DNA from: Acinetobacter phage vB_AbaSI_3
Sequence record: PQ382034.1
Direction: 5' to 3' (one strand)
DNA length: 64,000 nucleotides
A program made the translations under genes and the position numbers. Positions 1 through 64,000 of the stretch are shown in pieces. Numbering within the stretch: the first letter of the stretch is position 1; each line of letters begins with the position of its first letter. Under the pieces are notes generated by a model. The model did not search any database. It was not told where the DNA came from and worked only from the letters and a program-made list of their open reading frames with translations.

Positions 1-534
1 GAACAAATTTCATCAATACTGAATATGTCTTTAGCTAAATCAGTGAAGGTAAATGCAGGCGTAGCTCTAATATCACAACAAAATGATTTTCAGGATGCGA
101 TCAAATCTGATGTTATTTTAATTAATATTGGCACGTATGATTATGCATTCAATACAGTTCTTGGTACAATAGCTGATGCAGTAGATGATTTTTCTGGTAG
201 TGCAACATTCTATAGCGAATTGTATTCATTATTGTCTAAAGTTTCTACAGCTACGTCAAAATCTAGAGTTTTTGTAACAAATGGATATCGCACCACACAA
301 TTCACGAATGGTGTAAAGTATCCTAATAAAAATACTGAAGGGAAGGCACTCGAAGATTATTCTAAAGCTATTTTAGATGTGGCCTCTATATTCGGAATTC
401 CTGTTATAGATACTAATAACGAATTAGGAATTCATGTAAAGAATTCTGGATTATTTTTGAACACAACTGGATTTACGGTAGACGGTTCAAAACGATTTGT
501 CAATTTAGTAACAGGCTTCATAAATTCTAAATAA
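1..534 (+). CDS. 3' fragment of an upstream structural gene (wac/whisker or fibre position before gp13); C-terminal ~170 aa resemble an SGNH/GDSL-type esterase domain
   Basis: Frame 1 is open from nt 1 (EQISSILN before the first Met), so the gene starts upstream of the window. The C-terminus has a GTYDY block (block-III-like GxND) and an FGIPVIDTNNELGIHVKNSG block (DGxH-like block V). It sits directly upstream of gp13, where T4 has wac. Confidence 0.4.
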   Translation, partial: EQISSILNMSLAKSVKVNAGVALISQQNDFQDAIKSDVILINIGTYDYAFNTVLGTIADAVDDFSGSATFYSELYSLLSKVSTATSKSRVFVTNGYRTTQFTNGVKYPNKNTEGKALEDYSKAILDVASIFGIPVIDTNNELGIHVKNSGLFLNTTGFTVDGSKRFVNLVTGFINSK

Positions 535-538
535 TTAA

Positions 539-555
539 AGGCCTTCGGGCCTTTT
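539..555 (+). terminator. Rho-independent terminator, UUCG-tetraloop hairpin (aggcc-ttcg-ggcct) + TTTT
   Basis: Perfect 5-bp GC stem with a ttcg loop followed by a T-run, 5 nt after the stop at 534. Confidence 0.55.
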
Positions 556-565
556 GAGGTATAAA

Positions 566-1483
566 ATGTTTACAGAACCTAAAACACCGAAACAATTAAA
601 AGATCATATTTTGATGCGACTTGGTGCACCAATCATAAAAATTGAAGTCACTGAACAACAAATTATGCAGTGTATTCAACGTGCATTAGAATTATATGGC
701 GAATATCATTACAACGGCTTAAATAAAACATTTATGTGGATTTATGTCGGTGATGATGAAACATATAAAAATGGAGTCTTTGACTTAAGTAAAGAAAATA
801 TTTTTGCAGTGACACAAATTCTTCGGGGAAATACTGGTGCATTATTAACAATGGATGGATCAGCAACATACCCATGGGTGTCTGATTTTATTCTTGGGCT
901 AGCCGGTGTAAATGGCTGCTCTACTGCTCAGTCATTTGGTCCTAATGCATATGGCGCTAATCTTAGTTATTATACTTCGGTTATGCAATATTGGACACAA
1001 TTACAAAATATGTTAAATCCTGTACCAGATTATTGGTTTAACGATGACACCGGGCAGCTTAAACTTTCAGGCAATTTTAAGAAAGGTGATTACTTATTTT
1101 TAGAAGTTTGGGTTAAATCATTTGTTGATACTAGTCACTCAGTTGGAACATACGCTGGATATGGATATGCTCAAGCTGAACAAGACCAGTGGTCATTATC
1201 TGACACATATAATAATGCCAATCGTCGAGTAGAAGGATATAGAGCTGGTGAAAATAACGGCACTAAACAAGGGGCATTCAATAATCGCTGGGTAAAGGAT
1301 TATGCTACTGCATTAGTTAAAGAGCTCAATGGACAAATTTTGGCTAAGCATCAAGGGATGCAATTAGCTGGTGGTACCACAGTAGATGGATTGCGCCTTA
1401 TCGAAGAATCACGAATAGAAAAAGAACGCTTACGTGAAGAATTAGATTTATTAGCAGCTCCACCTGGAATTTTAATGGGGTAA
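566..1483 (+). CDS. 13: Neck protein gp13
   Basis: Aligns along its length with T4 gp13 ([51 protein letters not shown]). ATG at 566 is preceded by GAGGT; the ORF track's TTG at 554 is less likely. Confidence 0.85.
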
Positions 1484-1486
1484 GAT

Positions 1487-2251
1487 ATGACTACATTTGA
1501 TAGTAGCTTATTTGCTACATTAGAAGATGGAAGTGGATATGACAAAACTAATGTCTCTGAAGTCCTTAACCCGTATGTTAACTTTTATCATCACGACAAC
1601 ACTCAAACGTTACAAGACATGTTAGTTGCAGAAAGCATACAAATGCGTGGAGTAGAGTGTTACTATTTGCCATCGGAATTTGTCAATAAAGATGAATTAT
1701 TTGGTGAGGACCCATCACGAAAATTCAATAAAGCTTGGAAGTTTGCAGCATATCTTGACTCGTTTGAAGGATATTCTGGTGGCAACTCATTCTTTAGTAA
1801 ATTTGGTATGACGGTAAATGACGAAGTTACAATAACAATAAATCCAAATTTATTCAAACATCAAGTTAATGGTCAAGAACCAAAGGAAGGAGATTTATTT
1901 TATTTTGCTATGGATAAATCACTCTTTGAGATAACTTGGGTTGAGCCATATAACCCATTTTATCAAGTTGGTTCTAATGCTATGCGAAGAATCACTGCAC
2001 AGAAATTTGTGTATTCAGGTGAAGAGATTAAGCCAGTTCTTCAGTACAATGAAGGCATCAATATTCCTGAATTTAGTGAGCTCGATCTTGATCCTGTTCA
2101 TGCATTAAATGATCTGCATGATATTAAAACTACTCAATATGTTGAAACTGATGCTATCAATGACGAAGGCAAAGAAATAATCGAGCCATATGTTGTAGTA
2201 AACAATAAAGGTATCATGGGTGACGGATCTCCATTTGATGACTTCGTGTAA
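1487..2251 (+). CDS. 14: Neck protein gp14
   Basis: Strong identity to T4 gp14 ([53 protein letters not shown]). Confidence 0.9.
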
Positions 2252-2281
2252 GCATAAATACAAATAAAAAGGAGAAGAATT

Positions 2282-3106
2282 TTGTTTGGGTACTGGTACA
2301 ATTCTTCGATTAGAAGATATTGCGTTTTGATGGGAGATTTATTCTCCCACGTCCAAGTGATGAGAAAACGTGATAATGGCAAAATTGAACTTATTAAAGT
2401 TCCTATCTCATTTTCATCTAAAGAAAGATTTATTGAGAAATTAGACACAGTTACATCGGTCAACAATGATGGCCCTGTGGCAAAAGTAGAGACTATTCTC
2501 CCAAGAATGTGCCTAAATTTAGTTGACATAATTTACAATGGGCAATATAAAACTGCACTAACTAATAGAAATGTCAAATCTCCTGCTGGTGGCACTGATA
2601 TGGTATCACAATACAATCCAGTGCCAGTAAAATTTTTATTCGAGCTCGGTGTCTACACTCGCCATCAAGATGATATGTTTCAAATAATTGAACAGATTTG
2701 GCCGTATTTTCAGCCACATTTCTCTACCAAAATGAGAGAACTATTTGGCAATGATATTGAATTCGAGCGAAATATTCGTGTAGTTTTACAATCATTGTCA
2801 TTTGACAATCAAGTTGAAACTGATAAAACTACGCGCAGAAGATTGCAAACTGATTTTATTTTTGAAGTCAATGGGTGGTTATATCCTCCGGTTGCAGAAA
2901 TAAAAGGTGAAATTAGAACAATTTATCTTGATCTGTTTGCTAATGAAAAGACTCTTGACCATGAAGGCGTATTTGAATCGGTGGACACTCAAGTTCGCCC
3001 TGTCGATGCGACTATTGATAACTGGAGCGGTACATCAGAGCAAAGCATTTCAGCAGGAATCCCTATTCCTAAAGCTCCAGAAGAGCCACATTTAAGGAGA
3101 AACTAA
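2282..3106 (+). CDS. 15: Tail sheath stabiliser/tail completion protein gp15; apparent TTG start
   Basis: [13 protein letters not shown].. matches the T4 gp15 N-terminus MFGYFYNSSFRRY and the rest of the protein. The start codon is TTG, 7 nt after AGGAG. No in-frame ATG lies between the upstream stop and this TTG. Confidence 0.85.
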
Positions 3107-3584
3107 TGGATATTATGCAGCAAATCTTAGATTGTACTGATTTGCCTGGCATGGAAGGAGAGGAATTGGTAGTTTATCAGCCTCTCGTTCTTGAAGAGGT
3201 ACAAAGTAATCCAACAAATAGGACACCAGATTTAGAATCTGACTATGCAATTGTCAGAAAAAACTTGCATTTCCAACAGCAAATGTTAATGGATGCAGCT
3301 AAAATATTTTTAGAAACTGCAAAAAATGCAGATAGCCCTAGACACATGGAAGTTTTCTCGACTTTAATGGGTCAAATGACTAGCACAAATAAAGAGATTC
3401 TAAAAGTACATAAAGAGATGAAAGACATCACCAATGAATCAGTAACGGCTGCTAAACCCAAAGAAACTGGTTCTGTTAACATTGAAACCGCACAGGTTTT
3501 TGTAGGTGGCCCTGCAGAAATTATGGAACGTTATGGCGATGCTTTCGAAACTAAAACCCGCAACTTAGAAGTGGTAGACGAACA

Positions 3585-3588
<4 letters not shown>
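3106..3588 (+). CDS. 16: Terminase small subunit gp16
   Basis: High identity to T4 gp16 ([49 protein letters not shown]). Confidence 0.9.
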
Positions 3589-5832
<2,244 letters not shown>

Positions 5833-5859
5833 TTGAAAAATAAATAAACAGGAGTCAAA

Positions 5860-7836
5860 ATGGCTTTACTATCACCTGGTATTGAATTAAAAGAAAATAC
5901 CACACAAAGTACAGTAGTACAAAATGCCACTGGACGTGCAGCTATGGCTGGTAAGTTCCAATGGGGTCCTGCATATCAAGTAATTCAAGTAACAAATGAA
6001 GTAGAATTAGTAAACCTTTTTGGTCAACCTAATAACATTACTTCAGAATACTTTATGTCGGCGGCAAATTTCCTTCAATATGGTAATGACTTACGATTAG
6101 TTCGCGTTGTTAATGAAGACGCTGCTAGAAACTCTAGTCCGATTGCAGGAAATGTGAAATTCACTATTTCTTCTGCAGGTAATAACTATAAAGTTGGCGA
6201 TAAGATACTAATCAAATACACGTCAACTGAAATCGAATCGAATGCCCGTGTAACATCAGTTGATGCTGATGGCAAAATCAAAAGCATCTTTATTCCCACT
6301 GATAAGATTATTGCATACGCAAAATCAATTGGGCAATATCCTGCTCTAAGTGATGCTTGGACTGCTGAAGTTGTATCGTCAACTGGTATCCAAGGTGCAA
6401 TCAATCTAGGATCAATTGAAACTGACTCTGGTATCATTTTGACTGATCCTAATAATGCATCTGCCAAAATGACTTCTACTAAATTCCAAGAATCGTTAGC
6501 AAAATATGGTATGCCTGGTGTTGTTGCGCTTTATCCAGGTGAAACAGGCGACCAACTAGAAGTAGAAATTGTTTCTAAGGCTGATTATGATAAAGGCTCG
6601 CCAGTTTTAAATATCTATCCTTCAGGTGGCACAAGAGCATCTGTAGCTAAAGGTGTATTCGGGTACGGGCCTCAAACTGATGATCAATACGCGTTTATTG
6701 TGCGTCGCAATGGTGAAGTTGTAGAATCATACATCCTTTCTACTAAGGAAGGTGAAAAAGACATGTACGGTAGCAACATTTTCCTTGATGACTATTTTGC
6801 CCGCGGTTCAAGTAACTATATTTTTGCTACATCAACTGGCTTCCCTAAAGGTTTCTCAGGTATTATTCGCCTTAATGGAGGTTTATCTGCTAATGAAGCT
6901 GTAACTGCAGGCGATTTAATGCTTGGTTGGGACAAATTTGCTGATGCAGAAGCATTACATGTCAATTTGTTAATTGCCGGATCATGCGCAGGCGAAGATG
7001 CGGAAGTTGCTTCTACCGTTCAGAAACATGTAGTTTCTATCGCTGATGAACGTAAAGACTGCCTAGTTTTAATTTCACCACCACGTGAGACAATTGTAAA
7101 TATTGGCTTACCGATTGCAGTTGATAACCTAATTGCGTGGCGTCAAGGTACCGGTGCTTATGATACTGCAAACATGAACATCAGTTCAACATATGCGTTT
7201 ATTGATGGCAACTACAAATATCAATATGACAAATACAATGATGTTAACCGCTGGGTTCCATTAGCTGGTGATATCGCTGGATTATGTGCTCGTACTGATG
7301 ATATTTCTCAACCGTGGATGTCTCCAGCAGGCTATCAACGTGGTCAATTGTTGAATGTTGTCAAGTTGGCTATCGAACCTCGTAAAGCACAACGTGACCG
7401 TATGTATCAAGATGCAATCAATCCAGTTATTGGTGCAAATGGTGGAGACGGATTCGTGTTGTTTGGCGACAAAACTGCAACAAAAGTTCCTTCACCGTTT
7501 GACCGAGTAAACGTTCGTCGTTTATTCAATATGCTTAAAAAGAATATTGGTGATGCTTCTAAATTCCGTTTATTCGAAATTAACGATGCATTCACACGTA
7601 GTGCCTTCCGTATGGAAACTTCGCAATATCTTTCAGGCATTCGTTCTTTAGGCGGTGTATATGATTTCCGAGTAGTTTGTAACGAGACTAATAACACACC
7701 AGCGGTTATTGATCGAAATGAATTTGTTGCAACATTCTACATCAAACCGGCAAGGTCAATCAACTTTATTCAATTGAACTTTGTTGCTACTGCAACATCT
7801 GCAGATTTTGATGAATTGATTGGCAAACAACAATAA
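5860..7836 (+). CDS. 18: Tail sheath protein gp18
   Basis: Collinear with T4 gp18 (MALLSPGIELKE.., NEFVATFYIKPARSIN..LNFVATAT.ADFDEL). Confidence 0.95.
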   Translation: MALLSPGIELKENTTQSTVVQNATGRAAMAGKFQWGPAYQVIQVTNEVELVNLFGQPNNITSEYFMSAANFLQYGNDLRLVRVVNEDAARNSSPIAGNVKFTISSAGNNYKVGDKILIKYTSTEIESNARVTSVDADGKIKSIFIPTDKIIAYAKSIGQYPALSDAWTAEVVSSTGIQGAINLGSIETDSGIILTDPNNASAKMTSTKFQESLAKYGMPGVVALYPGETGDQLEVEIVSKADYDKGSPVLNIYPSGGTRASVAKGVFGYGPQTDDQYAFIVRRNGEVVESYILSTKEGEKDMYGSNIFLDDYFARGSSNYIFATSTGFPKGFSGIIRLNGGLSANEAVTAGDLMLGWDKFADAEALHVNLLIAGSCAGEDAEVASTVQKHVVSIADERKDCLVLISPPRETIVNIGLPIAVDNLIAWRQGTGAYDTANMNISSTYAFIDGNYKYQYDKYNDVNRWVPLAGDIAGLCARTDDISQPWMSPAGYQRGQLLNVVKLAIEPRKAQRDRMYQDAINPVIGANGGDGFVLFGDKTATKVPSPFDRVNVRRLFNMLKKNIGDASKFRLFEINDAFTRSAFRMETSQYLSGIRSLGGVYDFRVVCNETNNTPAVIDRNEFVATFYIKPARSINFIQLNFVATATSADFDELIGKQQ

Positions 7837-7841
7837 TAAAT

Positions 7842-7855
7842 GGGCCTTCGGGCCC
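7842..7855 (+). other. UUCG-tetraloop hairpin (gggcc-ttcg-ggccc) between gp18 and gp19; no T-run, so a likely RNA stabiliser/attenuator rather than a full terminator
   Basis: Perfect 5-bp GC stem with a ttcg loop; followed by taattt. Confidence 0.45.
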
Positions 7856-7872
7856 TAATTTAAGGAAATACA

Positions 7873-8364
7873 ATGGAACTTACAGATTTACTCAGAGCAT
7901 TTGAATCTGGTGACTTTGCACGCCCTAACTTATTTGAAGTTGAAATCCCTTTCTTAGGCAAGAATTTTAGTTTTAAATGTAAAGCAGCTGCTATGCCACC
8001 AGCTAACGTTGACAAAATTGCAGTCGGCTTCCAAAACAGAAAGTTGCATGTTGCTGGCGATAGAACATTTGATGACTGGTCGGTAACGATTTATTCAGAT
8101 GACAAGCATGAAACTCGTCAGGCTATCCTTGATTGGCAAAATCTATGTCATGGGCAAGGTGCAGAAATTAGCGGTGCAACACCTGCTGATTACAAAAAGA
8201 CAGCAATTATTCGCCAGTTTGGACGCGACGGCAAAACGATCACTAAAGAGTATACGATTTATGGGCTATGGCCAACTCTTGTAGGTGAAGTGCAATTGGA
8301 CTGGGACCAAAACTCGGAAGTAGAAACATTTGAAACTACGTTTGCATTAGATTATTGGCTATAA
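7873..8364 (+). CDS. 19: Tail tube protein gp19
   Basis: 163 aa, same length as T4 gp19, in the syntenic position between gp18 and gp20. Not aligned residue-by-residue here. Confidence 0.9.
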   Translation: MELTDLLRAFESGDFARPNLFEVEIPFLGKNFSFKCKAAAMPPANVDKIAVGFQNRKLHVAGDRTFDDWSVTIYSDDKHETRQAILDWQNLCHGQGAEISGATPADYKKTAIIRQFGRDGKTITKEYTIYGLWPTLVGEVQLDWDQNSEVETFETTFALDYWL

Positions 8365-8379
8365 GTGAAATCCGATTGG

Positions 8380-8387
8380 TATAAATA
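8380..8387 (+). promoter_or_regulatory. Late promoter TATAAATA upstream of gp20, inside an inverted repeat (ccgattg..caatcgg)
   Basis: TATAAATA at 8380-8387 is flanked by a 7-bp inverted repeat. GGAGG SD lies before the ATG at 8425. Confidence 0.5.
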
Positions 8388-8424
8388 AACTTATATCAAT
8401 CGGAACCACTCTGTAGGAGGATTT

Positions 8425-9978
8425 ATGCAAGATGTGAACGATTTGAAAATGTTCGCTTTTTGGCAAAAAGTTGATACCGCAGAATACGATCAAATTATTA
8501 ACAATAAAGCAGAATCAATTACTGCTCCAAAATTTGATGATGGTGCTACAGAAATTGAATCTACCGATGCAGCATACAACGGTGTATTTAGACAACTTTA
8601 TGGTAATCAAGACCCTAACGTTACATCAACAAAAGAATTAATCAATACTTATCGAAGTATGCTTAATAATTATGAAGTTGATAATGCAGTTCAAGAAATT
8701 GTCTCTGATGCAGTAGTGTATGAAGATGGGTATGATGTTGTATCATTGGACTTAGACCAAACAAAATTTTCAGAAAATATTAGAGAGAAAATTTTAGAAG
8801 AATTTAACGAAGTTCTCAACATGTTAAAATTCCAACGAAAAGGATCTGATCATTTCAGACGTTGGTATGTTGATTCTCGTATATTTTTCCATAAAATCAT
8901 TAATCCATCTCGCCCTAAAGATGGAATTATTGAACTTAGACGCCTTGACCCTAGACAAGTGCAATTTATTCGTGAAATCGAAACTGTTACTGAAAAAGGT
9001 GTTAAAGTTGTCAAAGGATATCGTGAATACTTTATCTACGACACACAAAATGATTCGTATAACTGTGGCGGCCAACATTTTGCAGCAGGGACAAAGGTTA
9101 AGATTCCTTACTCTGCAATGGTGTATGCCCATTCAGGATTAACAGATTGTTGCGGCAAAAATATCATTGGGTATTTGCACAGAGCTGTAAAGCCGGCAAA
9201 CCAGCTTAAATTGCTTGAAGACGCAATGATGATATATCGTCTTACTCGTGCACCGGATCGTCGAGTTTTTTATATCGATACTGGTAATATGCCAGCACGT
9301 AAAGCTGCCCAATATATGCAACACATTATGAATTCTCACCGAAATAGAATTTCATATGATGCTTCAACCGGTAAAATTAAAAATCAAGCAAATATGATGG
9401 CCTTGACAGAAGATTATTGGTTGCAACGTCGTGATGGTAAAGCTGTAACAGAAGTTGATACTCTTCCTGGAATGTCCGGGATGAATGAAATGGATGATGT
9501 CCTCTATTTCAGAAAGGCATTATACATGGCTTTACGTGTTCCTCTGTCAAGAATTCCAGATGAACAATCACAAAATGTGTTTGATATGAGCACAGCTATT
9601 TCTCGTGATGAGCTTAGATTTGATAAGTTCATAATGGAATTACAACACAAATTTGAAGAAGTTTTCCTTAATCCTCTCAAAAGCAACTTATTGCTTAAGA
9701 GAATCATCGACGAGGATGAGTGGGAGAATGAAATAAATAATATCAAAGTCGTATTCCACAAAAATTCATACTTCACTGAAATGAAGGACATGGAAATTTT
9801 GGAACGCCGAGTCAATGCGCTGAATTTGGTTGAACCTTATGTTGGAAAATATATTTCTAATCAAACTGCAATGAAACAATTCTTGCATATGTCGGATGAA
9901 GAAATTGCAGCAGAGCGTAAGATTATTGACGAAGAGCTTAAAGATAAAGTATATAACCCACCAGAAGAGGAACTATAA
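8425..9978 (+). CDS. 20: Portal vertex protein gp20
   Basis: Collinear with T4 gp20 ([72 protein letters not shown]). Confidence 0.95.
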
Positions 9979-10187
9979 TGGATGATATTATCAAAGCCAT
10001 TGCTTCCAACGACCTAGTAAAATTTAAGCGTTGCTTTAATGAAGCTATGGCAGCAAAAGTTGGAAACGTTTTGGCAGAAGAAAAATTAAAAATTGCCAAA
10101 TCTGTCATGATTGAAGGCGAAGATAAAGTCGTTGATGATGAAGATGATGAAGATGATGACAATGACGACGATGAGGACGAAGAGTAA
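9978..10187 (+). CDS. 67: Prohead core protein gp67-like (acidic C-terminal tail)
   Basis: Small protein at the T4 gene 67 position after gp20, with a [17 protein letters not shown] tail. ATGA coupling to gp20 and to the next ORF. Confidence 0.65.
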
Positions 10188-10615
10188 TGTTGATTATTGT
10201 TGAAAACGAATTAGTTTTTGATAATGTTTCAAATCTTTTACCTGAGGCCCAAGAACGTTTAAATGGATTTTCAACAATTTTTGAAAAGGATGAAATTGTA
10301 AAGATTGTTGAAAATTTAGCAAAAACTGAGCCTGAACTTGCTGTAGCTATTGGTTCTCTCGTTGAAGATGTTCCTTTAAATGAATTCATGGTCAAACATG
10401 TAAGTGCTAAAGGTGAACTAACAAAAACTAAAGATCGTAAAACGCGTGAGCGTAATGCATATCAAACAACAGGTTTATCAAAATCTGAACGCCGTCGTAT
10501 TGCACGCAAGGCAGTCAAAACGAAAAAAGCTAATCCTTCTGAACAAATTCGTACACAAAAGAAAATCAAAAAAGCTCGAGCTAAACGCAAGAGTATGTAT
10601 GGACTTAAACCATGA
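10187..10615 (+). CDS. 68: Prohead core protein gp68-like (very basic C-terminal half)
   Basis: Position and size match T4 gene 68. K/R-rich C-terminus. Confidence 0.6.
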
Positions 10616-11259
10616 GCAATGAACCTCAATTGTTAATTGAGCATTGGGGACAGGCATCAGAAATTAATGATGTTTCAGCTTTTCAATTGGATGAATCAAC
10701 AGGTAAAGGATTACCTCCTGGACTTTATATTGAAGGAATTTTCCTTCAAGCGAATGTTGTTAATCGCAACAAACGTTACTACCCAAAGGCTGTTTTAGAA
10801 AAAGCCGTTGATAAGTATATTAAAGAACAGGTCAGTACAAATCAAGCATTAGGTGAATTAAATCATCCACCTCGTGCTAATGTTGACCCAATGCAAGCCG
10901 CTATTATTATCGAAGATATGTGGTGGTCAGGCAATAATGTTATGGGCAGAGCAAGAATTATTGAAGGCGATCAAGGAGCCGGCGATAAATTAGCTGCCTT
11001 GATACGTTCTGGGTGGAAGCCTGGAGTGTCTAGTCGTGGTCTTGGAAGTGTCAAAGATTCTGGACGTGGATATAATATAGTCCAAGATGGATTCAGATTG
11101 ACAGTTGGCGTCGATGTTGTTTGGGGCCCAAGTGCACCAGATGCATGGGTAAAACCTTTAGAGATCACAGAAAGCGTAAATGAAGATGCAAATGTAGCAC
11201 AACCTCAGAACGCTGATTCAGCATTCAAGACGCTTATTAACAACTTGAGTGCATTATAA
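10612..11259 (+). CDS. 21: Prohead core protease gp21
   Basis: Syntenic position and size (215 aa vs T4 212 aa). ATGA overlap with the previous ORF. Confidence 0.8.
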
Positions 11260-11262
11260 ATA
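11255..11262 (+). promoter_or_regulatory. Late promoter TATAAATA upstream of gp22
   Basis: Exact motif 27 nt before the ATG at 11289. Confidence 0.5.
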
Positions 11263-11288
11263 AAATTATATTAAAACAGGAAATCAAA

Positions 11289-12122
11289 ATGCTGAAAGAA
11301 CAATTACTTAAGGAAGCTCAAGAAATTGAAGTTTCCGTAGAATTAGACGGTATTTTTGAATCAGTAGAACTTTCTGAAGAAATGCAACAGAATTTTAAAA
11401 CTGTATTCGAAGCTGCTGTTAAGAAAAATGCCGCAACTTTAGCTGAAGCGCATATTACACAAATCGCCGAAAAGGCTGATGAACGTGTTAATGAAGCAGT
11501 CGAAGAGCGTTCTAAGGCTATCGAAGCTAAACTTGTTGAATGTGCTGATAAATTATTTGAGCATACTGCAAAAGAATGGCTTGCTGAAAATAAAGTCCAA
11601 GTTGAACGTGGTATCAAGGCAGATTTATTCGAATCAATGTTTGAAGGTCTCAAAGCTTTGGTTGTAGAACATAATGTTGTTTTACCTGAAGAATCAGTTG
11701 ATGTTGTAACTGAAATGGAAGAAGAGCTCGAAGAACATAAAGAAGAAAATTCAAAATTGTTCAGTGCCTTAACTGAAGCTCAGGATGAATTAAAAACTTT
11801 GAAACGCGAAATTGCCGTAAATGAAGCAACAAGTGAACTTACTGAAAGCCAAAAAGAAAAAGTTCATAGCTTAATTGAAGGCCTTGAATACGGCGATGCA
11901 TTTGAAGCTAAACTACAAGCTATTGTTGAAATGGCAACTACCACTAAGCAACCCGCTACAATTGTTGAAAGCACAAGCGACACCAATGAAGCCGAAATAA
12001 ATAATACTAATAGCGAAGCAGATGGATTAAACTACATTGTGGAAGAGCATAAAGAGCCTGAAACATCTCCAGTACCAAATGCAAAAATCAACTCATATGT
12101 AGCAGCTGCAAAACGCTTCTAA
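11289..12122 (+). CDS. 22: Prohead core scaffold protein gp22
   Basis: Acidic, coiled-coil-like 277-aa protein directly before the major capsid gene. Confidence 0.8.
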   Translation: MLKEQLLKEAQEIEVSVELDGIFESVELSEEMQQNFKTVFEAAVKKNAATLAEAHITQIAEKADERVNEAVEERSKAIEAKLVECADKLFEHTAKEWLAENKVQVERGIKADLFESMFEGLKALVVEHNVVLPEESVDVVTEMEEELEEHKEENSKLFSALTEAQDELKTLKREIAVNEATSELTESQKEKVHSLIEGLEYGDAFEAKLQAIVEMATTTKQPATIVESTSDTNEAEINNTNSEADGLNYIVEEHKEPETSPVPNAKINSYVAAAKRF

Positions 12123-12151
12123 TAAAAAATTATTCATAAAGGTAATAAAAC

Positions 12152-13732
12152 ATGTCTCAATTCAAACAAAAAACTAAAGAACAATTAATGGAAACTTGGG
12201 GTGATTTGCTCACTGCTGAAGGTTTACCAAAAATTGATGAAAGCCGCCATGTAGTAATGGCTAAAATCTTCGAAAACCAAGAAGCGGATTTTGCTACTGG
12301 CACTGAATACCGTGATCCTGAAATTGTTAAAGCATTTAGTGGTTTCTTAACCGAAGCAGAAATTGGCGGTGACCATGGTTATGATGCAACAAATATTGCA
12401 GCAGGTCAAACTTCTGGTGCTGTAACTCAAATCGGTCCTGCGATTATGGGTATGGTACGCCGTGCAATTCCTAACTTGATCGCTTTTGATATTTGCGGTG
12501 TACAACCTTTAAATGGTCCTACGGGTCAAATCTTCTCGTTACGTTCAGTGTATGGTAAAGATCCTCTAGCAGCAGGTGCTAAAGAAGCTTTCCACCCAAT
12601 GCTATCTCCTGACACAATGCATTCAGGTCAAGGTGCTGCTGAAGCATTTGAAAATGTTAAAGCCGGTGACACATTAGCAATTGGTGATATTAAACGTCAT
12701 GACTTTGCTGACACAGGACGTGTATATATCCAAGCAATTAAAGCAGTAACAGTTGATGCTGGTGCTACTGATGCAGAAAAACTTGATGTAGAAATCAAAA
12801 AATTAATGGCCTCAGGTTCAGTTGCTGAAATTGGCGTTGGTATGGCTACATCAGTTGCAGAATTGCAAGAAGGTTTCAATGGTTCACAAAATAACCCTTG
12901 GAACGAAATGGGATTCCGTATTGACAAGCAATCAGTTGAAGTTAAATCTCGTCAATTGAAAGCACAATACTCAATTGAACTTGCGCAAGATTTGAAAGCT
13001 GTACATGGTATGGATGCTGATGCTGAATTAGCAGGTATTCTTGCAACAGAAATTATGCTTGAAATCAACCGTGAAATTGTTGATTGGATCAACTTCTCAG
13101 CTCAAATCGGTAAAACTGGCTTTACTCAAACAAATGGCTCTAAAGCAGGTGTATTCGACTTCCAAGATCCGATCGATGTAAAAGGTGCACGTTGGGCTGG
13201 TGAAGCGTATAAAGCGCTTTTAATCCAAATCGATAAAGAAGCTTCAGAAATTGCTCGTCAAACTGGACGTGGTATCGGTAACTTCATCATCGCATCTCGT
13301 AACGTAGTTATGGCACTTGCACAAGTTGATGAACGTGTCAGCCCTGCCGCTCAAGGTCTTGCTTCTGGCATGAACTATGACACTACTAAAGCAACATTTG
13401 CTGGTGTACTTGGTGGTCGTTACAAAGTGTATATCGATCAATATGCACGTGAAGATTATTTCACAGTTGGTTTCAAAGGTTCAAGCGAACTTGATGCTGG
13501 TATTTACTACAGCCCATACGTTCCATTGACTCCATTACGTGGTTCTGATCCTAAGAATTTCCAACCAGTGATGGGCTTCAAAACTCGTTATGCAGTTGGT
13601 ATCAACCCATTCGCAGATACAGTTGCACAAGCTCCAGCTGGTAACAAGCGTATTAGCAATGGTATGCCAACCATCGAAAATTCAGCTGGTAAAAACGGTT
13701 ACTTCCGTAAAGTCTATGTTAAGGGAATCTAA
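12152..13732 (+). CDS. 23: Major capsid protein gp23
   Basis: 526 aa (T4 gp23 is 521 aa) in the syntenic slot after gp22. Paralogous to the 423-aa gp24 downstream (shared SR.LKA.Y..EL.QDL block). Confidence 0.95.
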   Translation: MSQFKQKTKEQLMETWGDLLTAEGLPKIDESRHVVMAKIFENQEADFATGTEYRDPEIVKAFSGFLTEAEIGGDHGYDATNIAAGQTSGAVTQIGPAIMGMVRRAIPNLIAFDICGVQPLNGPTGQIFSLRSVYGKDPLAAGAKEAFHPMLSPDTMHSGQGAAEAFENVKAGDTLAIGDIKRHDFADTGRVYIQAIKAVTVDAGATDAEKLDVEIKKLMASGSVAEIGVGMATSVAELQEGFNGSQNNPWNEMGFRIDKQSVEVKSRQLKAQYSIELAQDLKAVHGMDADAELAGILATEIMLEINREIVDWINFSAQIGKTGFTQTNGSKAGVFDFQDPIDVKGARWAGEAYKALLIQIDKEASEIARQTGRGIGNFIIASRNVVMALAQVDERVSPAAQGLASGMNYDTTKATFAGVLGGRYKVYIDQYAREDYFTVGFKGSSELDAGIYYSPYVPLTPLRGSDPKNFQPVMGFKTRYAVGINPFADTVAQAPAGNKRISNGMPTIENSAGKNGYFRKVYVKGI

Positions 13733-13759
13733 TACCTTAGCATTCTTTGAAAAAGTAAA

Positions 13760-13783
13760 GGGACTCATTTGAGTCCCTTTTTT
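13760..13783. terminator. Bidirectional terminator hairpin (gggactc-attt-gagtccc) + T6; overlaps the stop codon of the reverse-strand ORF
   Basis: 7-bp stem with a T-run on the + strand and TTTACTTTTT on the - strand. Confidence 0.55.
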
Positions 13784-15195
13784 GTTTTGTATAATATGTT
13801 ACCACAGTCCCATATTCTCCGTAAACCGTTTGCATAGCAATTTTCAGATTCAGATAGTTCTTCATCAAATATTTCTAACTTGTCTTTAAGGACATGCTTC
13901 ATGTAACCTGAACGATGTTTGAGTTCTCCATCAACAATATAAAAATATCCAGGCTTTGTTACTCCAACTTTCTCCATTCCCATTTGTTCATATACATTTC
14001 CGAAACTCCAGCGTCGATTTGCATATGAAATCAAATTCATTCCTTTAAGAAGTTTTGATGCACCGCCAACTACACAGGTATATTTTTTAGAACATAGTCT
14101 CAATAGTTCCATGTCATATCCTTTATTAAATCGTGGCTTACCAAACGTTGCAACTTGAACAAGTTCGCCGTTATAGAACAGACCTTTAGCTGATGATGCA
14201 CCACATTTGCCTTGTAGATGGTTCTCTTCACAAAATTCATGTGCTACTGAAACAGAGATATCTCTAATGACACATTTTCGAGCATAGATTGTTTTTGATT
14301 TGCCCAATTTGTGTGAAATGACTGATTTCCAAATTTCACGTTTTATTGGATTTCGCCATTCATTTTCAAAAATGTGCAATAAGTGGATACCTTGCTTTTC
14401 GCATTCTTCGGTTTTTGAAATGTGAGAGTTTCTAATGTGTTTATCGTTATCAGAATCTCCTGAACTATGCCAGAAAATGCCATTGTACTCTATTGCGAGC
14501 TTATGCGAAGGAATATACAGATCTAATTCTCTTGGAGGTATTATGTCTCTTCTATTAATATCCACTGTAGCGCCTAGGCTTGTTATAAATTCATATAGTT
14601 CATCTTCTGCAATGGATCTACTTTTGGTACGAACACCATGATCAAGAGAAATCCTATACATGAATGTATAATGGCACCCAATAATTTTAACCAATTCATC
14701 AAACCCATGTGTCTCGTACATTTTAGTGAATTGGGCTTTATCATATACCCAATCTGGTATATGATCTCTGCTTGGTTTTCTCGCCTTTATGGATTTGATG
14801 CCTTCTTTGGTGGTCCCGACATCACCATAACGTTCTCTGCGAGTATCCCAAACCTTTTGATGATAGTCATTTCGGCCTTTGAGAGCTGAAGAGATTTTCT
14901 TTGTCCTTGCCTCAACATCAGTGTTGCTTACTTTCTTTTGCTTGACTTCAGGATCGTTAGCCGAACATTTTCTACTACAATACAATGAACCAATAGGTGC
15001 TGGATTAGAGCATACTTTACATTTAGGCAGTTCTGTTAGACCTAGCATTGCTAGTTTCATAACCGTGCTATCATCAAGACTGGCGTCGTACGCTGAACGA
15101 TCAAACTTATCTGGATTATTCTGCACTAATTTCCGCCAGTTTGGGTTTAGTTTGCCCTTTGCATTCTTAAAAAAATCTATGTCTATCATCATCAT
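13765..15195 (-). CDS. Reverse-strand 476-aa putative DNA endonuclease (DUF559/Vsr-like PD-(D/E)xK core) with an N-terminal Cys cluster; a homing-endonuclease-like insertion between gp23 and gp24
   Basis: ..LDLYIPSHKLAIEYNGIFWHS..DKHIRNSHISKTEECEKQGIHLLHIFENEW matches the Vsr/DUF559 signature (IVDF..LIIE.DG..H..D..R...L...GW.VLRF.NEV). CKVCSNPAPIGSLYCSRKC is a zinc-ribbon-like cluster. It is on the opposite strand to the flanking late genes, at the slot where T4 carries segF. Confidence 0.5.
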   Translation of the reverse strand: MMMIDIDFFKNAKGKLNPNWRKLVQNNPDKFDRSAYDASLDDSTVMKLAMLGLTELPKCKVCSNPAPIGSLYCSRKCSANDPEVKQKKVSNTDVEARTKKISSALKGRNDYHQKVWDTRRERYGDVGTTKEGIKSIKARKPSRDHIPDWVYDKAQFTKMYETHGFDELVKIIGCHYTFMYRISLDHGVRTKSRSIAEDELYEFITSLGATVDINRRDIIPPRELDLYIPSHKLAIEYNGIFWHSSGDSDNDKHIRNSHISKTEECEKQGIHLLHIFENEWRNPIKREIWKSVISHKLGKSKTIYARKCVIRDISVSVAHEFCEENHLQGKCGASSAKGLFYNGELVQVATFGKPRFNKGYDMELLRLCSKKYTCVVGGASKLLKGMNLISYANRRWSFGNVYEQMGMEKVGVTKPGYFYIVDGELKHRSGYMKHVLKDKLEIFDEELSESENCYANGLRRIWDCGNILYKTKKGLK

Positions 15196-15237
15196 CCACT
15201 CAATAGAAGTGTATAGGTATAATTATATATCATCGCA

Positions 15238-15245
15238 TATAAATA
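15238..15245 (+). promoter_or_regulatory. Late promoter TATAAATA upstream of gp24
   Basis: Exact motif 31 nt before the ATG at 15277. Confidence 0.5.
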
Positions 15246-15276
15246 GTAAATATACGCGTATAAAAGGAACCAATTT

Positions 15277-16548
15277 ATGAATCAAAAACATATTGATAAA
15301 CTTATGATTGAATCTGTTCAATCTGCTGATAGCTTAATTGACAAGCCAGCGTTATTAGGACTAACACGAGCTACAACAAATTTAGTCTATCATGACTTAG
15401 TTGCAACTCAATACACTGATAAGCCTATCGCTGCTCTATTTGGTGTAAAGTACCTTAATCCAAATAAAGAATTAACATTCGTTACTGGTGCAACCTATGG
15501 CGGTGCTTACGGAGAAAAAGAACGAGCATCGATGGTAGAAGCAACTGTTGGCATGTCTCCATTAAAAGGCACCGAATTTAAGCACAATAATATTGTATAT
15601 AAAGTACTAGTTGACGATCCATTTGCAGGCATTACTGAAACAGAATTAGATGACATTATTGCAGAAGCAGTCATTCTATCGACAATTAGACTCGCATCTG
15701 AAGCAGCAGAAACATCAAAATTTGAAGCAGAAGATTCATCAATTTCTGATTCTCGGTTTGAGATCAATCGTTGGCAGGCTAATGTCAAGTCTCGTAAGTT
15801 AAAAACTGAATTGTCAGTTGAGCTTGCACAAGATTTAGAAGCCGCAGGTTTTGATACTGCCGAGTTGTTAGAAGATCTATTAGCTACACAAATGGCAGAA
15901 GAAATTAACAAAGACATCATGCAGTCGTTGATTACTGTTTCACGTAGATTCAAAATTGATGGTGCAGAAAATGCTATCCTAGATTTATCTGCAGTAGGAA
16001 GTTCAGTTGATCAAGCTCGTAATTTATACCGCTATGTATGTGAAATGAATGCGAATATTCAAAAAACTACTGCATATAGCGCTACATTTGTACTTGCTTC
16101 TGCTCGTGTTGCAGCTCTATTGTGTTCGTCTGGCTGGGTTAAAGCAAATACAGATGAAACACCTGATGCATCGATGGGCGTCCTTAAAAATGGTCTTGCA
16201 TTATATTCAGACAACAACAGCCCGGTGGATTACATTATTGTCGGCGTAAAATCATCATTTGGCGAACAAGAAAATGTTGGGTCATTATTTTATGCTCCAT
16301 ATGTTGAAGGACGTCCCGAAGGCTCTGATCCAACTGACCATGTCGGTGCATACAAGGTCATTAATGATCCGAATAGTTTGCAACCAAAAATCATGTTACT
16401 TATTCGCTACGCATTGTCAGTGAACCCTTATACGGTCGGACTCACTGATGCACAGGCAAAAGTTGTTGATTCTACAAATTTAGATAACTTCGCAGGTCAA
16501 AGTGATATGTCAATTATCCTTGGTGTTAAATTGCCAAAATTAAAGTAA
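15277..16548 (+). CDS. 24: Head vertex protein gp24 (gp23 paralog)
   Basis: Shares an SR.LKA.Y/SRKLKTELSVELAQDLEAAG block with gp23. T4-like size (423 aa). Confidence 0.9.
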   Translation: MNQKHIDKLMIESVQSADSLIDKPALLGLTRATTNLVYHDLVATQYTDKPIAALFGVKYLNPNKELTFVTGATYGGAYGEKERASMVEATVGMSPLKGTEFKHNNIVYKVLVDDPFAGITETELDDIIAEAVILSTIRLASEAAETSKFEAEDSSISDSRFEINRWQANVKSRKLKTELSVELAQDLEAAGFDTAELLEDLLATQMAEEINKDIMQSLITVSRRFKIDGAENAILDLSAVGSSVDQARNLYRYVCEMNANIQKTTAYSATFVLASARVAALLCSSGWVKANTDETPDASMGVLKNGLALYSDNNSPVDYIIVGVKSSFGEQENVGSLFYAPYVEGRPEGSDPTDHVGAYKVINDPNSLQPKIMLLIRYALSVNPYTVGLTDAQAKVVDSTNLDNFAGQSDMSIILGVKLPKLK

Positions 16549-16583
16549 CATTTCTTACTGAGATAAATTACACATACAAAAAA

Positions 16584-16607
16584 GGGAGCCATTTGGCTCC
16601 CTTTTTT
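16584..16607. terminator. Bidirectional terminator (gggagcc-attt-ggctccc) + T6 between gp24 and hoc
   Basis: 7-bp GC-rich stem; T-run on the + strand and A-run/T-run on the - strand. Confidence 0.55.
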
Positions 16608-16610
16608 GGT

Positions 16611-17696
16611 TTAATATATGATTCCGGCATCCAATGCAGAACGATGAACAATACGCCCATGTCTAGATTCTTGGACATCCACTTCCGGGAAATCTTTAAT
16701 CATTTTAGCTAAAGTTAACAAATGATAGTAGTATGGATTATCTTCCGGAGGTTGTTTCCAATCACCACCAGTTTTTGTAATCTTTTCAATTTCATCCATT
16801 ACCCACCAACCAGCCCAAATATATGCAGAATTACGATGTGGAAGAGGATGAACATATTGACGTTTATCTTCAGGTATAACGATTTCTTTTTCTGAAACAT
16901 TAACCGATGTACTTTTCTTAACAGTGAACGGCAAATAATTTGCATGGGTCGCAGTTAATGTACATTCATGGTTAACTGTACCAACGCTTGAAGCTGTTAC
17001 ATTAATTTTTGCTGTTGTCTCTCCAGTATTCCAAGCATAAGCATAAGTAACACCAGCTGGACCACCTGAGGCAATAGCATCAACAGAATAAACATCACCA
17101 ACTTTAACATCAGAACTATCCGCCAACACGTTAAAATTGACACCAGTCATTGCAGTTTTATTAACAGTGATAGTCAACTCATTAGAATTGATAACTTTAT
17201 CATTATAATCAGTTGCTTTAACTGTAATTTTACATGTAAGTTTTACTGGTCCAGGAGCAGTTGGCGTTTTAGTTGTAGTTGCTGTAGTAGAACCATCAGA
17301 CCAAAGATATGTAATTGTTGCGCCAGCTGGTTGACCTGCAACAGTTGCTGTTGCTGTATAAGATTCACCAAAATTAATAGTAGGTTTCGATGTAGCAATA
17401 GAACCGGTAGTAGTCTGGGTAATTTTAGTTACAGTTAAGTTCGTTGTTGCCGTTTTAACATCATCAGCTTCGCCTTCGACTTTAGTTGTTGATGTAACTT
17501 TAATTACATTTGTGCCTACCTTTGTAGTTACATAATCTAAAGTATTTGTAGTCGACGCTTGAGCAACACCATCGACTTCCCATTTATATTCAACAGTCGA
17601 ACCTTCTGGCGCACCAGTAACAGTTGCAGTAAACTTTTGGGTTTTCCCTTTTTCGACAGAAGGGTTAACTGGGGCTATTTGTAAGGTTGTTGCCAT
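16611..17696 (-). CDS. hoc: Hoc-like outer capsid decoration protein (tandem Ig-like/Big_2 repeats + C-terminal capsid-binding domain)
   Basis: Repeated TATVTGAPEGSTVEYKWEVDG / ATVAGQPAGATITYLWSDGS / ASGGPAGVTYAYAWNTGE Ig-like modules. Its position after gp24 matches the T4 hoc region. Confidence 0.75.
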   Translation of the reverse strand: MATTLQIAPVNPSVEKGKTQKFTATVTGAPEGSTVEYKWEVDGVAQASTTNTLDYVTTKVGTNVIKVTSTTKVEGEADDVKTATTNLTVTKITQTTTGSIATSKPTINFGESYTATATVAGQPAGATITYLWSDGSTTATTTKTPTAPGPVKLTCKITVKATDYNDKVINSNELTITVNKTAMTGVNFNVLADSSDVKVGDVYSVDAIASGGPAGVTYAYAWNTGETTAKINVTASSVGTVNHECTLTATHANYLPFTVKKSTSVNVSEKEIVIPEDKRQYVHPLPHRNSAYIWAGWWVMDEIEKITKTGGDWKQPPEDNPYYYHLLTLAKMIKDFPEVDVQESRHGRIVHRSALDAGIIY

Positions 17697-17705
17697 TAGT
17701 TGTCC

Positions 17706-18404
17706 TTAGCTTAAAGTTACAAAACTTGAATTTCGTGTTTCACGAATACGGACGGAGCCGTCACGATTGATGTAATAAATTAAACTTTTCAGTACATCTA
17801 ATCCGTGGTAATGCGGGAAAGCATTTGGGTTAGATTTCCAGTCAGGATTTTGTGTGATCCAATCATAGATCCACCATGGTAGTGTGTAATATCCTGGCGC
17901 AGGACCAATGAGTTCAAATGCAGGTTTAAAATTATCCGGCAAAACTGATTTTGGCGATTCAATATCTTGAGGCACAATTTCCGCTGAAAGCTTAATTTCT
18001 TGTACAGGTGTTATAGGTTTAATAACAACATCGGCTACAACTTTTTCACCAAGCTCACCAGTTTCAGTTCGAACATCGATAATTTTAAAATCTTCAACCA
18101 CAGGTGAATCAATTAACAATTTTTGTGCTTGTTCTTTGACTTCATCAAAAACTAGTTTGCCATCTAAGCTATCAGCCGCAGTGATCAAATCGTTGATTGT
18201 CAAGCCTTCATTGTCTTCAGGCAGTGGCTCATTAGCCAATTCAGCGAGTCCGGCTTTAATATCAGCTACAATTGAATCAAACGATTTTGTCTTTTTAATT
18301 CTGATGCCAAACGTTGCTGCATATTCTGCTAACTTCTCTTTGGCAAGACGCTTGTCTTCAACTGAAATTTGCTCTAACTCTTTTATATAATCATGATCTA
18401 ACAT
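17706..18404 (-). CDS. Hoc C-terminal-domain paralog without Ig domains (acidic N-terminal region); sits at the T4 inh position
   Basis: The C-terminus (W.YDW....DWK.NPNAFPHYHGLDVLKSLIYY) parallels the Hoc C-terminus (WAGWW...DWKQPPEDNPYYYHLLTLAKMI). ATG 18404 (SD GGAG, 6-nt spacer) is preferred over the track's TTG at 18416. Confidence 0.5.
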   Translation of the reverse strand: MLDHDYIKELEQISVEDKRLAKEKLAEYAATFGIRIKKTKSFDSIVADIKAGLAELANEPLPEDNEGLTINDLITAADSLDGKLVFDEVKEQAQKLLIDSPVVEDFKIIDVRTETGELGEKVVADVVIKPITPVQEIKLSAEIVPQDIESPKSVLPDNFKPAFELIGPAPGYYTLPWWIYDWITQNPDWKSNPNAFPHYHGLDVLKSLIYYINRDGSVRIRETRNSSFVTLS

Positions 18405-18434
18405 GTATTTCTCCAATATGGGATTAATTTATTT

Positions 18435-18456
18435 TATTTATACTTGCGTATAAATA
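18435..18456. promoter_or_regulatory. Divergent pair of TATAAATA late-promoter motifs (- strand 18435-18442; + strand 18449-18456) in the hoc-paralog/uvsW intergenic region
   Basis: TATTTATA and TATAAATA lie 7 nt apart. Confidence 0.4.
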
Positions 18457-18485
18457 TCTTTATACTAAAGCTTAGGTAAAGAATC

Positions 18486-19997
18486 ATGAGTGACATCAAC
18501 GTAATGTTTTACGATTATAGCCACATCAAGATCAGTACCCAGCAGTCGATATTCAGAGAACTAAGAGATTACTTCTCATTTTATGTGGATGGATATCAGT
18601 TTTCGCCTAAATATGTTTATGGTACTTGGGATGGAAGATTAAAGATGCTTGGAACTGATGGCTTGCTACCATTTGGCCTTTTAGGACAAGTAGTAAAATT
18701 TGCACAAAATAATATGCTATCAATTGCTATCCATCCGGATGTTTCAGCTAAAACTGAAATGACACGTGACGCCTTCAATGATTGGATTAGTTCTAAGACG
18801 TATTATTCTGGCTCAGAAGAAATCTTCCCGTATTGGTATCAACTCAATGCAGTATATGAAGCCATTGTTAACAAACGCAGAATTTTGAATTTGCCTACAT
18901 CAGCTGGTAAATCGTTAATTCAAGCCTTATTGACAAAATATGTCATAGAAACATCAGATCGTTCAGTTTTAATTTTAGTGCCAACAACTTCTCTTGTAAC
19001 TCAGATGAAAGATGATTTTGTTGATTATCGATTGTTTGAAGAAGATGAGATTGCAGAAGTTCGTTCAGGCAAGCGCCAAAAGCATGAACGAATTGTTATT
19101 TCTACATGGCAATCAGCTATCAAAAAGCCAAAGGAATGGTTCAATCAATTCAATATGTTATTGTGTGATGAAATGCATTTAGCCATTGGCAAATCTATTT
19201 CAGAAATAATTAACAAATTAAACTACTGTGAATTCAAAATAGGCTTGTCTGGATCACTACGTGATGGCAAAGCCAATTTAATGCAGTATATTGGATTGTT
19301 TGGTGAAATCTATAGCCCAGTTAGCACAAAGGACTTGATGAATGCTGGTCAAGTGTCTCAGTTAAAAATCAATGCACTGTTCTTGAAATATCCTGAAACA
19401 GTATCAGATTCTGTAGCAAAATTTGATTATGCATCTGAAATAAAATTCATCACAAAATTACAAAAACGCACAGACTGGATATCAAATTTATCACTCAAGC
19501 TTGCTAATCGCGATGAAAATGTCTTTGTGATGTTTAAGAATATCGAACATGGCAAAGCAATATATGATTCAATCAAAGCTACAGGTTATGAAAAAGTATT
19601 TTATGTTTCAGGAGAAGTTAGCTCCGATCAACGAACATATTTGAAGAAAATGGCCGAAGAAGATTCAGGAATAATTATTATTGCGTCATATGGGGTGTTC
19701 TCTACTGGTATTTCAGTCAAGAATCTGCATCATGTGGTTTTAGCACATCCTGTAAAGTCGAAAGTTATAGTTCTGCAAACAATTGGACGAGTACTCCGTA
19801 AACACCAATCTAAATCAATTGCTATGATATGGGATCTAATAGATGACATGTCTATAACTATCGAGAAAAACGGAACTAAACAAAGAAAGAATGTTAATTA
19901 TGCACTTAAACATGCTATTGAACGTATTGAACGATATGCTGCAGAGCAATTTGATTACATAATGAAAGACATTCATTTCTTGCCAGGGACCAAATAG
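18486..19997 (+). CDS. uvsW: UvsW-like SF2 DNA helicase
   Basis: Walker A LPTSAGKS, DExH LLCDEMH, SAT-like motif. Position after hoc/inh as in T4. Confidence 0.85.
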   Translation: MSDINVMFYDYSHIKISTQQSIFRELRDYFSFYVDGYQFSPKYVYGTWDGRLKMLGTDGLLPFGLLGQVVKFAQNNMLSIAIHPDVSAKTEMTRDAFNDWISSKTYYSGSEEIFPYWYQLNAVYEAIVNKRRILNLPTSAGKSLIQALLTKYVIETSDRSVLILVPTTSLVTQMKDDFVDYRLFEEDEIAEVRSGKRQKHERIVISTWQSAIKKPKEWFNQFNMLLCDEMHLAIGKSISEIINKLNYCEFKIGLSGSLRDGKANLMQYIGLFGEIYSPVSTKDLMNAGQVSQLKINALFLKYPETVSDSVAKFDYASEIKFITKLQKRTDWISNLSLKLANRDENVFVMFKNIEHGKAIYDSIKATGYEKVFYVSGEVSSDQRTYLKKMAEEDSGIIIIASYGVFSTGISVKNLHHVVLAHPVKSKVIVLQTIGRVLRKHQSKSIAMIWDLIDDMSITIEKNGTKQRKNVNYALKHAIERIERYAAEQFDYIMKDIHFLPGTK

Positions 19998-20006
19998 GTC
20001 CCTTTG
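19987..20006. terminator. Hairpin (gggacc-aaata-ggtccc) + TTT overlapping the uvsW stop; weak bidirectional terminator
   Basis: 6-bp stem; the T-run is short. Confidence 0.35.
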
Positions 20007-20011
20007 TGCTA

Positions 20012-20281
20012 TCAATAATTTTCGTCACAGTCTTCACACATTTTGCGATCAGCTATTTCATTGTAGACACGAATTTCAACTCGTCGCCAATGATCACACT
20101 CTTCACAACAAAACACACGAGTTTCTAAGTTGTCAATAAAGATGACTGAATGCTTTAGATTCGGATCTAAATTCATTTCGATCAAATTTTTCTCTAGCGC
20201 ATTACCCCAAGTTTCTTCTAAACCGTCTAGGCGTTCTGCTAGCCCATCCATTTGGATATCGTCTGGTTGCTCAAATTTCAT
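20012..20281 (-). CDS. Small zinc-ribbon protein (CCEEC..C..C), uvsY.-2-position
   Basis: C-terminal CxxC...CxxC cluster. Overlaps the next ORF start by 11 nt. Confidence 0.45.
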   Translation of the reverse strand: MKFEQPDDIQMDGLAERLDGLEETWGNALEKNLIEMNLDPNLKHSVIFIDNLETRVFCCEECDHWRRVEIRVYNEIADRKMCEDCDENY

Positions 20282-20543
20282 AAGGCTTACTCCAAAATGT
20301 TAAAAATCTATTGCGCATTTCATCATCGCATAAGTTGAAAATAATCAAACAAATCGAATCATGGTCTCCTTCATCAAAGAACTTGACTAGGTCTGTCATA
20401 GATTTTTTAGATCCATCAGAAAATGCTAAACATTTTCCATCTTTATTGCGCAGTATTATTTCTTGGCACCAGTTATGCACCTCAAGTTTAAATATTTTGC
20501 CATTAGCGTTTATTGTTACAATAGATGTAGGTAAAGTAACCAT
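20271..20543 (-). CDS. Hypothetical 90-aa protein
   Basis: ORF in an operon-like array with its neighbours; 1-nt overlap with the upstream ORF. Confidence 0.4.
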   Translation of the reverse strand: MVTLPTSIVTINANGKIFKLEVHNWCQEIILRNKDGKCLAFSDGSKKSMTDLVKFFDEGDHDSICLIIFNLCDDEMRNRFLTFWSKPYEI

Positions 20544-20860
20544 TATTTGTACTCCTTTTCATCAACATAGAATTCTAACTCTTTGGTGACACCATCTACG
20601 GTGACTATGCCACGTTCAAAGTCAAAATCCTTAACAAGTAAACGTGTTTTCCACGGATCAATTCCCCAGCCCCATGGAAATTTACGATATGGGCAAACAT
20701 AGTGGACGTTTGTCAATGTAACGTTATCACCCATTGTAGCAAACTCTAATCCAGGCGCACCGATGAATTGGACTACCCAGCGTTCAGATAAGTTGCGTAC
20801 TGTTGGTTCGTCGCATGTTAGTGTAACTTGTTCTGGACGAAAAGATGATACTTTAGCCAT
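20543..20860 (-). CDS. Hypothetical 105-aa protein (not recognisably UvsY)
   Basis: ORF only; no similarity to T4 UvsY that I can see. Confidence 0.45.
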   Translation of the reverse strand: MAKVSSFRPEQVTLTCDEPTVRNLSERWVVQFIGAPGLEFATMGDNVTLTNVHYVCPYRKFPWGWGIDPWKTRLLVKDFDFERGIVTVDGVTKELEFYVDEKEYK

Positions 20861-20935
20861 AATATTTTACTCATAATTATTAAGATAGAAGCATTATATA
20901 CCACAAAAGGACCATAGTAAATAGTCCTTTGTAGA

Positions 20936-21103
20936 TTATTTTAGCTTTTTATCAGTGTACTTGCAACAAGGTACAAAATGAGAAATATAAACTCCTTGTT
21001 CATGACATGGACATCCACATTTTTTAATAATCTCATTCTGCTGTGCTGTTAGCACAGGTTTCCCAATTTTAAGAATTTTGTTTAGTACTTTTACTAATTT
21101 CAT
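20936..21103 (-). CDS. 55-aa Cys-rich micro-protein (KKCGCPCHE...CCKY)
   Basis: Hand-translated: MKLVKVLNKILKIGKPVLTAQQNEIIKKCGCPCHEQGVYISHFVPCCKYTDKKLK*. Its ATG overlaps the upstream micro-ORF stop (ATGA). Confidence 0.35.
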   Translation of the reverse strand: MKLVKVLNKILKIGKPVLTAQQNEIIKKCGCPCHEQGVYISHFVPCCKYTDKKLK

Positions 21104-21267
21104 AACAATAACTCTGTTTCTAATAGCATGTCATCATTAGATTCAAGTACTGGCATGTCTTGAATGTGCTGCAAGCAGTGTCCAGGATGGACAGGTCCTT
21201 GATCAGTCTCAACTACCAATGCTTCATCAATCGGCATCTTACATACCGAACATATACGTGTTTCCAT
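21100..21267 (-). CDS. 55-aa Cys-rich micro-protein (CSVC...HPGHC)
   Basis: Hand-translated: METRICSVCKMPIDEALVVETDQGPVHPGHCLQHIQDMPVLESNDDMLLETELLL*. GGAG SD 6 nt upstream, late promoter 27 nt upstream. Confidence 0.4.
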   Translation of the reverse strand: METRICSVCKMPIDEALVVETDQGPVHPGHCLQHIQDMPVLESNDDMLLETELLL

Positions 21268-21293
21268 TATTATTCTCCAAATGTGTATAGATG

Positions 21294-21301
21294 TATTTAT
21301 A
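21294..21301 (-). promoter_or_regulatory. Late promoter TATAAATA (- strand) driving the Cys-rich micro-ORF pair
   Basis: The reverse complement of 21294-21301 is TATAAATA. Confidence 0.45.
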
Positions 21302-21356
21302 GATCTTTGAACAGCTGATATATCAGATACATCTAAACCATCAGTCCCCTATCTTC

Positions 21357-21418
21357 TCCGACCGAATAGATATAATTAGAGCGGTGAACCGGTAGAACCA
21401 TTATACCATCAAAATTTT
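21357..21418 (-). repeat. Copy A of a ~62-bp repeated intergenic element; carries an extended -10 (TGgTATAAT) on the - strand with an upstream MotA-box-like TTTGCTTTA, and a conserved downstream direct repeat GGTTCTACCGGTTCACC
   Basis: 36/36 core identity (atataattagagcggtgaaccggtagaaccattata) plus 12/12 (catcaaaatttt) with copy B at 52312-52373. Confidence 0.6.
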
Positions 21419-21472
21419 ATAAAGCAAATGTGTGCTTATACATAAGGCGTTCAACAGATCAAATTTTGATCA

Positions 21473-21871
21473 TCACTGATGTCTAGCGCCACTAAGCTGT
21501 AGCTTTAGTTGTTCAAGTGTATCCGGGTTATCTAAGATGCTAAACATAACAGTTACAATAATAGCATTATTATCATATTGTGCTTGCACTGACACGCCTA
21601 GTCTAACAATTCTTGGCTCATATGCACGAATAGCTGATGTTATGCTTTTTTCTACTGTACTAACTGTAAGTGGAGACATGTTTTCAAATAAAGCATCGCC
21701 AATTTCACAGCCGAATTCTGGGTCAAATGGACGAGAGCCTTTAGGTGTTGTAATAATTCCTAAAAGAGAATTTTTAACTGCACGTGCGCCAACAGATGCA
21801 GCTACATCCTTATTCCATGCACGTGCCATTTCAGGTGATATGTCTGTATACATATCATTAATATTTTGCAT
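21473..21871 (-). CDS. 25: Baseplate wedge protein gp25
   Basis: Near-collinear with T4 gp25 (NKDVA.S.G.R..KNSLLGIITT.KGSRPFDPEFGC...D.LFENM.PLT..TVE..I.SA.R.YEPRI), same length 132 aa. Confidence 0.9.
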   Translation of the reverse strand: MQNINDMYTDISPEMARAWNKDVAASVGARAVKNSLLGIITTPKGSRPFDPEFGCEIGDALFENMSPLTVSTVEKSITSAIRAYEPRIVRLGVSVQAQYDNNAIIVTVMFSILDNPDTLEQLKLQLSGARHQ

Positions 21872-22515
21872 TATAGCACCTCAACAAATTCTTTAAAGCC
21901 TTTTATAATATGTACATGAGACTTGCCACACTTAGGACATTTGATTGGCACAACCAGCACAGGTTGTGGAGCTAATAAAAATGATTTGATATAATTAATA
22001 TCATCTTCAGTTATTGCATTGTATAGATCTTCTAATTCAAGCTCATTTAAATCTTCTACAAAAATCCGTTCATCACCTACATAAATCGATTCTATTGATT
22101 TTGCAATCATTAATGGCACATTGTCGTCATCCCAGAGTTCAGGCCATCTAAATGCAACTTTAAACTTTTTGAATGGATACAATGTCTCGAGATTACTATT
22201 GCCGTAATCTATCTGTGCTTTAGAGACATCTAACTCTACATCATGTACATGCCCGCATTCACATGTATATTCTTGAGTGACCTTTCCAAAATGTTCGCTA
22301 TTTGCGATTAAATTGATTAGAACTAATTCGGCATCATGTTTTGGTAAATTCATGAGCCCGGTACACTTCTCGATGATTGACGAGTATACCTTCTTCATAT
22401 TATCGGAGATTGTCGAATCTTTAGAAATTATAAGGCTTGTATAATCTCTCAATGAATATGATTTACATTCTACAACGCTAGAGCCTAACTTAACATTGAA
22501 TTTCTTTTCAAACAT
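21871..22515 (-). CDS. 26: Baseplate hub subunit gp26
   Basis: Position immediately upstream of gp25 with a 1-nt overlap. T4-like size. Confidence 0.7.
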   Translation of the reverse strand: MFEKKFNVKLGSSVVECKSYSLRDYTSLIISKDSTISDNMKKVYSSIIEKCTGLMNLPKHDAELVLINLIANSEHFGKVTQEYTCECGHVHDVELDVSKAQIDYGNSNLETLYPFKKFKVAFRWPELWDDDNVPLMIAKSIESIYVGDERIFVEDLNELELEDLYNAITEDDINYIKSFLLAPQPVLVVPIKCPKCGKSHVHIIKGFKEFVEVL

Positions 22516-22548
22516 AATTTAGTAGCCTACTAAAAGTTTTATTAAGAG

Positions 22549-22560
22549 TATTTATAAATA
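22549..22560. promoter_or_regulatory. Overlapping divergent late promoters within the palindrome TATTTATAAATA (- strand for gp26, + strand for gp51)
   Basis: The reverse complement of 22549-22556 is TATAAATA; 22553-22560 is TATAAATA. Confidence 0.5.
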
Positions 22561-22582
22561 TTTTTAATAAAAGGAGGCTTAT

Positions 22583-23338
22583 ATGGCTAATATTATAAGA
22601 TGTAGACTTCCTGACGGTATTCATCGCTTTAAGCCGTTTACAGTAGCTGACTATAGAGATTTCTTACTTATCAGAAATGATATGATTTCTAAAACTGATT
22701 CAGAGCAAGAAGAACTTGTCAGTGAATTGGCAGCAGATTATTTTAATGAATACCCTAAGTCATGGCAACAATATTTGTTCTTAAACGTTTTCACTGGATC
22801 TGTAGGTAAAACAAAGGTACCAATTGTGTTTCAATGTCCTACTTGTGGCAAATCTCAAAAGCGTTTGTTTAATATTGCTCAGGATGGTTTAGTTGCTCCA
22901 AAAATACAACTAAATGATGAAACAGAATTGTCGTTCAAATTTCCTGATGAGATTTACACTGATTCTGCACGATTGGTCCTAGACAACATTGAAAGTGTAT
23001 CACACAAAGGGGCTGAATACCGTTGGCAAGATTTAGATAAAGAAACACAAGACAATATAATCGAGATGCTGGACTTTGAGAAGTTTGAGATGCTTGTTAA
23101 AAAATTAAAGCCTATTCATTTTGAAATGAATATAAGCTGTTGTGAAAAGCATACAATTGTATTTGAAGACTTGGCATCTATTTTCAAATTGTTAATTAAT
23201 CCAGACGAAGTATTTCCATTTTATGAAATCAACAACATTCTAATTAAAAATAACTATGATTGGAATTCTATCATGGCGATGCTTCCAGCTGAACGCAGTA
23301 TAGCACTGTCAATGATAGAAAGGGATAGCAAAAGATGA
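22583..23338 (+). CDS. 51: Baseplate hub assembly catalyst gp51
   Basis: Divergent from gp26 and upstream of gp27 as in T4; AAGGAGG SD. CxxC..CC(x)H features. Confidence 0.65.
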   Translation: MANIIRCRLPDGIHRFKPFTVADYRDFLLIRNDMISKTDSEQEELVSELAADYFNEYPKSWQQYLFLNVFTGSVGKTKVPIVFQCPTCGKSQKRLFNIAQDGLVAPKIQLNDETELSFKFPDEIYTDSARLVLDNIESVSHKGAEYRWQDLDKETQDNIIEMLDFEKFEMLVKKLKPIHFEMNISCCEKHTIVFEDLASIFKLLINPDEVFPFYEINNILIKNNYDWNSIMAMLPAERSIALSMIERDSKR

Positions 23339-24918
23339 CACAACAAAGACCAGGGTATCCTAACGTCAGTATCAAGCTATATGAAGATTATGACGCATGG
23401 AAAGAAAATAGATTTATTGAGCTCGCAGCAACATTTACTACACTTACTCTTCGTGATAGCTTATATGGTACAAATGAAGGCATTCTTCAATTTTATGATT
23501 CAAAAAATTTACACGCTAAATTAAATGGCGAACAAATAATTCAAATATCGCTTTCAAATGCAAATTCTAAAGATGTAATTACACGCATCTATGGATGTAA
23601 TGACACATCAGTTTCAGTTGATGAAAAGGGCGATAATATTCTTGCATTCAACCTCCGTCCTTTACACACAGTAGAAAATGTTAAATTCAGTCGTGCATTC
23701 TTTGCTAATGCAACAGAATCTATTGAAACTATGATAAAGTCAATCTACAACAATAAAGCACAGCTTGCGCCTAAAGTTAAAGGATTGAATGTTTATGTTC
23801 CTCGTGTAGCATGGGTAAACACAATCGAAGATTATTTTGAATATGTTAGAGAAGTTGGCTTATCTGTTGAATCAGAAACACATGCATTCGTTTGGGAAGA
23901 TTTTACCGGCATCAATATTTCTGATTACAAATTCATGATTGATCAGAAACCAAGAGTAATGGTAGTTGGTGATCCCGCACAAATTGGTTCATATATCTCC
24001 AATATGAAAGAGCAATTGGCATATGACTTTACTTGGCTCGCTAAAACAAATCGAAATGTACGAAACCCACTAGAGAATGTGACAGTGTATAGCCATTCAT
24101 TCAATGACAAAGAAATTCAAAGAATTTCGATAGGTGAAGGCACTAACTCTGTTGTCGTATCTAGATCTGGCGGCTATTCTGAAATGACATATCGCAATGG
24201 ATATGAAGAAGCATTTAGATTGCTTACTATGGCTCAATATGATGGTTATGCCACATGTAAAGTTATTGGTGACTTTACGCTGACACCATTGCAGAAAGTG
24301 ATTTTTGGTGACAAAAAGGGACAATTCAAAACTGAATTTTATATTGATGAAGTAATTCATGTCATCACAAACAATTCATCTGAAACTCATTTATACTTGT
24401 TCACAAATGGTAAAGATCTTGTGCCAGTAAACATCGAAAAAATTAAAAATGAGATTGAGACCATTACTCCTCCATCAGATACAGTTCAACCTGAAGCATC
24501 AGCTGACAGGAAAGGTGCACAATGGGATCTCGATAAGTTATCAGAAGTAGTTTTGAAGAATGCACAAGGAAGAAAATCTACAGGTGAATGTGCATTGTAT
24601 GTTCGTAAAGCGTTACAAGCAGCGCAATTACAGAGTTTCTTCGCCGGTGGGCTAGGTAATGCAAATGAAATGCCATCACGGCTAACACAGATGGGATGGA
24701 TCGCAGTAGGTCAAAACGTTAAAAATGTCAAGAAAGGCGACATTGCAGTGTTCCAACGAACTAATACACGCCTTGGACAGAAATATGGCCATATTTGTAT
24801 TTTTACCGGATCACAGTGGGTGTCAGACTTTATCCAATCTAGTGTACAACCTAACAGAAATGATAATTTAACCTATACCGTATATAGAGCCCGTTATGGG
24901 TATAGTGCAGGAGCATAA
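23335..24918 (+). CDS. 27: Baseplate hub subunit gp27 with a ~135-aa C-terminal CHAP/NlpC-P60-like (Cys-His) extension
   Basis: Syntenic slot (51-27-28-29) and 527 aa vs T4's 391 aa. The extra C-terminal region carries GECALYVRKALQ...KKGDIAVFQ...YGHICIFTGSQWVSDF, a papain-like Cys/His amidase pattern. Confidence 0.75.
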   Translation: MTQQRPGYPNVSIKLYEDYDAWKENRFIELAATFTTLTLRDSLYGTNEGILQFYDSKNLHAKLNGEQIIQISLSNANSKDVITRIYGCNDTSVSVDEKGDNILAFNLRPLHTVENVKFSRAFFANATESIETMIKSIYNNKAQLAPKVKGLNVYVPRVAWVNTIEDYFEYVREVGLSVESETHAFVWEDFTGINISDYKFMIDQKPRVMVVGDPAQIGSYISNMKEQLAYDFTWLAKTNRNVRNPLENVTVYSHSFNDKEIQRISIGEGTNSVVVSRSGGYSEMTYRNGYEEAFRLLTMAQYDGYATCKVIGDFTLTPLQKVIFGDKKGQFKTEFYIDEVIHVITNNSSETHLYLFTNGKDLVPVNIEKIKNEIETITPPSDTVQPEASADRKGAQWDLDKLSEVVLKNAQGRKSTGECALYVRKALQAAQLQSFFAGGLGNANEMPSRLTQMGWIAVGQNVKNVKKGDIAVFQRTNTRLGQKYGHICIFTGSQWVSDFIQSSVQPNRNDNLTYTVYRARYGYSAGA

Positions 24919-24919
24919 A

Positions 24920-25468
24920 ATGGGAAATGTAAAATTAGAATTAGAGCCAAAATCTAAAGTGATTGAAGTTAATGGCAAAACTATCAAAGTCCCAAAACTT
25001 GGACTTAAACATAGACTATTGATGAAAGAAGGTATTAGCCATGAAGATGCAATGAAGGTGCTCCTAAACTATATTCAACCTAATTTATCATTAGCTGAAA
25101 GAGATTTATTGACACTTCACTTATTGGAGTATAATGGTAGAATTCGTTCGCAAGTTAAAGCCGGTGAATTCTTGTATGACATAAACAACGCATACATATG
25201 TCAACAATTAAAATTTAATTATGAAGATTATGAATTTAAATTCAGATCTCCAACAATGGAACTTATGAAAGGCCCATTAGACATTCTTTTGAAAGAGTGT
25301 TGTGTAAGTGTCAAGAAATCAGGTGAAAAAATTCCTGTACCCGATTTCATGGATATGCCAGCATTTGTCTACAGATGGGCAGATATGATAACAAATACTG
25401 TTGCCATTGATGGTCCATTTGGGCAAATCAGAGGCTTGTATAAAGTAGTGGAGTTATTCAGTGAATAA
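24920..25468 (+). CDS. 28: Baseplate hub distal subunit gp28
   Basis: The start is moved to ATG 24920 (GGAG SD, 6-nt spacer) just after the gp27 stop; the track's 24896 start lies inside gp27. Position as in T4. Confidence 0.65.
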   Translation: MGNVKLELEPKSKVIEVNGKTIKVPKLGLKHRLLMKEGISHEDAMKVLLNYIQPNLSLAERDLLTLHLLEYNGRIRSQVKAGEFLYDINNAYICQQLKFNYEDYEFKFRSPTMELMKGPLDILLKECCVSVKKSGEKIPVPDFMDMPAFVYRWADMITNTVAIDGPFGQIRGLYKVVELFSE

Positions 25469-27185
25469 TACATTTTCATCATCTAAACCTGCATCTGAGC
25501 AAACTACACTTAGACGCCCTCCAAAGCCAATAGCCGAAGAAGCTCCAGCAAATGATGAAGTTTTTGATGCAGGCCCAGAAGGAGCAAAAGAAGAAACATT
25601 AAGTAGTATCGATACTAATACGCAGGAACAAGTTGGCATACAACGACAACAACTTGGCGCAGCCAATCTTTCGCTAGGCATACAAGACCTTCAAAATCAA
25701 AAGCTAGAAGAAATATCTGCTTCTACATCTGGGATCTCGTCTAAGCTTAGTGCACTAAGCGATAAACTAAAGCAAAAGTATGAAGCCGCTGCACCAGTAA
25801 GTGAAGCGCCTATTCAAAATGCCGATTCAACATCAGAGATTCTTGCTAATAAACTTAATGCTAAAGATTCTTCTGCACAGGCGCCTGAGCCGGTAAAAAT
25901 AGTTCCCGATGAGAAGAAACCATCTGAAGATTTATTATCTAAACCTTCAGAGGTTAAAGGTGCGCCAGACAATACAGCATCAATGATAGTTGGTGCTGTA
26001 AAGGGAGTCCAAGGTGCTATAACTGCTGGATTCAAAAAGACCACTAGCATCGCAGATAAAATTTCTGGGATGTTGCTAAAGTATACAGTTACCCAAGCTG
26101 TTCAAGCAGCTAAACTCGCTTTAGCCGTATTTGCTATTATTTTTGCAATTGACATGTTGAAAATTGCATGGCAGGTTTGGGGCGACAAAATCATGGCAAA
26201 GTTTGAAGAATGGAGCCAAACGTTCGGAAAATGGTGGGACAATTTTAAACAATGGTCATCATATTTCTCTGACATGAAAAATTCATTCGAAGGCATGAAA
26301 GGCGACTTAATGGGCATCCGAAATGCATGGGAATCTGGTGATTGGCCGGCACTTGCATCTGCAATAGGAACTGCATTTATAGATGGCATCAAAACACTTA
26401 GTGGTATGTTAGATCGTGTAATTACAAAACTTGTTGCTACGCTATTAGACAAATTAGGCTTTAGCAAAGCAGCCAAGGCAATAGAAGCTGAAGGTCTTCA
26501 AAACTATCAAAACATGACTAACAATAGATTGTCCCCAGAAAATCAAAGGAAACTTGCAGAAGAGCAAATTAGGCGCGAAGAGAAAGATGGGCTTACTCCT
26601 ACTCAACGAGGCAAAACATCATTCTTACCAGATTCATGGCGTAAGAATCTTGGCTTAATTTCTGCCGATGAATATAACCAAATTCAAGCAGAGAAAAAGG
26701 ACCAAAATGCAAGAAGAGGCTTAAGTCACGAAGATAATGTTAAAGCAGTAGCTGCTACAAATGAAGCACGCGAAGCTATAGCTCGCTTCAAAAATATTGC
26801 GGATAATGTTAATCCTAATAACCCTGCACAAGTCGCTGAAGCAGATAAATACAAAAAGGAAGCACAACAATACATCAATAGTCCTGGCCTGGCATTGGTT
26901 CCAACAGTAAAAGCTGAATTACAGAATCAATTAGATAGCTATAAGCCTAAGAACAATGTAAAGGCATCTGTTCAGCCGGACAAGTCAACACCATCTAAAG
27001 ATACACAATTAGTGCAAAATATTAAAGTTGCAGAAGCAAATAAAGTTTCTAGATCTGCTGCACAAGCTTCAACAACTGCAAATATTAATACTAATATTGT
27101 TAAAACTAATAAGAGTTATAACGTGCAAAGTCCTATAACTGGAACTCGTGCGCCAGGTGTATTTAAGGCTACTTCAGTTAATTAA
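25461..27185 (+). CDS. 29: Baseplate hub/tail length determining protein gp29 (apparent GTG start)
   Basis: 574 aa with an N-terminal low-complexity/coiled region and a central hydrophobic segment (LALAVFAIIFAIDML). The GTG start overlaps the gp28 stop; the next in-frame ATG is ~175 codons in. Confidence 0.7.
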   Translation: MNNTFSSSKPASEQTTLRRPPKPIAEEAPANDEVFDAGPEGAKEETLSSIDTNTQEQVGIQRQQLGAANLSLGIQDLQNQKLEEISASTSGISSKLSALSDKLKQKYEAAAPVSEAPIQNADSTSEILANKLNAKDSSAQAPEPVKIVPDEKKPSEDLLSKPSEVKGAPDNTASMIVGAVKGVQGAITAGFKKTTSIADKISGMLLKYTVTQAVQAAKLALAVFAIIFAIDMLKIAWQVWGDKIMAKFEEWSQTFGKWWDNFKQWSSYFSDMKNSFEGMKGDLMGIRNAWESGDWPALASAIGTAFIDGIKTLSGMLDRVITKLVATLLDKLGFSKAAKAIEAEGLQNYQNMTNNRLSPENQRKLAEEQIRREEKDGLTPTQRGKTSFLPDSWRKNLGLISADEYNQIQAEKKDQNARRGLSHEDNVKAVAATNEAREAIARFKNIADNVNPNNPAQVAEADKYKKEAQQYINSPGLALVPTVKAELQNQLDSYKPKNNVKASVQPDKSTPSKDTQLVQNIKVAEANKVSRSAAQASTTANINTNIVKTNKSYNVQSPITGTRAPGVFKATSVN

Positions 27186-27194
27186 GGAATTAAA

Positions 27195-28286
27195 ATGAAT
27201 TTTAAAGAACTAGACGATGATTTCTTAGCAAAGGCTGGCTCAATTATATCTGCTGGCCAGAGCCAAAAATCCAAAGAAACACAAGTAAAAACCTTGACCG
27301 CTCAGTATCCTGCTGAGCGTGCTTCAGGATACGATAGTACTGGAGATTCAAGAGAATTTGACCAACTCTATCAAAACGGCTTGCTTTTTACCGCATACGA
27401 ATATTCATCTAGAACAACACCTAACTTACGTGATATGCGTACTACTATGCAAAAATCATACAAGTTATTAAATGCTATAGATAAAATCACGTCAGCAGTC
27501 AAAAGTGTCAAAGGCGGTTTAACATCAGCACAAAAAGATATGACAAAAAAGCCAGTTGCCAATATATTGCTGCCTAGATCAAAGAGCGATTCAGATGTAA
27601 CAAGTCATAAGTTTAATGACGTAGGTGAATCATTATTAACTCGTGGCAACAACACCATTACGGGTGTCCTAAGTAATATGGCATCTACTGCAGTGTTTGG
27701 CGCAATAGAATCTGTGACACAGGGTGTTATGGCTGACCATGGTGAACAAATTTATAACACTGCTCGTTCCATGTACGCTGGCGCTGATAATAGAACTAAA
27801 ATTTATACATGGGAATTTACACCAAGAACACCAGATGATTTAAATCAAATCTTAAAAATTTATGAGATTTTCAATTTCTTTTCATATGGCGTCACTGGTA
27901 ACTCACAATTTGCCAAAGATGTTAAAAAGCACATCGATGATTGGTATAAAAATACTATCATTAATAAAGTAAATGAAGAAGTTGGCGCAAAAACTCAGAA
28001 AACATTTATGGAATCTGTCACATCATTTTTGTCAAATGTCATTACAGTTTCTAACCCTACTGTATGGTTCATCCAGAACTTTGGCACACAATCAAAATAT
28101 GATGGGTTGGCTGACATTTTTGGACCTGCTCAAATTCAAAGTATTCGTTTCGATAAAGCGCCTGATGGAAATTTTAACGGTCTTGCAATTGCTCCAAATA
28201 TGCCATCAACATTTGTTCTTGAAGTAACATTTAGAGAAATTTTGACGCAAAATAGAGCATCTATTTATGGAGAAGATGTACTATGA
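27195..28286 (+). CDS. 48: Baseplate-tail tube junction protein gp48
   Basis: Synteny (29-48-54) and size (363 aa vs T4 364 aa). Confidence 0.75.
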   Translation: MNFKELDDDFLAKAGSIISAGQSQKSKETQVKTLTAQYPAERASGYDSTGDSREFDQLYQNGLLFTAYEYSSRTTPNLRDMRTTMQKSYKLLNAIDKITSAVKSVKGGLTSAQKDMTKKPVANILLPRSKSDSDVTSHKFNDVGESLLTRGNNTITGVLSNMASTAVFGAIESVTQGVMADHGEQIYNTARSMYAGADNRTKIYTWEFTPRTPDDLNQILKIYEIFNFFSYGVTGNSQFAKDVKKHIDDWYKNTIINKVNEEVGAKTQKTFMESVTSFLSNVITVSNPTVWFIQNFGTQSKYDGLADIFGPAQIQSIRFDKAPDGNFNGLAIAPNMPSTFVLEVTFREILTQNRASIYGEDVL

Positions 28287-29161
28287 AGAATACTGCTATT
28301 GCGTTAACATTAGATGAATTTAATAGCCAAATCGCTAATAAAGATTTTCAACGCACAAATATGTTCTCTATGCATTTTGCGACTAGACCTTCTTCAAAAT
28401 CACAAGAATACATTGGGCAACTATCACGCAAAATTGATGATAGCATTGCTTCAACATTAGATGCCTTAGGAGTAACTAATGAAAATATCCAAAATGCAAT
28501 TTCAACTATAGTTACAATTGGAACTCAAAAAGTAGTTAGAAAGGCTGGTGTAACAAAGGTCTTGATGGGTGCAATGACAAATAGGGTAGTGCAATCATTA
28601 CTCGGTGAACTCAAAGTCGGCACCTATCTTTTAGAATATTTTGATTTAGCCTTTCCAACATCAGGATTGTTAGTACAATCATGTAAAATTCCGGATAACC
28701 ATCTTAACTATGAGATGGACCGTCAACATAATGCACCTAGTGTAAAAATTACGGGACGTGATTATGAGCCTCTTGTAATTACATTTAGAATGGATGCCGA
28801 ATCAGCTAATTATCGTGCAATGATGGATTGGGTAAATGCAGTAGAAGATCCTATTACTGGGCTCCGAGGCTTGCCTATTGATGTTGAGGCAGACATTCAA
28901 ATCAATTTGCATGGACGTAATGGTTATCCACACACCGCATATATATTCTCTGGATGTATCCCTATGGTAGTCGGTGGTCCGCAGTTGTCATATGAAGACA
29001 ATAACCAAATTACCACATTTGACGTTACATATGCATATCGTTCGGTCCAAGTAGGTGCAGTAGGATTAAATGAGGCAAAAGAGTGGATGGAAAATTCTGC
29101 TATTAGCATAGGAAAAGGCCAATTTGACCCTACTATGAATTTTACTTCAAGATTGTCATAA
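28283..29161 (+). CDS. 54: Baseplate tail tube initiator gp54
   Basis: ATGA overlap with gp48. Syntenic position and size. Confidence 0.75.
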   Translation: MKNTAIALTLDEFNSQIANKDFQRTNMFSMHFATRPSSKSQEYIGQLSRKIDDSIASTLDALGVTNENIQNAISTIVTIGTQKVVRKAGVTKVLMGAMTNRVVQSLLGELKVGTYLLEYFDLAFPTSGLLVQSCKIPDNHLNYEMDRQHNAPSVKITGRDYEPLVITFRMDAESANYRAMMDWVNAVEDPITGLRGLPIDVEADIQINLHGRNGYPHTAYIFSGCIPMVVGGPQLSYEDNNQITTFDVTYAYRSVQVGAVGLNEAKEWMENSAISIGKGQFDPTMNFTSRLS

Positions 29162-29184
29162 ATAAAATCATTAGGAGAATACTT

Positions 29185-31266
29185 ATGTTAGAAACATTAA
29201 CAGAAGCACAATTAAATGAAGTGCTTGAAACTGAAGGCAATAATTATGATGTGGTAGATTTGATGCCTAAAGCCAAAACACCGCAAATGTTTTTGCTAAA
29301 AGGTGATGGCATTGACAATTTAGTTGTTCGTTTAATGGCACAAAAGGAAGGCGGTGATACACTACGCAATCTTATGCCTAATGATAAAAATGTTGTAGTG
29401 TTTATCATGACACTAAATGATAAAGGTAACTTAGCTGAACTTAAAGGCGGTCTTGGCGCTAATCCGCTTAAAGCACTTACTACAATTTTTGATACTGTTT
29501 ATAGCGCAATCAAGCCATCTGTGGTAGAAACTGTTATGTTCAGATTCCCTGCAAAGAAAATGGCAGGTCAAGAACGCGGTATACGTCGTGTATTGGAACG
29601 CCTTATTCAGGTACGTGGTAAAAATCGTTTTGTAGTTCTATCTGAAATGGCAAGCTTCTCTGCCAAATATTCATACGTAGTTGCACATAAACGAAATTTA
29701 GAATTGACCGACATCCCTGGCGCATCAATTGACACTGAGCGTTATAAGAAAGTTGATACTAAGGTCGGTGAAGTGTATATTGACAATGAAACAGGTAAAG
29801 ACGTATCAAAGGCGGAAGCTATTGCACAGGCTGTTTCTACTGCAGTTAGTAAATTAACTACACAATCAGTTATCGCAAAGTCTAAAATCAGCCGCCGTGA
29901 AGCAATGGCAGCGATGTATTCATCAAGTGAATTTAGTGGCAAACCTGACGCACGCCGCCAAAAATATGATGATAGCCATGCAGTTGTGCCGGCAACAGGC
30001 AATAAAACTCTCATTCAACAAAACATTAACAATATTGATCTAAAGAGTATTGGCCAAACACTGATGGAGTATGAGCATGCAACATGGGAAGATGAAACAA
30101 AATCAAGAATTGCTATTACTCCAATAAGAAATATTGTTGTTCCGATGATCAACGATGTATTCGGTCACCGATCTACGAGCAAAGAAGGCAAAGCAATGGC
30201 TTCTAATATTATTAGAGGCATTGGCACCATCATTGCTGATGCTAACCCTAAAGATTTGCAGTCAATGATGGTAAAAATTTCAGAATTCATCTCGACTACA
30301 AGTTTTGGTGAACTTGACAAAACTGGAAGAATTAACTTCGCTAGAGGTATAATTTTTGGATTGTTAAATGGACCAATTGGTGGCAGAATACGTATTGCAT
30401 ACGAAGATGATGAGGCTGAACATAAGATTCGTCGTCAATACACTGAAGATCAGGTTGAAGCCATTAAAGCCTATACAGGTTCAGATTTTTCTGACATTAA
30501 TGGATTCCTTATTGGCCACTATGGCACATACCCAGGCCTAGAAGAAACTATTGCACATTTAGATGAAGCATTCAAAAATGGGACCACTCTAGAACGCGGA
30601 ACAATATTATACCGCGGACAAAGTGTTAAGTATGGCCAAATGAAATCAATTATGGATACAAAAATGATGTATTTTAGAAATTTTGTATCTACATCGTTAT
30701 ATCCAGTGATTTATGGTGGATTCGCAAATGCAGTTGCAAATATTGAACCTACTGCACAAGATCAAACTCATTTCACATCTGTAGATTTATCAAAATCTAC
30801 ATCATATACAAGTGATGCACATGATGCGATGAATGCTGGTACAATCGAAGATTCCAATTATAGCGTATCAGTGGCTATGGTGATCAAAGGAGCTGATAAA
30901 ATCAACGTTATCGTTCCTGGTAATATGTCTTCATATCCAAATGAATGCGAAGTAATTTTACCTCGTGGCACAATACTTAAAATTAATAAAGTTGTTGGAG
31001 AATCATTTGACTTCGGAGACTCTAATAACTCTATGCTAATGGAAACAACAGTAGTTGGTCCTGATCAGATCGATGAAAATACAGAAATGTATGATGGTGA
31101 CCTATTTTTAAGTGAAGGGCGATTAGAAGTCATAAAACCGAGTATTGGCGCATTTTATAATAATGAAGTTATAAACGAAGCCGTTATCCCTAATAATGAT
31201 GATGCAACATCCATATTATTATCATTGATTGATTTTACTGGTATGCCGCAAAAGTTCATTGATTAA
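29185..31266 (+). CDS. alt: Alt-like packaged ADP-ribosyltransferase (R-S-ExE class)
   Basis: 693 aa after gp54, as for T4 alt (682 aa). The C-terminal domain has YRGQSV (Arg), FVSTSLYP (STS) and NECEVILPRG (ExE). Confidence 0.75.
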   Translation: MLETLTEAQLNEVLETEGNNYDVVDLMPKAKTPQMFLLKGDGIDNLVVRLMAQKEGGDTLRNLMPNDKNVVVFIMTLNDKGNLAELKGGLGANPLKALTTIFDTVYSAIKPSVVETVMFRFPAKKMAGQERGIRRVLERLIQVRGKNRFVVLSEMASFSAKYSYVVAHKRNLELTDIPGASIDTERYKKVDTKVGEVYIDNETGKDVSKAEAIAQAVSTAVSKLTTQSVIAKSKISRREAMAAMYSSSEFSGKPDARRQKYDDSHAVVPATGNKTLIQQNINNIDLKSIGQTLMEYEHATWEDETKSRIAITPIRNIVVPMINDVFGHRSTSKEGKAMASNIIRGIGTIIADANPKDLQSMMVKISEFISTTSFGELDKTGRINFARGIIFGLLNGPIGGRIRIAYEDDEAEHKIRRQYTEDQVEAIKAYTGSDFSDINGFLIGHYGTYPGLEETIAHLDEAFKNGTTLERGTILYRGQSVKYGQMKSIMDTKMMYFRNFVSTSLYPVIYGGFANAVANIEPTAQDQTHFTSVDLSKSTSYTSDAHDAMNAGTIEDSNYSVSVAMVIKGADKINVIVPGNMSSYPNECEVILPRGTILKINKVVGESFDFGDSNNSMLMETTVVGPDQIDENTEMYDGDLFLSEGRLEVIKPSIGAFYNNEVINEAVIPNNDDATSILLSLIDFTGMPQKFID

Positions 31267-31275
31267 ACCGCAAAA

Positions 31276-31296
31276 AGGAGCCAAATGGCTCCTTTT
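31276..31296. terminator. Terminator hairpin (aggagcc-aaat-ggctcct) + TTTT after alt
   Basis: 7-bp stem with a T-run; 10 nt after the stop. Confidence 0.55.
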
Positions 31297-31299
31297 GTG

Positions 31300-31482
31300 T
31301 TATAACGTGTGTGCTATTCGATTGACTTCAATACCATTAACATTTTCATATGTTATTAGACCGTCTATAAACTTATCGCGTTTAAATGTGCTGTCAAAAT
31401 TAATCAGCGTCGTAGATGTAGATATTGCTACTTCTTGTCCTATGCATATTTTGCTATGGATTTCTAAAAGAACTTTGTACAT
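31300..31482 (-). CDS. Possible small ORF (60 aa) downstream of the ligase gene
   Basis: ORF only. Its 5' end overlaps the ligase stop by 1 nt and its 3' end ends 4 nt from the alt terminator hairpin. Confidence 0.25.
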   Translation of the reverse strand: MYKVLLEIHSKICIGQEVAISTSTTLINFDSTFKRDKFIDGLITYENVNGIEVNRIAHTL

Positions 31483-31483
31483 G

Positions 31484-32974
31484 TTATACCTCGATCACGT
31501 TTAATGCTTCAGGGAACATGTCTTCAAGAGTATTAGTTTCATCTTTATCTCGTCGAAGACATTCGATTACTGGCAAGAATAACGATACATATTCAGTACG
31601 ACCTTCGGCAGCAATCCATCCATTACACTTGATAGATACTACAGTACCAATAAGATCATCTTGTTCTAACCAAAGTTTACTACGATTTAATTCGTCTAAT
31701 TGATCATATGGAATAGGAATCCATTCACCTTTAACTTTGACTGCATTCGTATCGGTGAATCCAGAACCACATTTAACACGAATTAAATTATCATCAGATC
31801 GCAAGAATACTGCACCAAGTTTAGTTGGATCTTTGCTATGTTCCTGAACTGATACTACACGAAGATCAATGATAATTTCTTCTTTAAATTTGACCTGATT
31901 TTTAGAACGTTTGTTTTCCCAAAGTGCAAAAGTATTTTTAAGAATGATGCCTTCGAGACCTTGCTCAACATATTTTTTATAGATCGCTTTAGCTTCATCC
32001 AGGTTGTGTACAAGTGTAGATTCAATAAGAAGAACACGATTTGAATGTTTTAGAATTGAAGTTAAATCAGCAAAACGTTCGGTGTACTTTTTACTAGTTT
32101 GTCCATCATAAACCACGTTTAATGGAACTAAATCCCAGACTTGGAAACTTAATGTTTCAGCTTCTTGTTTAGAAATAGTACCTTTAAGAGATTTATTTGC
32201 AAGCCCATTTGATTCGGAACGAAGTACAACATTTTTCTGGTCGACTTTAAAATCCTCATCAACTTCTTGTGCATCACCAAACAAGTCTTCAAGGTCAACT
32301 TTATTTTTGACTGGGCGACTAACTGCAACTAATTCACCATCAACCATTACAGGGCCATGTTCTTGGCGATACGAACGAGTTGCTGCAATTAATTCTCGAG
32401 CAATATTATCTAAACCTTTATATTCATTACCTGCACGACTTAAGAATTTTACATCTTCAATGTTATCACCACGAATTTCAGCGAAGCATCGAGCACCGTC
32501 AGCTTTAAGTTGGGCAATTGCAGGAAATTTAATGAAACTTAAAGCCTTTTCACTCATCGATGATGCCAACATTTGTGGTTGTGATGGAATTAAACCTTTC
32601 CATACTTTATTAGCAATTGTTGCTGATGCACCACATTCAAGGTCACGTTTAATAATACGACAAACAACTTCAGAATCTTCAGGTTGGAGTGCTGAAAGTT
32701 TTTGTGATAATGCGCCAATCGCAGTATTGCCAGTAAGTACACGAGTCGCTAGATCACGTTCTAAAAATTCTAAAACTGAATCTAATTCAACGTCTACCAA
32801 TTTGCGAGAATTGTCATAGTCTGGAATTTTTTTGATGCCATATTGCAAACGAGGATGATATGCCATACGATACACATTTTTAAGTGTTTCATTATCGGCA
32901 TTTGCCTTTAAGATTGCAAGTTTTTCGTTTGTTGAATCTGTCGATTCAATTGCTTTTAAAATATCTAAAATCAT
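31484..32974 (-). CDS. 30: ATP-dependent DNA ligase gp30
   Basis: Motif I KADGARC and adenylation-domain features. T4-like size (496 aa). Confidence 0.9.
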   Translation of the reverse strand: MILDILKAIESTDSTNEKLAILKANADNETLKNVYRMAYHPRLQYGIKKIPDYDNSRKLVDVELDSVLEFLERDLATRVLTGNTAIGALSQKLSALQPEDSEVVCRIIKRDLECGASATIANKVWKGLIPSQPQMLASSMSEKALSFIKFPAIAQLKADGARCFAEIRGDNIEDVKFLSRAGNEYKGLDNIARELIAATRSYRQEHGPVMVDGELVAVSRPVKNKVDLEDLFGDAQEVDEDFKVDQKNVVLRSESNGLANKSLKGTISKQEAETLSFQVWDLVPLNVVYDGQTSKKYTERFADLTSILKHSNRVLLIESTLVHNLDEAKAIYKKYVEQGLEGIILKNTFALWENKRSKNQVKFKEEIIIDLRVVSVQEHSKDPTKLGAVFLRSDDNLIRVKCGSGFTDTNAVKVKGEWIPIPYDQLDELNRSKLWLEQDDLIGTVVSIKCNGWIAAEGRTEYVSLFLPVIECLRRDKDETNTLEDMFPEALNVIEV

Positions 32975-33004
32975 AGAATACTCCAGTTTATAGAGACTAT
33001 TATA

Positions 33005-33667
33005 TCACACTTCATCAGAAATTAAAACTGAATTTGGCAAAATATGTGCTAAATAGTGTAAACGAACTTCATTTAGATCCTTAGCAATAAAATGCGGTAC
33101 ATTTACTACTGGGCGAGGTCCACGTTGAATATAATAACGCGGGATATCAGGGAGTACACGTGCGGCAGATTCAATATTTGATCCTAAATCGTCAATAAAC
33201 ATTACAATATTTTGGTGTTTCTGTCTTACTCGCTCTAGTACTTTGTCTTTACTTTCACCGAAATCACATACAAAAATGTCTTTGAATGCGCCAGGAAATA
33301 ATGCGTTAAGGTTGAATAATCTATTCATTACAGTTTCTTTGTCTGTACCTAAAGCAGTAACTGCTACAAAATCCCAGTGTTCTTTCATCATATTGATCAT
33401 TTCAAGCGCATCGTCATATGGTGCAAGATATTTAATAAAGTTTGATTTATTATATTCTTCAACAAATGTTTTTGCAATAGAAGGATCACAACCAAATAAT
33501 TGTGATGGCGACATGAATTCTTCAGTTAAAATACATTCAAGAGCTTTTTCTGTTGGGATCGCATGTTTTGCCATGAAGTAAGGTAGCCCAGATTGCCATT
33601 TAACACATACGCCATCAACATCAATTAATACCACTGGGCGTTTAGATTCATTACGATTAAAATTCAT
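33005..33667 (-). CDS. HAD-superfamily hydrolase (deoxyribonucleotidase/phosphatase-like)
   Basis: Motif I VLIDVDGV, motif II VAVTAL, Lys (ESKDKV), motif IV FIDDLG. Confidence 0.6.
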   Translation of the reverse strand: MNFNRNESKRPVVLIDVDGVCVKWQSGLPYFMAKHAIPTEKALECILTEEFMSPSQLFGCDPSIAKTFVEEYNKSNFIKYLAPYDDALEMINMMKEHWDFVAVTALGTDKETVMNRLFNLNALFPGAFKDIFVCDFGESKDKVLERVRQKHQNIVMFIDDLGSNIESAARVLPDIPRYYIQRGPRPVVNVPHFIAKDLNEVRLHYLAHILPNSVLISDEV

Positions 33668-33668
33668 T

Positions 33669-34151
33669 TCATTTGCCTGAATAAGTAAGTTCTAGATAAG
33701 GAGTGTATTCATCACGAATCCTGTTCAGAATTCCGATAAATTCTGCTTCGGTAAGAATAGTATCAAATGGATCTGATTTCCCAATTGAATGTTTTAAAGT
33801 TTTGCCGATAGTTTTGTACAAAGCTTCTTGGTAGTTTACATTTTGCGCAAAACAATGCATGTATGCTTTGTACAATAGTTCTTGATAAAATTCCGAGTGT
33901 CTATCAAATGGTTTACCTTGCCAATATAATGTTTGATTCTTAATTGGGCAATCACGTCCTGCTTTCTTCGCAGGAATTCCACGCATTGCAAAGATTTCTT
34001 TTTGGCGTTCAGGATTGCTCTCTCGTAATCCCTGCAAGAACCCTTCAGTTGAACCAAAGAACATATCATCCATTATAAAAGGATTTTGTGTTAAGTTGCT
34101 GAGTTGTCCTGCCGGACCAGGCAATCTAAAGTATATATCTACAATATCCAT
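33669..34151 (-). CDS. NADAR (YbiA/DUF1768)-family protein, putative ADP-ribose N-glycosidase
   Basis: The N-terminal LSNLTQNPFIMDDMFFGSTEGFLQGLRE and following blocks resemble the NADAR fold signature. 1-nt intergenic gap to the HAD gene. Confidence 0.5.
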   Translation of the reverse strand: MDIVDIYFRLPGPAGQLSNLTQNPFIMDDMFFGSTEGFLQGLRESNPERQKEIFAMRGIPAKKAGRDCPIKNQTLYWQGKPFDRHSEFYQELLYKAYMHCFAQNVNYQEALYKTIGKTLKHSIGKSDPFDTILTEAEFIGILNRIRDEYTPYLELTYSGK

Positions 34152-34255
34152 AACAATCTCATGTTATTTTGATAGATTAATTATACCACATATCGAGAAG
34201 GATGTAAACAGCAAAATGGGCTCAATTGAGCCCATTTATTAAGATGGATATAATA

Positions 34256-34900
34256 TTAGAATACTGGAATAGTTTCTACACTATACGTACCTTTATCTAA
34301 TTTTACTTCTTTGCCTTGAACTAATTGGTTAGCTTCTTGGTCAGTATAAGTTATTAAAAATGCCTTTAAAAGTGCTGGTAATCTTTCATGTGAACCAAAT
34401 ATGCGTAATAAATCCCATGATGAGCCCTTTTTGCGATATAGGCCATAAACCACCTTTGGAGCTGAGGCTTCATCGAGTTGTACAGATTCTGCCATCTTTT
34501 GACGTTTAGCAGAACGGCCGAGGTGCATGTGTTGATCTAAGGCAGTGCCCTTTAAATTGCCTTTAGCTGTCGCTAAATCAGCTTTTGCAGTTGGACGATT
34601 AAAGTGTAATGCTTCGTCATTTTTGCCACCGAATTCTATACGTTGAAATTGATCACCTTTTGCCTTACTATTGGTTTTAGTAATAACATAACCAGAAATT
34701 GTGCCATCAGCCTTTAAATCGTTGATATAAATATCTTCAATTTGTGTTTTACCTTTAAGCAAACCTGCCATGATAAGGCTCTTTTCAATCCAACGCGCAT
34801 CAACGTCAGAGGCAGAATATGTACGTTCATTAATTGCATTTGCATTAAAGTCGATTTCGATTCGTGAACATTCTGCAACTAATTGTGAGTATGATTTCAT
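34256..34900 (-). CDS. Hypothetical 214-aa protein
   Basis: ORF with an ATG start. No motif I can assign. Confidence 0.45.
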   Translation of the reverse strand: MKSYSQLVAECSRIEIDFNANAINERTYSASDVDARWIEKSLIMAGLLKGKTQIEDIYINDLKADGTISGYVITKTNSKAKGDQFQRIEFGGKNDEALHFNRPTAKADLATAKGNLKGTALDQHMHLGRSAKRQKMAESVQLDEASAPKVVYGLYRKKGSSWDLLRIFGSHERLPALLKAFLITYTDQEANQLVQGKEVKLDKGTYSVETIPVF

Positions 34901-34905
34901 TTATT

Positions 34906-35226
34906 TTATTTTCCTATAAGTTTAGAGCTTTGTAGAGGAATATGGATCGAGTTCCAGAGGTTTCTGTACATTTCGACGGATTCAATATGATATTCATTTT
35001 CTTCACCTTCTGTATGTGAATACTGAAAAATTCTATCGTTATTTTGCAAAACACAGCTGCCTTTAAGCTCGGTGCCATCATATTTTAATACAGTCGATCC
35101 TATTTCTCGCCCAGCATTTAACTCAACAAATTTATAATCTTTAGAGCCTAATTCTCTTGGAGTGTATAATTCATGAGGATATCCAGCATCCCGAGCGTCT
35201 TCAAATAGTGCACGAAAAGTTATCAT
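34906..35226 (-). CDS. Hypothetical ~106-aa protein (start uncertain; track ORF extends to 35274)
   Basis: ORF. The internal Met MITFRALFEDARDAGYP avoids overlap with the upstream gene. Confidence 0.35.
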   Translation of the reverse strand: MITFRALFEDARDAGYPHELYTPRELGSKDYKFVELNAGREIGSTVLKYDGTELKGSCVLQNNDRIFQYSHTEGEENEYHIESVEMYRNLWNSIHIPLQSSKLIGK

Positions 35227-35495
35227 TTTAAAGTTACCACTAAACGACGAACTTCTTTGTTTGCACGCGAGCATAAGGGCTTAGCGTATTTAATCGAATC
35301 AATTTGATTGATAGATTCTAATAAGCGTTTTTGTGCAGGGTTGAGATGATTGAACCGATCTAAAATGGCTTTTGCTGCACCTAAGATGTCAAGCTCTGTG
35401 CCATAATTTTCATGTCCTTTATTCCAGGCTTCTCGTTGAATCATCAATATTTTTCTGATGTCCATGTTTTTCTCGTTTATTAATAATGTTAACAA
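35223..35495 (-). CDS. Hypothetical 90-aa protein adjacent to gp31 (T4 rIII position)
   Basis: ORF only; positional analogy to rIII. Confidence 0.35.
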   Translation of the reverse strand: MLTLLINEKNMDIRKILMIQREAWNKGHENYGTELDILGAAKAILDRFNHLNPAQKRLLESINQIDSIKYAKPLCSRANKEVRRLVVTLK

Positions 35496-35541
35496 TATTT
35501 ATAAACGTGAATGGCATGCTTAGCATGCCATTTTTAATGAA

Positions 35542-35871
35542 TTAAAGATTTTTATATACGCAAGCAATATTACTAAAGTGTGTAGTTATATACTTGTCAT
35601 CGCGATCTTTAGCTTCGCAAATACCTGCAACAACATCAGGATGAGGTACATTTAATTTTTCGCCTAATGGAAATGGCGTCTTGTCACCAATTTCAAATAA
35701 TCCAAATGGAACTGTAGGCCCAATTGCAAAGATTTCACACATATTAGGAATTTCGCTTTCTTGCTTTGGAGGCAAAATAATACCTGATGCAGTTTTTTGT
35801 GCTGCACCTGCAGATTTAGCGACAGCTTTAAGAATTACATTACTTCCGAGTGCTACGATTTGTCCAGCCAT
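35542..35871 (-). CDS. 31: Co-chaperonin gp31 (GroES-like)
   Basis: GroES-like mobile-loop GIILPP and a C-terminus ..HFSNIACVYKNL resembling the T4 gp31 end; 109 aa vs 111 aa. Confidence 0.75.
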   Translation of the reverse strand: MAGQIVALGSNVILKAVAKSAGAAQKTASGIILPPKQESEIPNMCEIFAIGPTVPFGLFEIGDKTPFPLGEKLNVPHPDVVAGICEAKDRDDKYITTHFSNIACVYKNL

Positions 35872-36212
35872 TAGATTGTTTCCTCTTCAAGATTAATTTG
35901 AGCATGTTTTAATAACGTATTGATATTTATACCATCGATGCCAATCAAGTTGTCCAATTTGAATGAGCGCCATCCAGAGGATGTTTTATCGAATACTGAA
36001 ATTGCTTCAACACTCGTACGGGATGCAGGTTTGTACCCGTAGCATTCAGAACCTAATTCTTCCGTAAGAACTGCAGAATCTAGTGTACCTTGCAATACTC
36101 GAATATCGCCATTGACCTTTTGAAAAACGATTTCATGCGTACCAGAACGAAGCAATGTTGATAAGTAAGAATGAAGTTTTGTATAACCATGTTTAGTTAA
36201 ATTTAAACTCAT
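35871..36212 (-). CDS. Hypothetical 113-aa protein (31.1 position)
   Basis: ORF; 1-nt overlap with the gp31 start. Confidence 0.45.
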   Translation of the reverse strand: MSLNLTKHGYTKLHSYLSTLLRSGTHEIVFQKVNGDIRVLQGTLDSAVLTEELGSECYGYKPASRTSVEAISVFDKTSSGWRSFKLDNLIGIDGININTLLKHAQINLEEETI

Positions 36213-36760
36213 TGTTCAACTCCATAGTTAGTAATATTTGACCAATCGAGATTTTTTAACGATTGTTTGTTGATTTGAAATACGTTGATTCCTGCCGCTT
36301 CGAGAATTTTTTCCCAGCCTGGCAAGTTTCTATCATATGCCTCTGAGTAGACCAATTGTTTAATGCCACTATTGGCAATAGCTTTTGCGCAATCTGGACA
36401 CGGGCTAAGAGTGACGTACATTGTAGCACCGTCAATCGACGTGCCATTTTTTGCTGCATATAATATTGCATTAAGTTCTGCATGGATTTCATTAACTTTG
36501 GACCATTCTGAGTGAGCGTTCCGACATTCGGCTTTGAGAAGTACTTTGTTGATGTGTGGAGGTTTCGGATTGTATTGGTTAATTGTCCATCCTTCTTGTT
36601 CGGCATGATCACAGCAATTTACTCCTCCGGCTGGTGAACCGTTATACCCAGTTGAAATAATACGCCCATTTTTGGCAATAACTGCGCCAACCTTCCAAGA
36701 CATACATTTTGATTCTTGTGAAACTAAATATGCGATTTGCATAAACGTAGATGATTTCAT
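36209..36760 (-). CDS. cd: dCMP deaminase
   Basis: Zinc-binding deaminase motifs HAELNAI and LSPCPDCAKAI. The neighbourhood is as for T4 cd. Confidence 0.85.
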   Translation of the reverse strand: MKSSTFMQIAYLVSQESKCMSWKVGAVIAKNGRIISTGYNGSPAGGVNCCDHAEQEGWTINQYNPKPPHINKVLLKAECRNAHSEWSKVNEIHAELNAILYAAKNGTSIDGATMYVTLSPCPDCAKAIANSGIKQLVYSEAYDRNLPGWEKILEAAGINVFQINKQSLKNLDWSNITNYGVEQ

Positions 36761-36810
36761 TTCATTACCTCATAGAATAAGGCTATTATATTTCAAATAG
36801 CCTTATAGCT

Positions 36811-37125
36811 TCATCCAATACACAAATAACGAGAATTACGTGTTTCGACTAATGTGAATTCACTGTCGATAGATGAAACTGATTTAACTATTGATGTACG
36901 AATCATGTCGCCATCAACAAAGCGTTCATGTTTATCAAAGAAGATTCGACCGCCAAACGAGAAGCCAGGCACAACCAAGATTAAGCCAGTACAGTCATGC
37001 TCTTTAATGAATTTTTCAGCACGTCCATCGGCTTTAAGTAAATCGATCATTTCATCGACACTTGATTTAGAAGGCACTTGGTTTAAGGTAACATCAATTG
37101 CTTTTAATTTTTGATAAAGGTTCAT
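36811..37125 (-). CDS. Hypothetical 104-aa protein
   Basis: ORF. Confidence 0.45.
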   Translation of the reverse strand: MNLYQKLKAIDVTLNQVPSKSSVDEMIDLLKADGRAEKFIKEHDCTGLILVVPGFSFGGRIFFDKHERFVDGDMIRTSIVKSVSSIDSEFTLVETRNSRYLCIG

Positions 37126-37646
37126 TGTATTTCCTCGACATGGTGTACGTAATATTGGCCAGCAGAAGCTCTAAGAAACTTCTTGATTGCTTCTACTGCT
37201 GAAGTTGCATAAAATTCATCTTGTGGTGGATATTTTAGTTTAGTATCATGAGTGTACCAAATTTGATATTTTTTAATATACCCAAAATGAATTAAAGCAT
37301 CACGATTATATTTGCCAAATGTGCCTTCCATTAGCTTATCAGCAGTAACCCATGCAACAATCCCGGTTTCAGATTCGGCTATTTCACCTGATTTGATCTG
37401 AGAAGGTATTGCATGAAATGTGCTAACTTCAAATTCACCATCAATTGCAATGTACGGATCATTTAAATCAAGAACTGTAGGCCAGATGCCAGTCTCTTCA
37501 AAGCATTCACGTTTGGCACCTTCAGCAATAGTTTCGCCTAGTTCGACTTTACCACCAGGTAATCCAAAATCAGTTAGATCATCCTTGCGACTTACTGCAA
37601 GGAATTTTCCATTATTTTCAATAAGTACACATGCTGCATAACGCAT
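37122..37646 (-). CDS. Nudix hydrolase (T4 NudE-like)
   Basis: Nudix box GGKVELGETIAEGAKRECFEETGI. The start is trimmed to Met at 37646 (MRYAACVLIENNG) to avoid a 52-nt overlap with pseT. Confidence 0.75.
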   Translation of the reverse strand: MRYAACVLIENNGKFLAVSRKDDLTDFGLPGGKVELGETIAEGAKRECFEETGIWPTVLDLNDPYIAIDGEFEVSTFHAIPSQIKSGEIAESETGIVAWVTADKLMEGTFGKYNRDALIHFGYIKKYQIWYTHDTKLKYPPQDEFYATSAVEAIKKFLRASAGQYYVHHVEEIQ

Positions 37647-38578
37647 TAAAATTCTCCGAATTGTACTTGAGCTGCATTTACACCAATTCGACGCCAAAGT
37701 TCAATGACACGATCACGATCATCAAAAGCGCATTCAACGTTATAGTTGTCCGCAATATGTGTCCAGAAGATTTCTTCTTTAGTGACATCATCTTTACGTC
37801 GATCATCATGAGCTCGCATATACAAGTTGTCCCATGGGATTGCATTATACGACAACCAATCTGCAGTCATGTTATAGTACTTTAGATTATCATCTTTAGT
37901 ACCAGAGTTACGTCCGGATACACACAAAATTTTGTACCTATTTTGTTTGTACATTTTAAGAATATTGACCACGAATTCTACTGGAGTATCTTTATCTAGT
38001 TTCCAGTATGCAAATGCATCACGATGATCATTATTAGCTAATGTGCCATCAAGATCAAAAATGACTGCCTTTGGTAATTCAGGATTTGGCACATATTGGC
38101 GGTGCTTTCCTAAGTACTTTTGCATACGTAAATACATGTCACGAAGAACCGGCTTAGGAACGGCTTTGTTGCCACGTGTCAAATTACGTTTTTCGAGTTC
38201 TACCCATGGCACATCAAATGGCATTTCTTCATATATGATATTATTACCAAGATGCTCTTGCTCTTTTACCAAGAAATCATAAATCGTTTTACGAGTAGCC
38301 TCATTCAAATTTGTATCTGCGATAATAACACGATCTGTAACTTTGTCCGCTACCGCAAGTTTTAAAGTGTGCATTAAGGATTGAGTTACTAGTGCTTCAT
38401 TTTCACGTGAGTATTTGTATTTACCACCAAACAACATTGCACGCATATCATCACGATTCAACACAATAGTTTTGTTGCCTTTGCGTGATTTTTCGGCCTG
38501 TTCTAACGCCCAAGTAGATTTACCAGAGCCAGGTGCTCCTACCGTAAGAATTACTTTCTTATCCATCATTTGCTCCAT
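37646..38578 (-). CDS. pseT: Polynucleotide 5'-kinase/3'-phosphatase
   Basis: N-terminal P-loop GAPGSGKST kinase domain plus a C-terminal HAD phosphatase DLDGTLA. T4-like size (310 aa). Confidence 0.9.
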   Translation of the reverse strand: MEQMMDKKVILTVGAPGSGKSTWALEQAEKSRKGNKTIVLNRDDMRAMLFGGKYKYSRENEALVTQSLMHTLKLAVADKVTDRVIIADTNLNEATRKTIYDFLVKEQEHLGNNIIYEEMPFDVPWVELEKRNLTRGNKAVPKPVLRDMYLRMQKYLGKHRQYVPNPELPKAVIFDLDGTLANNDHRDAFAYWKLDKDTPVEFVVNILKMYKQNRYKILCVSGRNSGTKDDNLKYYNMTADWLSYNAIPWDNLYMRAHDDRRKDDVTKEEIFWTHIADNYNVECAFDDRDRVIELWRRIGVNAAQVQFGEF

Positions 38579-38718
38579 TCAATACATAGAAAGGTATGCA
38601 GAATACCTAAGTGCTTGAAGCTGTCGTGTAACTTCATTTTGATTTCCTCATTTGATGATGTGATAATTATATCACAAACTATTGCTCATGTAAAACTTTC
38701 TTGCGAAATTAATTGATG

Positions 38719-39039
38719 TTACCATGACACTTTGATCTGGCGATATTCTTCATCTATTTGGATTTCATAACCATCCATAGCAAACTTTTTGAGGAAATAT
38801 GAACGGCGTTTTGCAGATAGTTCACGCTGTTTATCTGTGAGTTCGGTTAGACTTTCAACCGTTTCAAAAACATACTCAGGTAAAGCAGATTCCTTTATGA
38901 TTGAATAGCTCTTACCGTTGTAAGCATCGGTGTAAATACACTCTTTAATCAACTCGTAGTAATCATGATTCACAATAGAGTATAAATTAACTGGGTCCCA
39001 ATACGAGTCACGAAGAGCTCGAATTTCAGCAATTTTCAT
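38719..39039 (-). CDS. Hypothetical 106-aa protein
   Basis: ORF in the pseT-rnlA accessory block. Confidence 0.45.
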   Translation of the reverse strand: MKIAEIRALRDSYWDPVNLYSIVNHDYYELIKECIYTDAYNGKSYSIIKESALPEYVFETVESLTELTDKQRELSAKRRSYFLKKFAMDGYEIQIDEEYRQIKVSW

Positions 39040-39233
39040 TATTTAGTTCTCATACAGGTGTATTTTGTTTTTGATACAAACCGAACAGTATTTTCTTCTT
39101 TAAACTGTTCACCTGCAACCTGACACATTTGAATAGATTTAAATCCTTCGATTCGTGTGACTACCTTGTCATCGGTAAACCAGCCGAATGTAGTCAATAC
39201 TAAAACTAATGTGTACATATCAGTTACCTGCAA
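39039..39233 (-). CDS. Hypothetical 64-aa protein
   Basis: ORF; ATGA overlap. Confidence 0.35.
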   Translation of the reverse strand: MQVTDMYTLVLVLTTFGWFTDDKVVTRIEGFKSIQMCQVAGEQFKEENTVRFVSKTKYTCMRTK

Positions 39234-39756
39234 GTAATTCGATTAATTGAGCGGCTTCTTCAAGATCAAGATTGCTAAATAGTGCATGGCGTGGTGAAGT
39301 TGACTGGCGAGCTTCTCGTTCAGCGAGTTGAACAATTTCGTCAAACGTTAAATCTTTATGTGTTACTCCGAGGCGAATTTTAGGAGTTGCTCCACAAATA
39401 ATATAGAACTTTGACCCGTTTAAATGAACATTAGGCTGTGTTTCATTGATGAACACATGTGCATTCTTAAGGCGGTCTTCAAAGAAGCGTTTAGTTTCAC
39501 GAATGTTATCATTCAGCATTAATGAGTCATGGAATTTTTTACGTTCCTTTTTATCGGCTAGAGCTTGACGTTTCAGGACCTCTTTACGCAAGTCTGAAAA
39601 ATAACCAACTCGTTTCCCATTTTTCAGCACACTGCACCAGTCTTTGTCATCTCCAAACATTTCAACTAAAACTTCTGGCGTTAATGTGTGTACTGTATGT
39701 TTCATAATATTCTCCTCATATGCGATATTTGATATGACTATTATACCAATAGCCAT
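39220..39756 (-). CDS. Hypothetical 178-aa protein (T4 alc position; no similarity I can verify)
   Basis: ORF. Confidence 0.45.
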   Translation of the reverse strand: MAIGIIVISNIAYEENIMKHTVHTLTPEVLVEMFGDDKDWCSVLKNGKRVGYFSDLRKEVLKRQALADKKERKKFHDSLMLNDNIRETKRFFEDRLKNAHVFINETQPNVHLNGSKFYIICGATPKIRLGVTHKDLTFDEIVQLAEREARQSTSPRHALFSNLDLEEAAQLIELLAGN

Positions 39757-39768
39757 ATCAAATGTAAA

Positions 39769-40005
39769 CTACTTTATCCAAAAATTTATTGCAATTTTCT
39801 CAAAGCCATTAAACTTCAAATTTTTGCATTGGCGTATGATTGGCAACGGATTTTTAATACGATTGAGTTCATTTGAAACTCTATAAAATTCCATTGTCTT
39901 GCAAAAGACCTCATATTTGAGCTTTCTGATAAGTGCACGTTGCCTATTTACTCGCTTCATATAAAAGATTAATGCAACAACAAGTAGTATTACTAGGCCA
40001 AGCAT
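39769..40005 (-). CDS. Small membrane-anchored basic protein (N-terminal TM helix)
   Basis: MLGLVILLVVALIFYM followed by a K/R-rich segment. Confidence 0.4.
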   Translation of the reverse strand: MLGLVILLVVALIFYMKRVNRQRALIRKLKYEVFCKTMEFYRVSNELNRIKNPLPIIRQCKNLKFNGFEKIAINFWIK

Positions 40006-40006
40006 A

Positions 40007-41152
40007 TTAATTACCTGAGAACTCTGGGTCTTTGAATCGGTCGCAGTTCTTTAAAAACACCTTATTGATCTCTTTAACTAGATCATCTTGTGACATGTTA
40101 CCAGCAAATTGTTGCATAGAGATTCCAAATAATTCGGGCTTGGCAAGTGAGTGGAAATATGCTTGAGATGTGATTGCATAGGTTTTACGATCTGAGCCTG
40201 CATGAATTTTATTAAATGAATTAAGTTCCTGCAATGACTCGCGTAAGTAATCAAAGAAGATTTTCTCATATGTCTCTATTTTATTTCGAGAGTAATCATC
40301 TTCAAATAATGATTTCAAATCATCTGAACCGCCATCGACAATTACTGCAAATAAGTCTTTATTATTGTTGATGGTATCCTTTACACGGTGTAGATTAGAG
40401 TACCAAGCAGTCTTGAGCTTGAATGTCAATCCATCTTCCATCACGAATACATAACCTTCAATGTCTTCTGATGCACGAATCTCTTCTACCATCGCTGAAC
40501 GATCGACTGTATCTGATAAAGGAAAGCTTTCAACAACATAACGACGAAGAATTGGATCACGAATCAATTCACTGTATGGCACATATTCGCCAGTTTCATT
40601 ATTTCGTACATTGAGCAAGATGAGTGCACGTTCAGGATATGCAATAACAATACGGTTGCCAGGTGAAACATACTCAAAGTTGCAAGTGAAGCCTTCATTT
40701 GCTAGCTCAAGACAACGATTATGTAAATCAACATGGTCAATGTTAGATAATAACATTTGAGCTTCAATTGCTTGTGTAGAGAAAATCGATGTCTTAGATT
40801 TAGTACGTAAATATCCTTTGTCAACATATGTAGAGATTAATGAACCATCAGCTTTGACCATGCCGTATGCAATTTTGTTTAAATCTAAGTTCTGAGTAAA
40901 TGGTGTTTCATCTAAATTAAAGAACTTCTGCATTGGCCGTGCCATAATACAGACCGGTTTGTCGCCATCCATTTCGAACATTATACCACGACACTCTAAA
41001 GCATCATCTTGTAACCAATCAGTGTATGACGCATAGTTGTATGAAAAAATACGGACTTGAGTACCCATATTAGTAGTAAAATCTTTGTAAAAAAATTTTG
41101 AGAAATCATTTGGGTCTACTAACGCCATAAGATTTTCGAAAAGTTGTTCCAT
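40007..41152 (-). CDS. rnlA: RNA ligase 1
   Basis: Nucleotidyltransferase motif I MVKADGSLIS. Size 381 aa vs T4's 374 aa. Confidence 0.85.
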   Translation of the reverse strand: MEQLFENLMALVDPNDFSKFFYKDFTTNMGTQVRIFSYNYASYTDWLQDDALECRGIMFEMDGDKPVCIMARPMQKFFNLDETPFTQNLDLNKIAYGMVKADGSLISTYVDKGYLRTKSKTSIFSTQAIEAQMLLSNIDHVDLHNRCLELANEGFTCNFEYVSPGNRIVIAYPERALILLNVRNNETGEYVPYSELIRDPILRRYVVESFPLSDTVDRSAMVEEIRASEDIEGYVFVMEDGLTFKLKTAWYSNLHRVKDTINNNKDLFAVIVDGGSDDLKSLFEDDYSRNKIETYEKIFFDYLRESLQELNSFNKIHAGSDRKTYAITSQAYFHSLAKPELFGISMQQFAGNMSQDDLVKEINKVFLKNCDRFKDPEFSGN

Positions 41153-41458
41153 GGTAATCTCCTAATTTATAGAACTCATTATAAACAACAATTGTTATAG
41201 CACATTCTGTTGTAAGTGGCAAGCCACGTTTCTGTTTTCTTTAGACAAAAAGAAAGGAGCATATCAGCTCCTCAAAATCCATCAGCATCATCAGTCAGAC
41301 TGGTCCGGTCCCCGGACCAGATAACCAACGTTAATAACAAATAACGTTGTTATTTATAACTTTTTTTCGATTGACTTCCAAATCGAATCTCAAATATCAA
41401 TAACTTATAAAGGTTCGGTTACAAAAATATCTAAAAAATTGTAACCGAATTTTAATAA
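41153..41458. other. 300-bp non-coding, hairpin-rich spacer between nrdB and rnlA (the slot where T4 has denA)
   Basis: Contains a 9-bp GC hairpin ctggtccgg-tcc-ccggaccag, a 10-bp stem ttcggttaca..tgtaaccgaa, ttcgatt..aatcgaa, and, on the - strand, a terminator-like aggagc-tgatat-gctcct + TTCTTTTT followed by TTTATAAT/TATAAATT and an AGGAG SD for rnlA. Confidence 0.5.
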
Positions 41459-42610
41459 TTATTTACGTTTTAGCAAATACTTATCACGGAATTGAGCAAT
41501 AACATTATCATCAACATCATTGTCAATTTGAGAGATTAAGTATGAACTTAATTCTGCTTCTTGTTTAGCAACTTGAACTGAAGATGCTTTTAAGTATTTG
41601 TTGATCCATGGAAGTGGGTGCCGTTTAGGGCGTTCAATTGGGCACGTTAAACCGACGTTATTCATTGACGGTACTAATTGATAATCAATGAAGTCCCAAA
41701 CTAATTCAACTGTCAAGCCATCTGGGCACCCATTACGATAAACATATGAAGCCCAAGCACGTTCTTGTGCACGAACTTCCATGAATAATTCTTCGGCTTC
41801 TTCTTTACATTCAAGCGCAATTTCACGCCATTCTGTGCCATCGATGCCTTTATTCATTTGTTGAAGAATATAACGTGTACCTTGGTGGTGCAAGTTCTCA
41901 TCTCGTGCAATGAATTGCATGATTTTCATGTTACCTTCCATGATTTTCATATTTTCAAAGAAGTTCCATGTAGAGATGAATGACACATAAAAACGAATAG
42001 CTTCTAAAGCATTAATTGCATGTAAACACATATACAATGCTTTTTTAACTTCACGTAATTGTTCTTCGGTTTCGACACCACGAATTTTGTCAGCTTGATA
42101 TAAAATTACTAATTCATGTAATTTGTCATATCGTTCACAAATCGCTGTAGCACGAGCCATAATTTCTTTATTGGCAACAACACCGTCAAAGATTTTAGAA
42201 GGATCAGAGTACAAATTACGAATAATATGAGTATATGAACGAGAATGAATTGTTTCACTAAACGTCCAAGTCATAATCCATGTTTCTAATGCAACATCAG
42301 AACAGATTGATGCTAAAACAATCGCAGGTGCTCTTCCTTGTACCGAATCCATAAGGATTTGATAACCTAAATTGTTTGTAAAGATTTCTTGCAGGTAACC
42401 TCTGCCAGTCTCCCAGAGTTTATCAAATTGCGCTTTGTCAGTGGTTAGATTTACCTCTTCAGGGCGCCAGAAAAATGAGAGTTGCTTTGTGGTTAGCTCT
42501 TCAAATTTTTCATGTTTAACTTCTTCGTAACGTGCTACGCCAGTGTCTTCGCCAAAGAACATCGGCTGAATCATATGATTTGCTAATTGGTTAAAAACAG
42601 TATTGCTCAT
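41459..42610 (-). CDS. nrdB: Ribonucleotide reductase small subunit (class Ia R2), intron-less
   Basis: Ferritin-like di-iron motifs (E..H pairs: SETIHSRSY, ..EGN..) and radical Tyr context. 383 aa, continuous ORF. Confidence 0.9.
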   Translation of the reverse strand: MSNTVFNQLANHMIQPMFFGEDTGVARYEEVKHEKFEELTTKQLSFFWRPEEVNLTTDKAQFDKLWETGRGYLQEIFTNNLGYQILMDSVQGRAPAIVLASICSDVALETWIMTWTFSETIHSRSYTHIIRNLYSDPSKIFDGVVANKEIMARATAICERYDKLHELVILYQADKIRGVETEEQLREVKKALYMCLHAINALEAIRFYVSFISTWNFFENMKIMEGNMKIMQFIARDENLHHQGTRYILQQMNKGIDGTEWREIALECKEEAEELFMEVRAQERAWASYVYRNGCPDGLTVELVWDFIDYQLVPSMNNVGLTCPIERPKRHPLPWINKYLKASSVQVAKQEAELSSYLISQIDNDVDDNVIAQFRDKYLLKRK

Positions 42611-42669
42611 TTAAAATTCCTTGAATATGTGGACCTCGTAAGAGGTCCAGGTTAATATCATATCACAAA

Positions 42670-45081
42670 TTATAGTTTGCAAGCATCACAATCGGCTTGA
42701 GATGCATCGTCAGCACCAGAACCATCATCAGTGTTGTGATAGTACATATTCTTGTTACCGTAGTAGAAACAGAATAACATATCGTCCATCATTTGTGACA
42801 TAGGAACTTTAGCATTTTTATAGCTATTAGGTGCATAATAAGTATTGATAGAAATAGCTTGGTCAGTCCATTTCTGTTCAATAGCCATTTGAGTTAAATA
42901 GCCTTTGTTGCCATGAGTAGCAGCAGATTGCCATGCAAAGTCATAGAATAATTGATTAACTTCATAGTTAGGAACTACTTGGTTAAATGAACCATCTTTT
43001 GACTGTTTGTATGAGACGGGTTTTAATGGCTTCTCAACTCCGTTTGTTGAGTTAGATACTTGAGATGATGATTCACAAGGCATTTGAGCCGACAATGTAA
43101 CGTTTCGCATGCCGAATTTTTTAAGATCATCTCGTAATGCTTCCCAATCAAGAACATAAACCGGAGCTACTAGTTCATCAACATTTTTACAGTACCAATC
43201 AATAGGTAATTCACCACGCCCATATCTTGTTTTCCAAAGCTGCGGCGAAGGGCCTTTTTCTTTGGCTAACTCAATCGATGCTTTGATTAGAGCATATTGT
43301 AAGCGTTCAAACAATTCATGCGTAAGTTCATTGCCATCTTCATATGAAGCTGCATTTGAAGCTAACCATGCTGCGTAGTTTGTAACACCGATACCTAGTG
43401 AACGGTATTCTTTTGCTTTAAGTGCATTTTTATGCGGGTAGTCCTGATAGTCTAGCAAGTTATCAAGAGCACGTACCATTACCATGCCGATACGGTTGAT
43501 TTCATCTTGATTTTTCCAATCAAAATTGTCAAGTACCCATGCACTTAATGTACATAAAGCAATTTCACCAAGATCTTCTTCAACATTAAAAGCATATTCA
43601 TTTTCGGTTGGTATGTAATCATCCGAAACACGTTTGAATAGATTTTCAACTGTAGGCAATACAACTCGGTTAGTGCCATAAGTTTCAATAAACTTAATGA
43701 TGTCTCCTTTCGCTACTGCCAAACGTTGCTCTTTATATGTTCCTAAAGCAACAGTATGTAGAGCAATTTCTGCACAAAGGTTTGACATCTTAACTGGAGC
43801 GATGCTACGAATCCACGGCCCAAAGTTGTTTATATTGTCTACATGTGAAGGATATAAACGAGCGGTGTTTGCACGTTCAGTCATGAATAAGCCCATGAAC
43901 AATTCAGATGCTTTGATACGTTTTTTGCGAACTGATGGATCTTTTTCTAGATTTTCATAGAGTTCACGGAAAAGTTCTTCGTCTCTGAAATATGCATCGT
44001 ATAGTTTGCCATCTAATATATCCGGGCTAAACAATGTAACATAATCATTAAGCAAATAACGTTCAATCATCAAATTGTTGATTTGAATGCCATAGTCCAT
44101 GTGGCGAATACGATTCTCTTCGATACCTTTGTTGTTCTTAAGAACCATAAGGTTTTCACATTCTAAGTGCCAAATAGGCCAGTATGCGGTAGCAGACCCT
44201 TTACGAATACCGCCTTGAGAACATGAATGGACTGCTGCATTCTTGAGTTTCCAGAACGGTGTAACACCAGTATGTTTGACTTCACCTGGTCCAATTTTAG
44301 AACCTTCAGCTCGAATTGCACCACCGCCGATACCAATGCCAGCACGTTTAGAAACATACTTAACAATAGCAGATGTACTTTCAGTAATTGAATCTAGGCT
44401 ATCACCTGTTTCAATCAATACACATGAACTAAATTGGCGTGTAGGAGTACGAACACCTGCAAGGATAGGAGTCGGCAAACTAATTTGTTTAAGTGATGCG
44501 GCATCATAAAAATCTTTGATGTATTGCAAACGTACTGAAGGCTTTTCTTCTTGGTGCAAACACATCCCGATGAGCATGTAAACAAATTGTGGAGTTTCAT
44601 AGATTTTGCCAGATGAACGATCTTTTACAAGATACTTGTCTTTCATCTGCATTGTACCGGCATACGTGAAATTAAAGTCACGATCATGATCAATCATTGC
44701 ATTTAATTGTTCATATTCAACTCGAGAATATTTTGACAATAGTTCTTGATCATATACACCTAAATCAATTTTGTTGACGACATGTTCATACAAGTGAGGT
44801 GGATCAAATTGCCCATAAACATCTTTGCGTAACCCAAACATTGCAAGATTAGAAGCAACATATTGATAATCAGATTCTTCAATTTGAATAGAATCTGCTG
44901 CAACTTTTACGATAGCCCGTTGGATTTCGGATGTAGTCATCCCGTCTTTAAAGAATGGTTGGCAGCGCTCGTATAATTCATACGGGTTGATTTGAGTACC
45001 TTCACAAGACCATTCCAAAACTTGAATAATTTTGGCTTGATCGAATTCTTGTGCAATACCACTTGATTTGATAACTTTCAT
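42670..45081 (-). CDS. nrdA: Ribonucleotide reductase large subunit (class Ia R1)
   Basis: 803 aa with an ATP-cone N-terminus and catalytic-site motifs (..NLCAEI..). Confidence 0.95.
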   Translation of the reverse strand: MKVIKSSGIAQEFDQAKIIQVLEWSCEGTQINPYELYERCQPFFKDGMTTSEIQRAIVKVAADSIQIEESDYQYVASNLAMFGLRKDVYGQFDPPHLYEHVVNKIDLGVYDQELLSKYSRVEYEQLNAMIDHDRDFNFTYAGTMQMKDKYLVKDRSSGKIYETPQFVYMLIGMCLHQEEKPSVRLQYIKDFYDAASLKQISLPTPILAGVRTPTRQFSSCVLIETGDSLDSITESTSAIVKYVSKRAGIGIGGGAIRAEGSKIGPGEVKHTGVTPFWKLKNAAVHSCSQGGIRKGSATAYWPIWHLECENLMVLKNNKGIEENRIRHMDYGIQINNLMIERYLLNDYVTLFSPDILDGKLYDAYFRDEELFRELYENLEKDPSVRKKRIKASELFMGLFMTERANTARLYPSHVDNINNFGPWIRSIAPVKMSNLCAEIALHTVALGTYKEQRLAVAKGDIIKFIETYGTNRVVLPTVENLFKRVSDDYIPTENEYAFNVEEDLGEIALCTLSAWVLDNFDWKNQDEINRIGMVMVRALDNLLDYQDYPHKNALKAKEYRSLGIGVTNYAAWLASNAASYEDGNELTHELFERLQYALIKASIELAKEKGPSPQLWKTRYGRGELPIDWYCKNVDELVAPVYVLDWEALRDDLKKFGMRNVTLSAQMPCESSSQVSNSTNGVEKPLKPVSYKQSKDGSFNQVVPNYEVNQLFYDFAWQSAATHGNKGYLTQMAIEQKWTDQAISINTYYAPNSYKNAKVPMSQMMDDMLFCFYYGNKNMYYHNTDDGSGADDASQADCDACKL

Positions 45082-45407
45082 AAATCCTCTATACTAAATT
45101 CATCTTTAAACAATTTGTTGACTATCGTCGCAATGTAATCACCATGACACGGTTTTGGCTTACAAGTGCATCCTAATCGCTGTCCTCTTAAAACTTCTAA
45201 GTGGTTACGAGTTATTTTACCACTTCGTATTTGATTAGCAAAATATTCTTTGAACAACGGGATTGCTTGATCGCCATACTCTTTTGTCGAGTAGGGATTT
45301 CCCCAGATTGTGCCTCTTGCTATATTAACATCATACTCGGATGAATATTTATTAACAACTCTACAGACTTCGGAGCTTCTCCAAAGTCTGGTTTCATCAG
45401 AAATCAT
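45078..45407 (-). CDS. DUF4326-like small Zn-binding protein (WGNPY ... LGCTCKPKPCHGD)
   Basis: Motifs recalled for the DUF4326 family (GNPF/Y, C.C.P..CHGD). ATGA overlaps on both sides. Confidence 0.45.
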   Translation of the reverse strand: MISDETRLWRSSEVCRVVNKYSSEYDVNIARGTIWGNPYSTKEYGDQAIPLFKEYFANQIRSGKITRNHLEVLRGQRLGCTCKPKPCHGDYIATIVNKLFKDEFSIEDL

Positions 45408-45568
45408 TTCATTTTATCTCTGGCTTCAGTGAACTCAATCAAGAAATAAACTGTTGCAGCTACGAAGAAACCAATAAGTGCTAAAGTGTTACTTCCGTGA
45501 GTTGCGATGTATACTAATGCAGCTATTGCTCCTGCAATAGGGAGTCCTAAAAACCAGAACTCACTCAT
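45404..45568 (-). CDS. Small hydrophobic membrane protein (track ORF extends to 45664, but that overlaps the td 3' end by 80 nt)
   Basis: Two predicted TM segments (FWFLGLPIAGAIAALVYIA / LALIGFFVAATVYFLI). Confidence 0.3.
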   Translation of the reverse strand: MSEFWFLGLPIAGAIAALVYIATHGSNTLALIGFFVAATVYFLIEFTEARDKMK

Positions 45569-45584
45569 TGCAAGAAATAAAGCT

Positions 45585-46532
45585 TTAAACTGCCATAGGT
45601 GCTTTAATTGCTTCATGATGTTTATATCCAATAAGATTAAAGTCGTGAACTGTAGCAGTTTCAAAATCCTTTAATGTTTTAAGATTTGGGTTGATCGTAA
45701 GAATTGACAATGGATATTCATCACGAGCTAATTGTTCTTTAACTTGCTCTATATGATTTTTGTAAATGTGAACATCGCCAAATTGCCCTGTCAAATATCG
45801 TGGAGTTTTTCCGAGAATTTGTCCAAGAATACACAATAGAGTTGCATATGATGCAATATTAAATGGGCAACCCAAGAAGACGTCGAGACTTCTCTGCGAC
45901 CAGATCATATCAATATAATCACCTGAAATATTGATTTGGAACCCAACATGACATGGCGGCAAAATGGGTTTGTCGATATCATATTCTTCAGTGTCAGATT
46001 TAACATCATGTTCCCAAATTAACTGTGGGTTCCATGCATAAACTAACAAACGACGAGAACCAGGATTTGTTTGGGCTTCTTTGATCATTTCAGCGAGCTG
46101 ATCGACTTTAGGCAAGTTATGGTAATATGTGCCACCAAAATCTTGCTCAACATAAACACCATTTAGCCCATAACGTCGCCATTGGGTTCCATAAATGAGG
46201 CCACAATATCCATCTTTATACCCAAGTTGCTTGCCTTGAACATTGTAGTTGTCATCCCAAATAGTTTTCTTTTCAGTGTTGAATCGATTTTCTTCACCAT
46301 GTGTCAATGCACGAAGATCATTGAGATTATCTGAACCGCGAATAAACCAAAGTAATTCTGCGATCATGGCTTTAAATGCAAGCTTTTTAGTTGTAACCGC
46401 TGGAAATCCTTTACGCATGTCAAATTTAATTTGTTCGCCAAACAAAGCTATAGTACCGACGCCTGTTCGTTCATTTGTAACTTCTTCGCCTTCATCAAGG
46501 ACTTTTTGCAATAAATCGTGATATGCTTTCAT
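45585..46532 (-). CDS. td: Thymidylate synthase, intron-less
   Basis: ThyA motifs: FPAVTTKK, catalytic LPPCH, DMIWSQRSLD...GCPFNIASYA. Confidence 0.9.
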   Translation of the reverse strand: MKAYHDLLQKVLDEGEEVTNERTGVGTIALFGEQIKFDMRKGFPAVTTKKLAFKAMIAELLWFIRGSDNLNDLRALTHGEENRFNTEKKTIWDDNYNVQGKQLGYKDGYCGLIYGTQWRRYGLNGVYVEQDFGGTYYHNLPKVDQLAEMIKEAQTNPGSRRLLVYAWNPQLIWEHDVKSDTEEYDIDKPILPPCHVGFQINISGDYIDMIWSQRSLDVFLGCPFNIASYATLLCILGQILGKTPRYLTGQFGDVHIYKNHIEQVKEQLARDEYPLSILTINPNLKTLKDFETATVHDFNLIGYKHHEAIKAPMAV

Positions 46533-46572
46533 ATGATCTCCTTCCTAATATGTCAATTATATACTAGAACGC

Positions 46573-46809
46573 TTATAAGCATTCTAGCAGGTCTAAACCA
46601 TTTATAAGTGATGTTTGATTGATCACTGCTTGATCCATCGTAGACATATTAGTTACAATGTACCACGGTGTTGTAGATTTGTATGGATGCTTGCCGACCT
46701 TGTGTGAGATTTTAATTTGATCTCCTCGTCGAACATCTTCGAAAAATTTAGCTTTGGTTTTACGCTTAATTTTAACTACCGTAATAGTTTTGCTTAATTC
46801 AAAATCCAT
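46573..46809 (-). CDS. Hypothetical 78-aa protein
   Basis: ORF. Confidence 0.35.
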   Translation of the reverse strand: MDFELSKTITVVKIKRKTKAKFFEDVRRGDQIKISHKVGKHPYKSTTPWYIVTNMSTMDQAVINQTSLINGLDLLECL

Positions 46810-47345
46810 GGCTTTAACTCATTGTTAATTAATACATTTTCGGTAATTGAAGTTGTTTCATCGATTCGATACCAATGGCGTTCTACTTGTTCACCATAAT
46901 ACCAAATATCGTTGATGAATTCTTCATCCAGTGTTTGTGTTACTTCTGTACCTTGCATACGATCATATGAAATATCTGTATGAATAATTCGTGAAGCATA
47001 CGGGATAGCCTGTTTAAGCAATGCAACTCCACCAATCACCGAGTAATGTTGCTCGCTATTTTTCCAGAGCTCTAATTCTTCCTCTAGATTGTCAGGTGAC
47101 ACATAATAGTCGGCCAATGATCCATTTTTGCATTTAGGCAAAGGGCGCGTGTTATCACTAACAACAATGTGCTTACGATCTGGCAGTGGAGCACGTAATG
47201 ATTGGAATGTCTTTGCTCCCATGACTAACGTAGTGCCTAGTGTTCGCGCTTTAAAATTTTTAAAGTCTTGAGTAATGCGTGGCCATGGCATCCCATCATG
47301 AGAACCAAATTCATTTCGAGCGTGAGCAAATACTAATTGAATCAT
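46794..47345 (-). CDS. frd: Dihydrofolate reductase
   Basis: MIQLVFAHARNEFGSHDGMPW...FKNFKARTLGTTLVMGAKTFQSL matches the T4 Frd N-terminus (MIKLVF...GLPW..FKARTEG..MGAKTFQSL). Start trimmed to Met 47345. Confidence 0.85.
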   Translation of the reverse strand: MIQLVFAHARNEFGSHDGMPWPRITQDFKNFKARTLGTTLVMGAKTFQSLRAPLPDRKHIVVSDNTRPLPKCKNGSLADYYVSPDNLEEELELWKNSEQHYSVIGGVALLKQAIPYASRIIHTDISYDRMQGTEVTQTLDEEFINDIWYYGEQVERHWYRIDETTSITENVLINNELKPWILN

Positions 47346-47347
47346 TT

Positions 47348-47659
47348 TTACATATCCACTAAAGTGATGTATCCACGTTTCTCTTCGATATGAGAAAAGA
47401 AACACCATACCAAATCGCTAATAGGACAATCTTCGATATGGTAATACTCATTAGTTGCCATATCGACAATAGCTATAGCGTCAGCTTTGCCAAAGTTCTC
47501 TTCAACTTCTACAATTTTGAATTTTGCGCCTGGCTTAAAAATTGGCATGCGTTCACAGATTTCTGGGTTGCCTTTAATTTTAGTCCAGGCTTCAGTGACT
47601 TCGTAAATATTTCCGACTTCAATCATTAGAGGAACTTCCGAGATAAGTGTACATGGCAT
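47348..47659 (-). CDS. Hypothetical 103-aa protein (frd.x block)
   Basis: ORF. Confidence 0.4.
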   Translation of the reverse strand: MPCTLISEVPLMIEVGNIYEVTEAWTKIKGNPEICERMPIFKPGAKFKIVEVEENFGKADAIAIVDMATNEYYHIEDCPISDLVWCFFSHIEEKRGYITLVDM

Positions 47660-47982
47660 GGAGTCAAATTCGATCCACGTTTCTTTATGGTGACTTTAGC
47701 ATACTTTTCACTAAATTCACATGTGGTGTATTCACAAGAATATTTCTTGTTAAAATTATGTCCTTTAATTTTTGGGAACATTTTAATGCACCATAAAACT
47801 TTCAAAGACTTAGGCACTAACTTCAGTAAAATAAATTTGCGAATTACGCCATGATTAAGTGCTAATTGGAATTCTTCGAACCATCTAACACAGTCTTTGT
47901 ACAATTCATCTTTAACTGTCGGAAGTACCGTAGGGCGCATTGACGTGATTGCATCATTAATAGCTTTTTCATGTTCGTTCAT
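47626..47982 (-). CDS. Hypothetical 118-aa protein
   Basis: ORF. Confidence 0.4.
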   Translation of the reverse strand: MNEHEKAINDAITSMRPTVLPTVKDELYKDCVRWFEEFQLALNHGVIRKFILLKLVPKSLKVLWCIKMFPKIKGHNFNKKYSCEYTTCEFSEKYAKVTIKKRGSNLTPCHVHLSRKFL

Positions 47983-48398
47983 GATAATTCCTTCATATTC
48001 AAGTTGTTAAAACTATTATAACATGTTTGAAGTTCATTGTAAACTAATTTATCAAAATCTTTTAATAAATTTTCGACCTTAAATTTTGCTACAACTTGTA
48101 TGGTGTGCAAGGGCTGTTTAGAACGCCGAAGCATCAACTCATGATTTGACACTCTACTAAATGCCCACAAATCATTTAACGTCCTATCATATGCTACAAC
48201 GTCATATACTACTAGATAATCATATCTCCCTGGAGCAAACTTAGAATTATTAAACATGCCATCTGCAACACGTTTTAAGAAATCTAAATTGTCTGTGAAC
48301 CATTTGAAGTTTCCACGCCACGCCAAAGGGAATTCCTCCGAAACCGCGTCAAATTCTTCTTTACACATCAGCCTATACAAGCGCATCAAAGCCTCCAA
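47979..48398 (-). CDS. Hypothetical 139-aa protein
   Basis: ORF; ATGA overlap. Confidence 0.4.
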   Translation of the reverse strand: MEALMRLYRLMCKEEFDAVSEEFPLAWRGNFKWFTDNLDFLKRVADGMFNNSKFAPGRYDYLVVYDVVAYDRTLNDLWAFSRVSNHELMLRRSKQPLHTIQVVAKFKVENLLKDFDKLVYNELQTCYNSFNNLNMKELS

Positions 48399-48561
48399 AA
48401 TAAGCCCTCACACTGTTATCATTATTAAGGTACGATAAATCTACATTAAAATCACGGACAATTAATTCATTATTACGTAGGACGTCTCTGAGAACTTTTA
48501 GACCTGTTATTTGAATAAACATAGTTTTCTCGCTTTTGAGTATAGATCCTATTATATACAA
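48373..48561 (-). CDS. Possible 62-aa ORF
   Basis: ORF only. Confidence 0.25.
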   Translation of the reverse strand: MYIIGSILKSEKTMFIQITGLKVLRDVLRNNELIVRDFNVDLSYLNNDNSVRAYFGGFDALV

Positions 48562-48595
48562 AAACCTTTGATACGTAAATAGCGTGCAACAAAAA

Positions 48596-48625
48596 AGAGA
48601 GCCGAAGCTCTCTTAAATTATTTGT
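48596..48625 (-). terminator. - strand terminator downstream of gp32: agagagc-ttcg-gctctct (UUCG loop) + T6
   Basis: On the - strand the hairpin is followed by TTTTTT; it lies 8 nt after the gp32 stop. Confidence 0.55.
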
Positions 48626-48632
48626 TTAGAAA

Positions 48633-49559
48633 TTAAAGGCCGTTTAAAAGATCATTTAATTCTGGGTCTTCTGCTTTTACTTCAGACTGAACTGGTTCAG
48701 GAGCAGCCTGTGAAGTTGTATCGGTTGCAGCATATTGAGCCATTTGTTTTTCAAAATCTTCCAATTCGCTTGCTACTGCATCAGCATTTTTAGAAGCTTC
48801 AGCGGCTGCACCACCAAGAGCTGCTGTACCCATTACACGATTGAATGATTCTAAGTTCTTTTCAAAACTGTTGAATTTATCTTTTGCAATGATTGAATCA
48901 ATATCGAACATGTCTTCAATCAATTTTGCTTGATAAGCTTCATCATCAATGTTAGGAATCGGCGATTGTTTTTGGAACTTACAGTCATCATAGTTACTGA
49001 AGCCTGATACTTTCTTCACTTTCATAATGAAGTTAGCACCATCGTAAGGACAAGTAACATCAACTGGAACTTCGCCAATATCGGTATCGACTTCAACCAT
49101 AGAATTGATTTTATCCATGATTTTTTGACCGAAACGATATTTGAATACTTTACCTTCATTTTCTGGGTGGGCTGGGTCTTTAATAACTAAGATATTAGAC
49201 CAGAAAGAAGATTTACGTTTAAGTTTACCGTACAACGCATTGTCAGTGTTGTACAAATCATTTTCACTGATGTATTTACATACTGGACATTCATCGAATT
49301 TGCCGTGTGTAGAAGTACAATTTTCGATGTACCATTTTGAACCGATTTTGAAGCCATGATTAATCAATTTGACAAATGGCATAGATTCAGGAGTTTTACC
49401 AGGCAAGAAACGAATTACTGCAGAACCATTGCCGGCGGTGTCGAGAGTTAATTTCCATTCACGACCATCTGCTTCATTAAAACTAGAACCACCTTTAAGT
49501 TCTTGTAATTGAGCAGCTAATTGAGATGGATCACGACGAGTAAACATTGCAGTTGACAT
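48633..49559 (-). CDS. 32: Single-stranded DNA-binding protein gp32
   Basis: Near-collinear with T4 gp32 (AVIRFLP, HGFK..GKWYIE.C.STHG..D.CPVC.YIS.NDLYNTDN, EGKVFKYRFG.KI.DKIN, PVDVTCP..GANF.LKVK.VSGFSNYD, IPNIDDE). Confidence 0.9.
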   Translation of the reverse strand: MSTAMFTRRDPSQLAAQLQELKGGSSFNEADGREWKLTLDTAGNGSAVIRFLPGKTPESMPFVKLINHGFKIGSKWYIENCTSTHGKFDECPVCKYISENDLYNTDNALYGKLKRKSSFWSNILVIKDPAHPENEGKVFKYRFGQKIMDKINSMVEVDTDIGEVPVDVTCPYDGANFIMKVKKVSGFSNYDDCKFQKQSPIPNIDDEAYQAKLIEDMFDIDSIIAKDKFNSFEKNLESFNRVMGTAALGGAAAEASKNADAVASELEDFEKQMAQYAATDTTSQAAPEPVQSEVKAEDPELNDLLNGL

Positions 49560-49688
49560 ATATTTTCCTTAAGATTAACAGTTGGTGATGTACCGTGTTT
49601 ATTAAACTCTTATAAATTGTACACCTAAAATATAAGAGAGATTAACTTATATCAAATGATTTAAAGCAATTGATATAATTATTTATAC

Positions 49689-50339
49689 TCAAAATTTTGC
49701 AGCCTTTATTGCTGATATAAACTTCGCCTTACATTCATCTGAAGACACAATGAAAATTTTTCTGTATGCTTTGAGGCGCACAGAATATGATGACCAGATG
49801 ATGTTGTCATGTTTGTCATGTTCCTCAATTACATTGAGGAAGCTATCAAGCATAATAAAGGTTTCAAAAGAAATAATTCCACTTTGAAGGAGCTTAAAAA
49901 TATATGAAGATTGGATAGATTCATTATAAACAAAAATATCATTAAGCGTCTTAACATTTACCTTTTGTGAAAAATAATAAATGTTCTTGACGTCATCTTC
50001 ATAACGTGTCATAACTGTTCGCAATCGAGCAAGATACGTTTTGTAAAAATTGACTGCATCGGAATCACTGATTTCTCCAATCCAAGCATCTTGGTTAGCT
50101 ACTAAGTTACTTATGAAGATCAGACACAATTCCTTCAAAGTGAATTTTTCAGACAATTTCTCAAAAAAGAACTTGTCTTTCCTCTTGGCGTATGATGCAT
50201 CAGAAACTTTCATACGCCAATTGGATTTAATTACACAACGTCTGCCATTAAAATGGTTTTTCAGCTGGAGGTACAAGTTATATACGCTCTTTGCATCAAT
50301 GCGAATGTTATTGTTTGGAGGCAACAACAATTTAACCAT
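49689..50339 (-). CDS. 59: Helicase loader gp59
   Basis: Strong identity to T4 gp59 (KSVYNLYL..N....IK.NW.M.VSDA.Y.KR.DKFFF.KLSEK..LKEL.LIFISNLVANQDAWIG.ISD.DA..FY, FETFI.LDSFLN). Confidence 0.9.
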   Translation of the reverse strand: MVKLLLPPNNNIRIDAKSVYNLYLQLKNHFNGRRCVIKSNWRMKVSDASYAKRKDKFFFEKLSEKFTLKELCLIFISNLVANQDAWIGEISDSDAVNFYKTYLARLRTVMTRYEDDVKNIYYFSQKVNVKTLNDIFVYNESIQSSYIFKLLQSGIISFETFIMLDSFLNVIEEHDKHDNIIWSSYSVRLKAYRKIFIVSSDECKAKFISAIKAAKF

Positions 50340-50631
50340 ATAAGAAATCTAATGTAGAGTACGTGTTTTGTTTAGCTATAGAAGGCTTTAACATGTTGTC
50401 TTCTAATGCCTCAGTCTTAAGGCGTTCAATAATAGTTTCAGGAATATACTTAGCAAACTGATTTTCAGGAATGCTTCGCTCTTCCATCCACCATGTTACT
50501 GCTTCAAGATATGTTAAACATTCAGTTCTAACAAGCTCTGCAATTTCATGGGCAGTAGTTTGTTTGTCATAGGCTGCGGCAGATTTCTGTTGAAGAACAT
50601 CCACTAATTCATTATTTTCTAAAGACTGCAT
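50332..50631 (-). CDS. 33: Late transcription accessory protein gp33 (positional)
   Basis: 99-aa protein between gp59 and dsbA as in T4. Confidence 0.55.
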   Translation of the reverse strand: MQSLENNELVDVLQQKSAAAYDKQTTAHEIAELVRTECLTYLEAVTWWMEERSIPENQFAKYIPETIIERLKTEALEDNMLKPSIAKQNTYSTLDFLYG

Positions 50632-50878
50632 CGTACTTCTCTAATAATTCTTCGTTTTCTGATTCAAGTTTTTCGCGCTCATCTTTGTGGAAGATTCGAA
50701 GCATTTGATTAAAATCTTTACCAGATACGCCGAGTTCTTCACATGCCGTTTTACGAATTTCACGAATGGCTTCATTTGCACCTTCGATGATTGCTTTATG
50801 ATCCGAACACTGTTTAATGCAGTGTTTTAACTGTTCGCCGTGAATAGCTGCATTAAATTCAACTTTCTCTTTAGCCAT
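50612..50878 (-). CDS. dsbA: dsDNA-binding protein DsbA
   Basis: MAKEKVEFNAAIHGE..CIKQCSDHK...IR...EELGV.GK.FN..L...HKD vs T4 DsbA MAKKEMVEFDEAIHGE..KFIKEASDHK...IR..AKDELGVDGKMFN. Confidence 0.8.
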   Translation of the reverse strand: MAKEKVEFNAAIHGEQLKHCIKQCSDHKAIIEGANEAIREIRKTACEELGVSGKDFNQMLRIFHKDEREKLESENEELLEKYDAVFRK

Positions 50879-50936
50879 TTCAATTACCTCTTAAGTATTT
50901 GGTATGAGTATATTTTAATATAAGAAACATAAAGCA

Positions 50937-51167
50937 TTAAACTTTATGTTTCATTTCCATTTCTTGGCGATGGCGACAGACATCAGGTGCTCTGCCATAA
51001 GGCGCATCTTTAAAATGTTGGTACATGTCTTCCATAATAGGAAAATCACGAGACATCCACTGAGTGTACTCATTAAAGTACGCACGATGTATCCACGCTC
51101 GTTTTAATTCATCTTCTAGGACCCACCAAGCAAAGCCATAGAATAATTTCTTAACAAATTTTTTCAT
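50937..51167 (-). CDS. Hypothetical 76-aa protein
   Basis: ORF. Confidence 0.35.
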   Translation of the reverse strand: MKKFVKKLFYGFAWWVLEDELKRAWIHRAYFNEYTQWMSRDFPIMEDMYQHFKDAPYGRAPDVCRHRQEMEMKHKV

Positions 51168-51174
51168 GTTTATC

Positions 51175-52257
51175 TCAGAACCCGTTAAGGTCCTTTAGCA
51201 ATTTTGTCAATTGATTTTTGACAAGATATGGATAGATTTTGCCGCGAGGAGCAGGTTTGTATTCTTTATAATGATTGATGATAGATTCACGAATATCGTC
51301 TCGAATATAATCAAAATCGATTAAAATACGATTACGTTTGAAACGATGGAATTGCAAATCTGCGATTTGCTTTGCCATTGCCATGGCATCAGTTCTATAT
51401 TGTTCAAGAATTTCACCATCTTCATCTTCAATTTGAACACCTTGGAGTTTGAGTAATTTGTGACATTCAGCCACACCTGTTTTTTTATTTTTAGCCTTTT
51501 TCATGATTTCTTCAGTTAAAGCTTCATAAACTTCATCATCCGATTTGCCGACTAATTTTGTAACAAATGCTGCAGTTGTAGATGGAGTGCGTTCGTCTTC
51601 TTCATAATTTAACCAGAAGTCGCCACGAACTTTGATAGATGCTACACAGTCTTTGCGATCGCCTTTGAGAACTTTTGTTAAACAATCTTCTTGTGGCGAG
51701 CCAGTTTTGACTTTAACAAATTTTTTCTGAATAGGAGAATATTGATCTACGTCTTCAAGTTTATGTAACTGTGTAAAGTCGCCATCTGATGAAATGATAC
51801 GAACTTTATACCCTTGTTTTGATAAATAAGATGACAAGACTGCAATACAATCATCGGCCTCACAATGGCGAACATCAACTACAACCCAAGGCATGTTGTC
51901 TTTAAGTTCTTGAATTACAATACCAAGTGCATTAAAATAACCATCCCAGTCAAATGATTCTGCTTCCTTAGCTGCGTCACGTGCTATCGCACGGTTTCGT
52001 TTGTAATAATCTTCTTCTTGACGACGCCAATAGCCATAACGTGCATTATCAATAGCGATAATAACATGGTCATACCCATCAGATTTAAATTTCAATGCAT
52101 TATGTTTAATTGTCGACAAAACTAACTGACGAACAATTGGAACAGTGAACTTCATACCTGGTTCATATGTAACTGCCACAGTGGCTAAAGCGATTTGTGA
52201 CAAATCGATAAGTAAAGCACCTGGCTTATCCTCACCGTAAAAATGGTCTAAACTCAT
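51175..52257 (-). CDS. rnh: RNase H / 5'-3' flap exonuclease
   Basis: MSLDHFYGEDKPGALLIDLSQIALATV...IAIDNARYGYWRRQ vs T4 RNase H MDLEMMLDEDYKEGICLIDFSQIALSTA...LCIDNAKSGYWRRD. Start set at the second ATG (52257; SD AAGGA), not the track's 52287. Confidence 0.85.
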   Translation of the reverse strand: MSLDHFYGEDKPGALLIDLSQIALATVAVTYEPGMKFTVPIVRQLVLSTIKHNALKFKSDGYDHVIIAIDNARYGYWRRQEEDYYKRNRAIARDAAKEAESFDWDGYFNALGIVIQELKDNMPWVVVDVRHCEADDCIAVLSSYLSKQGYKVRIISSDGDFTQLHKLEDVDQYSPIQKKFVKVKTGSPQEDCLTKVLKGDRKDCVASIKVRGDFWLNYEEDERTPSTTAAFVTKLVGKSDDEVYEALTEEIMKKAKNKKTGVAECHKLLKLQGVQIEDEDGEILEQYRTDAMAMAKQIADLQFHRFKRNRILIDFDYIRDDIRESIINHYKEYKPAPRGKIYPYLVKNQLTKLLKDLNGF

Positions 52258-52311
52258 ACTACTATCCTTCTGATAAATCAAATACATCTAAAACATTCAA
52301 ATTCAGTCTAT

Positions 52312-52373
52312 TCCGACCAAAGAAATATAATTAGAGCGGTGAACCGGTAGAACCATTATAACATCAAAATTTT
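52312..52373 (-). repeat. Copy B of the ~62-bp repeated intergenic element; - strand TTTACA-18-TGtTATAAT promoter facing rnh
   Basis: See copy A; identical 36-nt core. Confidence 0.6.
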
Positions 52374-52409
52374 GAGTTGTAAATGTTGCTTTAATTCAAG
52401 TGTTTAATA

Positions 52410-52450
52410 AATATACATAGAATCCAGAGCTCAGCTTTTAATAAATATAT
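52410..52450 (+). promoter_or_regulatory. Two late-promoter-like AATAAATATA boxes upstream of gp34
   Basis: ttaataaatatac and ttaataaatatat. These are imperfect TATAAATA variants. Confidence 0.3.
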
Positions 52451-52473
52451 GATAAGATAACAAAGGAAATCGC

Positions 52474-55400
52474 ATGTCTGAAGTAAAAACAAGTTTCCGT
52501 GCGTCATACGGTCTAGACGCGGCTGGTGAGAAAGTAATTAATGTTGCAAAGGCTGACAAAACTGTCATGACCGATGGTGTCAACGTCGAATATCTCATTC
52601 AGGAAAATACGACCCAACAATATGACCCAGAGCGTGCCTATGAAAAAGGATTCATTATAGAATTTAATGATCGTCTCTGGATTGCAGAACAAGACATCCC
52701 TAAACCTGCAGGTAGCTTCAATGAAGGGTACTGGCGCCCAGTACGTACAGACCCAAAGTGGAAGCCTATTGATTCTGGTAAATATCAGTTACATGTTGGT
52801 GATTATATCTCTGTAGATACGCGTGCAGGCTTAGATGTAGAACTAACATTACCTACTAATCCTATACCACAGGAAGGCGATACAATTGTTGTAAAGGATG
52901 TCGGCGGGCAACCAGGTTACACATCGGTGTTAGTCTTTGCACCTGTGCAGTCAATTATTGACAAAGGCGTAAGTATTCCACAAAAACGAATGACTATTCC
53001 ATTTTCTGAATGGACATTTGTATACACAAAGAGTCAATGGTCATTATATGATGGCGTTGAAGCCCCAGTAGCAAGAACTGTTACTACATCTGGTCCTACT
53101 CGAATCCAATCAGGTGATACGATTCTTAGAAACTATGATAAAGTAGCTCCTATTGTATTGACTTTTCCTAAATTTGCCAACAATGGCGACATAATTCATT
53201 TTGTAGGCATGAATGAAAATACAGTGCCTTATTATCACTTAGAGCTTAATGCATTTGATAGCAATACAAGTATTGGTTCTCCGGGTAAGTCATCGCAAAT
53301 TTTCTATCGTTCGCTAAGTGGGTATTTCATTTTTAATAGCTTGACTTCAACTTGGTATTTGTACGATTCAGATATGACAGATCGTCTTAGAACTGTTAGT
53401 ACTGATACTGAGATTTTCCCGAATGAAACTGTAGCAGTAGTAGGCAAAGATAATACTACTACACAGACTATTAAATTGACATTGCCACAAAACGTGCAAC
53501 CTGGTGACCAGGTAACAATTTCATTAAATTATATTAGAAAGGGACAAACTGTTAACATCGTGCCTAAAGGCACCGATATGATTTTAACAAATCAAAATCT
53601 AACTCAGTTCCCTAAACGCTCAAGCTATCCACCTGCTGCCAATTGGGTTAACACTAATTTATTGTCATATAACGGTTCAAACGACTACCCGCCGGTATTA
53701 ACATTTGCATACATTGATATGGGACCTATCAAACAATGGCTGATGGTAAGTTGTTTGCCTGTATTAGAGCGTGTTGATCCGACAACAGATGATACTCGTA
53801 CTCGTTTAGGTGTTATTGCTTTAGCAAATCAATCTCAAGCAAACTTAGACAAAGAAAATATTTCGGTTACTGCAAATCCATTAGCACGAGAAGTTGCTAT
53901 CACGCCGGAAACTCTTGCCAATAGGACCGCTTTGGACAACCGTCGTGGAATCGCAAGAATCGCAAAACAAGAAGAAGTAAACCTAACTACAGATAATGCT
54001 GCATTAGCATATGATACTATCGTTACGCCTAAGACTCTTAATGGCAAAAAGGCTACAGAAACGATGGTAGGTTTGGCAGAAATTGCTACTCAAGCCGAAA
54101 CCAATAGCAACACTGACGATTCTCGTATCATCACTTCTAAGAAATTAGATGGACGACGCGCAACACCTGCTTTAGCCGGAGTCGCTAAACTTGTTGCTAC
54201 AGGTGGCACTGCTCCTGTTAAAGGAGGTACAAATACTCGTGATACTGCCGGAACTGGCATTTATAATCATGCAGACTTCGAGAACATTGTTACACCTAAA
54301 ACATTGAGAGAATATTATTCTACAGAAATGGCATTAGGTACAGTGTATCTTGCAAATTCTGCTGAAGTTATTTCTGGTGCAGCTACATTAGCTAAATATC
54401 CATTAGCAGTAACTCCTGAAACTTTGCACACTAAGACCGCTACCGATGGGCGTATAGGCTTTTCACAAGTGGCTAAACAAGCCGAAGTTGATGCTGGAAC
54501 AGATTATTTTAAATTTGTTACACCAAAAACTTTAGCAGGAAGAATTGCACGAGAAGACTTAGCCGGTATCGCAAAATTAGCAACCCAAGGCGAATTTGAC
54601 GCTGGTACAGCTGGATTAATTTCAGGCCCAGATAAAATTAAGACATTTTTCTCTCGCGCTGAAAGAACTATTGTCAATAATGCTGAAGGTTTAACACAAT
54701 CTGGTAGCATTTGGACCGGGTTAAAGTTGAATATTCTTGCACCATCAGAGACCCAACGTGGTACAGCAAGATATGCTACGCAAGATGAAACAGATAAAGG
54801 TGTTGATGCCACAACAATTGTGACTCCTGCAAAATTACATGCCAAGAAAGCCACTACAGTTGCAGAAGGTATTGTCAGAATGGCAAATACTGCTGAGACG
54901 GTAGCTGGTACTGCATATAATTTAGCAGTATCGCCTGGCAATCTAAAATATGTTGTACAATCTGAATTGACATGGGAGGCCACACCTGAACGTAGAGGTT
55001 TCATTAAACTTTCTACAGGTTCAACAACATGGCAAGGCAACACAGTTGATGGTAATGCAAATATCAACATTGAAACTCAATTCAACAAAAATGGTATGGC
55101 TGTTTCGCCGTATGAGTTCAACCGTGTTTTGAGGAACTATTTACCTATTGGTGCTAAAGCAGTTGATTCTGATAAATTAGATGGATTGGATTCATCACAG
55201 TTTATTCGTAGAGACATTGGCCAAATTGTTAATGGCGCATTAACACTGACACAGCCTACAACTGCAACATACATTACTGCTTCTAATGATGTATCAGTCC
55301 AAGCTCTTTTATCTGCTAATCAGATTAACGTACGAAAATCTGGAACTCCTGATGATGCGTCTGTTACAAAGAACGCTGGTATAAATTTGTATGGCGCTCC

Positions 55401-56421
55401 ACAAATTGCTACAGGGCGTCCGACCTACGGTATTCATTTTTCTAGTACTGGTGGCACAGACCCTAATGGGACACATGGCTATGGCGCCGGGACTTGGGGT
55501 ACATATTTTGCTCAAAGCATCGCTAGCGCAGCTGAACAACGCGCATGGTACTTCCAGCAGATTTTTAACGGTGCAGTTAAAAACGTTGGCTCTATCACAG
55601 CACAAGGCGATGTTTGGTTTGATGGTGTTATCAATACAGACAAAACCTTTAGAATCAAAAACAACATCATTGCTGAAAAAGATGCTGGTGGTAACTTGAT
55701 TATTGGTACTCCTGATCAACAAATGTATTTCCGTTCTAAAGATGCAGGAGATGTTAGAGTTCAAGAAGCTGTTGCAGGAACAGTATACCGTGTCGTTACG
55801 ACTAAAAACTTTGTTGACGAAGGTAATAAAACTTATGTGAGAAAGACCGGCGATTCAATGACCGGACGCCTCAATATTTCTCAACCTATAACTGCTACTA
55901 TCAACCAATCTGCTGCGACACCAAATGCAGTTCCAAATGCCAGCAATTTTGGTACATGGACTATTGATATAACTGATCCTGCAATATATAATACTATGCG
56001 CCCGTATGTTGTTGGAGTAAATGCAATCAATAAAGAGACAGGTGAAGTCTTGCCATGGTTTGATAAGTACGAGGAGTTTAATGGGCCTGGTACATTGTCA
56101 CAATTTGGATCTTCTGCTAGTAATGGTTCTGGTACATACCAAATCTGGGCACCACGTCCGCCAGCAGATAAAGCGAATTTACCTGGGCATATTGCTGGCA
56201 CAATGTGGTCAAGACAGTGGAATCCTATTACAAATAAATGGGATGGTTGGGGTAGAATGTTTACAAACAATCATCCGCCATTGCCTACAGACATTGGCGC
56301 TATGAGCAATAATGGTTCAGTTTTTGATTCTATGAGAATTAGAGATTGGATTCAAGTAGGTAATTTGAGAATTTATGCAGACCCATCTACAAAAACCGTT
56401 CGTTTTGATTGGATTGAATAA
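52474..56421 (+). CDS. 34: Long tail fibre proximal subunit gp34
   Basis: 1315 aa vs T4's 1289 aa; position after rnh, before gp35/36/37. Confidence 0.9.
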   Translation: MSEVKTSFRASYGLDAAGEKVINVAKADKTVMTDGVNVEYLIQENTTQQYDPERAYEKGFIIEFNDRLWIAEQDIPKPAGSFNEGYWRPVRTDPKWKPIDSGKYQLHVGDYISVDTRAGLDVELTLPTNPIPQEGDTIVVKDVGGQPGYTSVLVFAPVQSIIDKGVSIPQKRMTIPFSEWTFVYTKSQWSLYDGVEAPVARTVTTSGPTRIQSGDTILRNYDKVAPIVLTFPKFANNGDIIHFVGMNENTVPYYHLELNAFDSNTSIGSPGKSSQIFYRSLSGYFIFNSLTSTWYLYDSDMTDRLRTVSTDTEIFPNETVAVVGKDNTTTQTIKLTLPQNVQPGDQVTISLNYIRKGQTVNIVPKGTDMILTNQNLTQFPKRSSYPPAANWVNTNLLSYNGSNDYPPVLTFAYIDMGPIKQWLMVSCLPVLERVDPTTDDTRTRLGVIALANQSQANLDKENISVTANPLAREVAITPETLANRTALDNRRGIARIAKQEEVNLTTDNAALAYDTIVTPKTLNGKKATETMVGLAEIATQAETNSNTDDSRIITSKKLDGRRATPALAGVAKLVATGGTAPVKGGTNTRDTAGTGIYNHADFENIVTPKTLREYYSTEMALGTVYLANSAEVISGAATLAKYPLAVTPETLHTKTATDGRIGFSQVAKQAEVDAGTDYFKFVTPKTLAGRIAREDLAGIAKLATQGEFDAGTAGLISGPDKIKTFFSRAERTIVNNAEGLTQSGSIWTGLKLNILAPSETQRGTARYATQDETDKGVDATTIVTPAKLHAKKATTVAEGIVRMANTAETVAGTAYNLAVSPGNLKYVVQSELTWEATPERRGFIKLSTGSTTWQGNTVDGNANINIETQFNKNGMAVSPYEFNRVLRNYLPIGAKAVDSDKLDGLDSSQFIRRDIGQIVNGALTLTQPTTATYITASNDVSVQALLSANQINVRKSGTPDDASVTKNAGINLYGAPQIATGRPTYGIHFSSTGGTDPNGTHGYGAGTWGTYFAQSIASAAEQRAWYFQQIFNGAVKNVGSITAQGDVWFDGVINTDKTFRIKNNIIAEKDAGGNLIIGTPDQQMYFRSKDAGDVRVQEAVAGTVYRVVTTKNFVDEGNKTYVRKTGDSMTGRLNISQPITATINQSAATPNAVPNASNFGTWTIDITDPAIYNTMRPYVVGVNAINKETGEVLPWFDKYEEFNGPGTLSQFGSSASNGSGTYQIWAPRPPADKANLPGHIAGTMWSRQWNPITNKWDGWGRMFTNNHPPLPTDIGAMSNNGSVFDSMRIRDWIQVGNLRIYADPSTKTVRFDWIE

Positions 56422-56430
56422 GGAGATAAT

Positions 56431-57561
56431 ATGGCAACTGCTACCTTTATGGCAGCATTCAATAAAGGCGTCGTAGAAAGCGACGTCTTTTCTGAAACAG
56501 ATTCTGTCACATATAAATTAGATGTTGCTGGTGCCACAAATTTTTCTGGAGCGCCATATCTAAAACGAAATGACATTAACATTGCAGGTACTGTTACTGA
56601 TGGGCTAAATCTAAGGGGAGTCAATAATCCAACTGACACAGGTGAAGTAAAATCATTTGTTTTGACTTCAACTGATTCGTCGGCCAATAGCGCCTTTATT
56701 CAATATATGAACACAGTAACGCACAAACTTATTGTTATTTTCTCTGGTAAAAATTTGCGTTCAACGCCTGCAGTTGATGCATGGTTTGCTTCTGTAGGCT
56801 CAGTGAATTGGCCGGGCTCATTTTTATGCAATAACTATTCTGCTGGTTATGTTGGATTTTATAATCCATCAATCAGGAAAATCGTTGCAGAAGCAATGAT
56901 AACTTCTGATGGTGTTGAAAAGGGTTATGCAAATTATATTGCAGTGTATGACACATTTGATGACATCGGATCTTTAGGATTTCCGTCTAGAGTAATATAC
57001 GATACTGGCACATACGCGGCTAGCACTGGGTACGAATATAAACGGTTTCCTACAGACAGTATAACAAATAAATTGTCTGATTACGGACTTCGTCAAGGTT
57101 CAAATATTATGCTTCAAGCCGATTTAGTCCACTCTTCGCAAATGGCTTCTGCAGGAATGAAAACTCGGATCAACTTACGTTGGCTTCAAGGGAGCACGAT
57201 TAAAGATTCGAGCACTATACTTGAATCTGACGGAGTTAATTGGGTTAATAAAACTGTATATAGCAAAGTGCCAGCAGGTGCAGATGGATTTACTGTCGTT
57301 GTTTCTAGATTTCCAAGGAATGACACATTATCAGGAAATTCAATGGTACGAAATGTGGTTATGAGTGAAATAACTCGTGATGGAAGCAAATCGGGCTCTA
57401 ACGCCGCAGTTGGTGTCAATGGTATTAAGGCCGGTGAATTCAAAGAAGCTCAAGTAGCCAATCATTTGATGGATCTTAAAATGGATGTTGATGCATTCAA
57501 TAACATTGTGCCAGTTGTTGGTATCAAAGAAGGCGATTCCGGGACTCCACCACCGCCATGA
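56431..57561 (+). CDS. 35: Long tail fibre hinge connector gp35
   Basis: 376 aa vs T4's 372 aa; AGGAG SD. Confidence 0.8.
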   Translation: MATATFMAAFNKGVVESDVFSETDSVTYKLDVAGATNFSGAPYLKRNDINIAGTVTDGLNLRGVNNPTDTGEVKSFVLTSTDSSANSAFIQYMNTVTHKLIVIFSGKNLRSTPAVDAWFASVGSVNWPGSFLCNNYSAGYVGFYNPSIRKIVAEAMITSDGVEKGYANYIAVYDTFDDIGSLGFPSRVIYDTGTYAASTGYEYKRFPTDSITNKLSDYGLRQGSNIMLQADLVHSSQMASAGMKTRINLRWLQGSTIKDSSTILESDGVNWVNKTVYSKVPAGADGFTVVVSRFPRNDTLSGNSMVRNVVMSEITRDGSKSGSNAAVGVNGIKAGEFKEAQVANHLMDLKMDVDAFNNIVPVVGIKEGDSGTPPPP

Positions 57562-57564
57562 GTT

Positions 57565-57584
57565 AAGGACCGCAAGGTCCTTTT
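57565..57584 (+). terminator. GNRA-tetraloop terminator (aaggacc-gcaa-ggtcctt) + TTTT after gp35
   Basis: Directly seen; immediately followed by a late promoter. Confidence 0.55.
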
Positions 57585-57588
57585 CGCG

Positions 57589-57596
57589 TATAAATA
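57589..57596 (+). promoter_or_regulatory. Late promoter TATAAATA for gp36/gp37
   Basis: Exact motif 21 nt before the gp36 ATG. Confidence 0.55.
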
Positions 57597-57616
57597 TTGA
57601 AATAAGAGGACATACT

Positions 57617-58330
57617 ATGGCAGATTTAAAGGCCGGAACAACTATTGGAGGTACACTTGTTTGGACTCAAGGTAACTTCCCGTTGTTCCCTACAGGCGAC
57701 ACACTTTTATACAAAACATACAAAGTCTATTCAGAAAAAGATAAACCTCAAGCTATTGACAATGATTTCGTGTCAAAGGCTGACGGGGGTACTTATAACT
57801 CGACAGTCGTTTTTAATAAAAATATTGTTTTGAGGGCTAGTGGCGGTACATCAGGCAATCTGACTGCTATTAATCTTTACGGTGGACTCGGCGATGGTGC
57901 AATACCTACATACGGGTTTTATGTAGGCAGCACATTAGACGCAACCAATGGTAAACACGGCTCAGTGTTTGGTAACTGGGCGGTCTATAACGTTGCAGCA
58001 AATGGCGGCTGGATTTTCAGAACACAGACAAAGAATGTTGCGTCTATCAATACTGAAGGAACCGGCACATTTAATGCGGTTAATGTGGATTTGCAACCTA
58101 CTGTAGACTCCCATGTTACTCGTAAAGATTATGTTGATCGCTTAATAAATACCGTTACAGATAACGCAAATAGTAAAGTTTCTAAGACAAATCCTAATGG
58201 CGATACAATGGTTGGCCCATTAACTGCTCCAAACTTTATTTCAACAAAGGTTGCTACTGCGTCAAACCAAGTTCCTCAATTGGGACAAGTTGTTCAACGG
58301 GGCGTAATTTTGGATTATGGATCATTTTAA
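57617..58330 (+). CDS. 36: Long tail fibre distal connector gp36
   Basis: MADLKAGTTIGGTLVWTQGNFPL...DNDFVSKADGGTY matches T4 gp36 MADLKVGSTTGGSVIWHQGNFPL..DNDFVSKANGGTY. Start at ATG 57617 (SD AAGAGGA), not the track's 57485. Confidence 0.85.
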   Translation: MADLKAGTTIGGTLVWTQGNFPLFPTGDTLLYKTYKVYSEKDKPQAIDNDFVSKADGGTYNSTVVFNKNIVLRASGGTSGNLTAINLYGGLGDGAIPTYGFYVGSTLDATNGKHGSVFGNWAVYNVAANGGWIFRTQTKNVASINTEGTGTFNAVNVDLQPTVDSHVTRKDYVDRLINTVTDNANSKVSKTNPNGDTMVGPLTAPNFISTKVATASNQVPQLGQVVQRGVILDYGSF

Positions 58331-58342
58331 GGAAATCAAATA

Positions 58343-61300
58343 ATGGCATTAGACTCAAATATCAGTAGAATTAAATTTATGAGATCTAAGACAGCGGGTG
58401 CAGTGCCAAGCCCTACTCTCTTGGACGAAGGCGAATTGGCCATTAACTTGGTTGATCGTACAATATTTTCAAAAAATGGCGCAAACACGGTTGAACTCGG
58501 TTTTGGTAAAGGCGGAACAGTAGCTGGACCAATTAATGTTACAGGTGGTAATGCTGTAACTGCTGCGCAATTCAATGGTGCCTTAAATGGCAATGCTGCA
58601 ACTGCATCAAGACTTCTTACAGGAAGAAAAATTAATGATGTAGTTTTTGATGGTACTAAAGATATTACCATTGAAGATTCTACTAAATTATACAAATCTG
58701 ATGTGCTAACTTCATCTGGCAGTTCTCGTGTTATTCGTGATGCAGCAACAATTCGTGCAGCGGCTATTGCTAAAGGAGCAGTAGTAATTCATTTACCGAA
58801 AAGGGCAAATTCAGTTAACACAATGATGAAATTGTGCATTCAAGGATTTGATTATGTTGCTGGGCGAGCTACTCAAAGTAACTGGTCTGTAGATATTAGT
58901 GGATATAATTACACCGGTGCAGCTTGGCACTCATACCAGGCAATTTCAACAGGCGGTCCAGCGCCATTCGATACTGTTCGTTGGGGGCAAGCCGACAATC
59001 ACCAGGTTATTATTTTAGGCGAAGCCGGTGCATCACCTTCTTCATGGTCATATTACAATATTAGCATTGAGAAAATTTATTTAACTAATAGTACAGAAGC
59101 ATATGATGACCCTAATGATCCAATTTATATGGCAATTGAAGCCGATATATCTAATTATGTGATAAATGCCACTTTGCCACTTGAAGGCGTTGCAATGGCT
59201 AAACGTTTAGAAATAGGCCGTACATTTACTTTCACTGGTGACGCTAGAGGTTCATTGTCATTTGACGGTACTGCAAACGTTTCTACTGCATTAACAATTA
59301 ATTCTGCAACTACAGGCCAAGCCGGTTTAGTTAAATTAAACAATACATTAACTTCTACATCTGTCACAGAAGCGTTAACTGCTAATATGGGTAAAATATT
59401 AGGTGATGCAGTTAATACAAAAGTTGATAAGATCAATCCAACTTCTTCTGGCACATTAACACATACCGGCGAAGCTAGTACATCTGGTCTATTAAATGCG
59501 GCAGGTGGTATTAGTACATCTAGCTTAGCAATTTCTACTGGTACTATTTCAAAAACTGATGGTACTGGTTACTTATCATTTTTACAAGGTAGTGCAGCTT
59601 TAGGTATCAATATTGGTGATTTACTTGTTTCTAATTCATATTCTGATAGATCAAAAATCCCAGTAAATGGTGCATATCTTAAAGGTGGGTTGGACTCAGA
59701 TAACGTTATCCGTGGCGCAACTGGTACTGCTTATAGTTCATTAACTGCAATTGGTGTAGGTACATCAATTCCATTTAAATTAAAAGACACCAATATTGGT
59801 ACATCTTACGGATTTGTTCCTGGCTTTGGCATGAACGTCCAAACATCTGGAGGTTATCGTCAAGTAGTTTCAATTGGTGCATATCGCCCTGGTAGTAACT
59901 GGACAGATTCTGGAGTTTATATTGCTACGGGTGCAACCAATGATGGTTATTCATCTGAAGCATTTTTGTTAAAATCTGGTCGTACTATTTCTAATACAGC
60001 TGGGCCAATTAACTTAATTGGTAATGCTGATACTGCATCTAATATTGATGCATCATCTGGTTCACTAGTTGGTGATTCGTCTGCGGGTTGGCGTAAACTT
60101 GGTCGAGCAACTGTCCCGCAAAACGGACGTGCAATGATGCTTCAAATTTTTGGCGGTACTGGTTTTAATGCTGGTGTGCCAACGCAAGCAATGTGTACTG
60201 AAATTGTATTAAAAGGCGGTAACAGTGGACCATCCAGCATTAATATGGTTGTACATGTACCAGACTCAAGCAATATATTGGCCAACTTGGGTAAAGGCGT
60301 TGCAAATGCTTGTTTTGTTCCAGTAACTGGTGATGATTATGATATCTATATCAATTGTGTTGGGTATTTACGAGCAGGTATTGTCGCAATAAAAGGCGCA
60401 TTAACTGATTGGGCCCTTAACTTTGATGTAGCTGGTGTTTCAACTAAACCTACTGGCGCAGTTGACGCAGCAATTTATACCAAAGCATATACAACATCTA
60501 ATGTAGCATCAGCAACCAAATTACAGAATCCAAGAACAATTAACGGTGTTAATTTTGACGGTACAGCTAATATCAAAATTCAACAAGAATCTGTCGCAAT
60601 TCCAGCTAATGCGAACTTGACTGATTATACTAATGAAGGTTTTTATGTATGCGAGGCTAATGCAACAGCAGTTACAATAAAAGGTACACCGTTCAATCCA
60701 TCTGGAACTTCATCTTCTGCATTGGCATTCAGTTTACTTGTTGAAAAATCTGCTGGTGTTAAACAAACTTACACGTCATATGCATCAGGCGCTACACGTA
60801 CATGGGTTCGAGGAATTTATCAAGGATCACCATCTGCATGGCGTGAAGTAGCTTTTTGTAATTCTCCAACATTTGTAGATACTGCTACGTTTAATGGTCC
60901 GATTGTTGCATCAAGCACGTTAAACGTAACTGGTACCGCAGGATTCAATAGCGTATCTGTGAATAATTTGTCAGCATCTACAACAATTAGTGCTGGAACT
61001 AGTCTTGGAATTGCTAACACAGTTGCAACTACCAAATATGGTCTAAGTCTTTATGGCGGGGCATCTGCAGGTAAACCAAGTTATGGGGTATTGTTTACTG
61101 GCACCTCAAATAGCGACACTGGTAAGCACGGTGATATTAACGGCCAATGGAGTGTTTACTTTACTTGTGCAACATCGGGTTCAGAAAAACGAGGTTGGGT
61201 ATTCCAGCGTTCATCTGGTGGAACTGGTGTTCAAAACGTAGCATCTATTTCAACTGACGGTAACATGGTTATCGATGGTAATTTTGATACTGCTTCTGAT

Positions 61301-62626
61301 AACACAATGATTCGTGTTGGTAACAATAACGATCTTGCTATGATTAAAAAAGCGGGCTCGGGTGCATTTATTGCAGTTGGGACTAATACTGCATTCAGAG
61401 TGTTAAAATCTCCAATTGCAACTGTTGACCCGACACAATCTTATGTTAATTTGATGACAGTAACAACATCAGGAGATTTAGATTTAGCTGGCAATAATAT
61501 TCTTATTGGTTCAGGTACTAATAACAATACATATCAAACTATTCAGTTTGGTAATTATACTAAATCATCATCTGGCGGCGGATTCTCCGTTTTACAAACA
61601 GCTCCTGTGGGCGGTTCACAAGGTCGAGTTTTGCAATTAGCGAACTATACCCAAGCTGGTACTATTGATAGTGCATTACACGTAAATAATTCTGGAACTT
61701 ATCAAACAATAGGAACAGCGACATTAAAATTAGCTACTATTAGTGATAATGTTGCTTCTGCAACTCGTTTGCAAACTGCAAGAACTTTCCAAATTACTGG
61801 TGGCATCACAACAGATGCAGTATCATTTGACGGACAACAAAACGTTACATTGACCGCATCTAATGTCGATGGTTCTAAAGTTACAGGCAAAGTTCCTGCA
61901 GCTGCACAAGCGGATAATGCAACAAATGCCGTGTTATCACAACGTACTACAAGTGTAGATGTTAATGGGCAACCAGGTGCAAGACTTGCTGCTATGTGGT
62001 CTGGTACTACTTGGAATAAAAATTTCACCCGTGATGCGGTCTATTCATCAGCATCTTCAATAACTATTGAGATAGGTGATAGCGGTGATCAAGCAACTGA
62101 TGATAGAATGAATAACATTAAAGTTGGAAGTTTATTGCATCTTATGTTTGCGGTTTCTACGGGAGGTATTTGGTCTGGGCAGTTATCTACAGGAACAATT
62201 ACCGCTGTATCGATAAATAGAAGCACCAAATCTATTATTTTAACAGTTAATATTCCACATAGTATAAGCCCAGGAAATAAAACATCTGCTCGTATTCTTG
62301 GTATAACTTATAACGCTATTGGATGTAAATATGTTGGATGTGTTACATTATTTGCTAAAGGCGATATAGGCGATTCGGAATTCTCTCAACTGTTGCAATT
62401 AGATGCTCCGGTAAATAATGCAGTTATGACAACTAGTGTCTCCGGAGATGTTTCGAGATATCATAATTTATTTCCATATGGGGCCTTTCTTTCACATCGA
62501 AATGGGGTATCTATGTCAGCGACAATGGTTAATAATACTATGGCTAATTTTATCTGTACAGATAATGATAATGACGTACCTGCATCAGTAGGTATGGCAA
62601 ATATACAAATCTGGGATGTCGTATAA
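58343..62626 (+). CDS. 37: Long tail fibre distal subunit gp37 (1427 aa, ~400 aa longer than T4's 1026 aa), with no separate gp38 gene downstream
   Basis: N-terminus [31 protein letters not shown] matches T4 gp37 [32 protein letters not shown]. Confidence 0.85.
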   Translation: [1427 protein letters not shown]

Positions 62627-62640
62627 TTTAAATAATAGAA

Positions 62641-62665
62641 TGGGAGCCTTAAGGCTCCCATTTTT
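62641..62665 (+). terminator. Terminator (tgggagcctt-aaggctccca) + T5 after gp37
   Basis: 10-bp stem hairpin with a T-run. Confidence 0.55.
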
Positions 62666-62885
62666 ATTTCATTACAATTATTTCATTACCAACTATAACT
62701 TTACCGGCTTTTGCTTCTGAATCAAATTCTAATCCGGGCTCAGTTATTTTACAGTGCCTTTGGAATTACAGCTGCTATCGGTCTTGTTGTATTAGTGCTT
62801 CAGCTTATTTTCTTACCAAAACTTTTACCAGAGTCAGCTTCAAATTTAGACAGTTTCATATGATTCTCCTTTAAATCATACTATT

Positions 62886-62893
62886 TATAAATA
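62886..62893 (+). promoter_or_regulatory. Late promoter TATAAATA upstream of holin gene t
   Basis: Exact motif 27 nt before the ATG at 62921. Confidence 0.5.
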
Positions 62894-62920
62894 TCTCTAT
62901 TAAATCATAAATGACTAACT

Positions 62921-63652
62921 ATGAACACTTCAATCAAAGACCAACAACCCTCAGCACAGGCTGAAGATGGCACACTTACACCTGAAAAAAATGGAAATGA
63001 TTCACATCGTAGCTCTCTACCTGTGTTTGATTTTATATTTGGCTTATTGAATATACTATTCAAAGATGGAGCAACAGGAAAACTTCTCGCATCTCGAGTA
63101 GCAGCCCTTTTTGCGGTGTTTATCATGATAATGATTTGGGTTAAAGCTGATGCTATAGGAAAATTATACGTAGAGGCGTCATATGAAAAGTATGCTCAAG
63201 CTATCCAAGCTGAACGCACAAAGAGGTTTAATGCAACTATTCAAGAGCAACTCCAAATAGCGCATGTCGCATCAGGCGCTGACTTCTCTGCGGTATATGT
63301 TTTCAGACCTAAGAACTTAAACTACTTTGTAGACTTAGAGGTTTATGAAGGACGAATCCCGCCTACAGTAGATCCAAAGAACATGGGCGGATATCCAGTC
63401 GATAAAACGTCCAATGAATATATTGCTCATTTAAGTGGGCAATCATTCACTACGGATTCAGAATTCGGTTATCTTCCGACTACAGAAGATGAGAAAGGCG
63501 TAACATTCATGTACAGTTGCCCGTATTTTAATCTCGATAACATTTATTCGGGTTCTGTTGCAATGTATTGGTACGAACGACCTCGAATTGCCCAAAAGCG
63601 ACTTGATTCAATATGTAACCAAGCCGCTAGAGCAATAGGACGTGCTAGATAA
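62921..63652 (+). CDS. t: Holin T
   Basis: LFKDGATGKLLASRVAALFAVFIMIMIW...ERTKRF...EQLQIAHVASGADFSAVYVFRPKNLNYFVD...YEG..P.T...K..GGYPVDKT..EY..HL.G......S.F..LPT....MYSCPYFNLDNIYSG...MYWY...RL.SIC.QAAR..GRA is collinear with T4 holin T. Confidence 0.85.
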   Translation: MNTSIKDQQPSAQAEDGTLTPEKNGNDSHRSSLPVFDFIFGLLNILFKDGATGKLLASRVAALFAVFIMIMIWVKADAIGKLYVEASYEKYAQAIQAERTKRFNATIQEQLQIAHVASGADFSAVYVFRPKNLNYFVDLEVYEGRIPPTVDPKNMGGYPVDKTSNEYIAHLSGQSFTTDSEFGYLPTTEDEKGVTFMYSCPYFNLDNIYSGSVAMYWYERPRIAQKRLDSICNQAARAIGRAR

Positions 63653-63928
63653 TTAAAATTTAGCAGTGTTTGTATACATTGCTAATTTTTTATAAATTGG
63701 AGCATGGCCAATATTAAATTCTGCGATAAGTTGTTCTTTTTGACGATTCGTGATATCTTGTGTCAAATTAAAAAGGTTGCCAGCGGTAACCTTTTTGCCG
63801 TTAATAGTAATGCCAAGCTCATTTAAAAATGCAATGAATAAATTCTTGTCTTCAAGGATGTCATCATGCCCAAATTTGATAAGAATTGATACAACGGCAA
63901 TGATTTCTGCAAGAGTTTCGTATACCAT
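63653..63928 (-). CDS. asiA: Anti-sigma70 factor AsiA
   Basis: ..IIAVVSILIKFGHDDILEDKNLFIAFLNELGIT...AMYTN resembles T4 AsiA (..IITVASILIKFSREDIVENRANFIAFLNEIGVT..EMYTNK). 91 aa vs 90 aa. Confidence 0.8.
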   Translation of the reverse strand: MVYETLAEIIAVVSILIKFGHDDILEDKNLFIAFLNELGITINGKKVTAGNLFNLTQDITNRQKEQLIAEFNIGHAPIYKKLAMYTNTAKF

Positions 63929-63939
63929 GATAGAGTTCC

Positions 63940-64000
63940 TTAAATGTTGAAGAATTTGATGATTGTGTCGATTAGAATTTCAATGTTCTCTAAAGAACGT
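63940..64000 (-). CDS. 3' end of a - strand gene continuing beyond the window (T4 arn position)
   Basis: Open - strand frame ending ..RSLENIEILIDTIIKFFNI* with the stop at 63940-63942. The rest is outside the window. Confidence 0.25.
   Translation of the reverse strand, partial: RSLENIEILIDTIIKFFNI

Follow-up and report, generated by a model that had tools for sequence, protein, structure and literature searches.

Bacteriophage T4 is the textbook case of transcript-primed replication origins. At ColE1, which likewise uses a transcript-primed origin, the primer is cut from RNA II by RNase H. Plasmid screens in T4 are reported to have recovered oriF and oriG alone, and Kreuzer and Alberts are said to have described T4 origins as recombination hot spots in 1985. 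Each of oriF and oriG combines a middle promoter with a downstream AT-rich unwinding element, within about 100 bp, and is served by an R-loop primer transcript (PMC3016281). Five active origins are counted in T4; they share no common sequence motif, and the unwinding element needs no specific sequence (PMC3016281). T4 promoters of the middle class have a very good sigma70 -10 (TAtaaT), frequently preceded by TGn, and a MotA box, (a/t)(a/t)(a/t)TGCTTtA, where the -35 would be. In these promoters, the rule is that the MotA box lies 12 +/- 1 bp from the -10 hexamer (PMC2988021). A different arrangement is that of the PeSLs, which number about 50 per genome, occupy hyperplastic regions beside ORFans and indels, and have the ribosome-binding site and ATG of a gene at their 3' end (PMC4122927, PMC2839356). 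Here we compare with these systems a repeated element found in a 64-kb stretch of Acinetobacter phage DNA (referred to as the window). The window comes from a T4-like phage of the genus Lazarusvirus and matches Acinetobacter baumannii phages of that genus, among them AC4 and Apostate, at about 98-99.8% identity.

Results

The repeat in the window belongs to a 160-nt element

An earlier note on this DNA had pointed out a repeat of about 62 bp, made up of a 36-nt and a 12-nt block shared by positions 21357-21418 (copy A) and 52312-52373 (copy B), and the exact sharing is borne out by the sequence and by a repeat search over the 64 kb. The 36-nt block ATATAATTAGAGCGGTGAACCGGTAGAACCATTATA is identical at 21370-21405 and 52325-52360, as are the 12-nt block CATCAAAATTTT at 21407-21418 and 52362-52373 and the heptamer TCCGACC at 21357-21363 and 52312-52318. 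With 80 nt at 85% identity the pair ranks first among the direct repeats of the window, the remaining repeats measuring at most 39 nt at 64-87% identity. By our own estimate from base composition, about 1e-11 exact 36-nt repeats are expected by chance in 64 kb. Its length had been set too short: an nhmmer profile built from 13 copies of four phage lineages extends the homologous element to about 160 nt, on the minus strand in both cases (Table 1). The same profile detects no third copy in the 64-kb window, and the description of the repeat as two-copy is correct within these limits; a genome-wide search gives exactly five core copies in complete genomes of the same phage group.

Table 1. Positions of the two window copies and their parts, of the copies in the Apostate genome and of the related T4 promoters. 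Window coordinates are in nucleotides from the first position of the window.
Feature	Position	Strand	Evidence or context
Copy A, whole element	21323..21488	-	nhmmer E 1.9e-37; between gp25 stop codon and uvsY.-2-like ORF
Copy A, distal box GATCAAATTTTGATC, 15-bp palindrome	21457..21471		Right after gp25 stop codon
Copy A, MotA-like box TTTGCTTTA (21420-21428) and inverted partner (21431-21439)	21420..21439	-	
Copy A, extended -10 TGGTATAAT	21400..21408	-	Identical to TGGTATAAT of T4 PuvsY
Copy A, invariant initially transcribed block GGTTCTACCGGTTCACCGCTCTAATTATAT	21370..21399	-	Exact in 5/5 Apostate copies
Copy A, semi-conserved purine-rich block CTATTCGGTCGGAGAAGATAG	21349..21369	-	Alignment
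Copy A, AT-rich TTTAGATGTATCTGATATATCAG block	21316..21340	-	Inside the least stable stretch of the element
Copy B, whole element	52279..52439	-	nhmmer E 7.9e-32; in the spacer of the divergent genes 34 and rnh
Copy B, sigma70-type promoter TTTACA-17 nt-TGtTATAAT	52355..52383	-	Promoter scan, 11/12 consensus matches + TG
Copy B, invariant initially transcribed block	52325..52354	-	Within the shared 36-nt block
Copy B, semi-conserved block TTCTTTGGTCGGAATAGAC	52306..52324	-	Alignment
Copy B, AT-rich TTTTAGATGTATTTGATTTATCAG block	52270..52294	-	Adjoins rnh ribosome-binding site
Apostate copy	15.9 kb	+	Spacer upstream of srd (srd/tk.4)
Apostate copy	46.4 kb	-	Within split gene 43 region
Apostate copy	79.1 kb	+	Spacer between genes 3 and 2
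Apostate copy, equivalent to copy A	117.9 kb	-	
Apostate copy, equivalent to copy B	149.0 kb	-	
T4 trio, PuvsY		-	
T4 trio, srd/modA	~11.9 kb	+	
T4 trio, gp3/gp2	~76.0 kb	+	

The element has the layout of a promoter module

Judged from its sequence, the element is very probably a working promoter module. As the earlier note had seen, both copies are promoter-like when read on the minus strand: the extended -10 TGnTATAAT is present in each (TGGTATAAT in copy A, TGTTATAAT in copy B and in the three other Apostate copies), and upstream of it copy A carries the MotA-box-like TTTGCTTTA at 14 nt. Copy B has no MotA-like box and shows in its place the sigma70-type -35 hexamer TTTACA, reported before with an 18-nt spacer, which we count as 17. 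The near-symmetry of the element had also been taken to allow firing in both directions; this is not supported, since the plus-strand hexamer has neither a -35 nor a TG, is not listed by the promoter scan and reads TAAATT in Hadassahvirus.

Across the family the module runs from an upstream MotA-like palindrome through the extended -10 and an invariant stretch of about 30-50 nt, predicted to be transcribed, to an AT-rich tract. In full, a distal AAAATTTGATC is followed by the inverted MotA-like pair TAAAGCAC..GTGCTTTA, a proximal AAAATTTTGATGt and the -10, beyond which come about 30 invariant nt, the semi-conserved TTCGGTCGGAGAAGATAG and the AT-rich TTTAGATGTAT.. block, with GC-rich palindromes inserted between the last two in two of the copies. 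The distal AAAATTTGATC, which is the right half of the distal palindrome of copy A, precedes the -10 by about 40 bp in Acj9, Ac42 and all Apostate copies except one; copy B does not have it. Four of the five copies also have the inverted pair AAGCA..TGCTT, which in copy B is at best weak; the inverted boxes can form a 9-bp stem, which a terminator scan finds terminator-like in the 15.9-kb copy. The MotA box itself reads ATTTGCTTTA in copy A, TGCTTTA in the Apostate copies at 15.9 kb and 79.1 kb, and TGCTTTG in the one at 46.4 kb. Wherever the box is present, 14 bp separate it from the -10, outside the 12 +/- 1 bp rule of T4, whereas other MotA-like sites of the same genome have spacers of 11-13 bp. 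MotA and AsiA are both annotated in Apostate, AbTZA1, KARL-1 and Acj9.

As had been proposed, the -10 precedes the conserved part, which would therefore form the beginning of the transcripts, predicted to run towards the uvsY.-2 cluster (copy A) and rnh (copy B). With the mapped T4 P34i start at 153011 as a reference, transcription of copy A is predicted to begin near 21393, 7 nt past the -10, and that of copy B, placed in the same way, near 52348. The distance from the predicted start to the ATG is then about 126 nt for copy A and about 91 nt for copy B, the start codon of rnh (52257) being placed according to the Apostate annotation.

Five syntenic sites are occupied in three genera

A 131-nt query finds five to six places in each of 51 phage records, and a count over the whole Apostate genome gives exactly five occurrences of the 36-nt core TATAATGGTTCTACCGGTTCACCGCTCTAATTATAT (Table 1). 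The sixth place in KARL-1 is an artefact of a linear record that begins inside a copy, and the sixth place in PhaR5, where the match reaches the record end, is likely the same artefact; among the records with a sixth place, which also include AC4, Maestro and AB-Navy-v2, this check took in KARL-1 and the PhaR5 match. Three of the five Apostate copies lead into genes. The two plus-strand copies (srd/tk.4 and gp3/gp2) are opposed to minus-strand neighbour genes and have no downstream ORF; their transcripts would be short and non-coding. At 15.9 kb the promoter is followed, after about 100-150 nt, by a terminator-like hairpin shared with the convergent gene, and since its T-run is on the minus strand, this hairpin is chiefly that of the gene on the other strand.

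Lazarusvirus, Hadassahvirus and Acajnonavirus have the five syntenic sites in common, and all of them are filled. In the Hadassahvirus AbTZA1, number, sites and relative orientations of the five copies agree with those of Apostate, but every copy shows the changes typical of its genus (AAATTTAT instead of AATTATAT, TTTGG instead of TTCGG). In the Acajnonavirus Acj9, the gp25 of which is 72% identical, the five sites are occupied in part by tandem pairs, and the transcribed blocks are quite different, with two versions at different sites. The site and orientation of copy A are kept in Apostate, AbTZA1, Acj9 and Ac42, and those of copy B in Apostate, AbTZA1 and Acj9. Further afield, Ac42 has one diverged copy between gene 25 and uvsY, phage 133 only an ordinary MotA-type promoter at the gene 25 site, and a metagenomic relative yet another block there; Ac42, Acj9 and a metagenomic relative have purine-rich blocks related to CTATTCGGTCGGAGAAGATAG of copy A. 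Overall, the transcribed sequence differs almost wholly between Lazarusvirus, Acj9, Ac42, the metagenomic relative and T4, and the promoter is the sole feature invariant across all lineages. The five sites are retained across three genera, while the transcribed sequence differs from genus to genus, and does so in parallel in all copies.

The positions are thus ancient and do not move, but within any one genome the sequence is homogenised: the copies evolve in concert, through gene conversion. The srd copy of KARL-1 carries the downstream segment of the 46.4-kb Apostate copy. An alignment of the window with Apostate shows no breakpoints at the copies. The uvsY gene was not found by tblastn (E > 0.3); the module nonetheless persists after gene 25.

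The shared transcribed block is non-coding and predicted to be unstructured

A micro-ORF starting from the ATG within TATAATG was considered and rejected: a 1-nt deletion in three of the five AbTZA1 copies breaks its frame. The block is non-coding. Several functions proposed earlier for the block as an RNA or operator are not supported either. A structured leader is contradicted by folding energies at the level of shuffled sequences (z +0.84 and +0.34 for the window copies, -0.75 to +1.41 for 14 lineage variants) and by the lack of any Rfam match at the gathering score in the window and 50 kb of Apostate. A hairpin with a C-rich arm, an AT loop and a G-rich arm, which suggested itself by eye in Lazarusvirus, Ac42 and Acj9, is broken in some paralogues and has no energetic support. 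RegB-like processing is rejected because GGAG varies among the copies, and a role of the ACCGGT palindrome is not supported, as it is reduced to ACGGT in three of the five AbTZA1 copies. Finally, an operator or translational leader serving both genes is at odds with the two of five genome copies that point away from genes and end at terminators, and with the distance to the ATG of about 126 nt in copy A and 91 nt in copy B.

The copies are evenly spaced and precede unstable DNA

On the circularly permuted Apostate genome the gaps between copies measure 30.5, 32.7, 38.9, 31.1 and 31.7 kb, which is more even than random placement (CV 0.09, P 1.5e-4; for the minimum gap P 3e-5), the even spacing being a post hoc observation. 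The gaps are 36.2, 29.7, 31.9, 38.3 and 32.1 kb in AbTZA1 and about 37.7, 31.3, 37.4, 32.4 and 31.1 kb in Acj9; the three genera share their gene order and are for this reason not independent trials of the spacing. A purely gene-regulatory role offers no reason for even spacing.

Between +60 and +120 the 40-bp windows are among the 4-7% least stable of the genome, and when the least stable 40- and 80-mers are compared, the DNA 40-110 bp downstream of the copies is less stable than the corresponding region at 89-100% of a set of 44 control promoters. The AT-rich tracts of the modules are, however, no more unstable than the genome's other long intergenic spacers, so that this test does not discriminate.

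Comparison with the origins and promoters of T4

T4 origin positions were taken from the GenBank record and the review PMC3016281. In the record oriF lies at 115321 in minus direction, between gene 25 and uvsY. Copy A sits directly after gene 25, in the same spacer and on the same strand, and therefore corresponds to PuvsY/oriF in both position and direction. The likeness extends to sequence: PuvsY reads AATGCTTCA-N13-TGGTATAAT and shares with copy A the design TGCTT(C/T)A-N13/14-TGGTATAAT. The differences are that uvsY is absent and that the MotA-like box is at 14 bp instead of 12 +/- 1. The second T4 origin, oriG, is recorded at 152947, in minus direction inside gene 34 and antisense to it. 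Copy B also fires leftwards beside gene 34, about 2.1 kb off, but lies in the rnh/34 spacer, whereas P34i is 2.1 kb inside gene 34; in addition it has a -35 in place of a MotA-like box. The P34i primer RNA is antisense to gene 34, and two of the module copies would give non-coding transcripts as well. Like oriF and oriG, the modules combine a predicted promoter with AT-rich DNA within about 100 bp, but unlike the motifless T4 origins, the five module sites have an exact core of 36-60 nt in common. For the remaining three copies, the nearest T4 origin is kilobases away or there is none to compare.

Starting from a weak profile match, we traced three promoters in T4 and its close relatives that share TGGTATAATGRRTCTAAGTCC..CCAWT (Table 1). 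The sites and orientations of this T4 trio match three of the five Acinetobacter-phage copies, and the two families also agree in design, with an initially transcribed block common to their members behind a MotA box and an extended -10. They differ in the block itself, which is unrelated (GRRTCTAAGTCC..CCAWT in T4 versus GGTTCTACCGGTTCACC... in the Acinetobacter phages), and in the number of members, three instead of five. The two plus-strand T4 promoters are absent from a 2010 table of identified T4 middle promoters; according to the T4 record, oriA and oriE lie 3-5 kb from them and in opposite direction. P34i/oriG was considered as a further member of the TGGTATAATGRRTCTAAGTCC family and was not detected as such by sequence. 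We found no description in the literature of either the five-copy family or the T4 trio.

With the PeSLs and PmSLs (Arbiol et al., 2010; Comeau et al., 2014) the module shares a stem-loop that abuts a promoter, near-identical and recombining copies, the Mot-box variant and one copy beside gene 43. It differs from them in its five fixed syntenic copies, its long invariant block and the lack of a ribosome-binding site; moreover, two of the five module copies are antisense and without ORF, and in copies A and B the ATG is far from the start. The real PeSL-like set of this phage consists of some 44 early promoters, which form a family apart from the modules.

Discussion

The best explanation for the modules is that they correspond, in Acinetobacter phages, to the middle promoter of T4 uvsY, the site of oriF in that phage. 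As one copy occupies the position of T4 oriF, the family may mark sites of replication priming, and we tentatively propose, by analogy with T4, that the five modules could be origin-type promoters launching R-loop primer RNAs. The promoter would launch a transcript the first 30-50 nt or so of which are invariant among copies, non-coding and unstructured before it runs into the AT-rich tract; the transcript would stay annealed to the template as an R-loop, RNase H would trim the RNA, and the trimmed RNA would prime leading-strand synthesis as at T4 oriF and oriG, making the five modules replication origins of the phage. Such a mechanism would resemble that of ColE1 RNA II in its promoter-proximal transcript, persistent hybrid and primer generation by RNase H cutting, but RNA II is long and highly structured and serves one origin per replicon, whereas the module RNA is predicted to be unstructured and comes from five sites.

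Several observations speak for origin-type promoters: the oriF position, the antisense non-coding members, the persistence of the module without uvsY, the unstructured transcript (compatible with formation of an RNA-DNA hybrid), the AT-rich tract, the five evenly spaced sites and gene conversion, with recombination at origin sites as a possible explanation for the identity of the copies. The agreement in direction between copy B and the nearby oriG, the T4 trio at three of the five sites and the count of five active origins in T4 point the same way. The invariance of the transcribed block is not predicted by an origin model, because the T4 unwinding element needs no specific sequence, and would require gene conversion or a further factor. 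The proposal is also weakened by the lack of a detectable sequence relationship between P34i/oriG and the family, by the position of T4 oriA and oriE 3-5 kb away and in opposite direction, by the MotA-like box being at 14 bp and missing from copy B, by the AT-rich tracts being no less stable than other long spacers, by the reported recovery of just oriF and oriG in the T4 plasmid screens, and by the even spacing being post hoc and the genera syntenic. A wider version, in which the modules are the complete origin set of the Twarogvirinae and the T4 plus-strand pair are primer promoters towards oriA and oriE, appears to us rather unlikely.

A purely transcriptional role, as a PeSL/PmSL-like terminator/promoter cassette, is the main rival, though on the whole unlikely. 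Here the palindrome would end incoming transcripts and the promoter restart middle-mode transcription for the uvsY.-2 cluster, rnh and small ORFs, the shared stretch being a footprint of gene conversion and the antisense copies leftovers or insulators. The stem-loop directly upstream of the promoter, terminator-like by scan, fits this, as do the three of five copies that lead into genes, the position of one copy in the split gene 43 region, the gene conversion directly visible in KARL-1 and the finding that TATAATGGTTCTA also opens an ordinary early promoter; moreover, Mot-box PmSLs are known in T4-like phages and PeSLs flank gene 43 in RB49/phi1 (PMC4122927, PMC2839356). However, the module has five copies at fixed core-genome sites in three genera, two of them ORF-less, the alignment of window and Apostate runs through the copies unbroken, and a cassette explains neither the even spacing nor why orphan antisense promoters are retained at the same two sites from T4 to the Acinetobacter phages.

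The invariant block might instead be kept for the sake of the RNA. In this widened form of the leader idea of the earlier note, the copies would give rise to an RNA family with a common 5' end, two members being stand-alone small RNAs of about 100-150 nt and three mRNA leaders, with the unstructured 5' sequence bound by a phage or host factor or pairing with targets. That the conserved block is transcribed by prediction, single-stranded by prediction and non-coding (the 1-nt indel breaks the frame) is in keeping with this, as is the srd-site copy with its promoter, 100-150 nt and terminator-like hairpin, and the parallel change of the copies in each genus fits co-evolution with one trans-acting partner. 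We nevertheless regard it as improbable: there is no Rfam match and no conserved structure, the transcribed sequence differs between genera and hence offers no conserved seed, Acj9 has two versions at different sites, the hairpin after the srd copy is mainly for the opposite-strand gene, and RNA genes are not expected to be evenly spaced. Still more improbable in our judgement is a DNA-level site unrelated to priming, such as a recombination hot spot or the site of a chromosome-organising protein, with an incidental promoter. Even spacing and gene conversion would suit such a site, and candidate binding motifs exist in the GATCAAA-N-TTTGATC palindrome and paired AAAATTTTGAT boxes that flank the MotA-like palindrome and in GGTTC direct repeats 9 bp apart in Lazarusvirus and Ac42; yet Acj9 has only one GGTTC, the metagenomic relative and T4 have none, no candidate protein was identified, and the one feature invariant in all lineages is the promoter itself.

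Acinetobacter phages of this group are in therapeutic use against Acinetobacter baumannii. Whether R-loops form at T4 origins beyond oriF and oriG and what governs origin usage are among the questions a review has left open (PMC3016281). If the modules are origin-type promoters, an oriF-like module with an exact core at five even sites would provide a sequence handle on origin definition, and promoter, shared transcribed block and AT-rich tract could each be mutated in parallel at five sites. Should they even be the complete origin set, this would be the first T4-like group with one recognisable sequence at every origin, kept identical by gene conversion, and the T4 srd/modA and gp3/gp2 promoters would be primer promoters from which forks move rightwards into what has been scored as oriA and oriE. 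Three promoters in T4 itself are singled out as concrete objects for testing, and even if the origin proposal fails, ancient orphan antisense promoters that undergo concerted evolution call for an explanation.

Antisense promoters and transcribed blocks

Two T4 promoters matching the MotA-type consensus, in the srd-modA and gene 3-2 spacers, lie antisense to every neighbouring gene, and their first ~20 transcribed nucleotides are the same as those of PuvsY, the uvsY middle promoter at oriF. Both are kept in hundreds of T-even genomes and are not among the identified T4 middle promoters tabulated in 2010. Comparison of the module sites in Acj9 (Acajnonavirus) shows two tandem modules at each of the gene 3-2 and gene 25 sites and two distinct transcribed blocks in use. 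One block is found at both + strand (antisense) sites; the other occupies mainly - strand sites, and at the gene 3-2 site on the + strand a variant of it makes up the second of the two tandem modules.

Coordinates of promoters, modules, palindromes, hairpins and record ends
Feature	Location	Strand	Remark
Early-type promoter	window 39768-39740	-	TTTAC-N17-TATAAT
Early-type promoter	window 38694-38666	-	TTTAC-N17-TATAAT
Early-type promoter	window 34208-34180	-	TTTAC-N17-TATAAT
Early-type promoter	window 20921-20893	-	TTTAC-N17-TATAAT
Early-type promoter	window 15250-15222	-	TTTAC-N17-TATAAT
T4 MotA-type promoter	AF158101 L019 3843-3958, ~11.87 kb	+	srd-modA spacer
T4 MotA-type promoter	AF158101 L018 1945-2062, ~76.0 kb	+	gene 3-2 spacer
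Acj9 modules	HM004124 L063 23540-23760	+
Acj9 modules	HM004124 L022 10890-11090	-
Acj9 module	HM004124 L064 4530-4600	+
GC-rich palindrome insertions	Apostate L001 16024-16060 and 46330-46370		srd-site, gene 43-region copies
GC-rich palindrome insertions	AbTZA1 copies at 36.2 kb and record start
Hairpin	window 16574-16621	bidirectional	terminator-like
Hairpin	window 31256-31303	bidirectional	terminator-like
Hairpin	window 13757-13785	bidirectional	terminator-like
Record end within copy	KARL-1 NC_049441 position 1
Record end within copy	AbTZA1 NC_049445 position 1
Record end within copy	PhaR5 OL763420 end

Palindromes, hairpins and record ends

The copies at the srd site and in the gene 43 region are the only ones with GC-rich palindromes (GCTGCTGCGCAGCAGC, CGGCGCTGTGCGCCG) inserted 3' of the core; neither window copy, A (after gene 25) or B (rnh-34 spacer), carries them. 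Related hairpins, TGCGCAGC, occur close to the 3' terminus of gene 2. Separately, near-identical hairpins, AAAAAGGGAGCCATTTGGCTCCCTTTTTT, occur at three places in the window, and a similar one closes the srd-site transcript in Apostate and AbTZA1. Three deposited genome records start or stop within an element copy, likely because assemblies break at the repeat; this inflated the BLAST place count to six.

Genes beyond copy A

While uvsY immediately follows the promoter in T4, Ac42 and phage 133, its place in the window phage is taken by uvsY.-2, the next gene after the promoter in the - strand ORFs beyond copy A (window 20012-21267). No recognisable uvsY was found in the whole genomes of Apostate and AbTZA1 (tblastn, Ac42 UvsY as query, E > 0.3). 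A DprA-like recombination mediator, annotated elsewhere in these relatives (Apostate orf040, AbTZA1 gp056), may substitute for UvsY.

Generic promoters and a separate family of early-type promoters

An ordinary AbTZA1 promoter at ~14042 (L012, +), 5' of a small ORF, starts with TATAATGGTTCTACC and diverges thereafter, and the sequence at Apostate 5682 (-) is TATAATGGTTCTATC; the first 7-9 transcribed nucleotides of the element are therefore common to generic promoters of these phages. Distinct from the five-copy module is a second, larger family of early-type promoters, TTTAC-N17-TATAAT, with ~44 sites in Apostate (L001-L004) and, in the window, further sites beyond the five examples tabulated. 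Its start region, AGYYCTATCAAAT, is conserved, and in many members the spacer forms an inverted repeat with positions +1 to +10, the sequence varying from promoter to promoter with complementarity maintained. The family looks like the window phage's equivalent of PeSL, the stem-loop/early-promoter cassette of T4-like phages.
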